Part shown: positions 1 through 64,000 of the stretch, in pieces
How positions within the stretch are numbered: the stretch's first letter is position 1
Layout of the letters: each line of letters opens with the position of its first letter
Assembly: GCA_013265495.1 (NCBI GenBank)
Contig: MU057990.1
Span: 1 to 64,000, forward strand
Reading direction: 5' to 3'
DNA length: 64,000 nt
DNA from: Vicugna vicugna
Taxonomy: Eukaryota
The notes under the pieces: generated by a model
Database searches by the model: none
Seen by the model: only the letters and a program-made list of their open reading frames with translations
What the model was told of the DNA's origin: nothing
Translations under genes and position numbers: made by a program

Positions 1-1330
1 GTGCAAACTTGGTTTAACATCTGAAAACTACTTAATCTTATAATTCATATTAATAGAACAGAGGAGTAAAGCTTGATCATTGCAATAGATTCAAAAAATG
101 AATTTGACAAAATCCAACACCCATTCATGATCAAAGAAACTTTTAACAAATTTGGAATAGATAGGAACTTATTCAAACAGAAATAGTGTCTACAAAAACT
201 CAGTGTGCATAATACTTAATGGTGAAGGAATGAACTTTCCCTTAATATTAGGAATAATGCAGGGTGTCCACTTTTGCCATTTCTATTCAACGTTTGACTG
301 AAGGTTCCAGCCAGTGGAATAAGCCTCCCACCCTACCAAAATAAAACCATCCTGATTGGAAGGGAAGACATTAAACTCTCTTTATTCACAGATGAGCCTA
401 TATGGAGAAAATCTCAAGAAATACACATACACACACACAAAGGCTACTAGATGCATAAACAGATTTAGCAAAGCCACAGGACACAAGATCAAATTTTTTC
501 TTTTTTTTTTAATTGAAGTATAGTCAGTTTACAATGTTGTGTCCATTTATGGTGTAAGATCAATTTTAAAATATCGATTGGATTTCTATACACTAGGAAC
601 AAATATTCTAAAAATAAAATTAAGAAAACAATTTGATTCAAAATATCTTTAAAAAGAATAAAACACTTATGGATAAGTCTAGTAAAATATATATGAGACC
701 TGCATATAAAAATTATAAAACCTTTCTGAGACTATTTAGAGAAGCCCTAAATAAATAGAGACATTTCATGCATTGGAAGAAAATATTGTCAAGATGGCAA
801 TCTTCCCCAATTTGTCTGTAGACTGAACACAATATCAAAATCTCAGCTGATTTTCCTGTAGAAATTGAAACTCTACCAAACTGACCTATATATTCAGTGC
901 ATTCCCAACAAAGTCACAGCAGGACTTTTTAAAGAAATTGACAAAGTCATTCCAACATTTCTATAGAAATGCAAAAGGCTAAGGACAGCCCAAAAATTTT
1001 GAAAAAGAACAAAGTTGCAGGACTTATATCACCTCATTTCAAGAGTTAGTACAACACAACAATAATCCAGGATGTGCGGTACAGGCATAAAGATAGATTT
1101 AGAGATCAATGGAATAGAACAGAGAGCTCAAAATATACTCACAACTATTTGGACAAGCAAGTGAGTTAGATGGAGACATCACAGCAACACAAGAGACAAA
1201 ATATAATATTTTCAACAAATAGTACTGGAGACATTAGAAAGGCACATCTTTAAAAACAAAACTTAACTCACATTATATATAAAAATTAACTCAAAATCAT
1301 GACATACATATAAGAGACAAAACCATAAAA
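1..1330 (+). mobile_element. Old, degraded L1 ORF2 region (L1M-type), sense
   Basis: L1 ORF2-like motifs (tttgacaaaatccaacacccattcatgat; ttctattcaac; caatggaatagaacagagag; ttttcaacaaat), A-rich strand, no intact ORF. Confidence 0.85.
493..555 (-). mobile_element. Very short young L1 3'-end fragment nested in the old L1
   Basis: Poly(T) followed by aattgaagtatagtcagtttacaatgttgtgtc; flanked by aagatcaa at 485-492 and 556-563 (probable TSD). Confidence 0.75.
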
Positions 1331-1554
1331 CATGCCACCTGAAATTACTGCAGTTCACCGATGCCCTGCTAGGTGTCCTTTCCCCAAGGTCAGATTTAAT
1401 AAAAAGTCAGACTCCATCACCCTGGGAATCATAGAGAAATGGCTAAAGCAGAAGCTCCACAGCCTCACATTGATCCCTACTCTTCTCACTTCCTTCTCGT
1501 GCCTCAAAACCTCTCTTCTCTTCCCCTTATCAAAACTGGCTGTGCACAGGTGAC

Positions 1555-2720
1555 TGTCCCTGTCGCTGAAGGCCTTAGCGACACGACACCCCACCCAGCG
1601 CTTTCTGATGTAGTTCAAGAAAGCCGCCACGAGATGGCGGTGCTCCACCAGCGCCGGCCAGCCTCGCGTTGGCGCGTGGAGCATTCAGCCAGCTTTGGCC
1701 GAATTCGCTTTCTGCAAATGAACAAACCACGAGGATGAGATACACAGGTTTTCGAGTTATACGAGGTGCAAGATCTCGCGCCAATAAGAACTCACGAACT
1801 GATGTGCTTCCGATTTCTATGCACGCTACAGCGAGAGCTGCAGATATAACTGAGGAGCAGGGCACCCCCGTAAGTCACGGGGACATTTCCGAGCACCATC
1901 AGTGCTGGAGATGGTCAGTCCCATCTTGAAACCAGGCGCAAGGCTGTTGGAGAGGGCTGGGGAGGGGGAAACCAGCTGGGTTCGACCCCGGGCTCTTCAG
2001 GTTACGAGCCACGTGGCTTTGACCAGGTCCCTCACGTTCTCTGCACTTCGCTTTCTTCGTCTGCGAAATGATTAGTAATCCCGAGGTTCTGTGAGGAATT
2101 GGTGAAATATCAATCAGTGACCACTGAGCACGAGGCCTGACACGTGGAGGCTCGTGTCTTTGTTAGTGATCGGCCTTACTCAGAGCTGGTCAGACGAGCC
2201 GCTCAGTCTCAGGGATGTCAGAAGGCAGCACTGCATCAGGGTCGAGGGCACAAACTGTCGTTCCATACAGCAGCTCTGCCACTTAATAGGGGCTGCGGGA
2301 TGCCACTTGGCCTGTTGGAGCTGCAGCTTCATGACTGGTCAAATTACCGTGTGCAACACCCACCTGGAGGCCTGTCGCGGGGTCAAATGCAGCCCCGAGT
2401 GGAGTGGAGCGAGTGAGCAGCGTGGGGAAGGGCCAGGCTGCATGGGCGGTGGTTGCCGTGGGAACCCGGCCTCAGGGGCATCACCGGGACGCACCCGCCC
2501 CGAACCAAGGCACTCCTTCTGCCTTGTCTGCACCTCATTCACCCAGTTCTTGTCTGCTCGCCCTTAGCTGCTCACAGTGAGTGGCCTAGCTCCAAAGGGA
2601 GAAATACGGCTGAAATCCGCAGTGAGCCTCCCTGAAGCTCACAGCCTTCTCTGCTGGGTCCCAGCTTTCCTGGAAACGCCCAGAGTCCTAGGACGCCTGA
2701 AGCTTTGGCCTCCCATAGCC
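1555..2720. promoter_or_regulatory. CpG-rich patch, possible promoter/regulatory region of an unidentified transcript
   Basis: About 13 CpG in 1561-1680 alone, against CpG-depleted flanks; YY1-like gagatggcgg (1631-1640), tctcgcg plus ccaat (1774-1785), gtgacgt (2823). Confidence 0.5.
1972..2105 (+). mobile_element. MIR SINE fragment
   Basis: ctgggttcgacccc...ggctttgaccaggtccctcacgttctctgcacttcgctttcttcgtctgcgaaatg...gttctgtgagga matches the MIR core. Confidence 0.7.
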
Positions 2721-3642
2721 TCTTGGTGCTGTCTTTCCTTTCCAGGGCGTCCAGGAGGGCAACTGAAGGACAACTGAAGGACAAGAGCCCGGCCACACTC
2801 CTACTCCCACTTCGTCCTTCCTGTGACGTGGACTTTTCCCCTGCAGGGGAGACCCAGGCCTTGTAATGCTTTGCTCAGTGTCCTGTCTCTGCTTCCTGAG
2901 AACGCCCCATACCTGGCCCACTTATTCCCCTCTTGTCCCTTCAAGTCCAGCCGGTGAGGCCTGGAGCTTATCGTGGGAAGAATTTCGAATCCCAGCATTT
3001 GAGATACCAAGGATAATCTTTACGTTTCTCTGTTGTTGCTTTAAACAAAAGCAACAAACAAAACAGTTTGGTTTCATCAGCATCACTAATAATATTTATT
3101 GGACACTGAAGAGCAGCAAGGTTCTGCCCTAGGTGCTTTACAGGACTGAATTCTACATCAGTATAGATGAAACAGCAGCTCGTGTCAGATCAACATAAGG
3201 CACTCACGATACACCCAGGTTTTTTTGTTGTTGTTTTTAATCTTGAAAGCTTTTCTTACCCCAATCTTTAAAATCTGGCTTCAAGCAGAGCAATAGAATA
3301 AACAGAGTTAAAATTGTGCCAGAAAGCTAGTAACATGGCATAGCTGTAGGAGAGGAAATAGGTGTGACGGGGAGAGGCATTTTATAGCCATCTCCTCACC
3401 CATTTCTGAAGTCCAAATTATCCCCATGTCTTGCCTGAATGATGGCAACTGCCTCCCACCTGGAAGCCTTCTTGCTTTTACTGTTGCCCGCCCCCCCCCA
3501 TTCCATACATAGCAGCAAGGTTGAGTTTTTAAAAACGTAAGTGGTGTTTCTTCCCTGTCTGTGACTCCATACTTAAACTACGCAGCAAATACCATCCTTG
3601 TGTGGGTCTCTGGTGCTCCCCCCAGTGCTTCTGCCTCGGGTT

Positions 3643-3850
3643 TGTGTGTGTGTGTGTGTGTGCAGATTATACTCCATCATAGATTATTACGAGATATTGA
3701 ATATAGTTCCCTGTGCTGTACAGTAAATTTTTGTTGCTTATCTATTTTATGTATAGTAGTTTGTATCTGTTAACCTCATACCCTTAATTTGTCCCTCCCC
3801 GACTCCCTCTCCCCTTTGGTAACCATAAGTTCATTTTCTATGTCTGTGAG
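3643..3850 (-). mobile_element. (TG)n tract plus L1 3'UTR fragment
   Basis: gatattgaatatagttccctgtgctgtacag...ggtaaccataagttcattttctatgtctgtgag is the antisense of the L1 3'UTR seen at 17859-18266. Confidence 0.8.
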
Positions 3851-4074
3851 AAAAGGAAGCCAAGAAAAAAAATTTTTTTAAGTGATAGAAAGTGCACAGA
3901 GATCTGCCTACTGCAAGCTCTAAAGCACAAATATTACACAATATGTAACTGCAGTGAATTTAAACAGATAAAAAAATTCCAATCCAACACTTTTAGGAGA
4001 GAGAATAGGTGTTGAACAACGTTGAGAAACTTTTTTAAATGAATTTTTTTTTCTTTTTAAAATTCTTCTCTCCT

Positions 4075-4221
4075 TGGAGGGGGGAGGGTATAGCTCAAGC
4101 AGTAGAGCACAAGTTTAGCATGCACGAGGACCGAGGTTCAATCCCCAGGACCGCCTCTAAAAAAATTAATAAATAAACCTAGTTACCTCCTCCCACCAAA
4201 AAATTAAAAAAAATGAAAAAA
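4075..4221 (+). mobile_element. tRNA-Ala-derived camelid-type SINE (vic-1-like)
   Basis: ggggagggtatagctca...ttagcatgcacgagg...ggttcaatcccc (A and B boxes), A-rich tail; TSD taaaatt(c/g)ttctctcct at 4058-4074 and 4222-4238. Confidence 0.9.
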
Positions 4222-4539
4222 TAAAATTGTTCTCTCCTATTTCTCAAATTTCTTGTCCTTGAGAATTTAAAATGAGCTCCTAGCAACCTTGTCTCTACAT
4301 TTTCCCATCCTTCCTTAAAGTCTATACTACCTGAACTGACTTCAGACATACAATGGTATTGCTTATCATCTTTTGTCTTCTTTTTTTTTTAACCTGGGAT
4401 AGAATTTTCTGAGGTTCTACTCAAATAATCAGTTACCTCAATTATTTTAAATTTCAGTAGTGACTGCAGAATTATGTTATAATGTAATGGAAATGTCTTG
4501 ACTCTTAGGCTTTGGGGGGTTTTCGTAGAGACAGCATAG

Positions 4540-4765
4540 GGGTTCCAGCCCTATAAACTCTGGGGTTAGGTCTCCTAGTTTGAGATTTCAACTCTCATAT
4601 ACTAATAGTGACTCTGATCAAGTACTTAACTACTCAGAGCTCAGCTCCAGGACTTGAAATAGAGGGCAATAAGAATCTATCTCACAAGGTTGTTGGGAGG
4701 ATTCAGTGAAAACTGTGTATGTCCAATGCCTCAGACACAGTAAATGCTTGAAAATAGCTATTCTG
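4540..4765 (+). mobile_element. MIR SINE
   Basis: caagtacttaactactcagagctcag...ctatctcacaaggttgttgggaggatt...acacagtaaatgct. Confidence 0.7.
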
Positions 4766-5254
4766 CAGAATTTTGCCTCATCTTCTTAGAATCTTAAATC
4801 AATAAAATGTTTAATGTCCTCTCTGATACATTCTATATAGTTTCATTCAATAGTTTCAACATCTGACTTATTAGAAGCATTAAAAAATACCAAAGACATA
4901 ATTCATTTTTATTACACAGTAATGTTAAAGTGTACTTAAAAGTTTTGAAGGACACTGTCCCATATATGAGAAAAATCAATTTTACCATGAAATCTGAATT
5001 ATAGCAGACTTCAAACCTGAAAAAAGAACTATCCTGAATTATCATTCATTTAACTTGCCATTATATTCCATTTGAGTCAGAATAATCTTTACTTCAAAAT
5101 ATCATTTTTATTATACAAAAATGCAAAAATCCAGCCAAACCAGAAATATGGATATATTTTCCTGGGCCTTCACATTTGTTGATTTTTATTCACAGTTTCT
5201 GTTTTAATACACACCAGCAGTGAGAGCCCTTGAGCCACGTCGGGAGTCTGTGCG

Positions 5255-5412
5255 TGCTTTCTGCTCAAAGTGTGACCCAGGGAGCTGCAGCCCCAGTGTC
5301 ACCTGGAAGCTTGTGACTCTGAGGTCTCCACTCCAGACCCACTGAATCAGGACTTGCATTTTAAGAATCTGCCTGGTGACTTGAGTACACGTTAGAGTTT
5401 GAGAAGCACTAG
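5255..5412. mobile_element. MER5-type hAT-Charlie MITE
   Basis: ctcaaagtgtg...cacctggaagcttgt...ccagacccactgaatcag...gcatttt...agtttgagaagcact. Confidence 0.75.
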
Positions 5413-6061
5413 CCAGTGGTAGTTTGAGGCTCTAGAAGTTGACGTAAGTGAACTGTATTTTACAAATGAACTGAGGAAGGCTCGCAATGCTGTGCAGAAA
5501 GCCACACAAGGGTGGGAGAGCCAAGGTTGGTATCCAGGTTGCCTGACTTTCAACTCAGGCATTTCTGCACTATCCCTATCAGTTGCAGCCTGCAGCCGGT
5601 CCCCTTCTGGTCCCAGAGGCCAGGCTCATGCTTTGTTTCCAGAGCCAAGCCCCTGTCTCATGTCCTTGCATCTAAATCTATGACTTGCTTCTTTACCTAA
5701 CACCAAGGTGCTCTAGAACAGGGGTCAGCCTAGTCCCCACTATTCCCCTCTCCTGACACATTCCTCACCCCACTTCTTGCTGGAAACTGCTGAGTCTGGC
5801 AGCCTAATGGGAAAAGGTCTAGGAGGGTAGGCATTTGGCATTGTGATGTCCCTAAGCGGGTGGGAGTTCAAGGCTAGGATTCTAGTTTCTGGCAAGGACT
5901 GGGATGCACAGTGTGGGGACAGCTGTCCACTTCTTTAGACACGTGATCACCAACTGCTTCTGCTTCTGCCGTCAGGCAGGGCAGCTGCCACATACAGTAA
6001 ACACTGCAGCCCTGTTCCTTCTAAAGACCGTCTTGAAATATAATGGATACACCAGAATACT

Positions 6062-6349
6062 CTTTTTATTACACCTAATAAAATAAATTTATTTTAAAAT
6101 TTTAATTAAAGTATTGTTGATTTACAACATTAGGTTCAGATATACAACATAATGATTCAATATTTTTATAGATTATACTCTGTTTGGAGTTACTATAAAA
6201 TATTGGCTCTGTCCCTTGTGCTGTACAATATATCCTTGTTGCTTATTTATTTTGTACCTAGTAGTCTGTACCTCTTAATCCCATACCCCTATCTTGTCCT
6301 TCTCCCCTCCCTTCTCCCCAGTGGTAATCACTCATTTGTTCTCTGCATC
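6062..6349 (-). mobile_element. 5'-truncated L1 3' end with 18-bp TSD
   Basis: Antisense L1 3'UTR; exact flanking direct repeat tggatacaccagaatact at 6044-6061 and 6350-6367. Confidence 0.9.
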
Positions 6350-7699
6350 TGGATACACCAGAATACTTAAATAGAAAGCCTTAGTTTCTTGATTGTTGAT
6401 CCCAGAACCACTCCCACTGAGGCTGGGAAAGCTTGATGTGGCCCTCGTCCTGGGCCACACTGGCCTGGGTAAAACAAAGAGTAGGGTTTCATGTGACTGT
6501 GATGTGTCCAGACCCAGGACTGCAGTGATGGATTTCCTCTGCAAAGCCCTGGCACCCTGTGGCCAGGAGTAGGCTAGCACTATATATTTAATTGGACTCT
6601 TCAGACACATTTGAAATGCAACAGTCTACCAGCCGATGGAGGTGAGGAGGGAAGAAAACAAGTCCCAGGCCTTCCTCCTTCCTCCTGGGCTTTATTCAAT
6701 GAAGTCTAAACATCTGCATCATGATGGCTTTGCCTGCCAAGTAGGAGAGGCCAGAGAGGAGCCTTCTGCCTAGTAAGTACTAGGGTATATTTTTCTCAGC
6801 ATGAATAGGATATGGGTTTGGATCAGGGGAAGAGCCCCTAACATTCTGAAATGACTTAAAGCTTTTCTGGACATGACTTGCTGAAGATGACTGATTTATG
6901 TTAAAGAACTGCTGTGAACAGTTCCAAAGCTCAAGTCCATGAAACATGTCCAATTGTGGAAGTAAGAAGGAAGGCTGACAAAATTTGTATGTCTATGGGT
7001 TTTTTGGGGTTTTTATTTTGTTTTGTTTTGTTTTATTTTTTTGGTATACCGTTCCTGGCCAGAATGAGGCTGTCTCACGTATAGTATCCATGAATGCAAG
7101 ATGTGTTACTCTGCTGAGAAAGAAGGCAGTGGTCTTTGTGCTTGTGAGATTAGCTGGGGTGGGTTGTTACTGCCACTTATGGCTGCAGAAGAAGCCTTCA
7201 TCTGTCCAGCAAGGCTTTAAGAATTTGAGATAAATCCTAGGGTATCTCAGATATTCCTGCCAGATTTCGGCACACAAAGCAGAGTGTGACTGGGGACATG
7301 CAGTGCTCAGAGTTCTTTGCGTCCCTTGATGTCTGTGTCAGGTTAGTAGAATAACATGGAAGTGCCTGCCTAAATCTCTGCGCCCCTCAGTGAAGCTGAG
7401 GAACAGTGTTCCCTTAACTCAAGTAAGTTATCCACACTTCTATAATTTATGTGGGGCCACTAGTAACCTGGGGACCGGGTAATAAGCGCTCCTCTGCAAA
7501 GTAAATTCTTTCCTCACCACCTAGCCACTTTCCAGCAGCTACCAAGAATAAATGACTTCTGGTTTCCATGAATCCTAGAAGATAATTGGTGAAAACTAAC
7601 TCCATTAGTGAAAAGCCCCTTAATTGTTCTGGATTAAGGGGGTCAGTTTGGGACCGGGACCCTGGCAGGGAAGGGGGCAGGCCAGGGATACGTAAGACG

Positions 7700-7918
7700 A
7701 GGGTCAGGACTCTGGGCACAGGTTGGCTGGGTCTTCTGCTCTGGGTCTAACCTAAGCTGCAGTTTTCATCTGAGGCTCAGGGTTCTCTTCCAAAATCTCT
7801 GGTTGTTAACAAAATTCTTTTCCTTGTGGTTTTACAACTTTCTCACTGGCTATCAGCAGGTGGGGGTCACTCTCAGCTCTTAGAGGCTGCCCACCGTTCC
7901 TTGCCAAGTAGCCTCCCA
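7700..7918 (-). mobile_element. MLT1 (ERVL-MaLR) LTR fragment
   Basis: ggctgggtcttctgctctgggtct...tcatctgaggctc...cactctcagctcttagaggctgccc...ttccttgcca. Confidence 0.7.
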
Positions 7919-7959
7919 ATTTCTTAAAAAGAGAGAAATAAAAAAGGCTTGGTTGGTTA

Positions 7960-8270
7960 TGGGAAGTCCAGAATGGCAGGGTGAGGACCTCCATAAATCT
8001 GCTTCTCCATGAAAGCAACAAAACGCTGGCAGAAAAGTCAAAGTCCACTTGTTCGGAACTCTGGAAATTAAACAAAGGCTTACAAAAACTGGGGATGCTT
8101 TAATTCAAGCAAAACTGCTGAATCTCCTAAGAACAGTAGGAACAGCTGGGTTTATGGCATTTTAATTTGGACTATTCCCATCCCCTTCTCCCTAACTTCA
8201 TGGGAGCCTTAAAATCCAACAGCCTAGCAATCACAGTAGCTATGAAATCCATCAACCTGAAAACTAAACT
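7960..8270 (+). mobile_element. Ancient L1M 5'-region fragment
   Basis: ccagaatggcagggtgaggacctcc...ctccatgaaagcaac...gaactctggaaattaaacaaaggctt resembles old L1M 5' ends. Confidence 0.55.
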
Positions 8271-10276
8271 AAAAAAAAAAAGCCCAAATGGAAACAGCCC
8301 AAATGTTCTTCTGTTAATAGTGACTATCTATGAGTGGGGAGTGAGATTTGAGAGACTTTTACTTTTTACTTTGTAACACTTCTATACAATTAAATTGATG
8401 CAAAAGTGTTACTTTAAAACTACAAACAGTAAGAAAGACAAAACAGAGGAAGAGAGAGTTCTTAAAAATGTTTTAATATTTAAGGGATGGTCGATGGGAA
8501 TTGTACAGAAATACTCATGACTATTTCTAATGAAAAACCTATATAAAACACCAACATTCTTTTAATTTGATGTGCCATCTTTAGCAATTCATTTTAGTGA
8601 AAGCCAAAAAAAATGTTTCTAAGAGCTTTTATAGACTCCCATTTGACCTTTGGTTCCTGATTCTACTTTACCTGTAAGGTTCTAAGTTCATCAACTATAA
8701 ATTCTCTAAACATGATGGTCTTCAGGGACGTAACCATAGCAAGCAGGGATAGACTGTGATATAGGGCTTTATCTGGCAAGCTTATTTGACTACTGTTTGC
8801 AAAAATAATGGTGAGTTAACTCAGCTATAATCTTTAAAACTAACCAAAAGCAATCATAAGCAGCCTTTTCTTCCCAAAATGAAGGCCGGACCTGGAGTCT
8901 GAAAGTAGTTTTGACAGTGTAGAGTAAGGCATCCTGTGCCCAAAGGGCACATTAGCAAGAAGGCTTTAGGTAGCCGCCTACTGTGATAACATCCCCACAG
9001 TTCTTTAAGAGGCTATCTGTGTGCATGAGCTTAGGAAAAAAACCTGCTATGAAAAAAACCCCCACCTTCCACTCCAGACACAACAATTATCCATGTTTTG
9101 TTTGAGACAAGGAAGTAGCCTCCAGGGTTCAAATTCTCCCCATGATTATTAGAAAGTATCTCTGCTTAAGACCAGGACGTAACCACTGTGATCGAATCTC
9201 CTACAATTATCTGTTGACTGTTGATGGGATTCAAGTGGTCTTTGGTGGCCCTGAAATTGTAGGTAAAATTTTGTGCTGATGTGAACTTGAGAGAGTGTCT
9301 GTTGCTTTCATCAGTTTCTTAAGGTGGCCTGTGGCCAAAAGAAATATAAGATCCACTGATCTAAGGGTTTCCTGGATTGAGACCTGGAAGTAACAGACTG
9401 ATGAAAGACATTCCTTCACCCCCACTCCCCCCAACCCTGATTCTTCAAAGACAGCTCCGAGTCTAGGGTAATCTCTGTACCTGTAGTTTCTTTGACACTA
9501 TATACAGGCAGAGGATGGAAGCACTGAGGGGCGACCTGGAGGCAAGAAAACATAACAAGACAGAAGGGTGTTTTCAAGCTCCTGCCCCGAAAGGGTCCTC
9601 AGGGAAAAAGATCTGTCCCAGCTTTGAGTAGCCCCAGTCTTAACCAGGCTGTAGAGCCTAGAGGAGAGGGAAGCTGGATGTTTCTGGATGTGAGTACTTT
9701 ATCAATCGACTGATGGGAGTAGAAGCCAGATCGCAGTAGTTGATGAGTAAATAGGAGAGTAAGATGTGAAGGCAGCTAGCATAGACCATTCTTTTGAGAA
9801 GCATGACCTTGAAGGAAGATGAAAGGGCATTAGCTAAAAAATGGACAAAGTAAAGGGTGCTGATTATGTTGGTGTTATTTTAAAGGGAAAGGCTTGAACT
9901 TGCTTAAATGCTGACGAGAAACATTAAAGAGTGGAGAAGGGGTTGAAAATAGAGGGCAAAAGGAAGGAATGGAGGGGCCAGGAGAGGATTCGTTGTGAGG
10001 TGCTACCATTTCCCTCACACTATATAGGTCCTGAAAATGCAGTGGTAATCAAAATCCAATGCACAGATGGAGAGACTGGGCTCAGAAGGAGTCACCCTTC
10101 TTCCTCTGTGACAAGAAGAGAGGAGGCAAGGATGACTGCTGAAGTGAGTGGGTTTTCAGTGGCTTGAAGGTAAAAAGCTGAGGGGCTTCCTGCTTTAAAA
10201 TGTCCATTTTCCCTGAGGAGTAGGAAGCAAAGTCCTTTCACTACAACTGAGAGTTGAAAGTGGGACATGAAAAAAT

Positions 10277-10670
10277 GTGGTTAATGTTATGTGTTAGCTT
10301 GGCTGGGCCATACTACCCATATAAGTGGTCAAACACAGTCTAGATATTTCTGTGAAGGTATTTTTTAAGATGCCTTTAACATTTAAATTAGTAGACTTTG
10401 AGTAAATCGGATTACCCTCCATATATGGGTGGACCTCATCAGTTGAAGGCCTTAAGAGCAAAAGACTGAGATCCCCCAAGGAAGGAGGAATGCTGGCAAC
10501 TCAGAGGAATCCAGCCTTTGGACTCAAGCTGCAACATCAACTCTTCCCTGGGTCCCCAGCTTGTTAGGCTTCCCTGCAGAATCCAGGCTTCAAGGCTCCT
10601 ACAATCGTGTGAACTAATTCTTTAAAATCTTAATACTGGTTTTATTTCTCTGGAGCACACTGACTCATAC
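10277..10670 (+). mobile_element. MLT2-type (ERVL) solo LTR
   Basis: tgtggttaatgttatgtgttagcttggctgggcc...ggtcaaacacagtctagat...gattaccctccata...tcagttgaaggcctt...tttctctggagcacactgactcataca. Confidence 0.8.
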
Positions 10671-11124
10671 AGACAGAGACTGAGGCTGCTGGGTTGGTAG
10701 ACAGAGAGAGAAGGCTGGATGACATCAAGGACTGAGCTGGGGATGGAGACTAGGGGTTTACAGTGGCTGGTACCCATCCACATGGTTGCAGGGTTTCCTC
10801 CTGCAGCACTCAGCACCTCTATGGTAAGAAGACAGAAAAGAAGGCAGGTACAGTTGAATTGATCCAGTACTGGAGTTCTTCTGGGGAAGTTGAGTGGAAA
10901 TATCAGGGATTAGGGACTCATGGAATCATGTACATTGGGTCTGTTCTAGATTGGGAAGGAACTGAAGACAGAAAGAGGTTAATTGATTAGGAGAACATGG
11001 AAGGGTCAGAGCACTGAAATCTGGTGGGATTAAACACCAAACCAAAACGCATATGAGCGATCTCATATGGTATTTTTCTTTCTCTTTCTGGCTTACTTCA
11101 CAAAACAACAACAACAAATAGGGA

Positions 11125-11768
11125 TGTTATGGGTTGAATTGTGTCCTCTCCAAAAAAAGATATGCTTAAGTCCTAACCTCCAGTACCTCAGAATGTGATC
11201 TTATCTGGAAATTGGATCTATTTAAAAAAATTTTTTTTCAGAGGAGAGGTAATTAGGTTTATATATTTATTTATTTGATTTTTCAGTGGAGGTACTGGGG
11301 ATTGAACCCAGGGCTTCAGGCATGCTAGGCATGCACTCCACCACTTGAGCTATACCCTCCCCCACTGGAAACAAGATCTTTATAGGGGTAATCCAGCTAA
11401 AATGAGGTCATTGGTATGGGTTCTAATCCAATATGACTTTTATGTCCTTGTAAAATGGGGAAATTTGGACACTAGGACAGACATGTATGGAGGGAAGGCA
11501 GAATGTAGACACAGGAAGAACACCACGTGAAGAAAGAGGCTTGGAGTGATGCATCTACAATCCAAGGAATTGTCAAAGATTGCTGGCTACCCTCCAGAAG
11601 CTAGGAAGAGGCAATGAAGGAATCCCTTAGAAGTTTCGGAGGGAGCATGACCCTGCCAACACTTTAATTTCTGACTTCTAGCTTCCAGGACTGTGTGACA
11701 ATAAATTTCTGTTATTTTAAGCCACTCAGTTTGTGGTGCTTGTTACAGTAGCCCTAGAAAACTAATTC
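11125..11768 (+). mobile_element. MLT1B/C-like solo LTR interrupted by a SINE
   Basis: Begins tgttatgggttgaattgtgtc; ends aataaatttctgttattttaagccactcagtttgtggt...gccctagaaaactaat. Confidence 0.85.
11221..11363 (-). mobile_element. tRNA-Ala-derived camelid-type SINE
   Basis: ggaggtactggggattgaaccc...cttgagctataccctccccc; nested in the LTR with a degraded TSD (ctggaaa...gatct). Confidence 0.9.
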
Positions 11769-12780
11769 TAGCTACATGGAGAGTAAGGGAGTCAAAGAGC
11801 TTAAAGGATAATTGAGTTCAGATCCCTGAAGCAGTGAGGACATTTTGAGGGAATATACAGGATAATCAGTTCCCCAGGAGTTTCAGAAGAACCCAGATTT
11901 GTAGTAGGTGATGCCAGGTAACTAGAGGACTTCATTGGAGCCACTGGACTCTTTCTTATCTCAACCCAAATCTTGCTGGTGGTTCTAGGCACTTCAGAGA
12001 AAGCCAGGGGTTCAGAATGGAGGGCCTCCCCAAGGTTAACTGTTGGGGATCAAGTGAGCATTCTCATGCTTTCACCAAACATTGCTGTTACGAGGCATTT
12101 TGTGTGAAACTGTAATGACAAACAGACTTTCGGTTCATCATAGGGTGACTTCCTTTGGCTGTAACTAGGCAACCAATAAAGATGGAAGCATCTGTAGCGA
12201 ATTACATGCTCTCCAGGAAAAGACACTTTCTTTAGGAAGCAAACCTACAAGTCCTGTAAAATACCATATCCACAGCAGAAATCGTTTACTTTGCTAAAAA
12301 ACAGTTTTAACTTTTGGAGTTTCTTCAAAACAAAGGCCAAAAGTCCATGCAATACACTGGGTTATAAGCGTAGTTACAACATTCATTAGTGTATGAGGAG
12401 TGTCTGGTTTTGTTTTATAAAGCTAGGGTGGCAGGTGACCCAATTCATTGACCTACTTTCAGTCTAAATCGAAAGTGTCAACTAAAACACACCTCATCAT
12501 GTCAGTTACAGAGATCTGTCTTTCAAATTGATGTATGAAAGAGAAAGATTCCATTATGGAGGACAGTATGGAGGTTCCTTAAAAATCTAAAAATACACTT
12601 ACCATATGATCCAACAATCCTACTCCTGGGCATTTATCTAGAGAAGACTATAATTTGAAAAGACACATGTACCTCAGTGTTCACAGCAGCACTATTTACA
12701 ATAGCCAAGACATGGAAGCAACCTAAATGTCCATTGACAAATGACTGGATAAAGAAGATGTGGTATATATATATATATAT

Positions 12781-12804
12781 NNNNNNNNNNNNNNNNNNNN
12801 NNNN
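12781..12804. other. Assembly gap (24 N) next to a (TA)n run
   Basis: Run of N characters. Confidence 1.
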
Positions 12805-13197
12805 AAATAATGCCCAACAACATGGATGGACCTGGAGATCATGACATTATGTGAAATAAGTCAGAGAAGGACAAATATCATATGATATCACTTATATGTG
12901 GAATCTAAAAAAATGATAAACATTACATTTACAAACTAAAATCAAATAAACAGATATAGAAAACAAACTATGATTACCAAAGGGGAGAGAGCTGGGAGGG
13001 ATAAATTAGGGGTTGGGGATTAACAGACACACATTACTGTATATAAAACAGATCAACAACAAGGACTTACTGTACAGCACAGGGAACATATTCAACTTTT
13101 TTTTGTTATAACATATAATGGAAAAGAATCTGAAAAGGAAAAAATATGCATATATATAACTGAATCATTTTGCTGTACACCTGAAACTAGCATTTTT

Positions 13198-14100
13198 TTA
13201 TTTTTTATTTTTTTAGCATTTTTTGTTGAGTTATAGTCATTTTACAATGTTGTGTCAAATTCCAGGAACATGCATATATTCATTGTCACATTTTTTTTCA
13301 CTATGAGCTACCACAAGATCTTGTATATATTTCCCTGTGCTATACAGTATAATGTTCTTTATCTATTCTGCATATGCCTGTCAGTATCTACAAATTCTGA
13401 AATCTCAGTCTGTCCCTTCCCACCCCCCACCCCCTTGGCAACCACAAGTTTGTATTCTATGTCTATGAGTCTGTTTCTGTTTTGTATTTATGTTCTTTTT
13501 TTTTTTAAGATTCTATATACAAGCGACCTCATATGGTATTTTTCTTTCTCTTTCTGGCTTACTTCACTTATAATGACATTCTCCAGGGACTTCCATGTCG
13601 CTGCAAATGGCGTTATGTTGTCGGTTTTTATGGCTGAATAGTATTCCATTGTATAAATATACCACCTCTTCTTTATCCAGTCATCTGTTGATGGACATTT
13701 AGTCTGTTTCCATGTCTTGCCTATTGTAAATAGTGCTGCTTTGAACATTGGGGTGCAGGTGCCTTTTTGAAGTAGGGTTCCTTCTGGCTGTATGCCCAGG
13801 AGCATGTATCCTGGGTCATATGGTAAGTCTACTCCTTGTCTTTTGAAGAATCACCATACTGTTTTCCACAGTGACTGCACCAACCTGCATTCCCACCAGC
13901 AGTGTAGGAGGGTTCCCTTTTCTCCACAGTCTCTCCAGCATTTGTCATTTGTGGACTTTTGAATGATGGCCATTCGGACTGGTGTGAAGTGCTACCTCAT
14001 TGTAGTTTTGATTTGCATTTCTCTGATAATTAGTGATATTGAGCATTTTTTCATAAAAATTTCTCCCATTCCATAGGTTGTCATTTTGTTTTACTTATGG
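13198..14100 (-). mobile_element. Younger 5'-truncated L1 nested in an L1
   Basis: Poly(T) start; minus-strand ORF gives the L1 ORF2 C-terminus (CTPMFKAALFTIGKTWKQTKCPSTDDWIKKRWYIYTMEYYSAIK); TSD tgaaacta(g/a)cattttt at 13182-13197 and 14101-14116. Confidence 0.9.
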
Positions 14101-14309
14101 TGAAACTAACATTTTTAAATCACCTACATTTCAATAAACATTTTTTAAAAATAAAGAAAAATATTACTTCAAGTTTCCTCATAATCAACACCACACGTCT
14201 GTTCAAAGATGAATCAGACACAGTTCCTGCCCTCAGTGAAATGTACTACAAACCAGTTGGGGAGACAGTACGTGTAAATGGAAAGATAATAATACAAAGT
14301 AGCATAGAG

Positions 14310-14505
14310 ATGAACTCATTTAATCCTCAGAAGAATCCTATGAGGGAGGATTTATTATTGAGGCCATTTTACAGATGAGGAAATCAAGGCACAGAGAGGT
14401 TAAATGAATTGCCTAAGAAAACATAGCTATAGCTATCATGGAGTACTTCCAGTATTTGAGTCCAGGCAGTCTGGTTTCAGAGTTCACATTCTTAAAACTA
14501 CACTA
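14310..14505 (-). mobile_element. MIR SINE
   Basis: tcatttaatcctcag...ccattttacagatgaggaaatcaaggcacagagaggttaaatga. Confidence 0.85.
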
Positions 14506-14795
14506 GAATAAAAATGAATGACTCTTTGAATGGCATCCTCTTGGATATTCTAAGTCTGGGACTAGGACAAGAAAATGGATAACTAAGAGAGAAAAGCCTT
14601 TTGAACAAAATTTCATATTCCAGTTCATAGGATCCTTATACTTTTTCGGAGTACACTAGGTTATTATGGAAGGTCAGCCAGTGCTAATCAATTATAGAAA
14701 TCATAGATGAGTATGATGAAGGCTCTAGGCCATAAAAAGGCCCAGCGAGCTGTGGGAGCCCAGAGGAGAGGCACCTAACACTTGTGTCTTGGGAG

Positions 14796-15234
14796 CTCTG
14801 ACTCCCCTCCTCTGGGCTGTTTTGCTGTTCATGACATGAGGCAGACGGATGCTCTGGGTGTCATCAAGCCAGTGGACAAGAAGGCAGCTGGAGCTGGCAA
14901 GGACCCCAAATCTGCCTAGAAAGCTCAGAAGGCTAAATGAATATTATCCCCAATACCTGCCATCCCCGCTTCATCAGTGATGGGAGAATGGTCTCAGGAC
15001 TGCTGGTCTCAATTGGCTACTGAAGTTTAATAGTAAAAGACTGGTTAACGATAACAATGCATCGTAAAACCTTCAGAAGGAAAGGAGAATGTTTAGTGGA
15101 CCATCTGCTTTGTGTGTGGCCATTTTAAGTTATTAGTTTTTTTCAGATCAGTACTTTTTACTAGAAACCACTTGACCAAAAATCTGTCATATAATTTGAG
15201 ACCCATTAAAACAAAATGTAATGAGAAAAAAAAA
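14796..15234 (+). pseudogene. EEF1A1: 5'-truncated processed pseudogene of EEF1A1 (C-terminal codons, 3'UTR, poly(A))
   Basis: From 14797 it reads [46 protein letters not shown], versus eEF1A1 [47 protein letters not shown]. The 3'UTR has gtaaaagactggtt...atgcatcgtaaaaccttcagaaggaaagg, ATTAAA and an A-tail; cttgggag flanks both ends; premature TAG at 14917. Confidence 0.95.
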
Positions 15235-15685
15235 TACTTGGGAGAGCAGGGAAGCACTCTAGAAGTGACATCATAATCCTGAGACAGAAGGATGAGTTAG
15301 AGCTAGCCAGGCAAGGAGCTGGAAAGGGGAAGTGGCATTCGCAGAAGACAGAGCAGCATTGACCAAGGACGGGAGGGAGATCCTGACCCATTTCCAGAAC
15401 TGCCAGCAGTTCAGCCTGGCTGAAGGGTTGAGACTGAGGGGGAGCGGAAGTGTTATGAGAGCACACAAGAGTGTGCCCCTCGAGTGGCCAGCGGAGGGGG
15501 GCAGAGAATCAAAGAAGACGACAGAGGCAGTGGGAGTTTGACTGTGTTTCTGACATCTTGGCACTGTGCATGCACCTGGTACTCTCCTGGGCACACAGGA
15601 ACCACTGAGGAATTCATTCTTAGTTGACCATCTGCCTTTTCAGTTGATAGGCCATTTAGCGGATTCATTTTGGCCACGGGATGTT

Positions 15686-16080
15686 GTATTCATCATGCTG
15701 TGGAAGGAATAATGCCAAAATCTCAGGGGCTAGATTCAATAAAATTTAATTTCTTGTCCTCACAAAGTCCATTGCAAGTCTACACGTGACACTCTGAGGT
15801 GGCTTCCCTCCATGGGGTGACTCAGCAATACCTGCTGCTCTGATTTTGTGACACCTGTAACTCCATGTATGCTCCCACAGTCACTCTGGGACGGGAAGAG
15901 AAATTGGAGGGTCTCACACGGAAAATTAAGGGTCCTAGTCTTCGGAATATGTCCCTTCATCTCACAATTCATTGGCCAGAATGAGTGACCTGGCCCCTCC
16001 CAACAGCAAAGGGGGATGGAAACATGGAATCATATGCCCAGAAGGAGAAGAGAACCAGCTAGACGAACATCAGCTAGGTG
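15686..16080 (-). mobile_element. Old MLT1 LTR fragment
   Basis: aaaatctcaggggct...tttcttgtcctcaca...ggtgactcag...cacaattcattggccagaatgagtgacctggcccc. Confidence 0.7.
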
Positions 16081-16769
16081 AGTGCTAGACTTCTCTTAAG
16101 TGGACATTACTGATGATTATTGTGTGCTAAGCTGGTCCATTGGTTATTGTGTTCAGAGAGCCAACTCCTCAGATGTTTGGGCTTAGATGGTTTTGTTACA
16201 GTTCTTACTTTTCCTGACCGGAATCTATGCCATTATCTGTTCTTGGGTTTGAGCCAACACTGCTAAGTCATTTGGCAAAGTGATTACATTACATGAGCCA
16301 CAGTATTACTGAAATTGTTGTCACCATTTGGAAAATGTGATTTGTACATGGTGTGAATGAAACAAGACAAAGAGCTAAGTGGCAGACCCAGGACCCATCC
16401 ACGACACTCGCTAGGTCTTTACTGCCTGATGAAGATTTTCTTCACCTGTGTCTTTTGATGGGCGATTGGGCTGTTTCCTTGGATCAGGCTAGTGTGTAAC
16501 CTAAGCCACACCTATTATCCATCTCTATCTCTATTTCCTATATACAAGCTCTACAAAGTAATATAAACCAGACACGTGTCTGGTGTGTGTTCCTACAGTG
16601 GGTACCTAACATGCCAGGCTCTGGAAGATGGCTCCAAGAATTTTTTGAAGATATTTGCAGCTTATATGGAAGAATGATAGAGGTCAGTTAACACTAGCTT
16701 CCTAATTCACTCTAAATAGGGATGCCTAGCGTATATGCATTCATTATCAGAATAATAAGGTATCCTTTT

Positions 16770-17370
16770 TGTTCATCATAGTAGGAAAAGTTTAAAATTT
16801 TGATAACATTAAAGAGGATGTGGATAAGCCAGGACACTCTTGCTGAAAGTGACAACTGGTGTAACATTTTCAAAGGACAATTCAACAGTATCTATTAAAA
16901 AATAAACGTTCAAACCCTATGATCCAACATTTCCAGTGCTGGAAATTTATCCTACAGAGACATCGCCAAAACTGTGCAAAGATTTGTGTACAAGGATGTT
17001 TATTGCAATATTGTTCATAATGGAAAAAATGGAAACAACCCAAATGTTTATTCGTAAAGGAACTGAGAAAATGTACAATAGTGCATTAAAAAAAACTAGA
17101 TAGCTCTACATGGACAAATATGGAAAAATGTCCACGTTGTAAGATCAGTGAAGAAAGAAAGTTTAAAAATAGTGTGAATAAGTTGTCTAAAATATTATTT
17201 TGCTTTAATAAGTGCTATTATACATACAAGAAAAACAATATTTGGAGGAATATATACCAGCTCAACAGTAGTTATCTTTGTAGGGCTGAGACTATGGGAC
17301 ACTTTCACTTTCTAGAATACCTATATAGTTCTGTAATGTTAGGAAATTTTGGAACCAGGAAATGACATTA
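16770..17370 (+). mobile_element. Ancient L1ME-like 3' fragment
   Basis: ccctatgatccaacatttccagtgctggaaatttatcctacagag...aaggatgtttattgca...ggaaacaacccaaatgt. Confidence 0.75.
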
Positions 17371-17858
17371 CATTTTTTCCTTGTTTGAAAAACAATGTAA
17401 AACATTCCTCTGACTATATATATATATATAATACAATTCTTTGAATAAAAGCTAACTGCTGAGAAAATCCTTGTTTGTTCTATAGCTCAGGGAATAGATT
17501 TGACAGCTCTTAACTTGACCAGCCAAGTGTAACAGTGTGGAGTTTAGCAAAAGGCTCTGAGCAATTAAAGCTGCAGAATAATTACCAGCCATCAGAGCTT
17601 CTGATGGAGCCTAGGCCTTTGCACTGTCATCTTTGATCTGCCCTCAGGACCTAATGTTCCAAGCACTTAGCACTTTGGGGATGAGAGTGCAGTTTTCATT
17701 AGACCACCTTCTCTGAAACCTTCCATGGCTACCAATTGCTTATAGAATAAACCCAAATCACTTAACATGGCATTCAAGGCCCTATGCTATTTCCCAACTC
17801 TAAATTTCAACCCAGTCAGAGGGCTTATACAGCATAACGTTTAAGAGTTCAGGCTTTA

Positions 17859-18266
17859 CAGAAAGAGAAAGAAAAATACCACATGATAACGCCCAGATGT
17901 GGAATCTAAAAAGAAAAAGAAAAAGACAGAAATGAACTTATTTACAAAACAGAAACAGACTCACAGACATAGAAAACAAACTTATGGTTACCAAAGTGGA
18001 AAGGGGATGGAAAGGGTTAAATTGGGAGTTCGGGATTTGCAGATACTAACTACTATATATAAAGTAGATAAACAACAAGGTCCTACTGTATAGCACAGGG
18101 GAACATATTCAATATCTTATAGTAACTTATGGTGAAAAAGAAAATGAAAATGAATATACGTATGTTCACATATGACTGAAGCATTGTGCTGTACACCGGA
18201 AATTGACACCACATTGTAAACTGAGTATACTTCAATTTAAAAAATAAATAAATACTTAAAAAATAA
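17859..18266 (+). mobile_element. 5'-truncated young L1 3'UTR with TSD
   Basis: gtggaatctaaa...acagactcacagacatagaaaacaaacttatggttacc...ctgtacaccggaaattgac...A-tail; TSD agttcaggcttta at 17846-17858 and 18267-18279. Confidence 0.9.
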
Positions 18267-18676
18267 AGTTCAGGCTTTAGATCTTTAGCCAGATCTAGGA
18301 TTGAATTTTCTGCTTTGTCTCCATTTCAACAAACCCTAAACTATTTGTCTTTCCAAGGCAAGTTCACCTGTCATTTCTTCTCACCCTGCCTTTCCCAGAT
18401 CCCTATCAGTAAGCTTTAAACTGTCTTTCCCCTAAATTCCTGCATTGCTGTGTCTCTGCCGCTCTCACAGCATGCACTTACACTTTCTCATAGAGTAGAT
18501 TTTTTGGTAATGACCTCCCTAACAAAATGTTAGCTCCACGAAGGTAAGACCCTCCCAGAGTGCACAGCATATTGCTCACACATGCCAGGCTGATAGCAAA
18601 TATTTTGGGAATTGAATGAATAAACGAATAGATGAATTTCCCTTTGAACAACCACCTGGCCAATACACACATGCTG

Positions 18677-18691
18677 CCAGCAGGTGGCAAC
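18677..18691 (+). promoter_or_regulatory. Candidate CTCF motif
   Basis: ccagcaggtggcaac against consensus CCASYAGRKGGCRSY (1 mismatch). Confidence 0.45.
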
Positions 18692-19927
18692 AGTCTCCTT
18701 CAGCTCTTATACCATTCGGCACACTGCAGCTCCTAAGAGCCTAAAATTACCTAGTCACCAAAAAGTAGAGCAATTCCCAGTTTAAAATAGTTTGGCAGAG
18801 TTGAAGGTTCTGAACTCAGAGTCAGGTAACCGGGCCTTTTAGCCCCAGATCTGTCACTAACTAGATATGTGACTTTTCAGCCAGTTCCTTCACTTTCTGG
18901 ATCTGTTTCCATGTCTTCAAAATGATGAGATGATTTCCATAGTCTGACACTATGATTTTCATACTCTGCACACTCAAGATAACTAGAGCTATGAGGTTCT
19001 TGGACAGTCGCCACCATTATTTCTCATCGATTCTAGAGTGTTCTTGCGATAACAATATGGACAGAGGCATTTCCTTAGAAGTTCTCTCCAAATGCTCTTT
19101 CCTTGTTTGGATATAATGGGTGTCACCAGGGCCCGATCATCCAAGTCTCTGACTAGTGTTGACTCTCAGGGGGAAACTGGGTAGTGAGCCTTAGAAGTGA
19201 GGGGAAAGAGGTGGATGAAGGGAGGAAACACAGTTTAAGGGCTATAGAATCGGCCAAAGCCTCTAATAGTAAGAAAGAACTCTGTTGTATTTATTTTAAA
19301 ACCTGTATGTCTTCTGTATAAATGTGTTTTAAAAGTTATATTTTGGGGAGAAGGAATAGTTCTTATCATTACTACTATAATTCAGCTATTTAAATGTTTT
19401 TAAAACCACATTTCTATATCAATAATATGCTGTCTCCACCTTCCCAGTTGGGGAGTAGACAGGAGGCCAAGGTAAATGCAGGCAGGCATAAGAAGAAGAG
19501 AAATTCTTATTGTTTAGGTCAGGTTTGAAGGACTAGAAAGGACAAAGGGCTGCCAAGTTACTTGGAAAAAGATGTATATGAATAAGGTTTTATATTTGGT
19601 TAACAGATTGAATGGGTATTGCATTTAAAGCTTTGGTACTTACACACTTGCAATAAAAGGATGTATTCTTTTGATAAAAAGTCAAACTTAGTGTAGAAGT
19701 CTGATTCTACTTCCAAGGGAAAACGTTCACCCTTTCTCCAGTATCTAGTGGCAGAGGGTGCAAATCACAAGCAAAATGATGAAATTTGGAATAAGGATCT
19801 TCTCTGAGAGGGAGACTAACAGGTGGAGAGAAATGTTTCCTAGTTACAAGGAACAACTGCTTTAACTATAGCTGAACCAATGATCTTACTCTATCTAAAG
19901 AAATAATAGCTTTATAGAAGACAGCAG

Positions 19928-19991
<64 letters not shown>
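19928..19991. repeat. (GA)n microsatellite
   Basis: About 30 GA units with one interruption. Confidence 0.98.
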
Positions 19992-19995
<4 letters not shown>

Positions 19996-20865
19996 GTGCA
20001 TGTGCAGCATTAAGGGACAGAGACTGAATCTCATAATATGAAGTGAAGTATACCAGATTTCAACCTCTATACAGAATATGATCCATTGTCTTTAACTGTA
20101 GTGCGTACACATAGAAAAATGAATGGCAGAAAAATTTAAAATATATGTTCATAGCTGTTATGATGGAATGACAGGTGATAAGCAATATTTGTTTTCTTCT
20201 GTATAATTTTCTCTACCTTCACAATTCTTGATAGAACTTGTAGTGCTTCTACAATGTAAAAAAATAAAATGAATTGCCAAGGCCTATTATGTTAATAGTG
20301 GGAAAGGCAGGTATGGTTAAAGTTCTGTGGCTCCTGAAAGTCCATCTTGTTGCCCAAGCCCCACCGATTCCCAAGGGTAGGATGTCATCCCAAAGATGGT
20401 CCAGGAAAGAGCCTACTTAGCATCAAATCCCTAAGTAGTTACATACCGTGCTAAACTGGCCTGCATTATGTGTGAGGTGAAAAGGCCCCTTTCGCCCCTT
20501 GAGTTGAAAGGAAATTAGGCTAGAAGGAGGCCCAAACAGGACTACTTTTTTCTCCTTGGCCCACCCTGGATTCCTGGTGTCTGCTCATGACAGGAGGTGA
20601 CCCTAGCCTGACATGTCATAACAGCCTGTGAGATGCAGGGGTTAAGGGATAACGTGGAGAGAATTTGCTCCACACTGAGGAGCTGGACCCAGTCCTGTTC
20701 TAACTGAAATCATTTTACTCCTCCCAGGAAAAGCTCCAGCCCCTAGTAGAGGAGGGGAGGGGAAGAAGCAAGGGCCTTCACACTTTGATGACAATCCAAG
20801 TACACACATAGCACATGCTCATGCACATACCTGAATTCAAATGTTCACAAATAATATTTTATCAT

Positions 20866-22007
20866 CAGGGCCAGCTGCCTGGGCGTGTGACCTGAAAGAT
20901 AACACCAGGCTCCATGCTCAGGCCCCGCGCTTGGTTTGATGTTCTGCTGTCTCTGTCTTGAAATTCCTAATCATTTTATTTTTGAACTTGTGTTTCGCAA
21001 GTAAAGTCAGATGAAACAGTGGAGCATGGCCGCGAGCAGATGTGTAGGGCAATAGGCATGTCTACCGCCACCCTTTGCTTCCCCGTTGGCATATAGCATT
21101 TGTGATGCCCCATGAGCACTGAACTGCTGTGGACCCGTGAGGCATGGAAGTTCAGCAAGATTCCAGGCAAGGACAAGGTCAGTGTGGTGCATCCACAGTT
21201 GAGTAAGGCCGGTAGGGCGGGGGAGTGGTGGTGGTGAAAACCGAAGAGGCCTTCCTTTTCTCTGTGACCAGAACTCATTTCCAGTGCAGAAAGATGAATA
21301 GAGTTCTGAGAAACACGAAGGCCAAGGCGCCCCATCATATCCTATTGTGTTACTTTCCTGTGTTAGCTAACCACTGTTGCTGAAAACGATGACAGAAGGA
21401 GAGGGAAAGATAAGCCAAACCTTTCCCCCTCCTCCTTCCTTACTCATTGGTGAGCTGAAGGGAGAGTGTTGGTAGAATGCTTGTGTATCAAGAAGTGAAA
21501 TAAAAACAGTTGAATTCGTTTTGTGCCGTGTGCCCAGTGTCCTGGTAAGAACTAAATACATAATACGCATGCATGTATGAACTGCAAAATACGAAGTATG
21601 TAAATTTGGTGATTTTACCTGTAAGTTAAATGCTCTGACATTTTCGTTTTAAACTGGCGTTGCAGAACAGAAAGATGTAAAGTAAAATTCATGTTCATAA
21701 TTACTTATTTATTTGTTTTTAATGGAGGTATTGGAGATTGAACCCAGGACCTCATGCATGCTAAGCATGTATGTGCCACTGAGCTATTACCCTCCCCTCA
21801 TGTTAATAATTAAAAATGTTTCTTTACTTAGATTGATAATAAATAGCAAATTAAAAAATACTATGAGAAGTCAAGAAAGAGACTATGGAAGACAGGAAAC
21901 AACTTTGTATTTGAATACTTTTAACAACAACGTTTCCCTGCTTTTTGATCACAGAGTCCCACATTTGCAACTTGCACTGGGCTTTGCAAATTCTGTAGCA
22001 GGTCCTG
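20866..22007. mobile_element. MER45B-like hAT-Tip100 non-autonomous DNA transposon, near full length
   Basis: Inverted ends cagggccagct / agcaggtcctg; MER45 hallmark ggccccgcgcttggtttgatgttctgctgtctctgtcttgaaattc and ttgcactgggctttgcaaatt; about 1.03 kb once the nested SINE is removed. Confidence 0.8.
21703..21797 (-). mobile_element. tRNA-Ala-derived camelid-type SINE (short tail)
   Basis: ggaggtattggagattgaacccaggacctcatgcatgctaagcatg...gagctattaccctcccc; TSD tcatgtt(c/a)ataatt. Confidence 0.9.
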
Positions 22008-22609
22008 CTTAAAATGTATGAGGCCTGGTGACACTTTCTACTCTGCTCTTCTCTATTTGTTTTTAAACTTGCTCATGATCCCCTAAATTGACTTCATGAC
22101 TCCTAAAGGGTTGCAATGGGCAGCTGGGAGAACACTGCCTTAGAGGTTAGAGTGCATGGTCAACACTCCCCCAAACATTTTTCCTCTCAACTAAAGCAAA
22201 GGGCTTAACAGCCAGGCCTGGGGTCAATCAGAGGTGGTATGGTTCCCCCTTGAGGGACATAATCAAAGGTATCAGGAGAGTCCTGCCAGCACCTTCCCAA
22301 GACGGCTTGATTCATTATTGCCATGGCTTCTAGAACCAATGAGATGGGTAATTTGGTGCCTCAGGGCCTTATACACGTCTCTTTGATCTTACCTCAGAAG
22401 TCTCTGTAATCCATCAAAGTAATGCTTCAATTAAGTTTATCCCAAAGCTATCCCAGGTATTAGGTCAAAAAGTCACCCCCTCTCCTATTTCCCATCTAAA
22501 ATCATGCATGGCTGCGTTATCGCAATAAGGTCATCAGACAGGATGACGCAATGTGTGCCAGATATTAACATCCTACAGAGGACACCACATTTTTAACAAA
22601 TCCTGTGGT

Positions 22610-22815
22610 GGTTCAGAGCATAGCTTAGGAGTCAATTAGATGAAGCTGCTAATCCCAGGTCTGCTTCTCTCTTAGGCATGTGACAACTTCTCTGAGTTTT
22701 TATTTCTTCTTCTGTAAAATGGGAATATTAATACCCACTTCATAGTGTTGCTATGAGAATTAAATTAATTCATGTTTGCAAGGCACTGAACAGGGCTTAG
22801 TAAATGATAGCAGTT
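22610..22815 (+). mobile_element. MIR SINE
   Basis: ttcttctgtaaaatgggaatattaatacccacttcatagtgttgctatgagaattaaa. Confidence 0.8.
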
Positions 22816-22943
22816 GTTGTTGTCATCATTTGTATTTTCAACAGAGAAATGTAAGTAAAGATATCTACAAATACATCTTCCTTACACAATGTTCATCCTG
22901 AATTGTTTGGTCCAGCCCAAAGAGTCTTTCTTGAGTGCCAGTT

Positions 22944-23167
22944 CAGTGGTTCTTAATCAAGGGTGACTGAGCCCCAACAAGTGATATTTGGTAATGTCTG
23001 GAGACATCTTTGGCTGTCACAACTAGGGCAGGTGCTACCGACATCTAGTGGGTAAAGGCCAGAGATGCTGCTTAAACATCATACAATGTACACAGCGCCT
23101 CCCGCCCACACACAAAAGAGAATGATCCAGTGCAAAATGTCCAGAGAGCTGAGGTGGAGAAACCCTG
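22944..23167. mobile_element. MER20 hAT-Charlie MITE
   Basis: cagtggttct...atttggtaatgtctggagacat...catctagtgggtaaaggccagagatgctgct...gaggtggagaaaccctg. Confidence 0.88.
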
Positions 23168-23279
23168 CTCTGGTTGAAGCCTGGACTGGCATCTATAGGA
23201 AAGTACACAGCTCCTTCAATACCTCCAAAATTGGATTACTCCAGCCCCACCAGTCCTAGTTTCCGCATGACACATGAGG

Positions 23280-23530
23280 TAGCATCAAAAAAGAATATCC
23301 ATAATTATCTGAGAAAGGTATTAAAATACTCCTTTTTTGTATCTACATAAGTCCTGATACTTCTCACATCCTGAAACCAAAATGACATACGGCAACCAAT
23401 GGAACACAGAAGCAGATATGAGAATCCAGCTGTCTTTTATTACACCAGACATTAAAAATTTTTCTAAAATGCAAAACAGTGTCACTTTTCTCACAATTTT
23501 TTTTTTGTTTTGGAAAACTTAAAGTTGTTT
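23280..23530 (+). mobile_element. Charlie1-like hAT transposon fragment
   Basis: aaagaatatccataattatctga...gaagcagatatgagaatccagctgtct...ccagacattaaa. Confidence 0.7.
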
Positions 23531-23964
23531 TAAACATTCATTTTACCAGTTTTGAGAAATAGCTATACTCTATAGGAAATTAAAATTGCAAATAAGACAC
23601 AGCTCTCATCACCAACCTGAATTACTATCACATCTAGGAATCACCCTTCCAGAGGGAAATATATCCTAGATAAGAATCTAGCTGACTTTTATTATCTGTT
23701 TTCTAGGGATAGACACAACTGGAGTGAGAATATGAGGATTCCTGGAAAATGTGTAACTGGAACTGTTTTGGGTAAAAACAGAAGAGCATTTCCATAGAAA
23801 AGGTTAAGAGATTGTAGAGAAAGGAATTAATGAATAGAAGGGTAAGAATAGGTGGGAATTTGAAGTAGAAAATGATGAGATAAGGCTAAAAAGTGAAAAG
23901 CGAATTGAAACTGTACCTTGGTCTGCTAATGAACCTGGAGTCCGACAAAGTTAATGAGAAATTA

Positions 23965-24372
23965 TTTAAATGTTCATTAACAGGACGATGGGTGAACAAA
24001 TGCTAGTGTATTCATACAATGGGATGCTATTCAGTGACAGAAAGGTATGGAGTGCTGACACACAACACTGGGTGAATTTCAACAACCTTGTGATGAGTGA
24101 AAAAAAGCCAGACATAAAAGAATATATATACAGTATGATTCCATTTATATAAAGTTAAAGAACAGGCAGAAATAACTGATGGTGATATAATTCAGAACAG
24201 TGGGTACCTGTGAGGGAGTAGGAGTTGACTGTAAGGAAGCACAAGGGGACTTTCTGGAGTCACTTGGTTACATAATAGTAACGTGGATGTGTACATTCTT
24301 CAGAGATCACAAAACTATACACTCAAGGTCTGTGCCTTTAACTGAATTTAATTATACCTCAATAAAAAAATA
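23965..24372 (+). mobile_element. L1M 3'UTR fragment
   Basis: attcatacaatgg...tgagtgaaaaaaagccagaca...tgattccatttata...aattatacctcaataaaaaaa. Confidence 0.8.
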
Positions 24373-27164
24373 AGTTAACAAACGAATGGATCAAGCATGC
24401 TTTGAAAGAATCTGTCTCTGATTTCACCTAAGATGCTAGTTTCTTTCCAACTGAAATGGTGGAAACAACGTTGTCACCACCTGTGGTCTGTTCTTGTGCA
24501 CCTGAGACAATCCCCACTCCCACCCCAGAGTATTTCTGGCTTTACATGTGTGTGCCCCTGTGTGCCTGAATCTGCTGGGGAACTTGTTAAGTGCAGACTT
24601 CTAGATTCTACACCCAGAGTTGCAAATGAAGCCCGTGAACCTGCATTGAAATACGCATTCCCCATGGCTCTTAGGCACAGTACAGTCCGAGAACCTTGGG
24701 TCCTGGAGATTGGCCACTCCCACCAACTGTGGGTGCAAAGCCCTGTTCCAGGTGATATGGTGGGTTACAGAAAGCAAGAATACATCAAGAATCTCGCAAT
24801 CTACTAAGGGAGAGGAAAGCTGGGCATGTATAGCTGAAAGTCAAGGGACAGTAATGGGATGACATAGCAGAGATATTTAGGTAGAAAAATATGAAATTGC
24901 TGATATTCAAACATTTTTAAGATGGAGAAAACTTTAATAGGTCAAAACAGGGCTAAAGGGGAAAGGCCCAGACACTCTTATTTTCCCCGGTTTTTTGGTC
25001 TGGTGCACCAGGTCTCAATAGTGCCAGGTTTTAAGTGTGGAGTTTTCATTTCTCTGGGATAAAAACCCAGCAGTGGCATTTATCATGGATCATATGATAA
25101 GTATCTATTTAGTTTTTAAGAAATTTCCAAACTATTTTCCAGAGTGGTTATACCATTTTACATCCTCATCAACGATGTATAAGTGATTCAGTTTCTCCAC
25201 ATCCTGGTCATCGTTTGGTGGTGTTACTTTTTTTGTTTTAACTTTTGCCATTCTGATAGGTGTTCTGTAGTGATATTTCATTGTTTTCATTTATATTTCC
25301 CTAATGGCAAGTGATATAGAACATTTTTTATTTGCTTATTTTCCATCTGTATATCCTCTTCAGTGAAATGTCTGTTCATGTGTTTTGCCCATTTTCTAAT
25401 TGAATTACTTGTTTCTCTACTGTTGAGTTTCAAAAGTTCTTTATAATTTCTAGGTACTAGTCCTTTGTCAGATGTGTGGCTTGCAAATATTTTCTTTTCT
25501 CCCATTTCATTTGTGTTCTTCAAAACTGTTTTGGACATTCTGATTTATTCCCCTTTCTATACCAATTTTACAATAATCTTGTTTATATTTTCAAAAAATC
25601 TTGCTAGGATTTTGAATTGTGTTAAAGTGGTGCATCCATTTGAGAAGACCTGAAATATTTACTATGTTGAGTCTTCCAATCCAAGAACATGCTCTTTCTC
25701 CATTTATTTAGTCTCTGATTTTTTTGATCAGTCTTGTGTAGTTTTCAACACACAAGTGCTAGTCCTGTACATGCTTTGTTAGATTCACACTTAACTATTT
25801 CATTTTTGAGCAATTATAAATGGTATTGTATTTTTAATTTTGGTGCCTACATACTCATTGCTAGTATATAAAAGTGCAATTAATTTACATGTCTATCTTG
25901 TATCCTGGGAATTTGATGAACTTACTTAGCAGTTCTAAGAGTTTAGGGTAGATTCCTTGGGATTTTCTACATAGACAATTATACAACCTGCGAATAGATA
26001 CAGTTTTACTTCTTCCTTTTTTATCCGTATGCCTTGTTTCCTTTTCTTGCCTTATTGTGCTGTAGAGAATTTCCAGTACTGTGTTGAGTAGCAGTGGTAA
26101 GAGCAGATATCCTCGCCTTGTTCCCCATCTCAAGGCAAAAGCATTTATTCTTTCCCCACAGGAAGCATGACGTTAGCTGAAAGTTTTTTGCAGACGTTCT
26201 TTATCAAGTTGAGGAAGTTACCCTCTATTCCTATTTTTGATAGTTTTTTTCATCGTAAGTAGGTGTTAAATTTTGTCGTTTTTTGTGATTGATTCATATG
26301 ATCATGCGATTTTTCTTCTTTAGCCAGTTATACAGTGGATTATGTTGATTCATTTTTTAAAAACTACTGACCCAGCCTTGCATCACCAGACTAAAACTCA
26401 TTTGGTTATGGTATAGAACTGTTATATTTCTGAATTCAAATAGAATAGCTATTATTTTCTTGAGTATTTTTGCATCTGAGTTCATGAAGGCTATTGGTCT
26501 ATAGTTTTTGTTTTGTTTTTGCAATCTCTATGTCTGGTTTTGATATCAGAGTAAAACTGGTCTCATAAAATCTGTTGAAAAGATGTTCCCCTCTTCTATT
26601 TTCTGGATGATGTTGTGGATTATTCGTGTTAACTGTTCATTAGATACTTCATAAAATTCTTTACTGAAGCCATCTGGGCCAGGAGAGGGCTTTTTTGAAA
26701 AATTTAAAGTTACAAAATCAATTCCCTTCATTGTTACAGTGCTATTCAAATTATTTATTTCATATTGGGTGAGTTTGGGTAGTTTGTGCTTTTCAAGCAA
26801 TTGGTCCATTTCATCAAATCTCTCAAATTTATATATGCAGAGTTGTTTGTAGTATTCTCCTATTATCCTTTTAATGGCTACAGAGTCTGTAGTGATACCC
26901 CTTGTTTCATTTCTGATATTAGTTGTTTATGTCATCTCTTTTTCCTTTTTCAGTCTTACTAGAGGTTTGTTAATTTTATATACTTTAAAATAAGAATCAG
27001 CTTCTCTATTCATTGATTTTCTGTAATGTTCTTCCCTATTTTCAATTTGACTGACTTCTGCTCTTTATTATTTCCATCCTTCTTGCTTTGGGTTTATTTT
27101 GCTCTTCTTTTTCTGGGTTCTTAAAGTGAGAGCTTAGATGGTTCATCTGATACTTTTCTTTTTT

Positions 27165-27302
27165 AATTTATTTTTATTTTGGAGAGATTAATTAATTAAT
27201 TAATTAACTAACTAACTAACTAACAAGAGGCACTGGGGATTGAACCCAGGACCACGTGCATGCCGAGCACATGTTCTACCGCTTAAGCTATACCCTCCCC
27301 CC
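27165..27302 (-). mobile_element. tRNA-Ala-derived camelid-type SINE with (TAAT/TAAC)n tail
   Basis: ctggggattgaacccaggacc...agctataccctcccccc; TSD acttttctttttt. Confidence 0.9.
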
Positions 27303-29249
27303 ACTTTTCTTTTTTTCTAACATGAGCATTTTGTGCCATAAATTTAGTGCCCCTTTAACACTGCTTTAGCTAGGTCTCAAAAATTATATATCGTATTTTC
27401 ATTTTCATTCAGTTCAATGTATTTTTTAATTTCCCTTGAAACTTCTTCTTAGATCTATGAACTTATTTAGAAGTGTGTTTCATAGTTTCCCAGTGTTTAA
27501 AATCTTTCTGTTATCTTTCTTTTATTAATTTCTAGTTTGATCCCATTGTGATCAGAGAACAAACTCTGTTTGCTTTCACTTCTTTTAAATTTGTTGAAGT
27601 TTGCCTTATGGCCCAGAGTATGGTCTGTCTTGCTATTATCTTCCATGGGTATTTGAAAAGAAGGTGCATTCTGCTGTTGTTGGATGAAGTATTCTATAAA
27701 TGTTGATCATATCTTTTTGGTTGATGGTGTTGAGTTCTTCTATATCTTTGCAGATTTTCTGCCTGGTTGTTGTATCAATTGTTGAGAGAAGAGTGTTGAA
27801 ATTTCAACTATAACTGTGGCTCTGTCTATTTTTCTTTTCAGTTCTATTCTTTTTTTTTTTTTTTTTTGCTTCACAAATTTCTAAGCTCTGCCATTTGGTG
27901 CACCACACATTTAGGCGCACCACACATTTAGGATTCTTAGCAGAGTGACTCTTTTATCATTATCATTTTATCATTTATTTTATCACTTATCATGATATCA
28001 TATCATTTTATCATTATCATTTCATCATTATGTACTGATCCTCTTTTCTGCTACTTGTCTCTGTTTCATTGTTCTTGCCTTCCTGTAGGTTATTTAAACA
28101 TTTTTTTAGAATTCTGTTTCAAGTAATCTATAGTGTTTTTAGTGTATCTCTTTGTACAACTTCCTAGTGACTGCTCTATGTATTTTATTATGCATACATA
28201 GCTTATCACAGTCTACTGATATCATCATTTTAAAAGTTCAGGTGAGTGTAGAAACTTTATCTCCCTTTATGTCCCTTTCACTTCCCCCATCTATAATATA
28301 ATTGTCTTAAATAATTGACAACCAGGTCAAGGTAGTGTTATATAGTTTTTGCTTCAACCATCAAACATAATTTAGACAACTCCAAACGAGACAAAAGTCA
28401 TTGTCTATCAGTCTAGGAGTAAAAGTATTTACTCATATATTTTGCTCATTCTGCGATTCCTCTTTCCTGATAATCTAAGACTTCTTCTATTATTTCCTGT
28501 CTGTTGATAGAAGTTCCTGTAAACATTCTTTTCCACTGGCATCACATTCTCTTAGCTGATCTTCATCTGAGAGTGTTTTGATTTCACCTTCATTCCTGGA
28601 AGATATTTTTGCTGAATATAGAAATTTGGACTGCCAGTTCTTCTGAAAATGTTGTCATTTCCTTTTGCCCTGCATAGTTTCTGATGAGAATCCTGCTGTT
28701 ATTTGAATTTTTCCCCCTATTGGAAAGGTGTTGTTTCTCTCTTCTTGATTTCAAGATTTTCCTCTTGTATTTAGTATTTATTGAGGTTTATCTTGTCCTG
28801 AATTTCTTTGGATTTATCCTGTTTGGGGTTTGTGCAGCTTCTTGGCATTGTAGGTTTGTTTCTTTTGCCAAATTTTGGGAATTCTGCCAATTATTTTTCA
28901 AACTACTTTTTCAGTCCCTCCCTTTTTCTTCTCTGTTGAGACCCTATTGCCATAAATGTTAGATCTTCTGTTATAGTCCCACAGGTCTCTATTACACAAG
29001 TTTTGATAATAGGAAATTTTTATTGCTTTATTTTTAACTTCAATGCTTTTTTCCTCTATCCTGTCCATTCTGCTGATTGGCCATTAACTGCATTTTTTGT
29101 TTGTTTTTGTATTTTCCAATTCCAAAATTCTAATTGCCTTCTTTTTTATATCTTTCATTTATTTTCTGGGATTTTCTATTTTTATTTGTTTCAAATGTGT
29201 CCATAATTGCTCCTTGAAGCATTTTTATGATGACTCCTTTAAAACCTTT

Positions 29250-29545
29250 TGTTTTTATTTTTTAATTTTTTAGTGAAGTACAGTTTCAATGTGTCGACTT
29301 CTGGTGTACAGCACAATGTCCCAGTCATGCATATACATACATATATTTGTTTTTATATTCTTTTTCATTATAAGTTACTATAGGATATTGAATAGAGTTC
29401 CCTGTGCTATACAGAAGAAACTTGTTTTTTAAAATCTATTTTTATATATAGTGGCTAACATTTGCAAATCTCAAAAGTCCCAGATTTATCCCTTCCCACC
29501 CCCTCTCCCCCAGTAACCATAAGATTGTTTACTATGTCTGCAAGT
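29250..29545 (-). mobile_element. Young L1 3'-end fragment
   Basis: Poly(T), gtgaagtacagt...ctggtgtacagcacaatgtcccagtcatgcata...cagtaaccataag. Confidence 0.85.
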
Positions 29546-30551
29546 CTTTTTCTGCTAATTCTAACATTGCTGTCATCTTGATATTGGCATCTACTGATTT
29601 TTTCCATTGTTGGAGATCTTCCTAGTTATTTGTATAACAAATGATTTTTGGGGGCTATGGATACTTTTTATTGTGTTGTGAGACTCTGGCTCTACATATT
29701 CTGTTTAAGCTGGTTTCTTTTGACATTGCTCTGGCAGGGGAAGGAGAGACACTACCACCTTACTTACATGGGGAGGTAGAAGTCCAGTTTCTCCTCTTGG
29801 CCTCCATTGACACCTGGGGTGGCTCCTCATTACTGTTATGCAAAGATAGTAGTTATGCCTAGTCATATAGTCTCCGTTGATAACTGCTTGGCCAGGAGAG
29901 GTTGGAGGGCCTTGATACTGCTCCTCACATGGCCTTTACTGACACTGGGGAGGGGTGGGTGGTGTGGGGTGACCGATTTTCCACTGGGCAGTGGTAAAGT
30001 CTTGACTCTTCACTAGGCCTCCTCTAACTTCACCCTAGCAGGGGGATCAGGGCACCTTGTTACAGCCTGAGGAGGGTGGAAGTCTGGGCTCCACACTAGA
30101 ACTTCGCTAGCATGGGTGGGTTGGGGCCACAGTATTTTTCTGTGGGGTGTGGCTGAAGTAGAGCAGTTATTGTCTAAAAGGTTTCTGTCTGGCTAGGCTC
30201 TCCCTCTTTTTGTCCTTTGGCTGGGAGAGTAGGTTTTCCTTGGGGCTTTTATGTCTCTGCCTTTGACATTTTGGGTCGCCAGCTTCTTCAGCACCTAGTC
30301 TGGGATAGGGGAGGCAAAAGGAAAACAGAATTCACCACTGTTTAGAGCCTTGCATCCCCCAGGTTCCTACTCCATCTGCCTTTTCCTCTCTACCTTTCAG
30401 TGTGTTTGCAGGTTTGTTTTTAAAACAAAAATGTCCAGAGTTTTCAGCTGTGCTTTGTGGGAGGAACAAGGGAAAGCACATCTATTCAATCTGTCTGGAA
30501 ATGTGTTTTGAAATTCTGAATTTGGGGGATTTTAAGACCGTAATTTGATGC

Positions 30552-30915
30552 ACAGTGGTTCTCATACTTGAGTGTGCATCAGAATTGCCTGGAGGGCTTA
30601 TTAAAGCACAGTTTTCTGAGTGCATCTCCCAGATGTAAGGATAGGGTAGATGTGAGGTGGGGCTTGGGAATTTGCATTTCCTATAAGTCCTAGCCAATAC
30701 TGCTGGTTCAAGGACCACATTTTAAGTCTCCTCCCTTAGGGATATCTCGCCTGATTATTCTCAATTCTGGCTGCTCATTAGAATCAACTAGTAAGCTTAA
30801 TTTTCAAAAAAAAAATGTCCAGTCACCACCTAGTCCCACTCCCACCCCTCAGATACTTTTATTCCATTGGTCTGAGGTGAGAACTGGGAATTTGGTAGTT
30901 CTAAAAGCTTCCCAG
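30552..30915. mobile_element. Two adjacent MER5-type MITEs
   Basis: cagtggttctcatacttgagtgtgcatcagaatt...ggaccacatttt; a second copy ttctcaattctggctgctcattagaatca...aaagcttccc. Confidence 0.7.
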
Positions 30916-30917
30916 AC

Positions 30918-31394
30918 ATGAATGTTCATAACAGCATTAATCATAATAGCCAAAAAGTGAAAATAACCCATACATGCATTGACTGATGAATGGATAATCA
31001 AAATGTGTTATATCCATACAATGGAATACTATCCAGCCACGAAAAGGAATGAAATACTGATACATGCTACAACATGCTTGAACCTTGAAAATATTATGTA
31101 AAGTGAGAGAAGTCAGATACAAAAGGCCACATATTATGTGCTTCCAAATAAATGAAATATCCAGAATGGACAAATCTATAGAGCCAGAAGTTAGATTAGT
31201 GATTGTCAAGGCTGATGGGATTGGGAGGAAATGGGGACTGAATGCCATGGGGTTTCCTTTTGAGGATGATGAATTATTCTGGAATTAGAGAGTGGTGATG
31301 GTTGTACAATCTTGTGAATATGCTAAATGCCACTGAATTGTACTCTTTAAAAAGATAAATTTTATGGTATGTGAATTATATCTCAATTAAAAAG
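30918..31394 (+). mobile_element. L1MB-type 3' end
   Basis: gaatgttcataacagca...atccatacaatggaatacta...gaaatactgatacatgctacaacatg...gtgaattatatctcaattaaaaa. Confidence 0.85.
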
Positions 31395-32489
31395 CACTCC
31401 TCTTGGGTAATATCTAACATGTTCCAATAAATGGAATAGTGTAGTATTTTACCACACATGATGTTGCAAATGCTGACAGGAGTCACAGAGATTTTTTAAA
31501 TGTCCAGGTAAAGGATCTGTATTTATTTCTGTAGATCACAAATTTAGTTTTATGAATTTGTCTGATTAGAAGAATTACCTGAAAGCTTGTTAAAAGTGTA
31601 GAATCTCAGATCCCTTCAATGAGGATTTAGAGTCTGGGTTATAACTAGATTCAGGCCTTGAGTGGTGCTGGAAAACCAATTCTATTAACAATACCTGGAG
31701 TGATTTTGATGTTCAAATGAGTTTGGGAAACACAAACATAAGTGATAGGGAGCCACTAAAAGATTTTTCCTCTTCTAATTAAAAAATTAGTTATTTTCTG
31801 AAATGTCTCATTGTTTCAGCAGCTTATTAGAATTTAATTTAATCAGAATTTTGATTTACCACAGATGTTTGCCAAAGAGCAATGAACTGTTCTTACTTAT
31901 ATTTGAGCTATGTTAAACAATGGGAAATGGTCTATGTATTTGTAAAGCCCATTTATGTTAAGTCTAATTATGTCTCTGTAGTCAGCTCCCACACTTAACC
32001 AATATGAATCGATGTCAACTGTAGATTTCGAACTGCTTTCCCATTGTTTATTCCATCTTGTTCCTTTTTTCTTTTATCCATGTGTAGCACATTTCTAACA
32101 TTCACATCATTTATGCAGTGCTTTTCAAGATGAAAAATATCTTTCCTTTCTGACAATATTAGAACAAATTTTTTAACTGTAAAGAAAAATATTAAAGTTC
32201 TCCATAGACTTGCCTATTTTCCAGAAAGAACTTCTGCTAATGCTATAGTAGATATACTTCCAGATATTTTATGCATATATACTAAGATGGACTCATACCG
32301 TGCCTTCTGTCTTATTTGCTTATTTTGGTGAGCAACTTTTCATGTCAGTGCTTTAAAGATCTACCTTATCTATTTTAATGACTGTCCAGTATGTATGTGT
32401 ACTCTATAATTTACTTAATCAGTACCCTTTCAAGAGACCTAACTTGTAATCCATTTGGTTGCTAATGTGATATTTTTTGTCTTTGGAAT

Positions 32490-33800
32490 AAAGATTCAAT
32501 CATTTGAAAAATAAAACCATGAATGTACTGGGAGAAAATATAGAACACTTTTATAATCATGGATTAGGGAGAGCTTCTTAAACCCCAACAATACATCCAA
32601 AAGCCATAAAAAATGTCAATCAAACTTGACAGCAGAAATGTTAAAACTTTCAGCAGACACCATGAACAAAGTTAAAACACATATCAACAGGTTAGATTAA
32701 ATAGTTACAACATACAACAAATTGAGAGTCATACATTATAAAAAGCACATAGAAAGTATTAAGAAATACTCCAAATTCAGTGGCGGGAGTGGTGTAGCTC
32801 GGTGGTAAAGTGCATGCTTAGCATGCAGGAAGTCCTGGATTCAATTCTTAGTACCTCCATTAAATAAATAAATAAATAAACCTGATTACCTCCCCTCCCC
32901 TCCTCCAAAAAACTAAAGAAATATTCAAAATTCAATAGGAAAATGGATAAAGGATATGAGTCAATTCATGAGTAGGGAAATATAAATGGCTCATAAACTT
33001 CTGAAAAGCTGTTCAACTGCATTAATTAAATAAATCCAAATCAATACAACAATGCATAGTACGTTTGCCTATTAGCTTTGCAAAGTTAAAACTGACTAAT
33101 AGTATCCTGTTATGGCTAGTGTGGGAAGATGGCACTGACACTGTTATAAGGGTGAAAATTGGTACAGCCACATTGGAAGGACGATTTTGCCTTCCGTATC
33201 AACATGTAAATTGTCCACACACTATGATCCAGTGGTTGCATTTCTAGGACTCTAACCTACAGAAGCGGCACAAGTACACAAAGATATTTGCACAACAATA
33301 CTCATTGCAGCACTATTTGATAGCCAAATGTAGAAACAACCAAATGTTTTTCAATAGGGAAATGGTTAAATAAATGATGGTGCAATACTGTGCAACTTTT
33401 AAAATGAAGTAGATCTGCATTCTGCTGTCATGAAAAGATAACCAGGAAGTGATATTAGGTAAAAAACAAACTTGGGGAACAATATGTGAACTGTGATCCT
33501 ATTTTTATAAAGAATATTTCTTGAATGTATCTAGCATATATGTAGCTATATCTATCATAATGTGCCATAAATGTATCATAACGTATAGCTAGCTCTGTCT
33601 CTCCCTCTTTTCTCCCACACACACACACACCCCCCTAGAATACACACAGATACTCACATTTACCAAAAAAATGTCTGGAATGTAACATAGCAAATATGAA
33701 CAGTTATTACCTCTCATGAGTGAAACATTCACTTTTTTTGTACATGTTTGTAGGGTAACAAATATGAGTTAGTTACAATGAACAAGCAAAGCATTGTTTC
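32490..33800 (+). mobile_element. Ancient L1ME-like ORF2/3' fragment
   Basis: caccatgaacaaagttaaaa...aaaatggataaaggatatga...aaattggtacagccac...cattgcagcactatttg. Confidence 0.7.
32782..32915 (+). mobile_element. tRNA-Ala-derived camelid-type SINE
   Basis: gtagctcggtggtaaagtgcatgcttagcatgcagg...gtacctcca(taaa)n cctgattacctcccc; imperfect TSD aagaaatactccaaattca / aagaaatattcaaaattca. Confidence 0.88.
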
Positions 33801-34189
33801 TATAAATATATGTATATAGAGAGAACATATACATATTTAGAATATATGTATATATTCATATGTACATTCCAGGTGGAATTATAAAATTCATCTTGAAGTT
33901 GTGTTTCTGTGAAAGTTGACAGTTTTAGAGTAGGGGTATGAAAATGATTAGAGCTGGGCTTGAATTTAATCTGGAGAGAGATAAGTACCAAGGAAATGGA
34001 TGGACGGCAGAAACATTGTAGAAAGGAAAATCTATAGGACCTGACAACTAATTACATGTAAGTGGAGAGATAAAGGTGAGTTAAAAATAGCTCCATCACT
34101 GAAACAACTTGGAGATACCATTAACCTGGGTAGGGAAGCTAAAGGAGCTGATCTGAAGGGACAATCATAACTTCAGAGGCTAGCCAGGT

Positions 34190-34782
34190 GCATGAGTTAT
34201 CTATCTACTGCTACAAAATAATTTACTTCAAAACTTAGTGGCTTAAAATAACAATCATCATGTATTATCTCTATGGTTTCTGTGGGTTGGGAATTGAGGC
34301 TAGGCACAGTAGGGAAAACTTGTTTCCACCCCATGATGTCTGCTGGGAGCTGTAGTCATCTGATGGTTCTTTCACTCACACGTCAGACAATTGATGATGG
34401 TGTTGGCTGGGGGCTTACCTGGGACAGTCTGCCAGCACAGCAGCATGTGGCCTCTTCATGTGGCCTGGCTTCCTCACAACATGATGGCTGAGTTACAAGA
34501 ATAATCATTCTGAGAGGCAGAGGGTGAGAAGGGTGGGGGAGGGGGAGAGAGAGATCCAGGTGAAAACCATATTGCCTTTTCTGACCTTTCCTTGGACATT
34601 GTCCAGCATTGTTTCCACTGCATGCCATTGGCCAGCACAGTCTCAATCCCCCAGCCCCAGATTTAAGGGCAGGAACCATAGATTCCATCTCACAGGGAGA
34701 AGAATATCAGTAACAGTGTAAGAGCATGTAGGTGAGTTAGATACATAGGTGTGGCCATCTTTGGAAAATACAATCTCTCACA
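34190..34782 (-). mobile_element. MLT1 (F-H-like) solo LTR
   Basis: caaaacttagtggcttaaaataaca...tggtttctgtgggttgggaatt...ggcttcctcacaacatg...ggccatctttggaaaatacaatct. Confidence 0.78.
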
Positions 34783-35177
34783 TTCCATCATATCTTCAGG
34801 TGAATTAGACTGGTAATGGCTCTAAGTGATGGATTATTACTTCCTGAGAGATTTGTATTTAACTAAGGAACCCAGTAGTCCCCCATTCCTCCACCAAAAT
34901 GAGTAAGTCATTAAAGGTGAGGAGGTTACATCATTAAAGGTGGAAAACATGATTTGAGGAAGAATGTTTTAGTCTTTAATATAAAAGACTCAATATATAA
35001 AGACAATATAAAAGTTAAAAAGACTCAAAGTCTTTAATATGGCATACAAGGTTCTCTATGAGCTGGTTCTCATCTAATTCCTAGATTTAATCTTCCAATT
35101 ATTTCTTAACTCACACCTTAAATACAATGTATGCCAAAATACCAGGTATGCCATATTTGTAGAAGTTCATCAAACAT

Positions 35178-35605
35178 CCTATCTTAGGTCAGGTTCCCTG
35201 GGAGCAGAGCCTGAGACAAGGATCTGGGTTCTTGTCATTGACTGAAGGCGAGCTCTCAGGAAAAAGGAAGAGAGAGAAGCAGGCTAGGGCAGGGAATGGA
35301 GCTAAGCAAGAATGTGGCCTCATTCAGAGTCTAGCTTGGCCAGATCCCTAAAGCTGTGAAGCACTTAATGACACCACAAGGTGATCCCATTCTGAAGCAA
35401 GGGGACTGTGTCAGTCAGTCATTGGCTGCAGGCTGGGGGAGGGGAGGTGGGCAAGCTGCCCACATGGCATGGTGCCTAACCGCTGGGCCAAGGCGGCTCT
35501 CCTTCCTGAGGGTAATTTTCCGGAGCAGGGGGAGCAGCTCTGAGCCTTTAGCAGCCCACGTTCACAAAAGGGGACCTGGGCCAGGCACCAGCAGGGGCCA
35601 TCACA
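35178..35605. mobile_element. LTR16/LTR33-like ERVL LTR
   Basis: tcttaggtcaggttccctgggagcagagcctgagacaagga...gcaggctagggcaggg...cagtcattggctg. Confidence 0.6.
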
Positions 35606-36018
35606 CACATTAATCTGTTTCAAGGCCTCAGACCCTGGCTTGTACTTGTCCTTTATCCTGGGATATCACTGCCTCTCCTTTCCTTCACTGGTATCACCTC
35701 CTCTAGGAGGCTTTCCCTGATAACTAACTGGCTACAGCCTACCCTTCTGGGCTCGAATAAAACCCTGTGCAACTCCCTCTCTAGCTCAGCATTTACCATA
35801 TTGTGTTGAAAGTATCTGTTTAGATAACCAGCCTCCCCCAGGGGAGTAGAAGCTCAGATGAACAGGAACCATGTCCTGTTCATATTTTTGCCCCAGGCAC
35901 TTAGCCAAGTGCCAAGCAGAGCAGGCCTAAGTAAATATCTGGGGAACTGAACACCAGGTAAGTGACTTCTTAGGTGGTGGTGTAAGGCCAGCCCGCTCTG
36001 CTATCAAGAGCTCTTCCA

Positions 36019-36928
36019 GGGTTGTGGTGGGGAGGGTATAGCTCAGTGGTAGAACACATGCTTAGCATGCACAAGGTCCTGGGTTCAATCCCCAGTACCT
36101 GGGAATCTAAAAAAAAAAAGGATACAAATGAATTTATCTACAAAACTGAAATAGACTCACAGACATAGGGAACAAACTTATGGTTACCAGTGGGTAAAGA
36201 GGGTGGGAAGGTATGAATTGGGATTTCGGAAATTGCACCTCTCTATCTTGATTGTAGTATTGGCTCCATGGGTGTATATATCTATCACAATTCATCAAAT
36301 TATACATTTGAAATATGTGTAGTTTACTGTACAGGAACCATGCCACAACAAAGGTGTTAAAAATAAAAAATTTTAAAAATAAATAAAATAATTTTTTAAA
36401 AAGCAAGTAGGTTCTAGGAATAGGGGTACAAAACAATCAGTCAGTCTTGGGAGGACTATACTATGTTGGGTAAGCTGTGAGATTTATGGATGGTATCTCG
36501 TTTCCTCTGTGATTAAAAAACACTGGGGGATGATTTCATTCAGTTAACAATCATTTATTGAGCAGATACTATATGTTCTTGCTTGGCATGTAGGTATGCA
36601 ATAAATATATTTTAAAAATCCTTAAAAAATACTAAACCAACCTTACAAAAAAAGTTAAAGAGTCTTCTTTAAGTGAAAAAATAAATGGTTACAACAAAAT
36701 AAGAAAATACAGGAATGGAAAAACCCCACTGGTAAATTCAAATATATAGTAAAGACAGTGGATCAACCAGCTAAATAAACTAGTACTAAGATTAAAAGAC
36801 AAAAATTGTAAAATCAATTATAACTACAATAAACAGTTAAGGGATAGGAATGAAGATACCAAATATGACATCAAAAACACAAAACGTGGCAGGGGGAGTA
36901 AAAAATGTAGATTAAAAAAAATTTTTTA
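36019..36928 (+). mobile_element. Composite retro-insertion: SINE head plus L1 and other fragments inside one 13-bp TSD
   Basis: aagagctcttcca at 36006-36018 and 36929-36941; SINE head 36029-36100; A-rich end. See findings. Confidence 0.75.
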
Positions 36929-37406
36929 AAGAGCTCTTCCATCCCCATGTAGTGGGGGAGGGGGAACAGAAAAACCTGGTAATATATTTGGAACAAATTA
37001 AGTGATTTATGATAAATAAACTAGCTGTAGAGGTTCTTGCTACACCTAAGTACAAATACAGTTCTACCATTGTTGCATTTCAAAGGATATGTTTTAACAT
37101 GTTTTAAATGCTGTCAATTGAAAAAAACAGTCTTAAGGAGAGGGGAGAGTTATGAAGTCTATGCCTTAGCAGGACTAGAAATGTTTCACTTTTTTGCTGG
37201 TAGAAAGAGCTTGGTGTAAGGGATGTTGAAGAATTTTCCACAGCACTAATCCTCCCCAGAAATTAAAAGCAAAACTAGAGGTATGGCAGTACCATGGGCC
37301 AACTAGGATGCAAAGCGCCTAAACCAAGAGGAGTGAGATGAATTTGACTAATATCTACAAGGTGAAAACTCACCAGTACTTGATGGCCTGGTGGATATAA
37401 GTGACC

Positions 37407-37795
37407 CATAAACTTCTGAAAATCTGTTCAACCAATTAATTAAATAAATCCAAAGTAAAACAACAATGCATAGTACATTTGCCTATTAGCTTTGCAAAAT
37501 TAAAACTGACTAATAGTACCTGTTATGGCTAGAGTGTGGGAAAATGGCACTGACACACTGTTATGAGGGTGAAAATTGGTACAACCACATTGGAAGGATG
37601 GTTTTGCCTTCCCTATCAACATGTAAATTGTCCACACGCTATGATCCATTGGCATTTCTAGGACTCTAACCTACAGAAATGGCACAAGTGCTTAAAGATT
37701 ATTTGCACAATACTCATTGCAGCACTATTTGATAGCCAAATGTAGGAACAACCAAATGTTTTTCAATAGGGAAATGGTTAAATAAATGATGGTGC
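37407..37795 (+). repeat. Local duplicate of 32992-33383
   Basis: Collinear, roughly 90% identical by eye from cataaacttctgaaaa to aataaatgatggtgc. Confidence 0.92.
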
Positions 37796-38959
37796 TGCGT
37801 ACAGAGGCAGAGGGTTCCAGGTGGCTGGAGGCTGAGAGGCACTGCCTGCCCCACTGCTGTGCTTGCAATCACTCCCTGTGTGTGACGTGCACCCCTGGAG
37901 CTCCACAGATGAGAGAGGATGCTCTTGCTTTGTGAGCTCCCGACTGACTGAAGTCCCATACCACAGGTGACATGGGACAGTGGCCTCAGGGTGAGGAAGT
38001 GGAAGGAGGGAGCACCATGGAAGACATGAAGGGGAAAGACAGAGATTCCGTGACCTCCACTCAGAGGCTCCTATGCCCTGACTGCTGACAGGAGGTTGCC
38101 CAAGTGGCAAAACCCGCTGGAGAGCTTGTCTGGGGACTGCCCTGGGCCAAGTTTCATCACCAGCTATTTTTATTTTTAGCCTATGCCACCTCTCCGAGTA
38201 ATCAGGTCTATAAATGTCCATACAACTTGCTGTCCCTGGGCCCAGGGCAGAAGGGAGCAGCTGAAAAAGCTTGTGCTAGCCTCGTGCTGGGCAATTTGCT
38301 GCCCTCAATTGGCAGATGCCTGGCTCCCTGGTGCCGGAGTTACCTCCTGGGGCATGGCCCTAAATTCTTTGGGCACCACATTATCACCATCACCCATCAC
38401 CCCTCACCATCTCTCCGCCAATCAGTTGTCAGAAAGAGGGTTCCCTGAGCACAGGTAAAATCAGTAGTTGTCAGTATGCAGATCACAGCAAGCCCAAGTC
38501 CCACACCATCCACAGGATGGGTTCTCCAAGACCAGTCTTTTGGGGAAGAAGAGGGCAGTCTCCCAGCCTGGGTGATGCCTGGAGCTGGTGGACTGGTTCA
38601 TGCCCTCCCCTCTCTTTTGGTCCCCCTGCCCCCTGCTGACAAGCTGCTTCCACCCTGGGCTGCTTTGAACATGTGTCTGGGCTCTCAGGTACCCCACACA
38701 CCCCTCTCATTCTGGTATTGTTCCTGCAGAGTGGGGGAGGTGGGGTTGGGCTCCGGCCTTGGGCAGGTGACCAGCTAGGGAACCTCAGTTTCCTCCCCTG
38801 GTAAAATGGGAAGAAAAATCATAGGCCTTATAGGATGGCTGCCCTTGAAATGAAGGACTCACAACTCTAGTGTCTGCCCCCCCCGCAAATCTGCCAGCTT
38901 CTCCCCACCAAGACTTATTTTTATGCTTTACCCAGCCAGCTTGTGCCCTTGCATGCAGA

Positions 38960-39145
38960 CTGACATTTCCCCTCCTTAATTTTCCTCCACCACATTTATC
39001 ACCATCTGACATACTAGGGATTTGCTTGTTTATTCTCTGTCCCCAAGGGCAGGGATGTGGGTGTGTCTTGTTCACTGATGTGTATCTGGCTCCTGGAACA
39101 ATGCCCAGCACATAGTAGAGGTTTAATAGACATTTGTTGAATGAA
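38960..39145 (+). mobile_element. L2 3' end
   Basis: gtcttgttcactgatgtgtatctggctcctggaacaatgcccagcacatagtagaggtttaatagacatttgttgaatgaa. Confidence 0.8.
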
Positions 39146-39959
39146 CCCCCCTCCAAATATGCATCTCTTCTTTTGTTGTATGTCTTAGCGAGCGGCCCCA
39201 CAATTTCCCCACTGCCCAAGCCAGAACACTGGTCCTCCCTGACTCCTCCCTTAGCCTCACACCCTATATGTCGCCAATGGTTAAGACGTGACCAGCCTAC
39301 CACCTCATGGTCCCTGGTCCTTCTCTCCATCCTCTCATCACCACAACAGTTTGAGCCATTTAGATGAAAGAAATAGACCTCTAGCTTGACTTCTGGAGTC
39401 ATATTTTGCCCTCATCTCACTCATTCTCCATGCTGAAGATAGAATGATGTCACCGGCACATGATGGGCTGAGAATCACCCAGTGGTTCCTCATTGCTCCC
39501 AGGATAAAATTCCAACCTGACTCCTCTCACCTATGCACACTCATCTCTAGCCAGCTCTCCCCCTATCCTACTCCCCTGCCCCCAGCTTCCCTACACTCTA
39601 GCAATACAGAATTGTCTTTCCTTCACTGGGTTTCTTTCCCTGTCTCTCCCCATCTGCCCCACCTCATCACTCCCTGCCTGGAACATTTTTGGTCCTCCCC
39701 GCACTATGCCTCACCTCCACCAGCCCTCCTTTGCTAGGCCGCTTCCCACACTTTCTGCAAGTCATATCCTCCAGGAAGCCTTCTCTCTATGTCCCCCTGA
39801 CCTCTCCACCCATTCTAGAATACATGCTCTTTCCAGTGCTCCCATAGCACTATGCATTTCCTCTCTCTTAACGTTTAATATAGCATTGCACCTGCACTTT
39901 TATTTCCCCCCCTAGAATGTAATCTCCGAGGACATGAACTATATCTATCCTTACTTTTA

Positions 39960-40185
39960 CTTAACACTTTTATAGAGCTTACTGTGTGCTAAGTACTTCT
40001 ATAAATGCCTTGTAAATATTAATTTATTTAATCCTCACAACGATTTGATGAAGTGCTGTTGTTATTTCCATTATACAGATGATGACGCTGAGGCAGAGAG
40101 AGGTTAAGTAACTTGCCAAAGGTCACACAGCTAGTGAACAGTACAGCTGGGATTTGAACCACTGAATCCAAGTTCTTAACTGCTA
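39960..40185 (-). mobile_element. MIR SINE
   Basis: atttaatcctcacaac...atacagatgatgacgctgaggcagagagaggttaagtaacttgccaaaggtcacacagctagt. Confidence 0.88.
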
Positions 40186-42238
40186 TAACATGACATGCCC
40201 CTTGTTCACTAATGTATTCTCATTGCCTGTCACATAGAGGGTCCACCCGAGGAACATTCGAATAAAAGAAAGGATGACTAAATGAATGGATTGTGGAAAT
40301 AACAAAGTCCTTTGTGGGAGCAGTGGGAGGAGAAGTGGTAGCCACAGACTGAGACAGAGATTAAGTTTGGGAGTCAGGGAAGTTGAAAGCAAACAGTCCA
40401 AGGGGTAAGGAAGACGCCAGGAGAAGTGGCAGGCGATGAAAGGCAAGGTGGCGGGGGCAGGGGGAGCTCAGAAAGGCAAGTGACAAATAGCTCTGCCGTC
40501 AACAAAGGAAAATATAGAACAGACCGTTGGATTTGGCCAGGAGCAGGCCCCTGGGACCTCAAAGTCGTTTCCAAAGAGTGTTGGGGAGAGAAACCAGATT
40601 GCATGGCTTGAGGAGGGAGTGGATGGTGGAGAAAGCAGACAGTGAGGTTTTACTCCCCTCTGAGCCATGAAAGGTGGAATTTGGGAGGGGGGTGTAATCA
40701 GGTTAAGTCAGGTCTTCTTGTCGAGTTGTGGTGATTAGGGCCTGCTCAAAGGCAAGAGGTAACAGATCTTTGGCGAGTGAGAAGCAAACCAGCCATCACC
40801 AAAACAAAGAGTCCGCTGTCTGGTGGTGGACCACAGCACGGCCAGCCACGTGAAAGGTAAACACGGGCACAGAATGCTAAAGTCTGTGGTCAAGGGAATG
40901 GAGGCCGGGAGAGCAGTGCTGGGTAGGAATTCCTTCCTGAGAGATGTCTGGTAACTGCAGACATGAGGTAGAAAGGTCTGGAAGGAGGGAGTCTGGTGAA
41001 GTATTAAAGTGAAGTGATTTAGAGGCTACGAGCGGAAGAAAAGGGAATAAAGAGTAGAGACGTGAAGAGAAAAGAGGCAACTGTTGTCAAAGAAGCTCAG
41101 CAGTCAGGAGAAAACCAGAAAGAAGTCAGGCCCATGGGTGTCAGTCATAGAGCTACCATGAAACAAGGATTCTGTCCACTGGCCAGGGGTGCTGGCGACA
41201 GTGAGCCTGAACTTTGGAAGCAGCTGGGAAGAGGATTTGGCCAAGGGAGCCAAACACTGAGCCCAAAGAAGAGTCATTTCATAAGGAAGCAGGACTAGAA
41301 CAACAGGGAAGCTGCAGGGGTTCTGGATGGGGGGCAGGTGTCAGCTCAGGGGCTTGGTCCAAACTGGTCTACTGGGGCCCAAATCTCAAAGACCCTGCCT
41401 CCACAGGGACAGGAAACTGGCTGACTACCCTGCTGGGGTGCAGGGCAGTGGTGGGGGAAGAGGGGAAGGAGGGGGAAAGGCAACGGAGGGGGGTTGGTAA
41501 CAGGCCGGGCCAACAAGCTGTGAGGAAAGGAGAGTCTGGGAAGACAATGAAAGGGTGGCCACAGCATGTGCAGCAACTTCTTTCAGCAACCAGTGATTGA
41601 GCAGGCCCTTCACACCAGGCTGTTGGGTATTGGCTCAGCTCGCTCTCTGGGAGTTTATACTCCAGTAGTGGACAAAGTCAGAGCACAGATAAAGTCAGAG
41701 CACAAATCAATCTATAACATGAGGTGGCTGATGTTCTGTAGCAGAGACAGATGCAGAAAGGTCTGGGGAGGGGGCTGTGGTCAGTGTCAATGTGTGCCAA
41801 AGAAATGCAAGAAAAAGGTCTATACCCACTCCAGCATAATACAGGGTTTACTTTCCTCTAGGGAGTGAAGAAGAGAGGCTTCAGACTAAGCGCCTGGAAT
41901 TTGGTTTAATCTGAGTAAACCCATAAATCCACTAGATGGCTAGTTTTGATATATTGTCACTTTGGTAGTCTATAATGAAGACATGGATATTTGTCAGAGT
42001 CTATATTTATAGATTTTCGATTTCATTTGCACTTAGAGCAGAAAAGATCAAAAATAACATGCTGTGTTAGAAAAAAAATACATGAAAAGGCCTTCCCCAG
42101 GAGCACGGGGTGACTGGAACCACTTGTGTTTCCTTAGCATTTTGGGGGAAACTGTTTCAATAGTATTCACCCTGGAGGGATTTTTTTTGGAATACTTTGT
42201 AATTTTTAACATAACCTTTTTTTATGATTATAAAAGTA

Positions 42239-42356
42239 TATATGAAAATGAATATATGTATGTATATGCAAGACTGGGACATTGTGCTGTACAACAGAAA
42301 CTGACATATTGTAATTGACTGTATTTCATTAAAAATTTTTTTAAATACTTAAAAAA
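42239..42356 (+). mobile_element. Short young L1 3' end
   Basis: gaaaatgaatatatgtatgtatatgcaagactgggacattgtgctgtaca...A-tail; ataaaagta on both sides. Confidence 0.8.
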
Positions 42357-42436
42357 ATAAAAGTAAGGCACACTCATTGTAGGAAAGTTAGGGGGAAAGT
42401 ATAAAGAAGATTTTTTTGCCATTTTAAAATACTGTC

Positions 42437-42643
42437 TGTGACCTGGGGCATATCACAGTCCATATATATATTTGTAATATAATATATATATTTATAATAT
42501 AATATATAATATTTATTTACATGTTGTAATTAAATACCTTGATTATATTTATTTATGTAAATGTATATGTTTGTTTATATATATTTAAGTACATAAATAA
42601 GGACTGTGAAAAAAATAAGGACTGTGATATGCCCCAGTTCACA
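42437..42643. mobile_element. AT-rich MITE with about 25-bp terminal inverted repeats, family unassigned
   Basis: tgtgacctggggcatatcacagtcc ... ggactgtgatatgccccagttcaca (1 mismatch). Confidence 0.7.
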
Positions 42644-42849
42644 TATATATGTGTGTGTGTGTATATATATATATAGCTCCTTATAGGAAATCCTGTATTT
42701 CTTCACCAAAGGATAGTTCAAACAAGCAATCAACCCCATGTATGCGATCTGGTGGGCTGATAGTGCTATATTACAAGTTGCAGTTGATTCCAACAAAAAC
42801 CGTGAACAAGGCAAAGTTTGTTTCCAGGTAAATATCCCATCCTCACCTA

Positions 42850-43388
42850 ATGCTAGGCAGAATTCTTAGATGGCCCCCATGAGCTCCACTGCGTGGTGAT
42901 GCCTTTTGTGTAATCTTCTCTCCCTGAGTGTAGATAAGACCTGGGTCTTGCTTCTAGTCAATAGAATCTGGCAAAGGTGATGGATGCCACTCTCATGACT
43001 AAGTTATGTTCCATAAGGCTTCGTCTTAGCAGACTGAAGTAAGTGATTGCCCTGCTGGCCCTGAAAAAGCAAACAGCCATATGGTGGACACCCTATGGAG
43101 GGGGCCTCATGGCAGGGCGGCAAGCGCAGGCAGACCTGCAGACAGCCACAAGGAAATTAATTCTGCCAATATCCATTGAGGATTCAGCTTCATCTTGGAA
43201 GCTGATTCCCAGCCATGCCTCCAGATAAAAACCCAGACTGGCCGACACCTTGATTGCAGTCTTGTGGGACAGAGCAGAGAATCCAGCTGCACCTGACTCA
43301 CAGCAAACGTGAGGTAATAAATGTGTATGTTGCTTTAACCTGTTGGATTTGCGGTAACTGGTTACACAGCAACAGAAAATGAACACAC
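42850..43388 (+). mobile_element. MLT1 (E-G-like) solo LTR
   Basis: ggcagaattcttagatggcccccatga...aatagaatctggcaaaggtgatgg...gacaccttgattgcag...gttacacagcaacagaaaatgaacaca. Confidence 0.82.
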
Positions 43389-45116
43389 TGGCCCCAGAAG
43401 CCCTGCACTTCTAGCACCCCAGCCCATGCAGGCATTGCTCTTCTCTAATAATGTTTGTATCAGAATGAAAATATAGACTTCTAGTGTCTTTTTCATCCTT
43501 ATTTCCCCATGAATTCCTGCCAGGCATATCCCACCACACCGGCCTGAATTGTGCCATGCACATTACAATCTCTGGCTGAAATTTTGTTCAACCCTTTCAA
43601 CCCAGAATTCCTCCCTTCCCACTTAGTGCCTCATCCAGGAAACCTGCTCTTCTAGACCACCGGACCATTGCTTCCACCACACTTTTTATTTGCATCTCTT
43701 TCTTGTCCTTGATTCATATATTACTATGTCTTTTCTGAAATCCCATTTTATGAAAATGTTATTGAATATGAATTTCCTATATATTACAAGGAGCATATAA
43801 AATGAAGTTGTAAGTTTACTGAAATTCAGGATTCCACTTGTGCATAGCATACTGCTAGGAATACACTCCTCTGTATTTAAAATTCGTGTTACATGAAGCA
43901 GTCAGCCAGGTGTGCCTGGCCACTTACTGAGCCTCCCCATACAGCCAGACTTGAGAAGTCCATTGTTGCCCTCATCTCGCTGTGCTGCACTTTCCTTTAC
44001 TGAAAATTGAATACAATGCTTTCTACCACAGTTATTTCAAAGACTAAATGAGACTAACGTGGGTGGCTGACACTTCATAGGTGGCTGAATCAGAATCCAG
44101 GTTGGCAAACCTTCCACGTGTAAAGGCTGTGCAGCCACAACAGTGGGTGGAATTATCACATGCAGGCCAATACTTCAAAGCGCTTGATGAAACTGAAGAA
44201 ACTTGTGCACACAAAAGGCCAATTTAGGTAACCGTGTTTAAGTTTTACTTTCCTTTCTCAGCAGATATACGTGGAATGCAAGGCCAGCAACCGCCTTACA
44301 AATACTGACCGAGAGTGGGGAGGGATCTGAAGGAATGCGAGTAGGTCTTGCCAGGAAAAGAAGTTTGCTGCTTCTGAAATGTTTTGGTCTTAGCCACTGG
44401 CAGGACTGATCGATTGCAGCTAGCAAAGCGTTTTCTGAGCAGCCTGTCCAAGCATCTGTTTCTGTACTTCTGCACAACTGTTGCTCAGATTCACTCTTCA
44501 TTCGAATTGTCTTCGAAGAGCAAGAGAAAAAAACATCCAAGCCACCCTAAGTATCCTAATAGCTTCCAAGTCCTTTAAAGGAGGGTCCTTAACATTTCCC
44601 CTTACCCCCTGCCTAGGTTCAAACTTCAACTCCCAGGGTTCGCCCAAGTCCCTCCCCTTGCCCTGTCATCTAATGAATATGCAAATGCAACATAATTGGC
44701 AGCCAATGGCGTAGGTTCTGGTCACATGGTGCCCATGGTAGGTGAGCGGACAGAAGTTGTGTGTCGGTGAACAGAGACAGCTCTCAGTCTGGGGCGAGCG
44801 CTTCAGTGAGCGTGGACGGATGCTAGGGCAGTAGTCCCTGCGGCGGCGGCGGCAGTAGTGGTGGCAGAAGAGAGGAAGGGGGAGGGCCCCGAGGGCTACA
44901 CACACTCACACTTTCAAGTTCCCTTGGAGGGAGAGGAGGTGGGGCTGCAGAAGGAGGAGGCCAGGAGCAGTTCCATCCGTCCCGTCCCGTCTCCCCCTCT
45001 TCCTCTTGCTCCCTGCACCCTGGCTCTGCGAGAGTTGAGGGTTCGGGTGGCAGTAAGCGGCAGTGAGGGCAAGAGAGCCAGGAGAGTGGGGAGCGGAGCT
45101 AGGGGTGCGGGGGAAG

Positions 45117-45227
45117 ATGCCCATCCTGCTGTTCCTCATAGACACGTCCGCCTCTATGAACCAGCGCACTGACCTGGGCACCTCCTATTTGGACATTGCC
45201 AAAGGCGCTGTGGAGTTATTCTTGAAG
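45117..45227 (+). CDS. INTS6L: INTS6L (Integrator complex subunit 6-like, DDX26B) coding exon 1, start of the VWA domain
   Basis: MPILLFLIDTSASMNQRTDLGTSYLDIAKGAVELFLK; A at -3; donor AAG|gtaaag at 45228. RTDLGTSYLDIAK and ELFLK match INTS6L as I recall it, not INTS6 (RSHLGTTYLDTAK, ETFMK). Confidence 0.96.
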
Positions 45228-45368
45228 GTAAAGGGAGGGGAGGGGAGAGATGGGGACAGTTCCCGAGGGATGGGGGTGGTGGTGGATTTAGGTGCTTCTG
45301 TAACGTTGGTATCGCCCCCTCCTCCCTTCTTCCCTTCGCGGCCCCCTTCGTCATCCCTCGTCCCGCAG

Positions 45369-45446
45369 CTGCGCGCCCGGGACCCGGCCAGCCGCGGAGA
45401 CAGGTACATGCTGGTCACCTACGATGAACCTCCGTACTGCATCAAG
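45369..45446 (+). CDS. INTS6L: INTS6L coding exon 2
   Basis: Acceptor cccgcag|CTG; LRARDPASRGDRYMLVTYDEPPYCIK; donor AAG|gtaaag at 45447; both junctions phase 0. I did not find exon 3 (expected AGWKENH...) in the window. Confidence 0.96.
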
Positions 45447-48400
45447 GTAAAGGGGCCATCCAGGGGGTGGGCCGGGCGGGAAGCGGTAGCAGGTCGGCGG
45501 GGGCTCCTTAGCCCCCGTGCCCCTCCCGAGGCGGTCCTGCGTCGCCCCGCGAGGACGCAGGGGAGCCGGGCCGGTGGCGGCGACGAGCGCTGCCGCCTCG
45601 GAAGATGGCGGACATTTTGCTTTTGTATGAGCCGGAGAGGGAGACCGAGGGCGCTGCTGAGATGGAAAGGAGGGAGGGGAGGGAGGAGAGGGGAAGGAGG
45701 GCCGAGACCCGGAGGGAGGCTGCGGGCGGGCCCGCCCCTTCGGGGCGCACCGCGCGCGGCGGCGGCCGAGGGGCCGGGCGGAGCCGGCGGCTCCGCCCCG
45801 AGGTGCTGCGGACTCGGCGCGCGGGTTTTCCTGGAGCCCCGGCTCCTCCTCTGGCCCCTCCCCCCCGCCCTTCGCCGCTTCTCCCCACCGCCCCGCCTTC
45901 CTCCCGCCTCCCTCCCCTTCCTGCTGAGAGCGTGGCAGAGCCGGCCGCCGGCTTTCAAAGATTAGACTACTGCTTTTGCACTTCTGTGGTCTCTAACCCA
46001 CCCCCACCCAATGGAAAATCCGTCCGCGGAGCCAGCCTCCAACCCCCAGACCCGGAGAAACTCTTTGCGCTTCTTCTCCGGAATCGGTTCGGTTAAACCC
46101 GGCTCTGTTACCTTAGCTACTGTTAGCGTTTCATTGGCGATTCCACCCAAGCCGCGACGGGCTGGGGCGGGGAGATGCCGAGTCGGAACCCGCGGGGACA
46201 GAGCTTTTTAGGGACCTGGCCTCCTATTTACATCATAAATTAGGTTTGTGTTAGTAGGAATTTGTCCAAGGAAAAGAAAGGAAGGAAGGAGAGGACTTGG
46301 CTGCGCGCAGTTACAATAGTCAAATTCGATGGCTTGATCCACAGGGTTCTGACCTGCAGGAGGAATGTAGGGAGGACTTCACCTCCGTGAGGTAGTTAAT
46401 TTACGTTCCTAATAGTGAGGCGATAAAGAACTGCTTGGCCTGCAGTGGCCCGATAAAATAGAACTCAGACTATTAAATCAACCTGCGTAAGAGTCCTGCT
46501 TGCACACTGAAATTTTAAAAATATATTACCATAATCCTTGACGTCTTTTGCTAGGAGGCCCTCTTCCTCAGAATTATCCTAATAGTGCCGAGGAGGCGCT
46601 GGATGTGCTGTAATCCGTTTCAGCCGAGTGAGGTGTTTAAAAGAATGGAACCTACCAAACTGAATAGTTGGCTAAAGAGAGCCTTCCTAAAGAAATAAAG
46701 TCAAACAGAGGCTTTACTTTTGTAACTCGAAGCTTCGGTTAACAGTTTGATTAGTAGGTTCTCCTTAAAACCCTTCTAATTTCGATGCTTTGTTTTCAGT
46801 TTTTGACTTATCTATTTAGAAAAATGAAGCAAGTAGACATCTTTAAAAATGCCATAAGCTTTTTAAACATGTCAGTTTCCTACACGGGTGTGACCATTTT
46901 TTCCACATAGAAAAGCAGATGTCTGTACATCCTAAGCCTGAAAGTCTACACCCTTTGAGTACTAATACAGATAAGAACCCACCGTTTGTAGTGTGGCCAT
47001 TTGAAATCCTCCTTAATTTGAAGTAGTAAAAAGGATAAACTACAAAGCAGTGTGCCTTTTTTTTTTCTTTAAAGGGATAACTCAACGTTTTCCTGGATGC
47101 CAAGACTCGTAGTTTAAAAATGGTTTTTGAGCTATAAAATTTTCATGGCAATATTTACAGCATCTTTGGAAAGGAAAAGGAAAGTTTGGCCCCACTCTTG
47201 ACAACCATCATTACAGCTTTTTTACCTAGCATTGTAATCATAGTGTACATATTACTTTGAGTTCTGTCTTTCCCACCTATTTAGTCCTATAAATTATTGC
47301 GGGTGCCACATAGTCTTCATACTTAAAATTTTTAGTGGCTGTGTAACTTACCCATGGTATTTTAGAGGCTTCAGATAGTTCTATGATCGGAGGGGAAAGG
47401 TTGGGTTTTGTTTTTCGTGGAAATTTCATTTGTTAGCTCTTTTTATCTTGCCATCTTGTACATTTTTTTCCTAAAGTAAAAAGCATTCTTCCAAGTTCAG
47501 TTTGCTTTTTTCCCTTATGCGGGGCAAGTACGAGAAGATGTTCTAATACTTTTCATTACTAACCTTAGTTTTCTTCTTTAGCCTTTTTGCTTTTCCAAAG
47601 TCATTCAGGCTTTTGATTTTAATCTTACATAATAACTCCATGTACTAGGAAATGTTTAATGAGCCTAATGATGTTGTCATTTTACTATCTATAACTGAAT
47701 TGCTAACGATAGGCCATATTTTGGTAGCATTTTCTTTCTCTGAGTCTCTTTCAGCCCCTCCCTCAGGCCCACCCCAACCCTCCCCGCAGCCTGTGGTAAC
47801 TATTTTGTTCTTTTGCTTTTAGGATCTAGCCATTTTGGAAAGTCTGAGACTTTAGAACATCTGGTGAATTTTTCTTAAAATTTAGTCTAATCTTTCACTT
47901 GCTAATAGCTGGAAGCCACAAATGTCTGTTTTCTGTCACACTGATTAACAAATAGGTCTTTATTTGATTGTCAGCAGGCATCTCAGCTCCTACTTAAAAC
48001 TGAGCTCCTCAGTCTGAGATACTTTCAGCAAACTGATGTTAGATAGGGTTTTATTTGTAACTTATTTTTCTGCAGAATAACATGAAGTGTATTTTCATTT
48101 TCTCTCCAGTTGGAGGGTGTATCTCTTCTCTGCTTACTTATTTCTCACGTCTTGGTTATGTCCAACTCCAAACACTGCAAAAAAATTTTTTTCCTACTAG
48201 AAGATTGACTTCTATTGGTGTTGTAACAGGCATGAGTTGTGCATTTGGTTGGAAGGTTTTTTTTCCCTAATAGGCGTGGAACTATTCCCAGTATATCCAC
48301 TTACAAGCTCTGACAATAAATCTTGTCGTGAAAAGTTACTGTGACTGGAATTTTTCACTAAAGTATACTACTGAGTGTGTGAATATAGTATTTCACCCGG

Positions 48401-49649
48401 GACTTAGTAGCTTCTTGCTGCATACCCCTTAGGACATGGCTGTGTGTGCTTTTCAAATTCGTCATACCTGTTACTTACAGTCAGCTTGGCATGGATAGAA
48501 TTAAGTTTGATATGGAGATCATATAAAAAGCACATGAAATGCAAGTATTTTGTGCTACGTCTGCTTCAAGTGTGGCTTTGTAGACAGGTTTTATACATAG
48601 TGTCACAGTGTTAATACTACATTTATACAATGTGTCTTTAGTGTACACAGCTAGGATGAAGCTGTTTAATATTTTAAAATTTCCAGTGTGTCCTTGTAAA
48701 ACTAATACATGATTTTAAAAGTGGGGTGGATGGTTATTTTTTTTTTTTGTATAATGATTCTTAATAGCTTTGGCTGAGGTTCTGCTGTCTTGTATGTTTT
48801 GTTTTGCTATGAGTCATAATTTCCTTTTATTCAGTGAATAGCAGAGGTAAGCTTTTCACTACTACTAACTCTGAACAAACTGAAGGCACCAAGAAGAAAG
48901 TGAGCCATGAGCCTGGAGCACATAATAATATAAGTTCAAAATAGTTTGATATTTGAAGCTACTTTCTTAAATTGATTGCCTTTTTACTGAAGGAAATGCT
49001 TTTTTAAAAAAACATAAAAATGAGTCATTTTTCTAGAAATAGCTGAGACACATGTAAACATCGTGGACAGAAGTTTGGTGGGTTTTTGTTTTTTACAACT
49101 AGGAAGAGATGTTTCAAAGAAATATCCCAAGTCTGTAATTTGAAACAGAGAGCATTTGAAAAATTTCCCTTGAGAGATGCTTTTTCACATCCTGTAGGCA
49201 GCCTTGCTTACTGGTATCTGCATGCCTTTGTCAACACGTATCAGCAAAAGACAGCATTTTGGCTTACAGATTTAGGAAGGAAACTGTGCTTTTTAAAAAT
49301 GATCTGTGTTCCAAGCATTTATTGGCATTTTAACTAAGGCTTAATTTTTCATATGCCCATTAGTATATTTTATGGGTCTTACCTGGAAAAGGAGTGGACT
49401 TTTAGGGGAGCCTTTCATTGTGATTGGAAGACAGGGAAGTGCTTTTGGGTCAAACAGTAGCAGCATGGTCTGTGAGAACTGTGTCAGGTTTGAGGCAATG
49501 GCAGGTGTGTTGAAAACTCAAAATGCCACAAAGGTGGTACATTGACTTTTATGATTCATTGTTTCTCCCCTGATCTTGCTTCCTTTTCACCTTCCTCACT
49601 GGCCATTTGAAGCATGTGATGATAGTTATTTCAAAATAAATAGGGGGTA

Positions 49650-50790
49650 AGAAATCATCAACAGAATGAAAAGGCAACCTGCTGAATGGGAGAAAATCTT
49701 TGCAAATTATATATCTGATGAGGGGTTAATAGCCAAAATATATAAAGAACTCATATAACTCAATAGCAAAAAACCCAAGCAATCTCATTTTAAAAATGGC
49801 CAGAGGATCTGAATAGACATTTTTTTTCAAAGAAGATATAGAGACGGACAACATGTACACGAAAAGATGCTCAGCAGTACTAATCATCAGGGAAACGCAA
49901 ATAAAACCACAGTAAGATATCACCCCAGGCCTGTTAGAACAGATGTTGTCAAAAAGACAACAAAAAGAAGAGTTGGTGAGGATATGGAGAAAAGGGAACC
50001 CACGTGCACTGTTGGTGGGAAAGTAAATTGGTGCAGCCACTATGGAAAACAGCACGAAGTTTCCTCAAAAAATTAAAAATAGAACTAACATACGATCCAG
50101 CAACTACACCTCCAGGTATTTATCTGAAAGAAATGAAAACACTAACTTGAAAAGATATATGCACCCTCATGTTTATTGCAGCATATTTACAATGGCCAAG
50201 ATAAGGAAACAACCTAAGTGTCCATTGATGTATAAATGGATAAAGAAAATGTGATGTGTACATACAATGGAATATTATTCACTTATAAAAAAGAAGGAAA
50301 TCTTGCTATTTGTGATGACATGGATGGACCTTGAGGGCACTATGCCAAGTGAAACAAGTCAGATAGAGAAAGACAATGATCTCACTTATATGTGGAATCT
50401 AATATAAAACAAAGCAAAAACAAAACAAGCTCATAGATACAGAGAACAGATTGGTGGTAGACAGAGGTGGGGTTGGAGGGTGATCAAAGTGGGTGAAGGG
50501 GGTTCAAAGGTAGAAACCTCCAGGTATAAAACAAGCTATGGGGTATAATGTACAGCATTGTGACCATAGTTAATAAAACTACATTTTATATTTGAAAGTT
50601 TCTAAGAGAGTAAATCTTAAAAGTTCTCATCATAAGAAAAAAGAAAAAAATGTAACTTTGTATGGCGATGGATGTTAACCAGACTTATTGTGGTGATTTT
50701 TGCACTACATACAACTATCAGATCATTATGTTGAACACCTGAAACTAATACAATGTTATATATCAATTATACATAGACATATAAAAAGTA
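49650..50790 (+). mobile_element. L1MA-type ORF2 end and 3'UTR in INTS6L intron 2
   Basis: atcaacagaatgaaaaggcaacc...ggagaaaagggaaccc...atacaatggaatatt...aaaagttctcatca...cacctgaaactaata. Confidence 0.9.
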
Positions 50791-51006
50791 AATGCTTGCA
50801 GACTTTCATCCAACCTATGAATTAAATATAGTTTACTGAAAAGAATTTTAGGAATGAGATACTCTGACTGATAACTCTTCCTTTATATAAGAGTAGAAGA
50901 TGGAGGAATTAGAACTTTAGTGAAAGCTTATGCAGATAACCTTTCATATATCTGCACTTTTGTTTGTTTGTTGTGTTGTTTTGCAGTGAATAAAATATTC
51001 CTCGTT

Positions 51007-51138
51007 GAAAGAAAGGAAGGAAGGAAGGAAGGAAGGAAAGAAAGAAGGAAAGAAAGAAGAAAGAAAGAAAGAAAGAGAAAAAGAGAGAGGGAGGGAGGAA
51101 GGAAGGGATAAAGAAAGAAAGAGAAAGAAAGAAAGAAA

Positions 51139-51189
<51 letters not shown>

Positions 51190-51192
51190 GAA

Positions 51193-51245
<53 letters not shown>

Positions 51246-51289
51246 GGAAAGGAAGAAAGAGAGAAAGGAAAGGAAGAAAAAGGGGAGAG
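51007..51289. repeat. Compound (AAGG)n/(AAAG)n purine microsatellite
   Basis: About 283 bp, all purine except one T. Confidence 0.98.
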
Positions 51290-52264
51290 TTATTGGTAGA
51301 AGACTAAATCTCTGGGCAAGGGGGTAAGTGCTATGTTCAGATTAGACACCAGCTGGGAGATGACTGGAGGGAGTTCTGACAAAGTTATGGAGTCCTGTGT
51401 GTTCTGTATCCTAAACCTCTCTTGTATCCATTAATTCTTACTTGCTCCTCCTTTGTTTCAACTTTCATCATCCCTCAGCCGGACCACTGTTACAGCAGCC
51501 ACCCAGATGGTCTCCCTAATTCTGGTCTTGCTCTCCACTGACTCTTTACCCTCATTGCCACTAGACTGATTATTCTTAAAATAAGATAAAGTAAAAAAAA
51601 AAGCATTCCCCTACTACAAATTCTTCAATGCCTCTGCATTGTATTTCAGAATTAACTCCAACCTCCTTAGCCTGGTCTTTCTGACGTCATTCCATTCTCT
51701 TCTCCTGGACCTCAGGTTCCAGCCACAGTAAGAACTTAGCCCATTGTCTCCAAACTCACTATGCCTCTTGCTTCTGTGCCGTTACATATGTTGTTCCCCC
51801 TGCCTGGGACACACTCACAGGTTAGCCTGATGTGCCTCAACTCTTCATTCTATATTCTCAACAGTCATCCTGCCCTTCTGCCCACCCCTACTCCAAACAG
51901 TGCAACAACTCCCACTGTGACCCCCTTAACACTTTGTCCAGACTTTAAGTCTAGCAATTAGTATGTTATATGGTGATTAGCAGTGTTCATGTAAGCCTCC
52001 CCAGCGTGAGCTCTTTAAGGACTCCACATTTATATGCCAAGTACCTAAGAGAGTACCTAGATTTTAGTAGCTACTCAAGCATTATGGAAGTGTGTAAGTG
52101 ATCCAGTTCTCCCTCCTCTCTCCCATTTCCACTGCTCTTCCCCAGAAGATGGTCACTTTAACAATTTGATGTGTTTAATGTTTGTTACAGCTAGCGTTTT
52201 CACTTAGGTTCAGGTTTATAACATGGTAGAACTGTATTTTTACAAGACCAAAGTATATGTGTTC

Positions 52265-52480
52265 CCTTTCTTTTGTTGAAGTATAACCTATACATTGTAA
52301 AATACAACCATCTTAACAACTTGAGGCATTTTCATATCTTTATATATTAATGTAACCACCACCCCAGACTAAGATACAGAACATTTTCATCAACCCAGAA
52401 AATGCCTCTTGCTTCTTCCCGCAATCCCTTCTTCCTCCCCTGAAGGTAGCTGTTGATCTGACTTTTATCACCATGGTAGT
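52265..52480 (-). mobile_element. L1M 3'-end fragment
   Basis: ttgttgaagtataacctataca...gtaaccaccaccccagactaagatacagaacatttt. Confidence 0.72.
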
Positions 52481-53818
52481 GATATGACCAAAATAGTGTT
52501 TCTGGAAGATAAGTCTGACAGTGGCTTGCAACTACTGCAATATAGGCTTTCAATGTACCATATGTTCATTGAGCACCCTCTGTGGACCTGGCTTCATTAT
52601 AAGGGGCCTAAGGTGATTCCAAGAAAGACTTGGCCCAAGGGGAGATTGGAATAGTAAAAGATATGGTCCTAGTCATCAAGGGTCTTGAGAGTAGTCATTG
52701 GAAAAAGATGAGATGGAGAATGTGGATTAAGCTATGGGATCTGTCAAGAACAGTGGACTCTTAACCAACGGACTGGAGGGGAGGGAGGGAGGATGGATAG
52801 GACACAGTGACAATTCAGTTTATCCAGTCACAATTGCAACTAGTTGGGACTGAATCACAAAAGGGCTTTGAAACGGACAAGCCAGAGTTTGTGCCTTTCT
52901 CCTGGGATGAAGAGCCAGGAGGCGGATTTGCAGAGGGATAGGGTGAGGCTTGTGGTCTGTATGCTTATTTGGTTAGTAGGCAGAAGCATATGTTGAGGTG
53001 GGCTGGGGAAAGGGAATAATAAAAGGTGGGGGAAGCTGAAAATATGTAGTTGAAATTGCCCAGTTTTGCCTGAGTTCTGGCCACTTGAGAACTTTTGACC
53101 TTGAGGTTGCGATGAGGGGTAGGAGAGATGGCAGAAGGGCAGGGCACACGTAAGGAAAAGGGCAAATATTGTCCTTTTCAGTTTGTCTTTGGTTCAGGAA
53201 GATAACTAGAGCTGCTCAGAAGACAGGGTTCTCAGTTTCAGAGTGTTCCAACGAAGCAGCTGTTGCACATCTCAGGGAGAAATGTGCTTTCCAGAGAAGG
53301 GCAGGATTGAAGGACCCTTTGTATGAGGGGAGGGAGGACAGGGATGAAGAAGGGAACCAACTGGTTTAAGTCAAGTACTTAAACGAAAAACTCTTTGTAA
53401 ACATGGCTTCCCGTCCCCTTTTACTGAGAGTGTAAATGAGAGATCCAGGCAGTCCCATTGTGTGCCTATTGCAAGCTTGGAACACCCTATCTCCTGGATA
53501 CAATGTTCTAAATGGTGATTAGGTTCCCAGACTTTCCTCCCCAGGAAAGCCTATTTAACCCTTAATGTCACTTAGCCATAGAACTATTGTGTTTGCTATT
53601 GTTTCCACTGGGAAATAGATTAGGGTTTCCAAGGTGATTTGTTAAAAACACATCCTTTCCCCCCTTCTTCCTCACAACTCCAGGTGAACTAGTGGTCTCA
53701 GAGACGAGTGGGGACACTATAAGAGCTCCAGCAAGGAGGGTGAAGGGCTGAGGTGGCAGTGAGGGTATGCATGGCTCTTCAAATTTACCAGTCATTCATA
53801 TTTCAAGTTGGCTGTATT

Positions 53819-54112
53819 TGCACTGTTCAGTACAGCATCCTCTAGCCACGGGTGGTTATTGAGCCCTTGAAAAGGTGGCTCGTTTGAATTAAGATGTGAT
53901 TTAAGTGTAAATTAACCACTGGATTTTGAAGACTTAGTACAAAAGTATAAAATATCTCAACAGTTTTTATGTTGATTACAAGTTTAAATAATTTTTGATA
54001 TATTAGGTTAAATTAAATAATTATTCTCACTTGCTTCTATTTTCAATGTGGCTATTTGAATATATAAAATTACATATGTGCCTTGCACTATATTTCTATT
54101 AGATAGCAGTGT
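53819..54112. mobile_element. MER33-like hAT-Charlie MITE
   Basis: ctagccacgggtggttattgagc...ggattttgaagacttagtac...aatgtggcta...tatttctattagatagcagtg. Confidence 0.78.
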
Positions 54113-54504
54113 CAGCTTATATTTTTTCTTAAGATGTTTAGGATGTTCATATCCTAGAGATTGTTTCTGAAGGAGGGTCCTCTCTCTCAAAGGTTCTGTT
54201 TAAAATGAACACCACCATAATGGAGTCATTTGTGCATGAAAGGTTATCATACAGTTCAGAGTTGATGGGTTGATAACCCTTGGCCCTGAGGCAAAAATAT
54301 GAAAGCATCCTGTTCTTGTTTGCATTGAAAGCCAGTTTGGTTGCTTTGACTTTTGGATGCAGTTGGTGATCCAACTGGTTGGGTTAGAAGTTTTTTTCCT
54401 GGGCTAAGTACAAAAGAATATATATGTGAACTCCTAATGTAACTACAGTAATTTAGAATTCTGTTTGTAACATGCTCACCAGTGGCACAAAATATTCTAT
54501 GCAT

Positions 54505-54576
54505 TTAGTGTTATTAGAAATATGTAACATATCCCTTATTAGTGTTATTAGAAATATGTAACATATCCCTTATTAG
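54505..54576. repeat. Perfect 34-bp tandem duplication
   Basis: ttagtgttattagaaatatgtaacatatccctta x2, then ttag. Confidence 0.97.
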
Positions 54577-55124
54577 ATTTACATGGCTACTTGGCCCAAG
54601 AATTCCCAGGAACAGTATTCATCCAGAAAAGTAGGATAAAGGATAAATTCTTTAACTTGGCATCGTGTAAAACCTAAGAAACAAAGAGGGGTTTGTGTCA
54701 CTGCTCTTATTGAAGGCTTTCTTGAGGTTCCCTAGCAAAGCCCTTGTCTTATATCATGGGAAGTCATCAGTAGCATTAAAAGGAGGGGGGAGGTCCAAGA
54801 GAAGCCATGGGAAGGCTCCCATGATTATAACTTTCTCTAAGCTCAGTCCTCCTAAGGGAGATTACAGGACTGGCGATGTTATTTTTTGTTACTGTAATGG
54901 CTCCCATTTAAGGAATAAATGCCAGTGCCTAATTCTGAGGCTGGCTGGCAGTACGGATGTGCTGATGAATAGCATGTGTGCGATGTGGAACCATTTTATA
55001 GCCTAGTTTTGGATCCTCCTAAAACCTGTCTTGTAGTCAAAGGTGTTATCTGGATTTTACAGATGTGATTTGACATATCTACTTCCTTACAATAATGAAC
55101 AATAATATAATAGCTTTCTAATAA

Positions 55125-55312
55125 TAGCAGCTGACATTTATTGAGTAATGCTTATGTACAGGGCAATGTGCCAATGAATGTACAGTGCCTGTTTCATTTA
55201 TCTTCGCAACCAACTCATCCCCACTTAACAGATAAGGAAACTGGGGCCCAGAGAGGTTAAGTAACACGACTGAAGAGTAACCCAGGTCTGTCTCTATTTC
55301 CAGAGTCTTAAG
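55125..55312 (-). mobile_element. MIR SINE
   Basis: acatttattgagt...cagataaggaaactggggcccagagaggttaagtaac. Confidence 0.8.
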
Positions 55313-55908
55313 TAATGAGCTGCTTTACTTTTCCTATCAATCATGGTAGGACATTCTTTTTAATAACTTCTCAGTTGTCTTTTCTCATTATGATATATGT
55401 CCTGGAATCATGTTTTTACAGCAAATTATCTATTAATAATTATGCTAGTATTTAAAGTTGCTTTTGATATAACTGTTTGGTACTAGAGCAAGCACTCAAT
55501 GAAAGAAAATTATTACTTCTTGTGTTACCATTTTTATTATTTCTCTGACTTTTTTCAGGTGAATATCATGGTGTATTGTTTGTGCAGCACTTTGGTCTTT
55601 GATGTCCCACAGTTATGCCCCTACTCAGGGAAAGATGTGGAGTTGTTGGAAGTCTCAGTTGACAGAGCTTGAGATAGACTATTGTCTGTGTGTGGGGGGG
55701 AGTAGAGGCTGAGGACCATGGCCGAGGCTGAGTAGGCCCTGTAGGAAGAATGGTGGGCTTGAAAAAGCAACAGGGTGGTCTTTGGCTACCTAGTGGTCTC
55801 CAGAAACTGATATGTTATCTTCACTTCATCAATTTCCTGGTAAATGTTTTTCTTGTAGGGAAAAAAAGACATTCAGTGTACTCCACAGTAGCCATTTAGT
55901 TTCTTTTT

Positions 55909-56011
55909 TAAAAAATTTTAATTCATTTTTTAAACGGAGGTACTGAGTATTGAACCCAGAACCTCCTGCATGCTAAGCATATGCTCTACCACTGAGCTAT
56001 ACCCTCCCCCA
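55909..56011 (-). mobile_element. tRNA-Ala-derived camelid-type SINE
   Basis: ggaggtactgagtattgaaccc...gcatgctaagcat...ctctaccactgagctataccctccccc; perfect 17-bp TSD ccatttagtttcttttt at 55892-55908 and 56012-56028. Confidence 0.92.
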
Positions 56012-58089
56012 CCATTTAGTTTCTTTTTATCCACAACCTGTGGGAGAGGCAGAAGTGGTTTTGTAAAAGGCCTAAATGTACCATATCGCTTTCGCCGAGT
56101 TTTTTTTATCAGCCTCTGCCTGATCTAATGGTGCCTCATCTAATGGTATAGTCTTCATTTCATCCAGATCCCCCATTCTCCTCAAGCCACACCCCTGCCG
56201 TAACCAGATAGCTTTTTATTTCTTCCTGCTTAGTTAGCTTGGTAAGGGATGAGAATTTCAGAGGATGGGAGGTGTTACCAACTCAGCCACTTGGGTCTTA
56301 ACCAGAGAAAAGTTACGTGAAGACTTTTGTGCTGATGTGCCAGATGTCCACAGAAAAAGTACACTCCTGTATCTTAAACTATATTTGCCTGATTAATGGC
56401 ACTTGCTCTTTCGTTAGTTATATCATGCCCTGTAGGTCGACTAGTTCAGTAAACTTAGTACTAAGAGCCAGACTCTGGACTTGACTGTCATTGAACAAAA
56501 AACTCAAAACATTTGTTTGTGCAAGTAGGGAGTGGTACTATTGAGGAAAGTAAATATAGTGGATTAAGGTCTTAGGATTTACTATATAGCTACTTGGGCT
56601 AATTTACTAATGTTTATTCTTTTTGTCCTTGCTTATATTTGAAACTGTTAATGGTCTTTCCTTCAAGAAACTTACCACCCCCTGTATTCTGTTTCTTCAC
56701 CCCTCTCTCTGATAATCCTTTCCCTGTCTTCCTAATTCTTTTCCATGGTGAATGCGTCCTACCTCATTCATGGTTCCACATATTCCTTCTCTATTCTCCA
56801 TCTTTAGCTTCTCACCCAGGCATCTCTAGCTGACTACGGGACATCTACACTTGCCTGTCTAGCTTGCCATTAGCTCATAGCACGTCAATTATGGCACGTC
56901 CTTATGGCTCGAAAACCTATCCCCTCTTTCATATTCCCCATCTTTCAGTTACCCAGGATTGCAAGATGGACATTATTCAGCTTTAATCATGTACTTCCAT
57001 CTTCTTCTAAGGTCTGTCCCTTTGAAATGCCCCTTACATATGTTCCTCCAACTCAATCTCTGCTGCCTCAGTCCAGCTGCTGACTTTCATGCTTTGGCCA
57101 CTATAACAACCTTCTTACATAGTCTCTCAAGTCCTACCAAATTCCTGCTCTCTACCCCAGCAAGTGCTAACTTTCTAAAAAAGCTGGTTTCATCCTATCA
57201 CTCCACAAGCCTTCAAAGACACCCTAGCACTCGTGGAATCAAGTCAGAATTGCTCAGCCTGCCATTCTGAGCTCTCTAGGCTCTGCTCCATGTGTCTGCA
57301 TAAGGGTCTTTCCCATCCGTTCCCCACAGAAGCCCTGCACTCCAGCCAGACCTCTCTCTTCCGTTCCCTGAGTTTGTCTCCCCATTCCTGATGAACATCC
57401 CCATTCCCGATGAACATCCCCATTCCCTTAGAACTTCAGTTAACCAGAGCCAGGGGAGCTGGAGGCCCGGGGGAGGAGAGAAAATGAACTGAAAGCATGC
57501 CAGTAAGGGTGGGACTTAAGGGGGAGGATGTGACAGAAGTTGCTTTAAATGCTATTATAATGTTGAGAAATTGCAGAAGGAAGGGGAGGGGGACTGGAGT
57601 CTGACCTTTAGTGGTTGATTAGCCTGAACTAGAGCAAGATGTTTTGATTTAAATTGGCCTTGAGTTGCCTGGAAGCCCTGCTGTTTAATCAGAAGCCCCA
57701 GTCTCTGCGTGTGTCTCTGTGGAAGGAAGCCAGAGTAACTAGACAGTAGACAGTAGGATTCTAGGGAGAATTATCTAGCCTTTAATACAGCCGTGACATT
57801 GGAAAGTTGGGGTCCGTCCTGCAGTATTTCTTGTAGGAGAATGGGGAAGAAGTTTGGAGCAAAGTGCTTCATTTTTCTTAAAAGCTTACCTATGTGCATG
57901 TAGACACTGTAAACTCCATTTCATAGTGATGGTTTTGAGCTATATGTTAGAAATCAACTTAAAGTACCTAGTATTCCTAGGTACTTTAATAAAAATTAGG
58001 TTTTAAAAAGTGGTCACAGTGAAGCCTGTCTGGTAGATCACACCATCCACGGTCAGGTGAGTCTAGCAAGTTGTATTTCTTTAGCCCCT

Positions 58090-58256
58090 CTGTGAGGAGT
58101 GCTGGACTGGGAGGTGGAGACCAGGGTTCTTAGCCACATTCTGCAACTGATTAGATGGACACATGACCCTGGGCAAGTCACTTAGCCTTTTAAGGTGTCA
58201 GTTTTCTTATCTGTAAAATGAAGGGATTAGACTAGATTATTTCTACTATTCCTTCT
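58090..58256 (+). mobile_element. MIR SINE
   Basis: tgaccctgggcaagtcacttagcc...tcagttttcttatctgtaaaatgaagggattagactagat. Confidence 0.82.
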
Positions 58257-61200
58257 CAAAAAGTCCCAGAGAGAATTGTATAACTAAAAGGCAGGAAATG
58301 GAATAATTCAGGTGTGGAGGTCATGGTGATATCAAAACCACTTTAAATTTTAGAAAGCGGTTCCTGTAGGTGCTGATGTGCTGTATCGCACACCTACTGG
58401 TTAAAGTGGTGTGCGTTACCCCATCTTATTGGTAAATGTCACTTCATTTTATTGAAGTCATTTCTATTTGCTGCCAACAGTTTAATGTTCATAACAGATT
58501 TCTAGCAATGGTTACCTCTGAAGAGTGGAACTGAGAGTTTGGTGAAGAGATAGACTGACTTTGTATTTCTGTTGGGATTTTTAAACAATGAATGTGCGTT
58601 ACTTTTATAATGTAAAAAACAGCTCATAACATTTTTTGAGAGAGTTTTTTAAAAAAGAATTAGTCTGCAGGAAAGAGATGCCATCTAATCTTTAGAAAGT
58701 AAGAAACGGCCAGCCTCCCATCCTCCTCTGCTCAACTCCTTCTGTGATGTTTGGATGACTTAGTCACACTCCTATCCTTGTGTATTTTTCCAAGGCCACT
58801 TTTGTTGATTTTTATCTTGTATATGTGTTCATAAAAATGTCTCCTATCAGAACCCCAAATCTAAACAATTCAACATGTGATCTGCACAATAGCAGTTTTT
58901 GTTTGTTTGTTTGGTTTGACTTGGTTTGGTTTTTTCTGCTACTGGATATTGGTCAATAGCCACAGTTGAAATGGACTGGGCGTGAAAGAGGAAACGTAAC
59001 ATTTATACCTGACTGAGTTTGGTAATTTCTTTGCAACTCTATGGTATTTTTCTTTCAGTAACAGTCCAACTGGCTCTTGGACAGAGGAGAAAATTTGGTT
59101 TCTACATGTTAGCATCCTCTGGTGAAGATCAAATTTCTTTTGATCTTATGCTTTCACATGAACTCTGAGAGGTGTGCTGCTTCCTAATTTTATCCTAATT
59201 CCCTGGGGTAAGAATTGAAAAGTCATAAAAAAAACTTTGCAGATATTTTAGGCTAATCCTTGTGATTGTTAATCCTCTAAAAAAAAAAAACCTCATACTA
59301 GGTATCTTAAAGAGACCAGTAACACAAAATGGCAAACTTTGGGAAGGTGGAATCAAACTGAATCATTTCTGTGCCCAGTTTACTTGAAAATATGTGGTTA
59401 TGAGAGTCTTTAACTATCCACTGAAGAAATAGTTCAGTGGGCTACAAACTGTCAAATAAGTTTCTGCAATATAATGGGGGTCAATTTCTAAGAACTTTTT
59501 TTAAAAAGTAGAAGACTCAAGTAAGCTACATTTCTTTTGTGTCTTGGCTGGTAGTATTTCCTGGAGCTTGTGAATGAAAATTGGTGGACCAAACCACAGA
59601 ATGATAGAATTCAGAGTTCTCTGAGAGAGAGCTGATGTAATCAAATAAAATGGACTTTGAGCATCTTAACAAGTTCAGGACACTAAGAAGTGCCCCTGGG
59701 AAAGTAACTTTGAAAAAAGGAATCTAAGAGAACTGGATAGTCTTAAAACAAGTAATTTTATTAGAAAAAGCTATCTTCGTACCCATAAAACCCAGAATAA
59801 TAGAATGTTTCCTTTGAACCTAGAAGTGTATCAGTACCTTGAGTCAAGTGAGAAAGTCACAAAAAAAGTGAAATCAGGCTGAACTGCTAGAGTATTAAGG
59901 CAAAAAAACTGTCTCAATATTGGCTTGGAAAATATAGCACAAGAAGAGAGTTTTAAAAGGTGATACAAGAAGCAAGACACTTCTATTCTTTCAATGATAC
60001 AGCATCTTCCTAATGTGCATTTCACAATTTTAACAACCTCCTTTATAGGTGCACTAGCTGTAAACACAATTGAAAAAAAAACATTTGAACATACTAAAGT
60101 GTTCGGCTGTTACAGTGTTCTGTTTACATAAGAGGGCAAGTAAACTTTGTCTTATATTTATCAGAACTGGAGTCCATTTAGTTGTGAAAAGAAAATTCTT
60201 GAAGTTGAAAACTTTTAACCAGTACAAATATTCCATATAAGGCTAAGGGCAAAGACCAAGGGAAAAGTCATTTGTCTTCTCAGGAGACAGAGTTGATTGG
60301 AAAAGCAGGGCTTCTTATTTTTCATGTCCCACTGGTCCCACTGGTCACACTGGTCAGTTTACCAACATAAAAACAGTTTGTGATGACAAAGATGATAGAA
60401 TGTTAAATTGGAGAAGAAGGTTAAATTGGCTGAAAAATGCTGTTGAAATTGATTTATTCAGATTGTCTGGGTTGTTGCAGAGCAAGTTTCTCCCAAACTT
60501 GTGGAGAGCAGATGGAAAAAGGGAAATAGTTTATCTTTCAATGAGAGAAATGATGGCCCGGCTAAATTTAGACTCTGGCTTTAACTTGCAACATCTGGGA
60601 AAATATTCAAATCTGTTAATCATCTCATTTGTAACCACCTAGAAGAAGAGCCCAAGGTTTAGGATAGCCCTCTGTATGGGTTTATGAAGGGCCAATATTA
60701 CCAAGCTGATTTCATTTCCTTTAATACAAAATAAAAGGCCTTGTCAAGGAGAAGGAAACATGTTATTTTCTCTCTGGAATCCAGCAAGTTCTTTTATTCA
60801 CTGTGAAGGGCTTGCTAACAAGCTAGGAAGCCTTGGGCTGAATTGAACTCTCTTCAGGAGAGGGACCAAATAGGCTTTCAAGGGAGTGTGCCCAAAATGG
60901 GTTAGCGCAGTGGCTCAGCACCAAGTCAGAGGGACAGAGCAAGTGCTGCCCTTCCAGTGAGAGGTTCTCTCACTGCTGTGTGAGACAGCCCAGCTTGTGA
61001 CCATCTATAGTCTGGAAGGATTATTTTTGCTTTTTGAAATAATTCCCTGCCGTTCCCTTTCCGTAGTTGTCACTCTAGAGAATTTTAATTATTCAACTGT
61101 TTTTTGATTTACAAATATTCAATTTACCTGGTTTTCAAGGGGCACTTCTTTTGTCGAAAGCTAGATGCATGCAGCTGCCCTAAAAAATGTTCAGTTACCT

Positions 61201-61734
61201 TGGGTGGAGAAATTAATACTATGTTCATTAAATGTGCAGTATATACTAAGTCTAACAAGATCATTCATATTTTGGAAAAGGATTACAAGTGACCTTTAGA
61301 GATAGAGCAGGGGTTTACAGAAAGTACTCTAACCACTCCCACATCCCCTTCAAGGACAGTTGATCTGTTTTTATCTCTTTTACTTGTTTATACTTCCTAC
61401 CAAGATTTCCTTGGAGGAAAGGGTTCTTCCATTTTAAAAAATGAAAATCAATGAATCAGAAAAATGGTCCTGCCAAAGTGTAATGAAGTTCAGGAAGGAC
61501 AAGTATCAGGATGCTGAGGTTTGGAGAAGCCACAAAATTAACACCCCTACCTTTCCCCTCTCCATTGAAACCAATGGAGAAATAAGACACAGGAGCCAGC
61601 CAGAGTTCTAAATAATTGCTTTATTATTGATAAGAAGATGGAAGTAAGGGTGCAGAGGATAGTAGAAAATATTTCTTTTAGGTTTTGTCCTTCTGAGGAA
61701 AGGAGTCCAAATTCTCTCCTTTCTATGGTGATAT

Positions 61735-62206
61735 GTCAATGGGCATTTAGGTTGCTTCTGTGTCTTGGTTATTGTAAATAGTGCTGCTACGAACATTGGG
61801 GGTGCACGTGTCTTTTTGAATTAGAATTTCCTCCAGATATATGGCCAGTTGCTCGATCATAGGGTAAGTCTATTCCTAGTCTTTTGAGGAATCTCCATAC
61901 TGTTTTCCACAGTGGCTGCACCAAACTGCATTCCCACCAGCAGTGTAGGAGGGTTCCCTTTTCTCCATAGCCTCTCCAACATTTGTCATTTGTGGACTTT
62001 TGAATGATGGCCATTCTGACTGGTGTGAAGTGATACCCAGTTGTAGTTTTGATCTGCATTTCTCTGACAATTAGCAATGCTGAGCATATTTTCATGTGCC
62101 TATTGTCCATTTGTATGTCTTCCTTGGAGAATTGCTTGTTTAGGTCTTCTACCCATTTTTGGATTGGTTTGTTTGTTTTTTATTATTGAGTCATATGAGC
62201 TGTTTG
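61735..62206 (-). mobile_element. Internal fragment of a young L1 (ORF2 C-terminal region)
   Basis: Minus-strand [35 protein letters not shown]...[25 protein letters not shown]; closely matches 13690-14055. Confidence 0.9.
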
Positions 62207-62627
62207 GACTATACACATTTAAACCAGGACTGAATGAACATACTTTACTAAGACAGGAGGCATTTTCTTTCTGTAAGTCAGACTTATATAAAGGATGGAT
62301 ACAAGGTATGGAATTATAGGATATGAAAACTAAAAGGGAACTTAGAGTTGGTTTTCAGCTTTTTCATTGCTTAGATGAGGAAACAGCCCCAGTATGGAGT
62401 AAACGACTTACTCTGGACCACTTGTTTTGCTAGTTACAGCCACAGGATTAGACCAGGGTCTTCCAAGTTCTAGTTCACTGCTCCCCACACCCAACTGGTC
62501 TGCATTTTGACATCAGGGAAAGTAAGCTTAAATTAATTGAAATTTGGAAATTCCATTTAACTTATGAACCTTTAAGCTAATATAACATGTCTATGAGGTG
62601 AGGATGTGGAATAGGTAGAGGGATCTA

Positions 62628-62880
62628 GTACAGTGAGTGCTTTACATTGGTGGGTTCTAAAGTTAGGCTACCTGGATTCAAATCCTGGCTGTGTCACTTA
62701 CTAGTTGTTTGACCGGGACAAGCTGCTTACCCTCTCTGAGCCTCAGTGTGATCATCTATAAAATGGAAATAATAATAGCACCTACTTCATGGGGTGATTA
62801 TGAGGCACAGATGAGAAGGATACATATACAATGCTTAGCCTAAGTGAGTTTCTGACACATAGGCACACTGATTGATATTA
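62628..62880 (+). mobile_element. MIR SINE
   Basis: cctggattcaaatcctggctgtgtcacttactag...ctctctgagcctcag...catctataaaatggaaataataatagcacctacttca. Confidence 0.87.
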
Positions 62881-63129
62881 CCTCTGACTATTATTTATCA
62901 TCATCATCATTATCATCATTTTACTTCTGGGAGACTTTAAAAACTTGAACTGTGAGAACAATAGATTCTTAGTTTAAGATTTCACCCACCCCAGGTTACT
63001 CCTTTGTCCTAAGCCTCTACTCTTTAGTTCTCTCAGGTTAGAAGTTTTGTAATCATCTTTTACTCTCTTTCCTTTAGGCATATGGTCTGTCACTGAGTCC
63101 TATCTTAGTGATGTTCAATGGTTCTCATT

Positions 63130-63398
63130 TGGGGAGAAGGTACAGCTCAGTGGTAGAGCATGTACTTAGCATGCACAGGATCCTGGGTTCATTCCCCAGT
63201 ATCTCCATTAATACATACATATATACAAATAAACTTAATTACCCCACCTTAAAAAAGCTTTAAGAAGGTTCAATTTTATTTAAAAGTTAACAAAAATTTG
63301 TATATGTATGACTGAAACATTATGCTATACACCAGAAATTGATACAACACTGTAAACTGACTATACTTTAGTAAAAAGAATGCAAATTTAAAAAATTA
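63130..63398 (+). mobile_element. Camelid-type SINE followed by an L1 3' tail within one TSD
   Basis: SINE 63131-63255; L1 tail 63299-63398; aatggttctc at 63117-63126 and 63399-63408. Confidence 0.8.
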
Positions 63399-63667
63399 AA
63401 TGGTTCTCTATTAACCCCTTCCTCTTCATTTCTATCCTAATTCAGGCCCTGATTCCCTCTGACCTGGATGACTAGTCAGACCTCCTAGCTTCTTTTTCCT
63501 GACTACAGCTTCTCCTTCCCTAGTCTATCCTATAGTTCACTGCCAGACTGACCTTCCTGAGATGCTGCTTTGATCCTGTTTCCCTCTGCCTTGGAATCTG
63601 TAATGAGTCTATTTTCTGCTGAAGCAAGGCCAAGCTCTCCTGCCTGACCTTCAGCTCCCTCTAAATC

Positions 63668-63978
63668 ATCTCTGTCCAATAATGCCAGCCACACACAACA
63701 TTTACAGTTTTCTAGTAGCCACATGAAAAAGTAAAAATAAACAGGTGAAACTTTTAATAGGATATTTCATTTAGCTGAAAAATTTCAAAACATTATCATT
63801 TCAACAGGTAGTCAATACAAAAATAATGAGATATTTTCATTCCTTTTTGTTGTTCTAAGTCCTCAAAGGCCCCTGTGAATTTTACACTTACATCACGTCA
63901 CAAGTCAGCCTAGCCATGTTTCAAGTGCTTGGTACCCACATGTGCCTGAGGGCTAATGTATCAGGTAGTGTAACTGTG
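63668..63978. mobile_element. MER33-like MITE, opposite orientation to the 53.8-kb copy
   Basis: ctgtccaata...ttttctagtagccacat...aacattatcatttcaaca...ttttacacttaca...tagccatgtttcaagtgct. Confidence 0.75.
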
Positions 63979-64000
63979 CCCCTATAACTGTCCATTGTCA

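Follow-up and report, generated by a model that had tools for sequence, protein, structure and literature searches.

A 910-base retroposon mosaic within one 13-bp target-site duplication in Vicugna vicugna, possibly assembled in a single LINE-1-mediated insertion

Parts of the mosaic and its target site

In a 64-kb stretch of Vicugna vicugna DNA, called the window below, we found a 910-base insertion in which the head of a tRNA-derived SINE, the 3' end of a LINE-1 (L1) element, a segment copied from another locus and an internal L1 fragment follow one another ahead of a short terminal tail (Table 1). The whole composite is bounded by one exact 13-bp direct repeat, read here as a target-site duplication (TSD). 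Everything between the two copies of this repeat is repeat or copied DNA and the DNA outside them is unique in the genome, searches of the 2.03-Gb genome with the left flank (35300-36030) and the right flank (36925-37395) having returned no other copy of either. The four parts share the sense orientation, are fused directly to one another and carry no TSDs of their own, in agreement with the first-pass annotation, which had placed a single TSD around the entire mosaic; its count of four captured segments is reduced here to three payload pieces (B, C and D) behind the SINE head.

Table 1. Features of the mosaic in window coordinates, with the divergence of each dated part
Feature	Position	Strand	Description	Divergence
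Left TSD copy	36006..36018	+	AAGAGCTCTTCCA, 13 bp; exact string search	
Leader	36019..36028	+	gggttgtggt, 10 nt between TSD and SINE start	
SINE head	36029..36101	+	tRNA-Ala-derived simple SINE, vic-1-like; ARAGORN and alignment with 16 other copies	3/72 (4.2%) from family consensus; family mean 8.9%, 13 copies
B	36102..36390	+	5'-truncated L1 3' end: last 2-3 ORF2 codons, whole 3'UTR, A-rich tail	8.7% from family consensus; family mean 7.0%, 22 copies
B tail	36359-36390	+	Degenerate, A-rich	
C	36391..36627	+	Copied segment: ~140 nt of non-repeat DNA and the first ~100 nt of an old dispersed repeat	8.1% between two copies, about 4% per lineage
D	36630..36913	+	Internal L1 fragment, ORF1 C-terminal end and inter-ORF region; sense, truncated at both ends	10.0% from family consensus; mean 14.1%, 28 relatives
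Terminal tail	36914..36928	+	A8 (36914-21), T6 (36922-27), A (36928); adjoins right TSD	
Right TSD copy	36929..36941	+	AAGAGCTCTTCCA, 13 bp	

The string AAGAGCTCTTCCA occurs exactly twice within the 64-kb window, with no further site even when one mismatch is allowed. As proposed in the first-pass annotation, its copies stand where a TSD is expected, the left one just ahead of the SINE 5' end and the right one directly after the terminal tail, so that they mark the two transitions from unique to repeated or copied sequence. By itself, a direct repeat of 13 bp is not beyond chance: the window holds five non-simple exact direct pairs of at least 13 bp spaced 100-2000 bp apart, and 30 Markov shuffles averaged 3.1 such pairs and reached at most 6. 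The TSD is credible because of its position (the transitions, the nick site and the tail) and not because of its length. When two fixed 30-bp windows were drawn at random from the real window, they shared a 13-mer in 181 of 3,000,000 draws (a rate of 6e-5), and the positional chance stays at ~0.01 even if 100-200 candidate window pairs are allowed. Two other exact direct pairs, of 18 bp at 6044/6350 (306 bp apart) and of 15 bp at 51761/52402 (641 bp apart), are probably TSDs of other retroposons.

The bases before the left copy read ...tatc and the TSD begins with AAGAG, which gives a bottom-strand nick site of CTCTT/GATAG, a pyrimidine-rich site preceding the AAGAG start. The L1 endonuclease consensus is TTTT/AA, with which this site agrees only in part. 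Together with the A-rich 3' end that adjoins the TSD, the insertion site fits an L1-endonuclease-like target.

At the 5' end of the mosaic, ARAGORN placed one of its five tRNA-Ala(AGC)-like calls for the window at 36032-36103, and the start of the SINE consensus, GGGGAGGG, is found from 36029 on; the consensus drawn from 17 aligned copies of the family begins with GGGGAGGGTATAGCTC. The first-pass annotation had seen a tRNA-Ala SINE head 10 nt after the left repeat, and had described it as lacking its normal tail. Both statements hold, since the family alignment puts the end of the SINE part at about 36100/36101, in the 3' acceptor strand, 2-3 nt short of the end of the tRNA-like unit. The usual SINE tail is missing and ~50 nt of the normal SINE middle are absent; the head has no TSD of its own within 330 bp and passes directly into L1 sequence at about 36101. 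The other SINE copies for which a TSD could be detected, likewise as first described, have closely spaced TSDs (93-149 bp) with one exception at 268 bp. The head is 81-90% identical to eight other copies in the window, and a 28-nt pattern of the SINE 5' end, with at most 3 mismatches, gave 109 genomic matches against none for a reversed control. On these comparisons, the head can be assigned to a vic-1-like, tRNA-Ala-derived simple SINE with many dispersed copies; the name vic-1 is our presumed label, given by comparison with genome copies and not with the published consensus.

Ten nucleotides separate the left TSD from the SINE start. Among the six SINE copies with a credible TSD, this gap measures 2 nt in four and 4 and 6 nt in the others, and two further copies show a gap of 3-4 nt. 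The final 2-4 nt of the leader are normal at the 5' end of this SINE, and the first 6-8 nt read as unexplained filler. The idea that the leader is a feature of a SINE subfamily was dropped, a pattern search having found no recurrent leader; the similarity of the two closest leader matches came from their own target sites, and the similarity on contig C5765 was loose. A 7-nt reverse-complement match (CCACAAC) between the filler and segment B, noticed by eye, was judged to be chance (~0.1).

Relatives, sources and copy number

Segment B was described in the first-pass annotation as two pieces, a young L1 at 36101-36237 and an older L1M-type element at 36238-36400. It is a single L1 3' end: the alignment runs unbroken across 36237/8 in all 22 related loci, and a multiple alignment identified a 22-bp internal deletion as the only change at that point. 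Relatives extended upstream of the start of B in 12 of 13 cases, and one of them (L005) has an upstream ORF whose product aligns with the C-terminal 65 residues of human L1 ORF2p (residues 1209-1273; PDB 8sxt, E 2e-12), the PDB search having settled the L1 identity of this ORF after a Pfam search with it gave nothing. Because the relatives run on upstream and this ORF corresponds to the ORF2p C-terminus, B starts in the last 2-3 codons of ORF2 and covers the whole 3'UTR. The window stretch 17901-18041 matches B at 81% but belongs to another L1 family, the common part being the first half of the 3'UTR only. This stretch lies in an L1 3' end at 17846-18267, of a different and probably younger family, which is flanked by the exact 13-bp repeat agttcaggcttta and is an ordinary TSD-bounded, 5'-truncated L1. 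At another locus (L024, G000:C10010, ~1775-1830), the A-tail of a B-family L1 runs into a long-form SINE tail (AAATAAATAAACCTAATT...CCCC) with no SINE head; this could be a further chimera, or else a SINE that lost its 5' end and lies in the L1 tail.

For segment D, homology continued on both sides in all five relatives tested, for 245 bp or more upstream and 1 kb or more downstream, and in one of these relatives (L007) an ORF overlapping the homologous stretch hit the L1 ORF1 dsRBD-like domain PF17490, passing the curated cut-off (E 5.7e-7). This bears out the earlier reading of 36631-36912 as the end of L1 ORF1 with the inter-ORF region. The variant hexamer AGTAAA is found at 36897-36902, 11 nt ahead of the end of D; the L1 homology stops at 'gtagat(t)', and the A8-T6-A beyond is non-L1. 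Both B and D belong to L1-protein-encoding elements, the family of D being clearly older than that of B. Any model consistent with the TSD requires an old genomic L1 fragment, contained in some transcript, as the source from which D was copied. Nothing closer to B than 83% was found among the best 40 of 4033 candidates, and nothing closer to D than 84% among the best 40 of 1062; these missing close donors are an unexplained gap for every model.

Segment C has one other genomic copy, at C10560:2401035-2401262 on the minus strand (both of the two candidates were scored). Of 241 alignment columns, 203 are identical, 18 are mismatches and 20 are gap columns, which corresponds to 8.1% substitutions. 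The last ~100 nt of C belong to an old dispersed repeat, which we take to be MIR-like and which runs on past the break in the C10560 copy. Among 38 other genomic matches to this repeat, 29 cross the point where C stops and 8 begin after it. Because the repeat continues in this way, both in the C10560 copy and in these 29 matches, alignment identifies the window's C, demonstrably in our view, as a truncated copy derived from the other locus. C ends 19 nt after an AATAAA hexamer (36600-05) and is followed by 3-5 A residues that neither the C10560 paralogue nor L1 explains. These two traits offer a modest basis for a transcript origin, the chance of ending 10-30 nt past such a hexamer being ~0.1-0.2, given two of them in 228 nt. 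In the first-pass annotation, 36401-36630 was unique or L2-like sequence ending in AATAAA and an A-rich run; its end stands as described, and its body turned out to have one paralogue and to finish in ~100 nt of a dispersed repeat. The origin by serial 3' transduction proposed there gains no support from the C10560 paralogue, where the DNA upstream of the stretch homologous to C is non-L1, but a lost or unassembled source that delivered C by 3' transduction is possible.

The terminal A8-T6-A has parallels elsewhere. The L1 copy of L005 ends in A7-T8-A followed by a 13-14-bp TSD (AAGAGGCAGGTCCA), and a SINE at window position 56009 shows the same pattern. More generally, an A-run (5-8), a T-run (5-8) and 1-3 A directly before a TSD recur at L1 and SINE 3' ends, for instance at L005 (1773-1790), in the tails of L028, L010 and L002, and at window positions 11238, 3865, 42331 and 55900-56010. 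In 247 kb of sampled sequence, the motif A5+T5+A was present at 12 distinct loci, at least 7 of which are SINE or L1 3' tails, and an AAGAG start is common to two TSDs behind such tails. In a SINE, the pattern could be a Pol III terminator plus an added A; in an L1 it needs another cause, which could be uridylated tails or a priming quirk, and it is unexplained there.

The mosaic was searched for as a whole and at its joints. The full 936-bp query gave 43 matches, all of them partial and confined to single parts (among the best 40 of 7478 candidates). A 90-nt probe across the SINE/L1 joint revealed no sibling in 39 other hits (the best 40 of 408 candidates); the sole hit that extended past the joint was a SINE of the ordinary kind, complete with tail and flanking repeat. 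With a probe spanning the junction of C and D, no sibling copy appeared among the six candidates, all of which were scored. The mosaic is single-copy in 2.03 Gb among the scored hits, and hence not a composite retroposon family, which answers the first-pass suggestion that it would represent a camelid composite family if found in several copies. It has no sign of function and founded no family. On contig C3700, a 58-nt match of 81% identity begins within the A-rich run, 12-15 nt ahead of the point where C meets D. Locus L027 (G000:C8359:1267585-1267960, minus strand) has a SINE directly upstream of a B-family L1 3'UTR, with three ATGTGTCC-like motifs lying to the left of, between and to the right of the SINE and the L1. 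It was considered as a sibling and rejected: by eye it is an ordinary sequential pair, in which the SINE is complete and tailed and the L1 keeps a repeat of its own. The SINE seems to have entered the left TSD of the L1, an arrangement that contrasts with the window's fusion, where the SINE tail is missing. Beyond the right flank, a 305-bp stretch (37395-37700) recurs in direct orientation 4.4 kb upstream, at 32980-33285, with 89% identity, and has no other genomic copy.

In addition, 20 of 24 public sequencing runs, carrying four organism labels and coming from eight studies, contained 0.83-0.88 of the words sampled from 35500-37500. These shares suggest that most of the stretch is present in independent data sets. 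Because they exceed the ~0.55 that, by our inference, would hardly be surpassed if the 910 bp were absent, the mosaic itself is probably shared by several closely related organisms.

Possible origins of the mosaic

One L1-mediated event with three to four serial template switches may have made all 910 bp, and we consider this the best explanation, with a probability that we put at or just under one half. Formation by L1, as advanced in the first-pass annotation, is in line with this choice, which draws on the exact and correctly placed TSD with unique DNA beyond it, the single orientation, the direct fusions without inner TSDs and the copied nature of C. The upstream parts end at plausible RNA 3' ends (the A-rich tail of B, the AATAAA with 19 nt of C, and the SINE 2-3 nt short of its tRNA-like unit), the downstream parts are each 5'-truncated, and the joins carry short A-runs, with just A6 between C and D. 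Chimeric retrocopies produced by template switching, or by prior RNA ligation, during L1 reverse transcription are described with this pattern (PMC2104539; bioRxiv 10.1101/2025.02.02.635956).

We infer that the parts arrived jointly and from RNA templates, with switches in the following order. The L1 endonuclease would have nicked the bottom strand at CTCTT/GATAG, and reverse transcription would have started on an A-tailed RNA bearing the old L1 fragment D. The enzyme would then have switched to the 3' end of a polyadenylated transcript of the C10560 locus (C), from there to the A-tail of an L1 3'UTR RNA (B), and finally to a SINE RNA, copied as far as its 5' end. A few nucleotides would have been added at the 5' join, and repair would have produced the 13-bp duplication. 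Several points speak against such a single event. Three to four switches exceed the tripartite maximum in the available part of the source on such elements (PMC2104539), B and D would need transcripts of old genomic copies, the 3' end of D depends on a weak variant hexamer, and the tail of B is degenerate, as in an aged genomic tail.

The ages of the parts can be read in either direction. The SINE head (3/72), the TSD (0 differences in 26 positions) and C (about 4% per lineage) fit one age, and B (8.7%) and D (10.0%) seem of greater age than the head (4.2%) and C, but the dating relies on small counts, on samples picked by query similarity and on consensus sequences that mix subfamilies, so that age differences among the parts are only suggestive.

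The main rival, which we hold less probable than the single event, is that a bipartite chimera of the SINE head and the L1 3'UTR, of the type of Alu/L1 or U6/L1, was inserted first, with the TSD and the A8-T6-A, and that C and D were inserted later into its A-rich tail, where their own TSDs, consisting of A only, would be invisible. A-rich tails are preferred targets of the L1 endonuclease, B seems older than C, and this course is made up of documented steps, with a single template switch, a well-documented process; the terminal A8-T6-A, which is like the tails of the same L1 family at L005, L028 and L010, could then be the original end of B. However, the six A residues between C and D leave scarce room for a poly(A), a TSD and a leftover tail, and D, although of an older family than B, would have arrived later and would still need a transcript of an old copy from an unseen donor. 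A tail of ~40 nt would also have been hit twice more by unusual templates, namely the end of a non-element transcript and an internal piece of an extinct L1. It also speaks for the single event that C and D are not active elements, so that templates as rare as these seem unlikely to have struck one 40-nt tail on two separate occasions.

It is improbable that the locus is a DNA patchwork, in which a plain SINE with a 13-bp TSD was broken in its A-rich middle and B, C and D were captured as filler during repair, from cDNA or as templated copies; the same low estimate also covers the variant of an L1 insertion with a target-site deletion. Under this account the head and the terminal 15 nt could be the two ends of one SINE, with ~50 nt of its usual middle gone, and 4 of 20 sampled SINE copies do carry the A-run, T-run and A tail motif. 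The identical tail architecture occurs on L1 copies as well and is therefore not diagnostic of a SINE, no SINE middle is left on either side, and the shared orientation and poly(A)-type ends of the pieces are unlike random filler.

We give very little credence to a chance 13-bp match over a pile of independent old insertions and deletions. The pair count in the shuffles would accommodate such a match, but the repeat falls exactly on both transitions, at the low positional rate given above, and the site and tail are like those of other L1-mediated insertions, with inner parts that lack TSDs. Least probable of all is a Pol III read-through transcript of ~900 nt from the SINE head that gave rise to a propagating composite SINE family, for which the tRNA-like promoter region of the head and the T6 run at the element's end could be invoked, but T4 at 36371-74 and T6 at 36392-97 would stop Pol III, as the first-pass annotation had argued from the internal T-runs, and the genome holds no second mosaic or junction copy among the scored hits.

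If all parts did arrive in one L1-mediated event, a SINE RNA, an L1 3'UTR, the end of a non-element transcript and an old L1 fragment borne on a transcript would have been stitched together in a germ line, and the template-switch limit of the L1 reverse transcriptase would be extended from two to three or four. No L1 chimera on record would then be more complex, the printed cases being tripartite, and the mosaic would be natural evidence that ORF2p can jump in series from one RNA 3' end to another, among polyadenylated and Pol III RNAs of unrelated origin. The locus also calls for caution in repeat annotation, in which a TSD-bounded mosaic could pass for four or five old repeats that arrived independently.

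Comparison with known chimeric and composite retroposons

The SINE vic-1 is said to have been described originally by Lin et al. in 2001. In the available part of SINEBase (PMC3531059), it is a simple tRNA-derived SINE of camel. The head in the window shares with it the tRNA-Ala-like beginning GGGGAGGGTATAGCTCAG and the many genome copies with A-rich tails and TSDs, but the window copy consists of the head only, without an A-rich tail of its own and without a TSD of its own hugging about 90-150 bp.

L1 3' transduction, reportedly treated by Moran (1999), Goodier (2000) and Pickeral (2000), has in common with the mosaic an aged A-rich L1 tail followed by non-L1 DNA that ends soon after AATAAA. 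The mosaic differs from it in that the paralogue of C has no upstream L1, the L1 part is a 3'UTR only, and a further L1 fragment lies behind. SVA is a multi-copy, propagating family. The mosaic likewise combines unrelated repeat pieces and appears to have been mobilised by L1, but it is single-copy among the scored hits. SVA-type composite retroposons are also named in the available part of the preprint bioRxiv 10.1101/2025.02.02.635956.

The same part of that preprint (bioRxiv 10.1101/2025.02.02.635956) describes Alu/L1 and U6/L1 chimeras, in which a copy of a Pol III RNA is fused to a 5'-truncated L1 3' end within one TSD. As far as this account goes, the mosaic is like them in its sense copy of a small RNA, its direct fusion, its L1-endonuclease-like site and the lack of later propagation. 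The Alu and U6 parts described there are usually full length, whereas the window SINE is without its own tail, and the mosaic has two further non-element pieces after the L1 tail.

Closest in complexity are tripartite elements such as mouse B2-U6-L1, with 15-16-bp repeats, and WEIRD-MgSINE-MGL of Magnaporthe, with direct repeats of 14-16 bp overall, according to the available part of PMC2104539. They share with the mosaic the head-to-tail RNA copies and the direct repeats, which that part of the source attributes to repeated template switching in LINE reverse transcription (PMC2104539). The tripartite elements presented there have three parts, with the LINE 3' end last (PMC2104539). Compared with these, the window mosaic has four parts and a 15-nt tail, its L1 3'UTR stands second from the 5' end, and its last part toward the 3' end comes from the interior of an old L1. 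The mosaic is probably a rare but known kind of LINE-1 by-product, and may be an unusually complex one.
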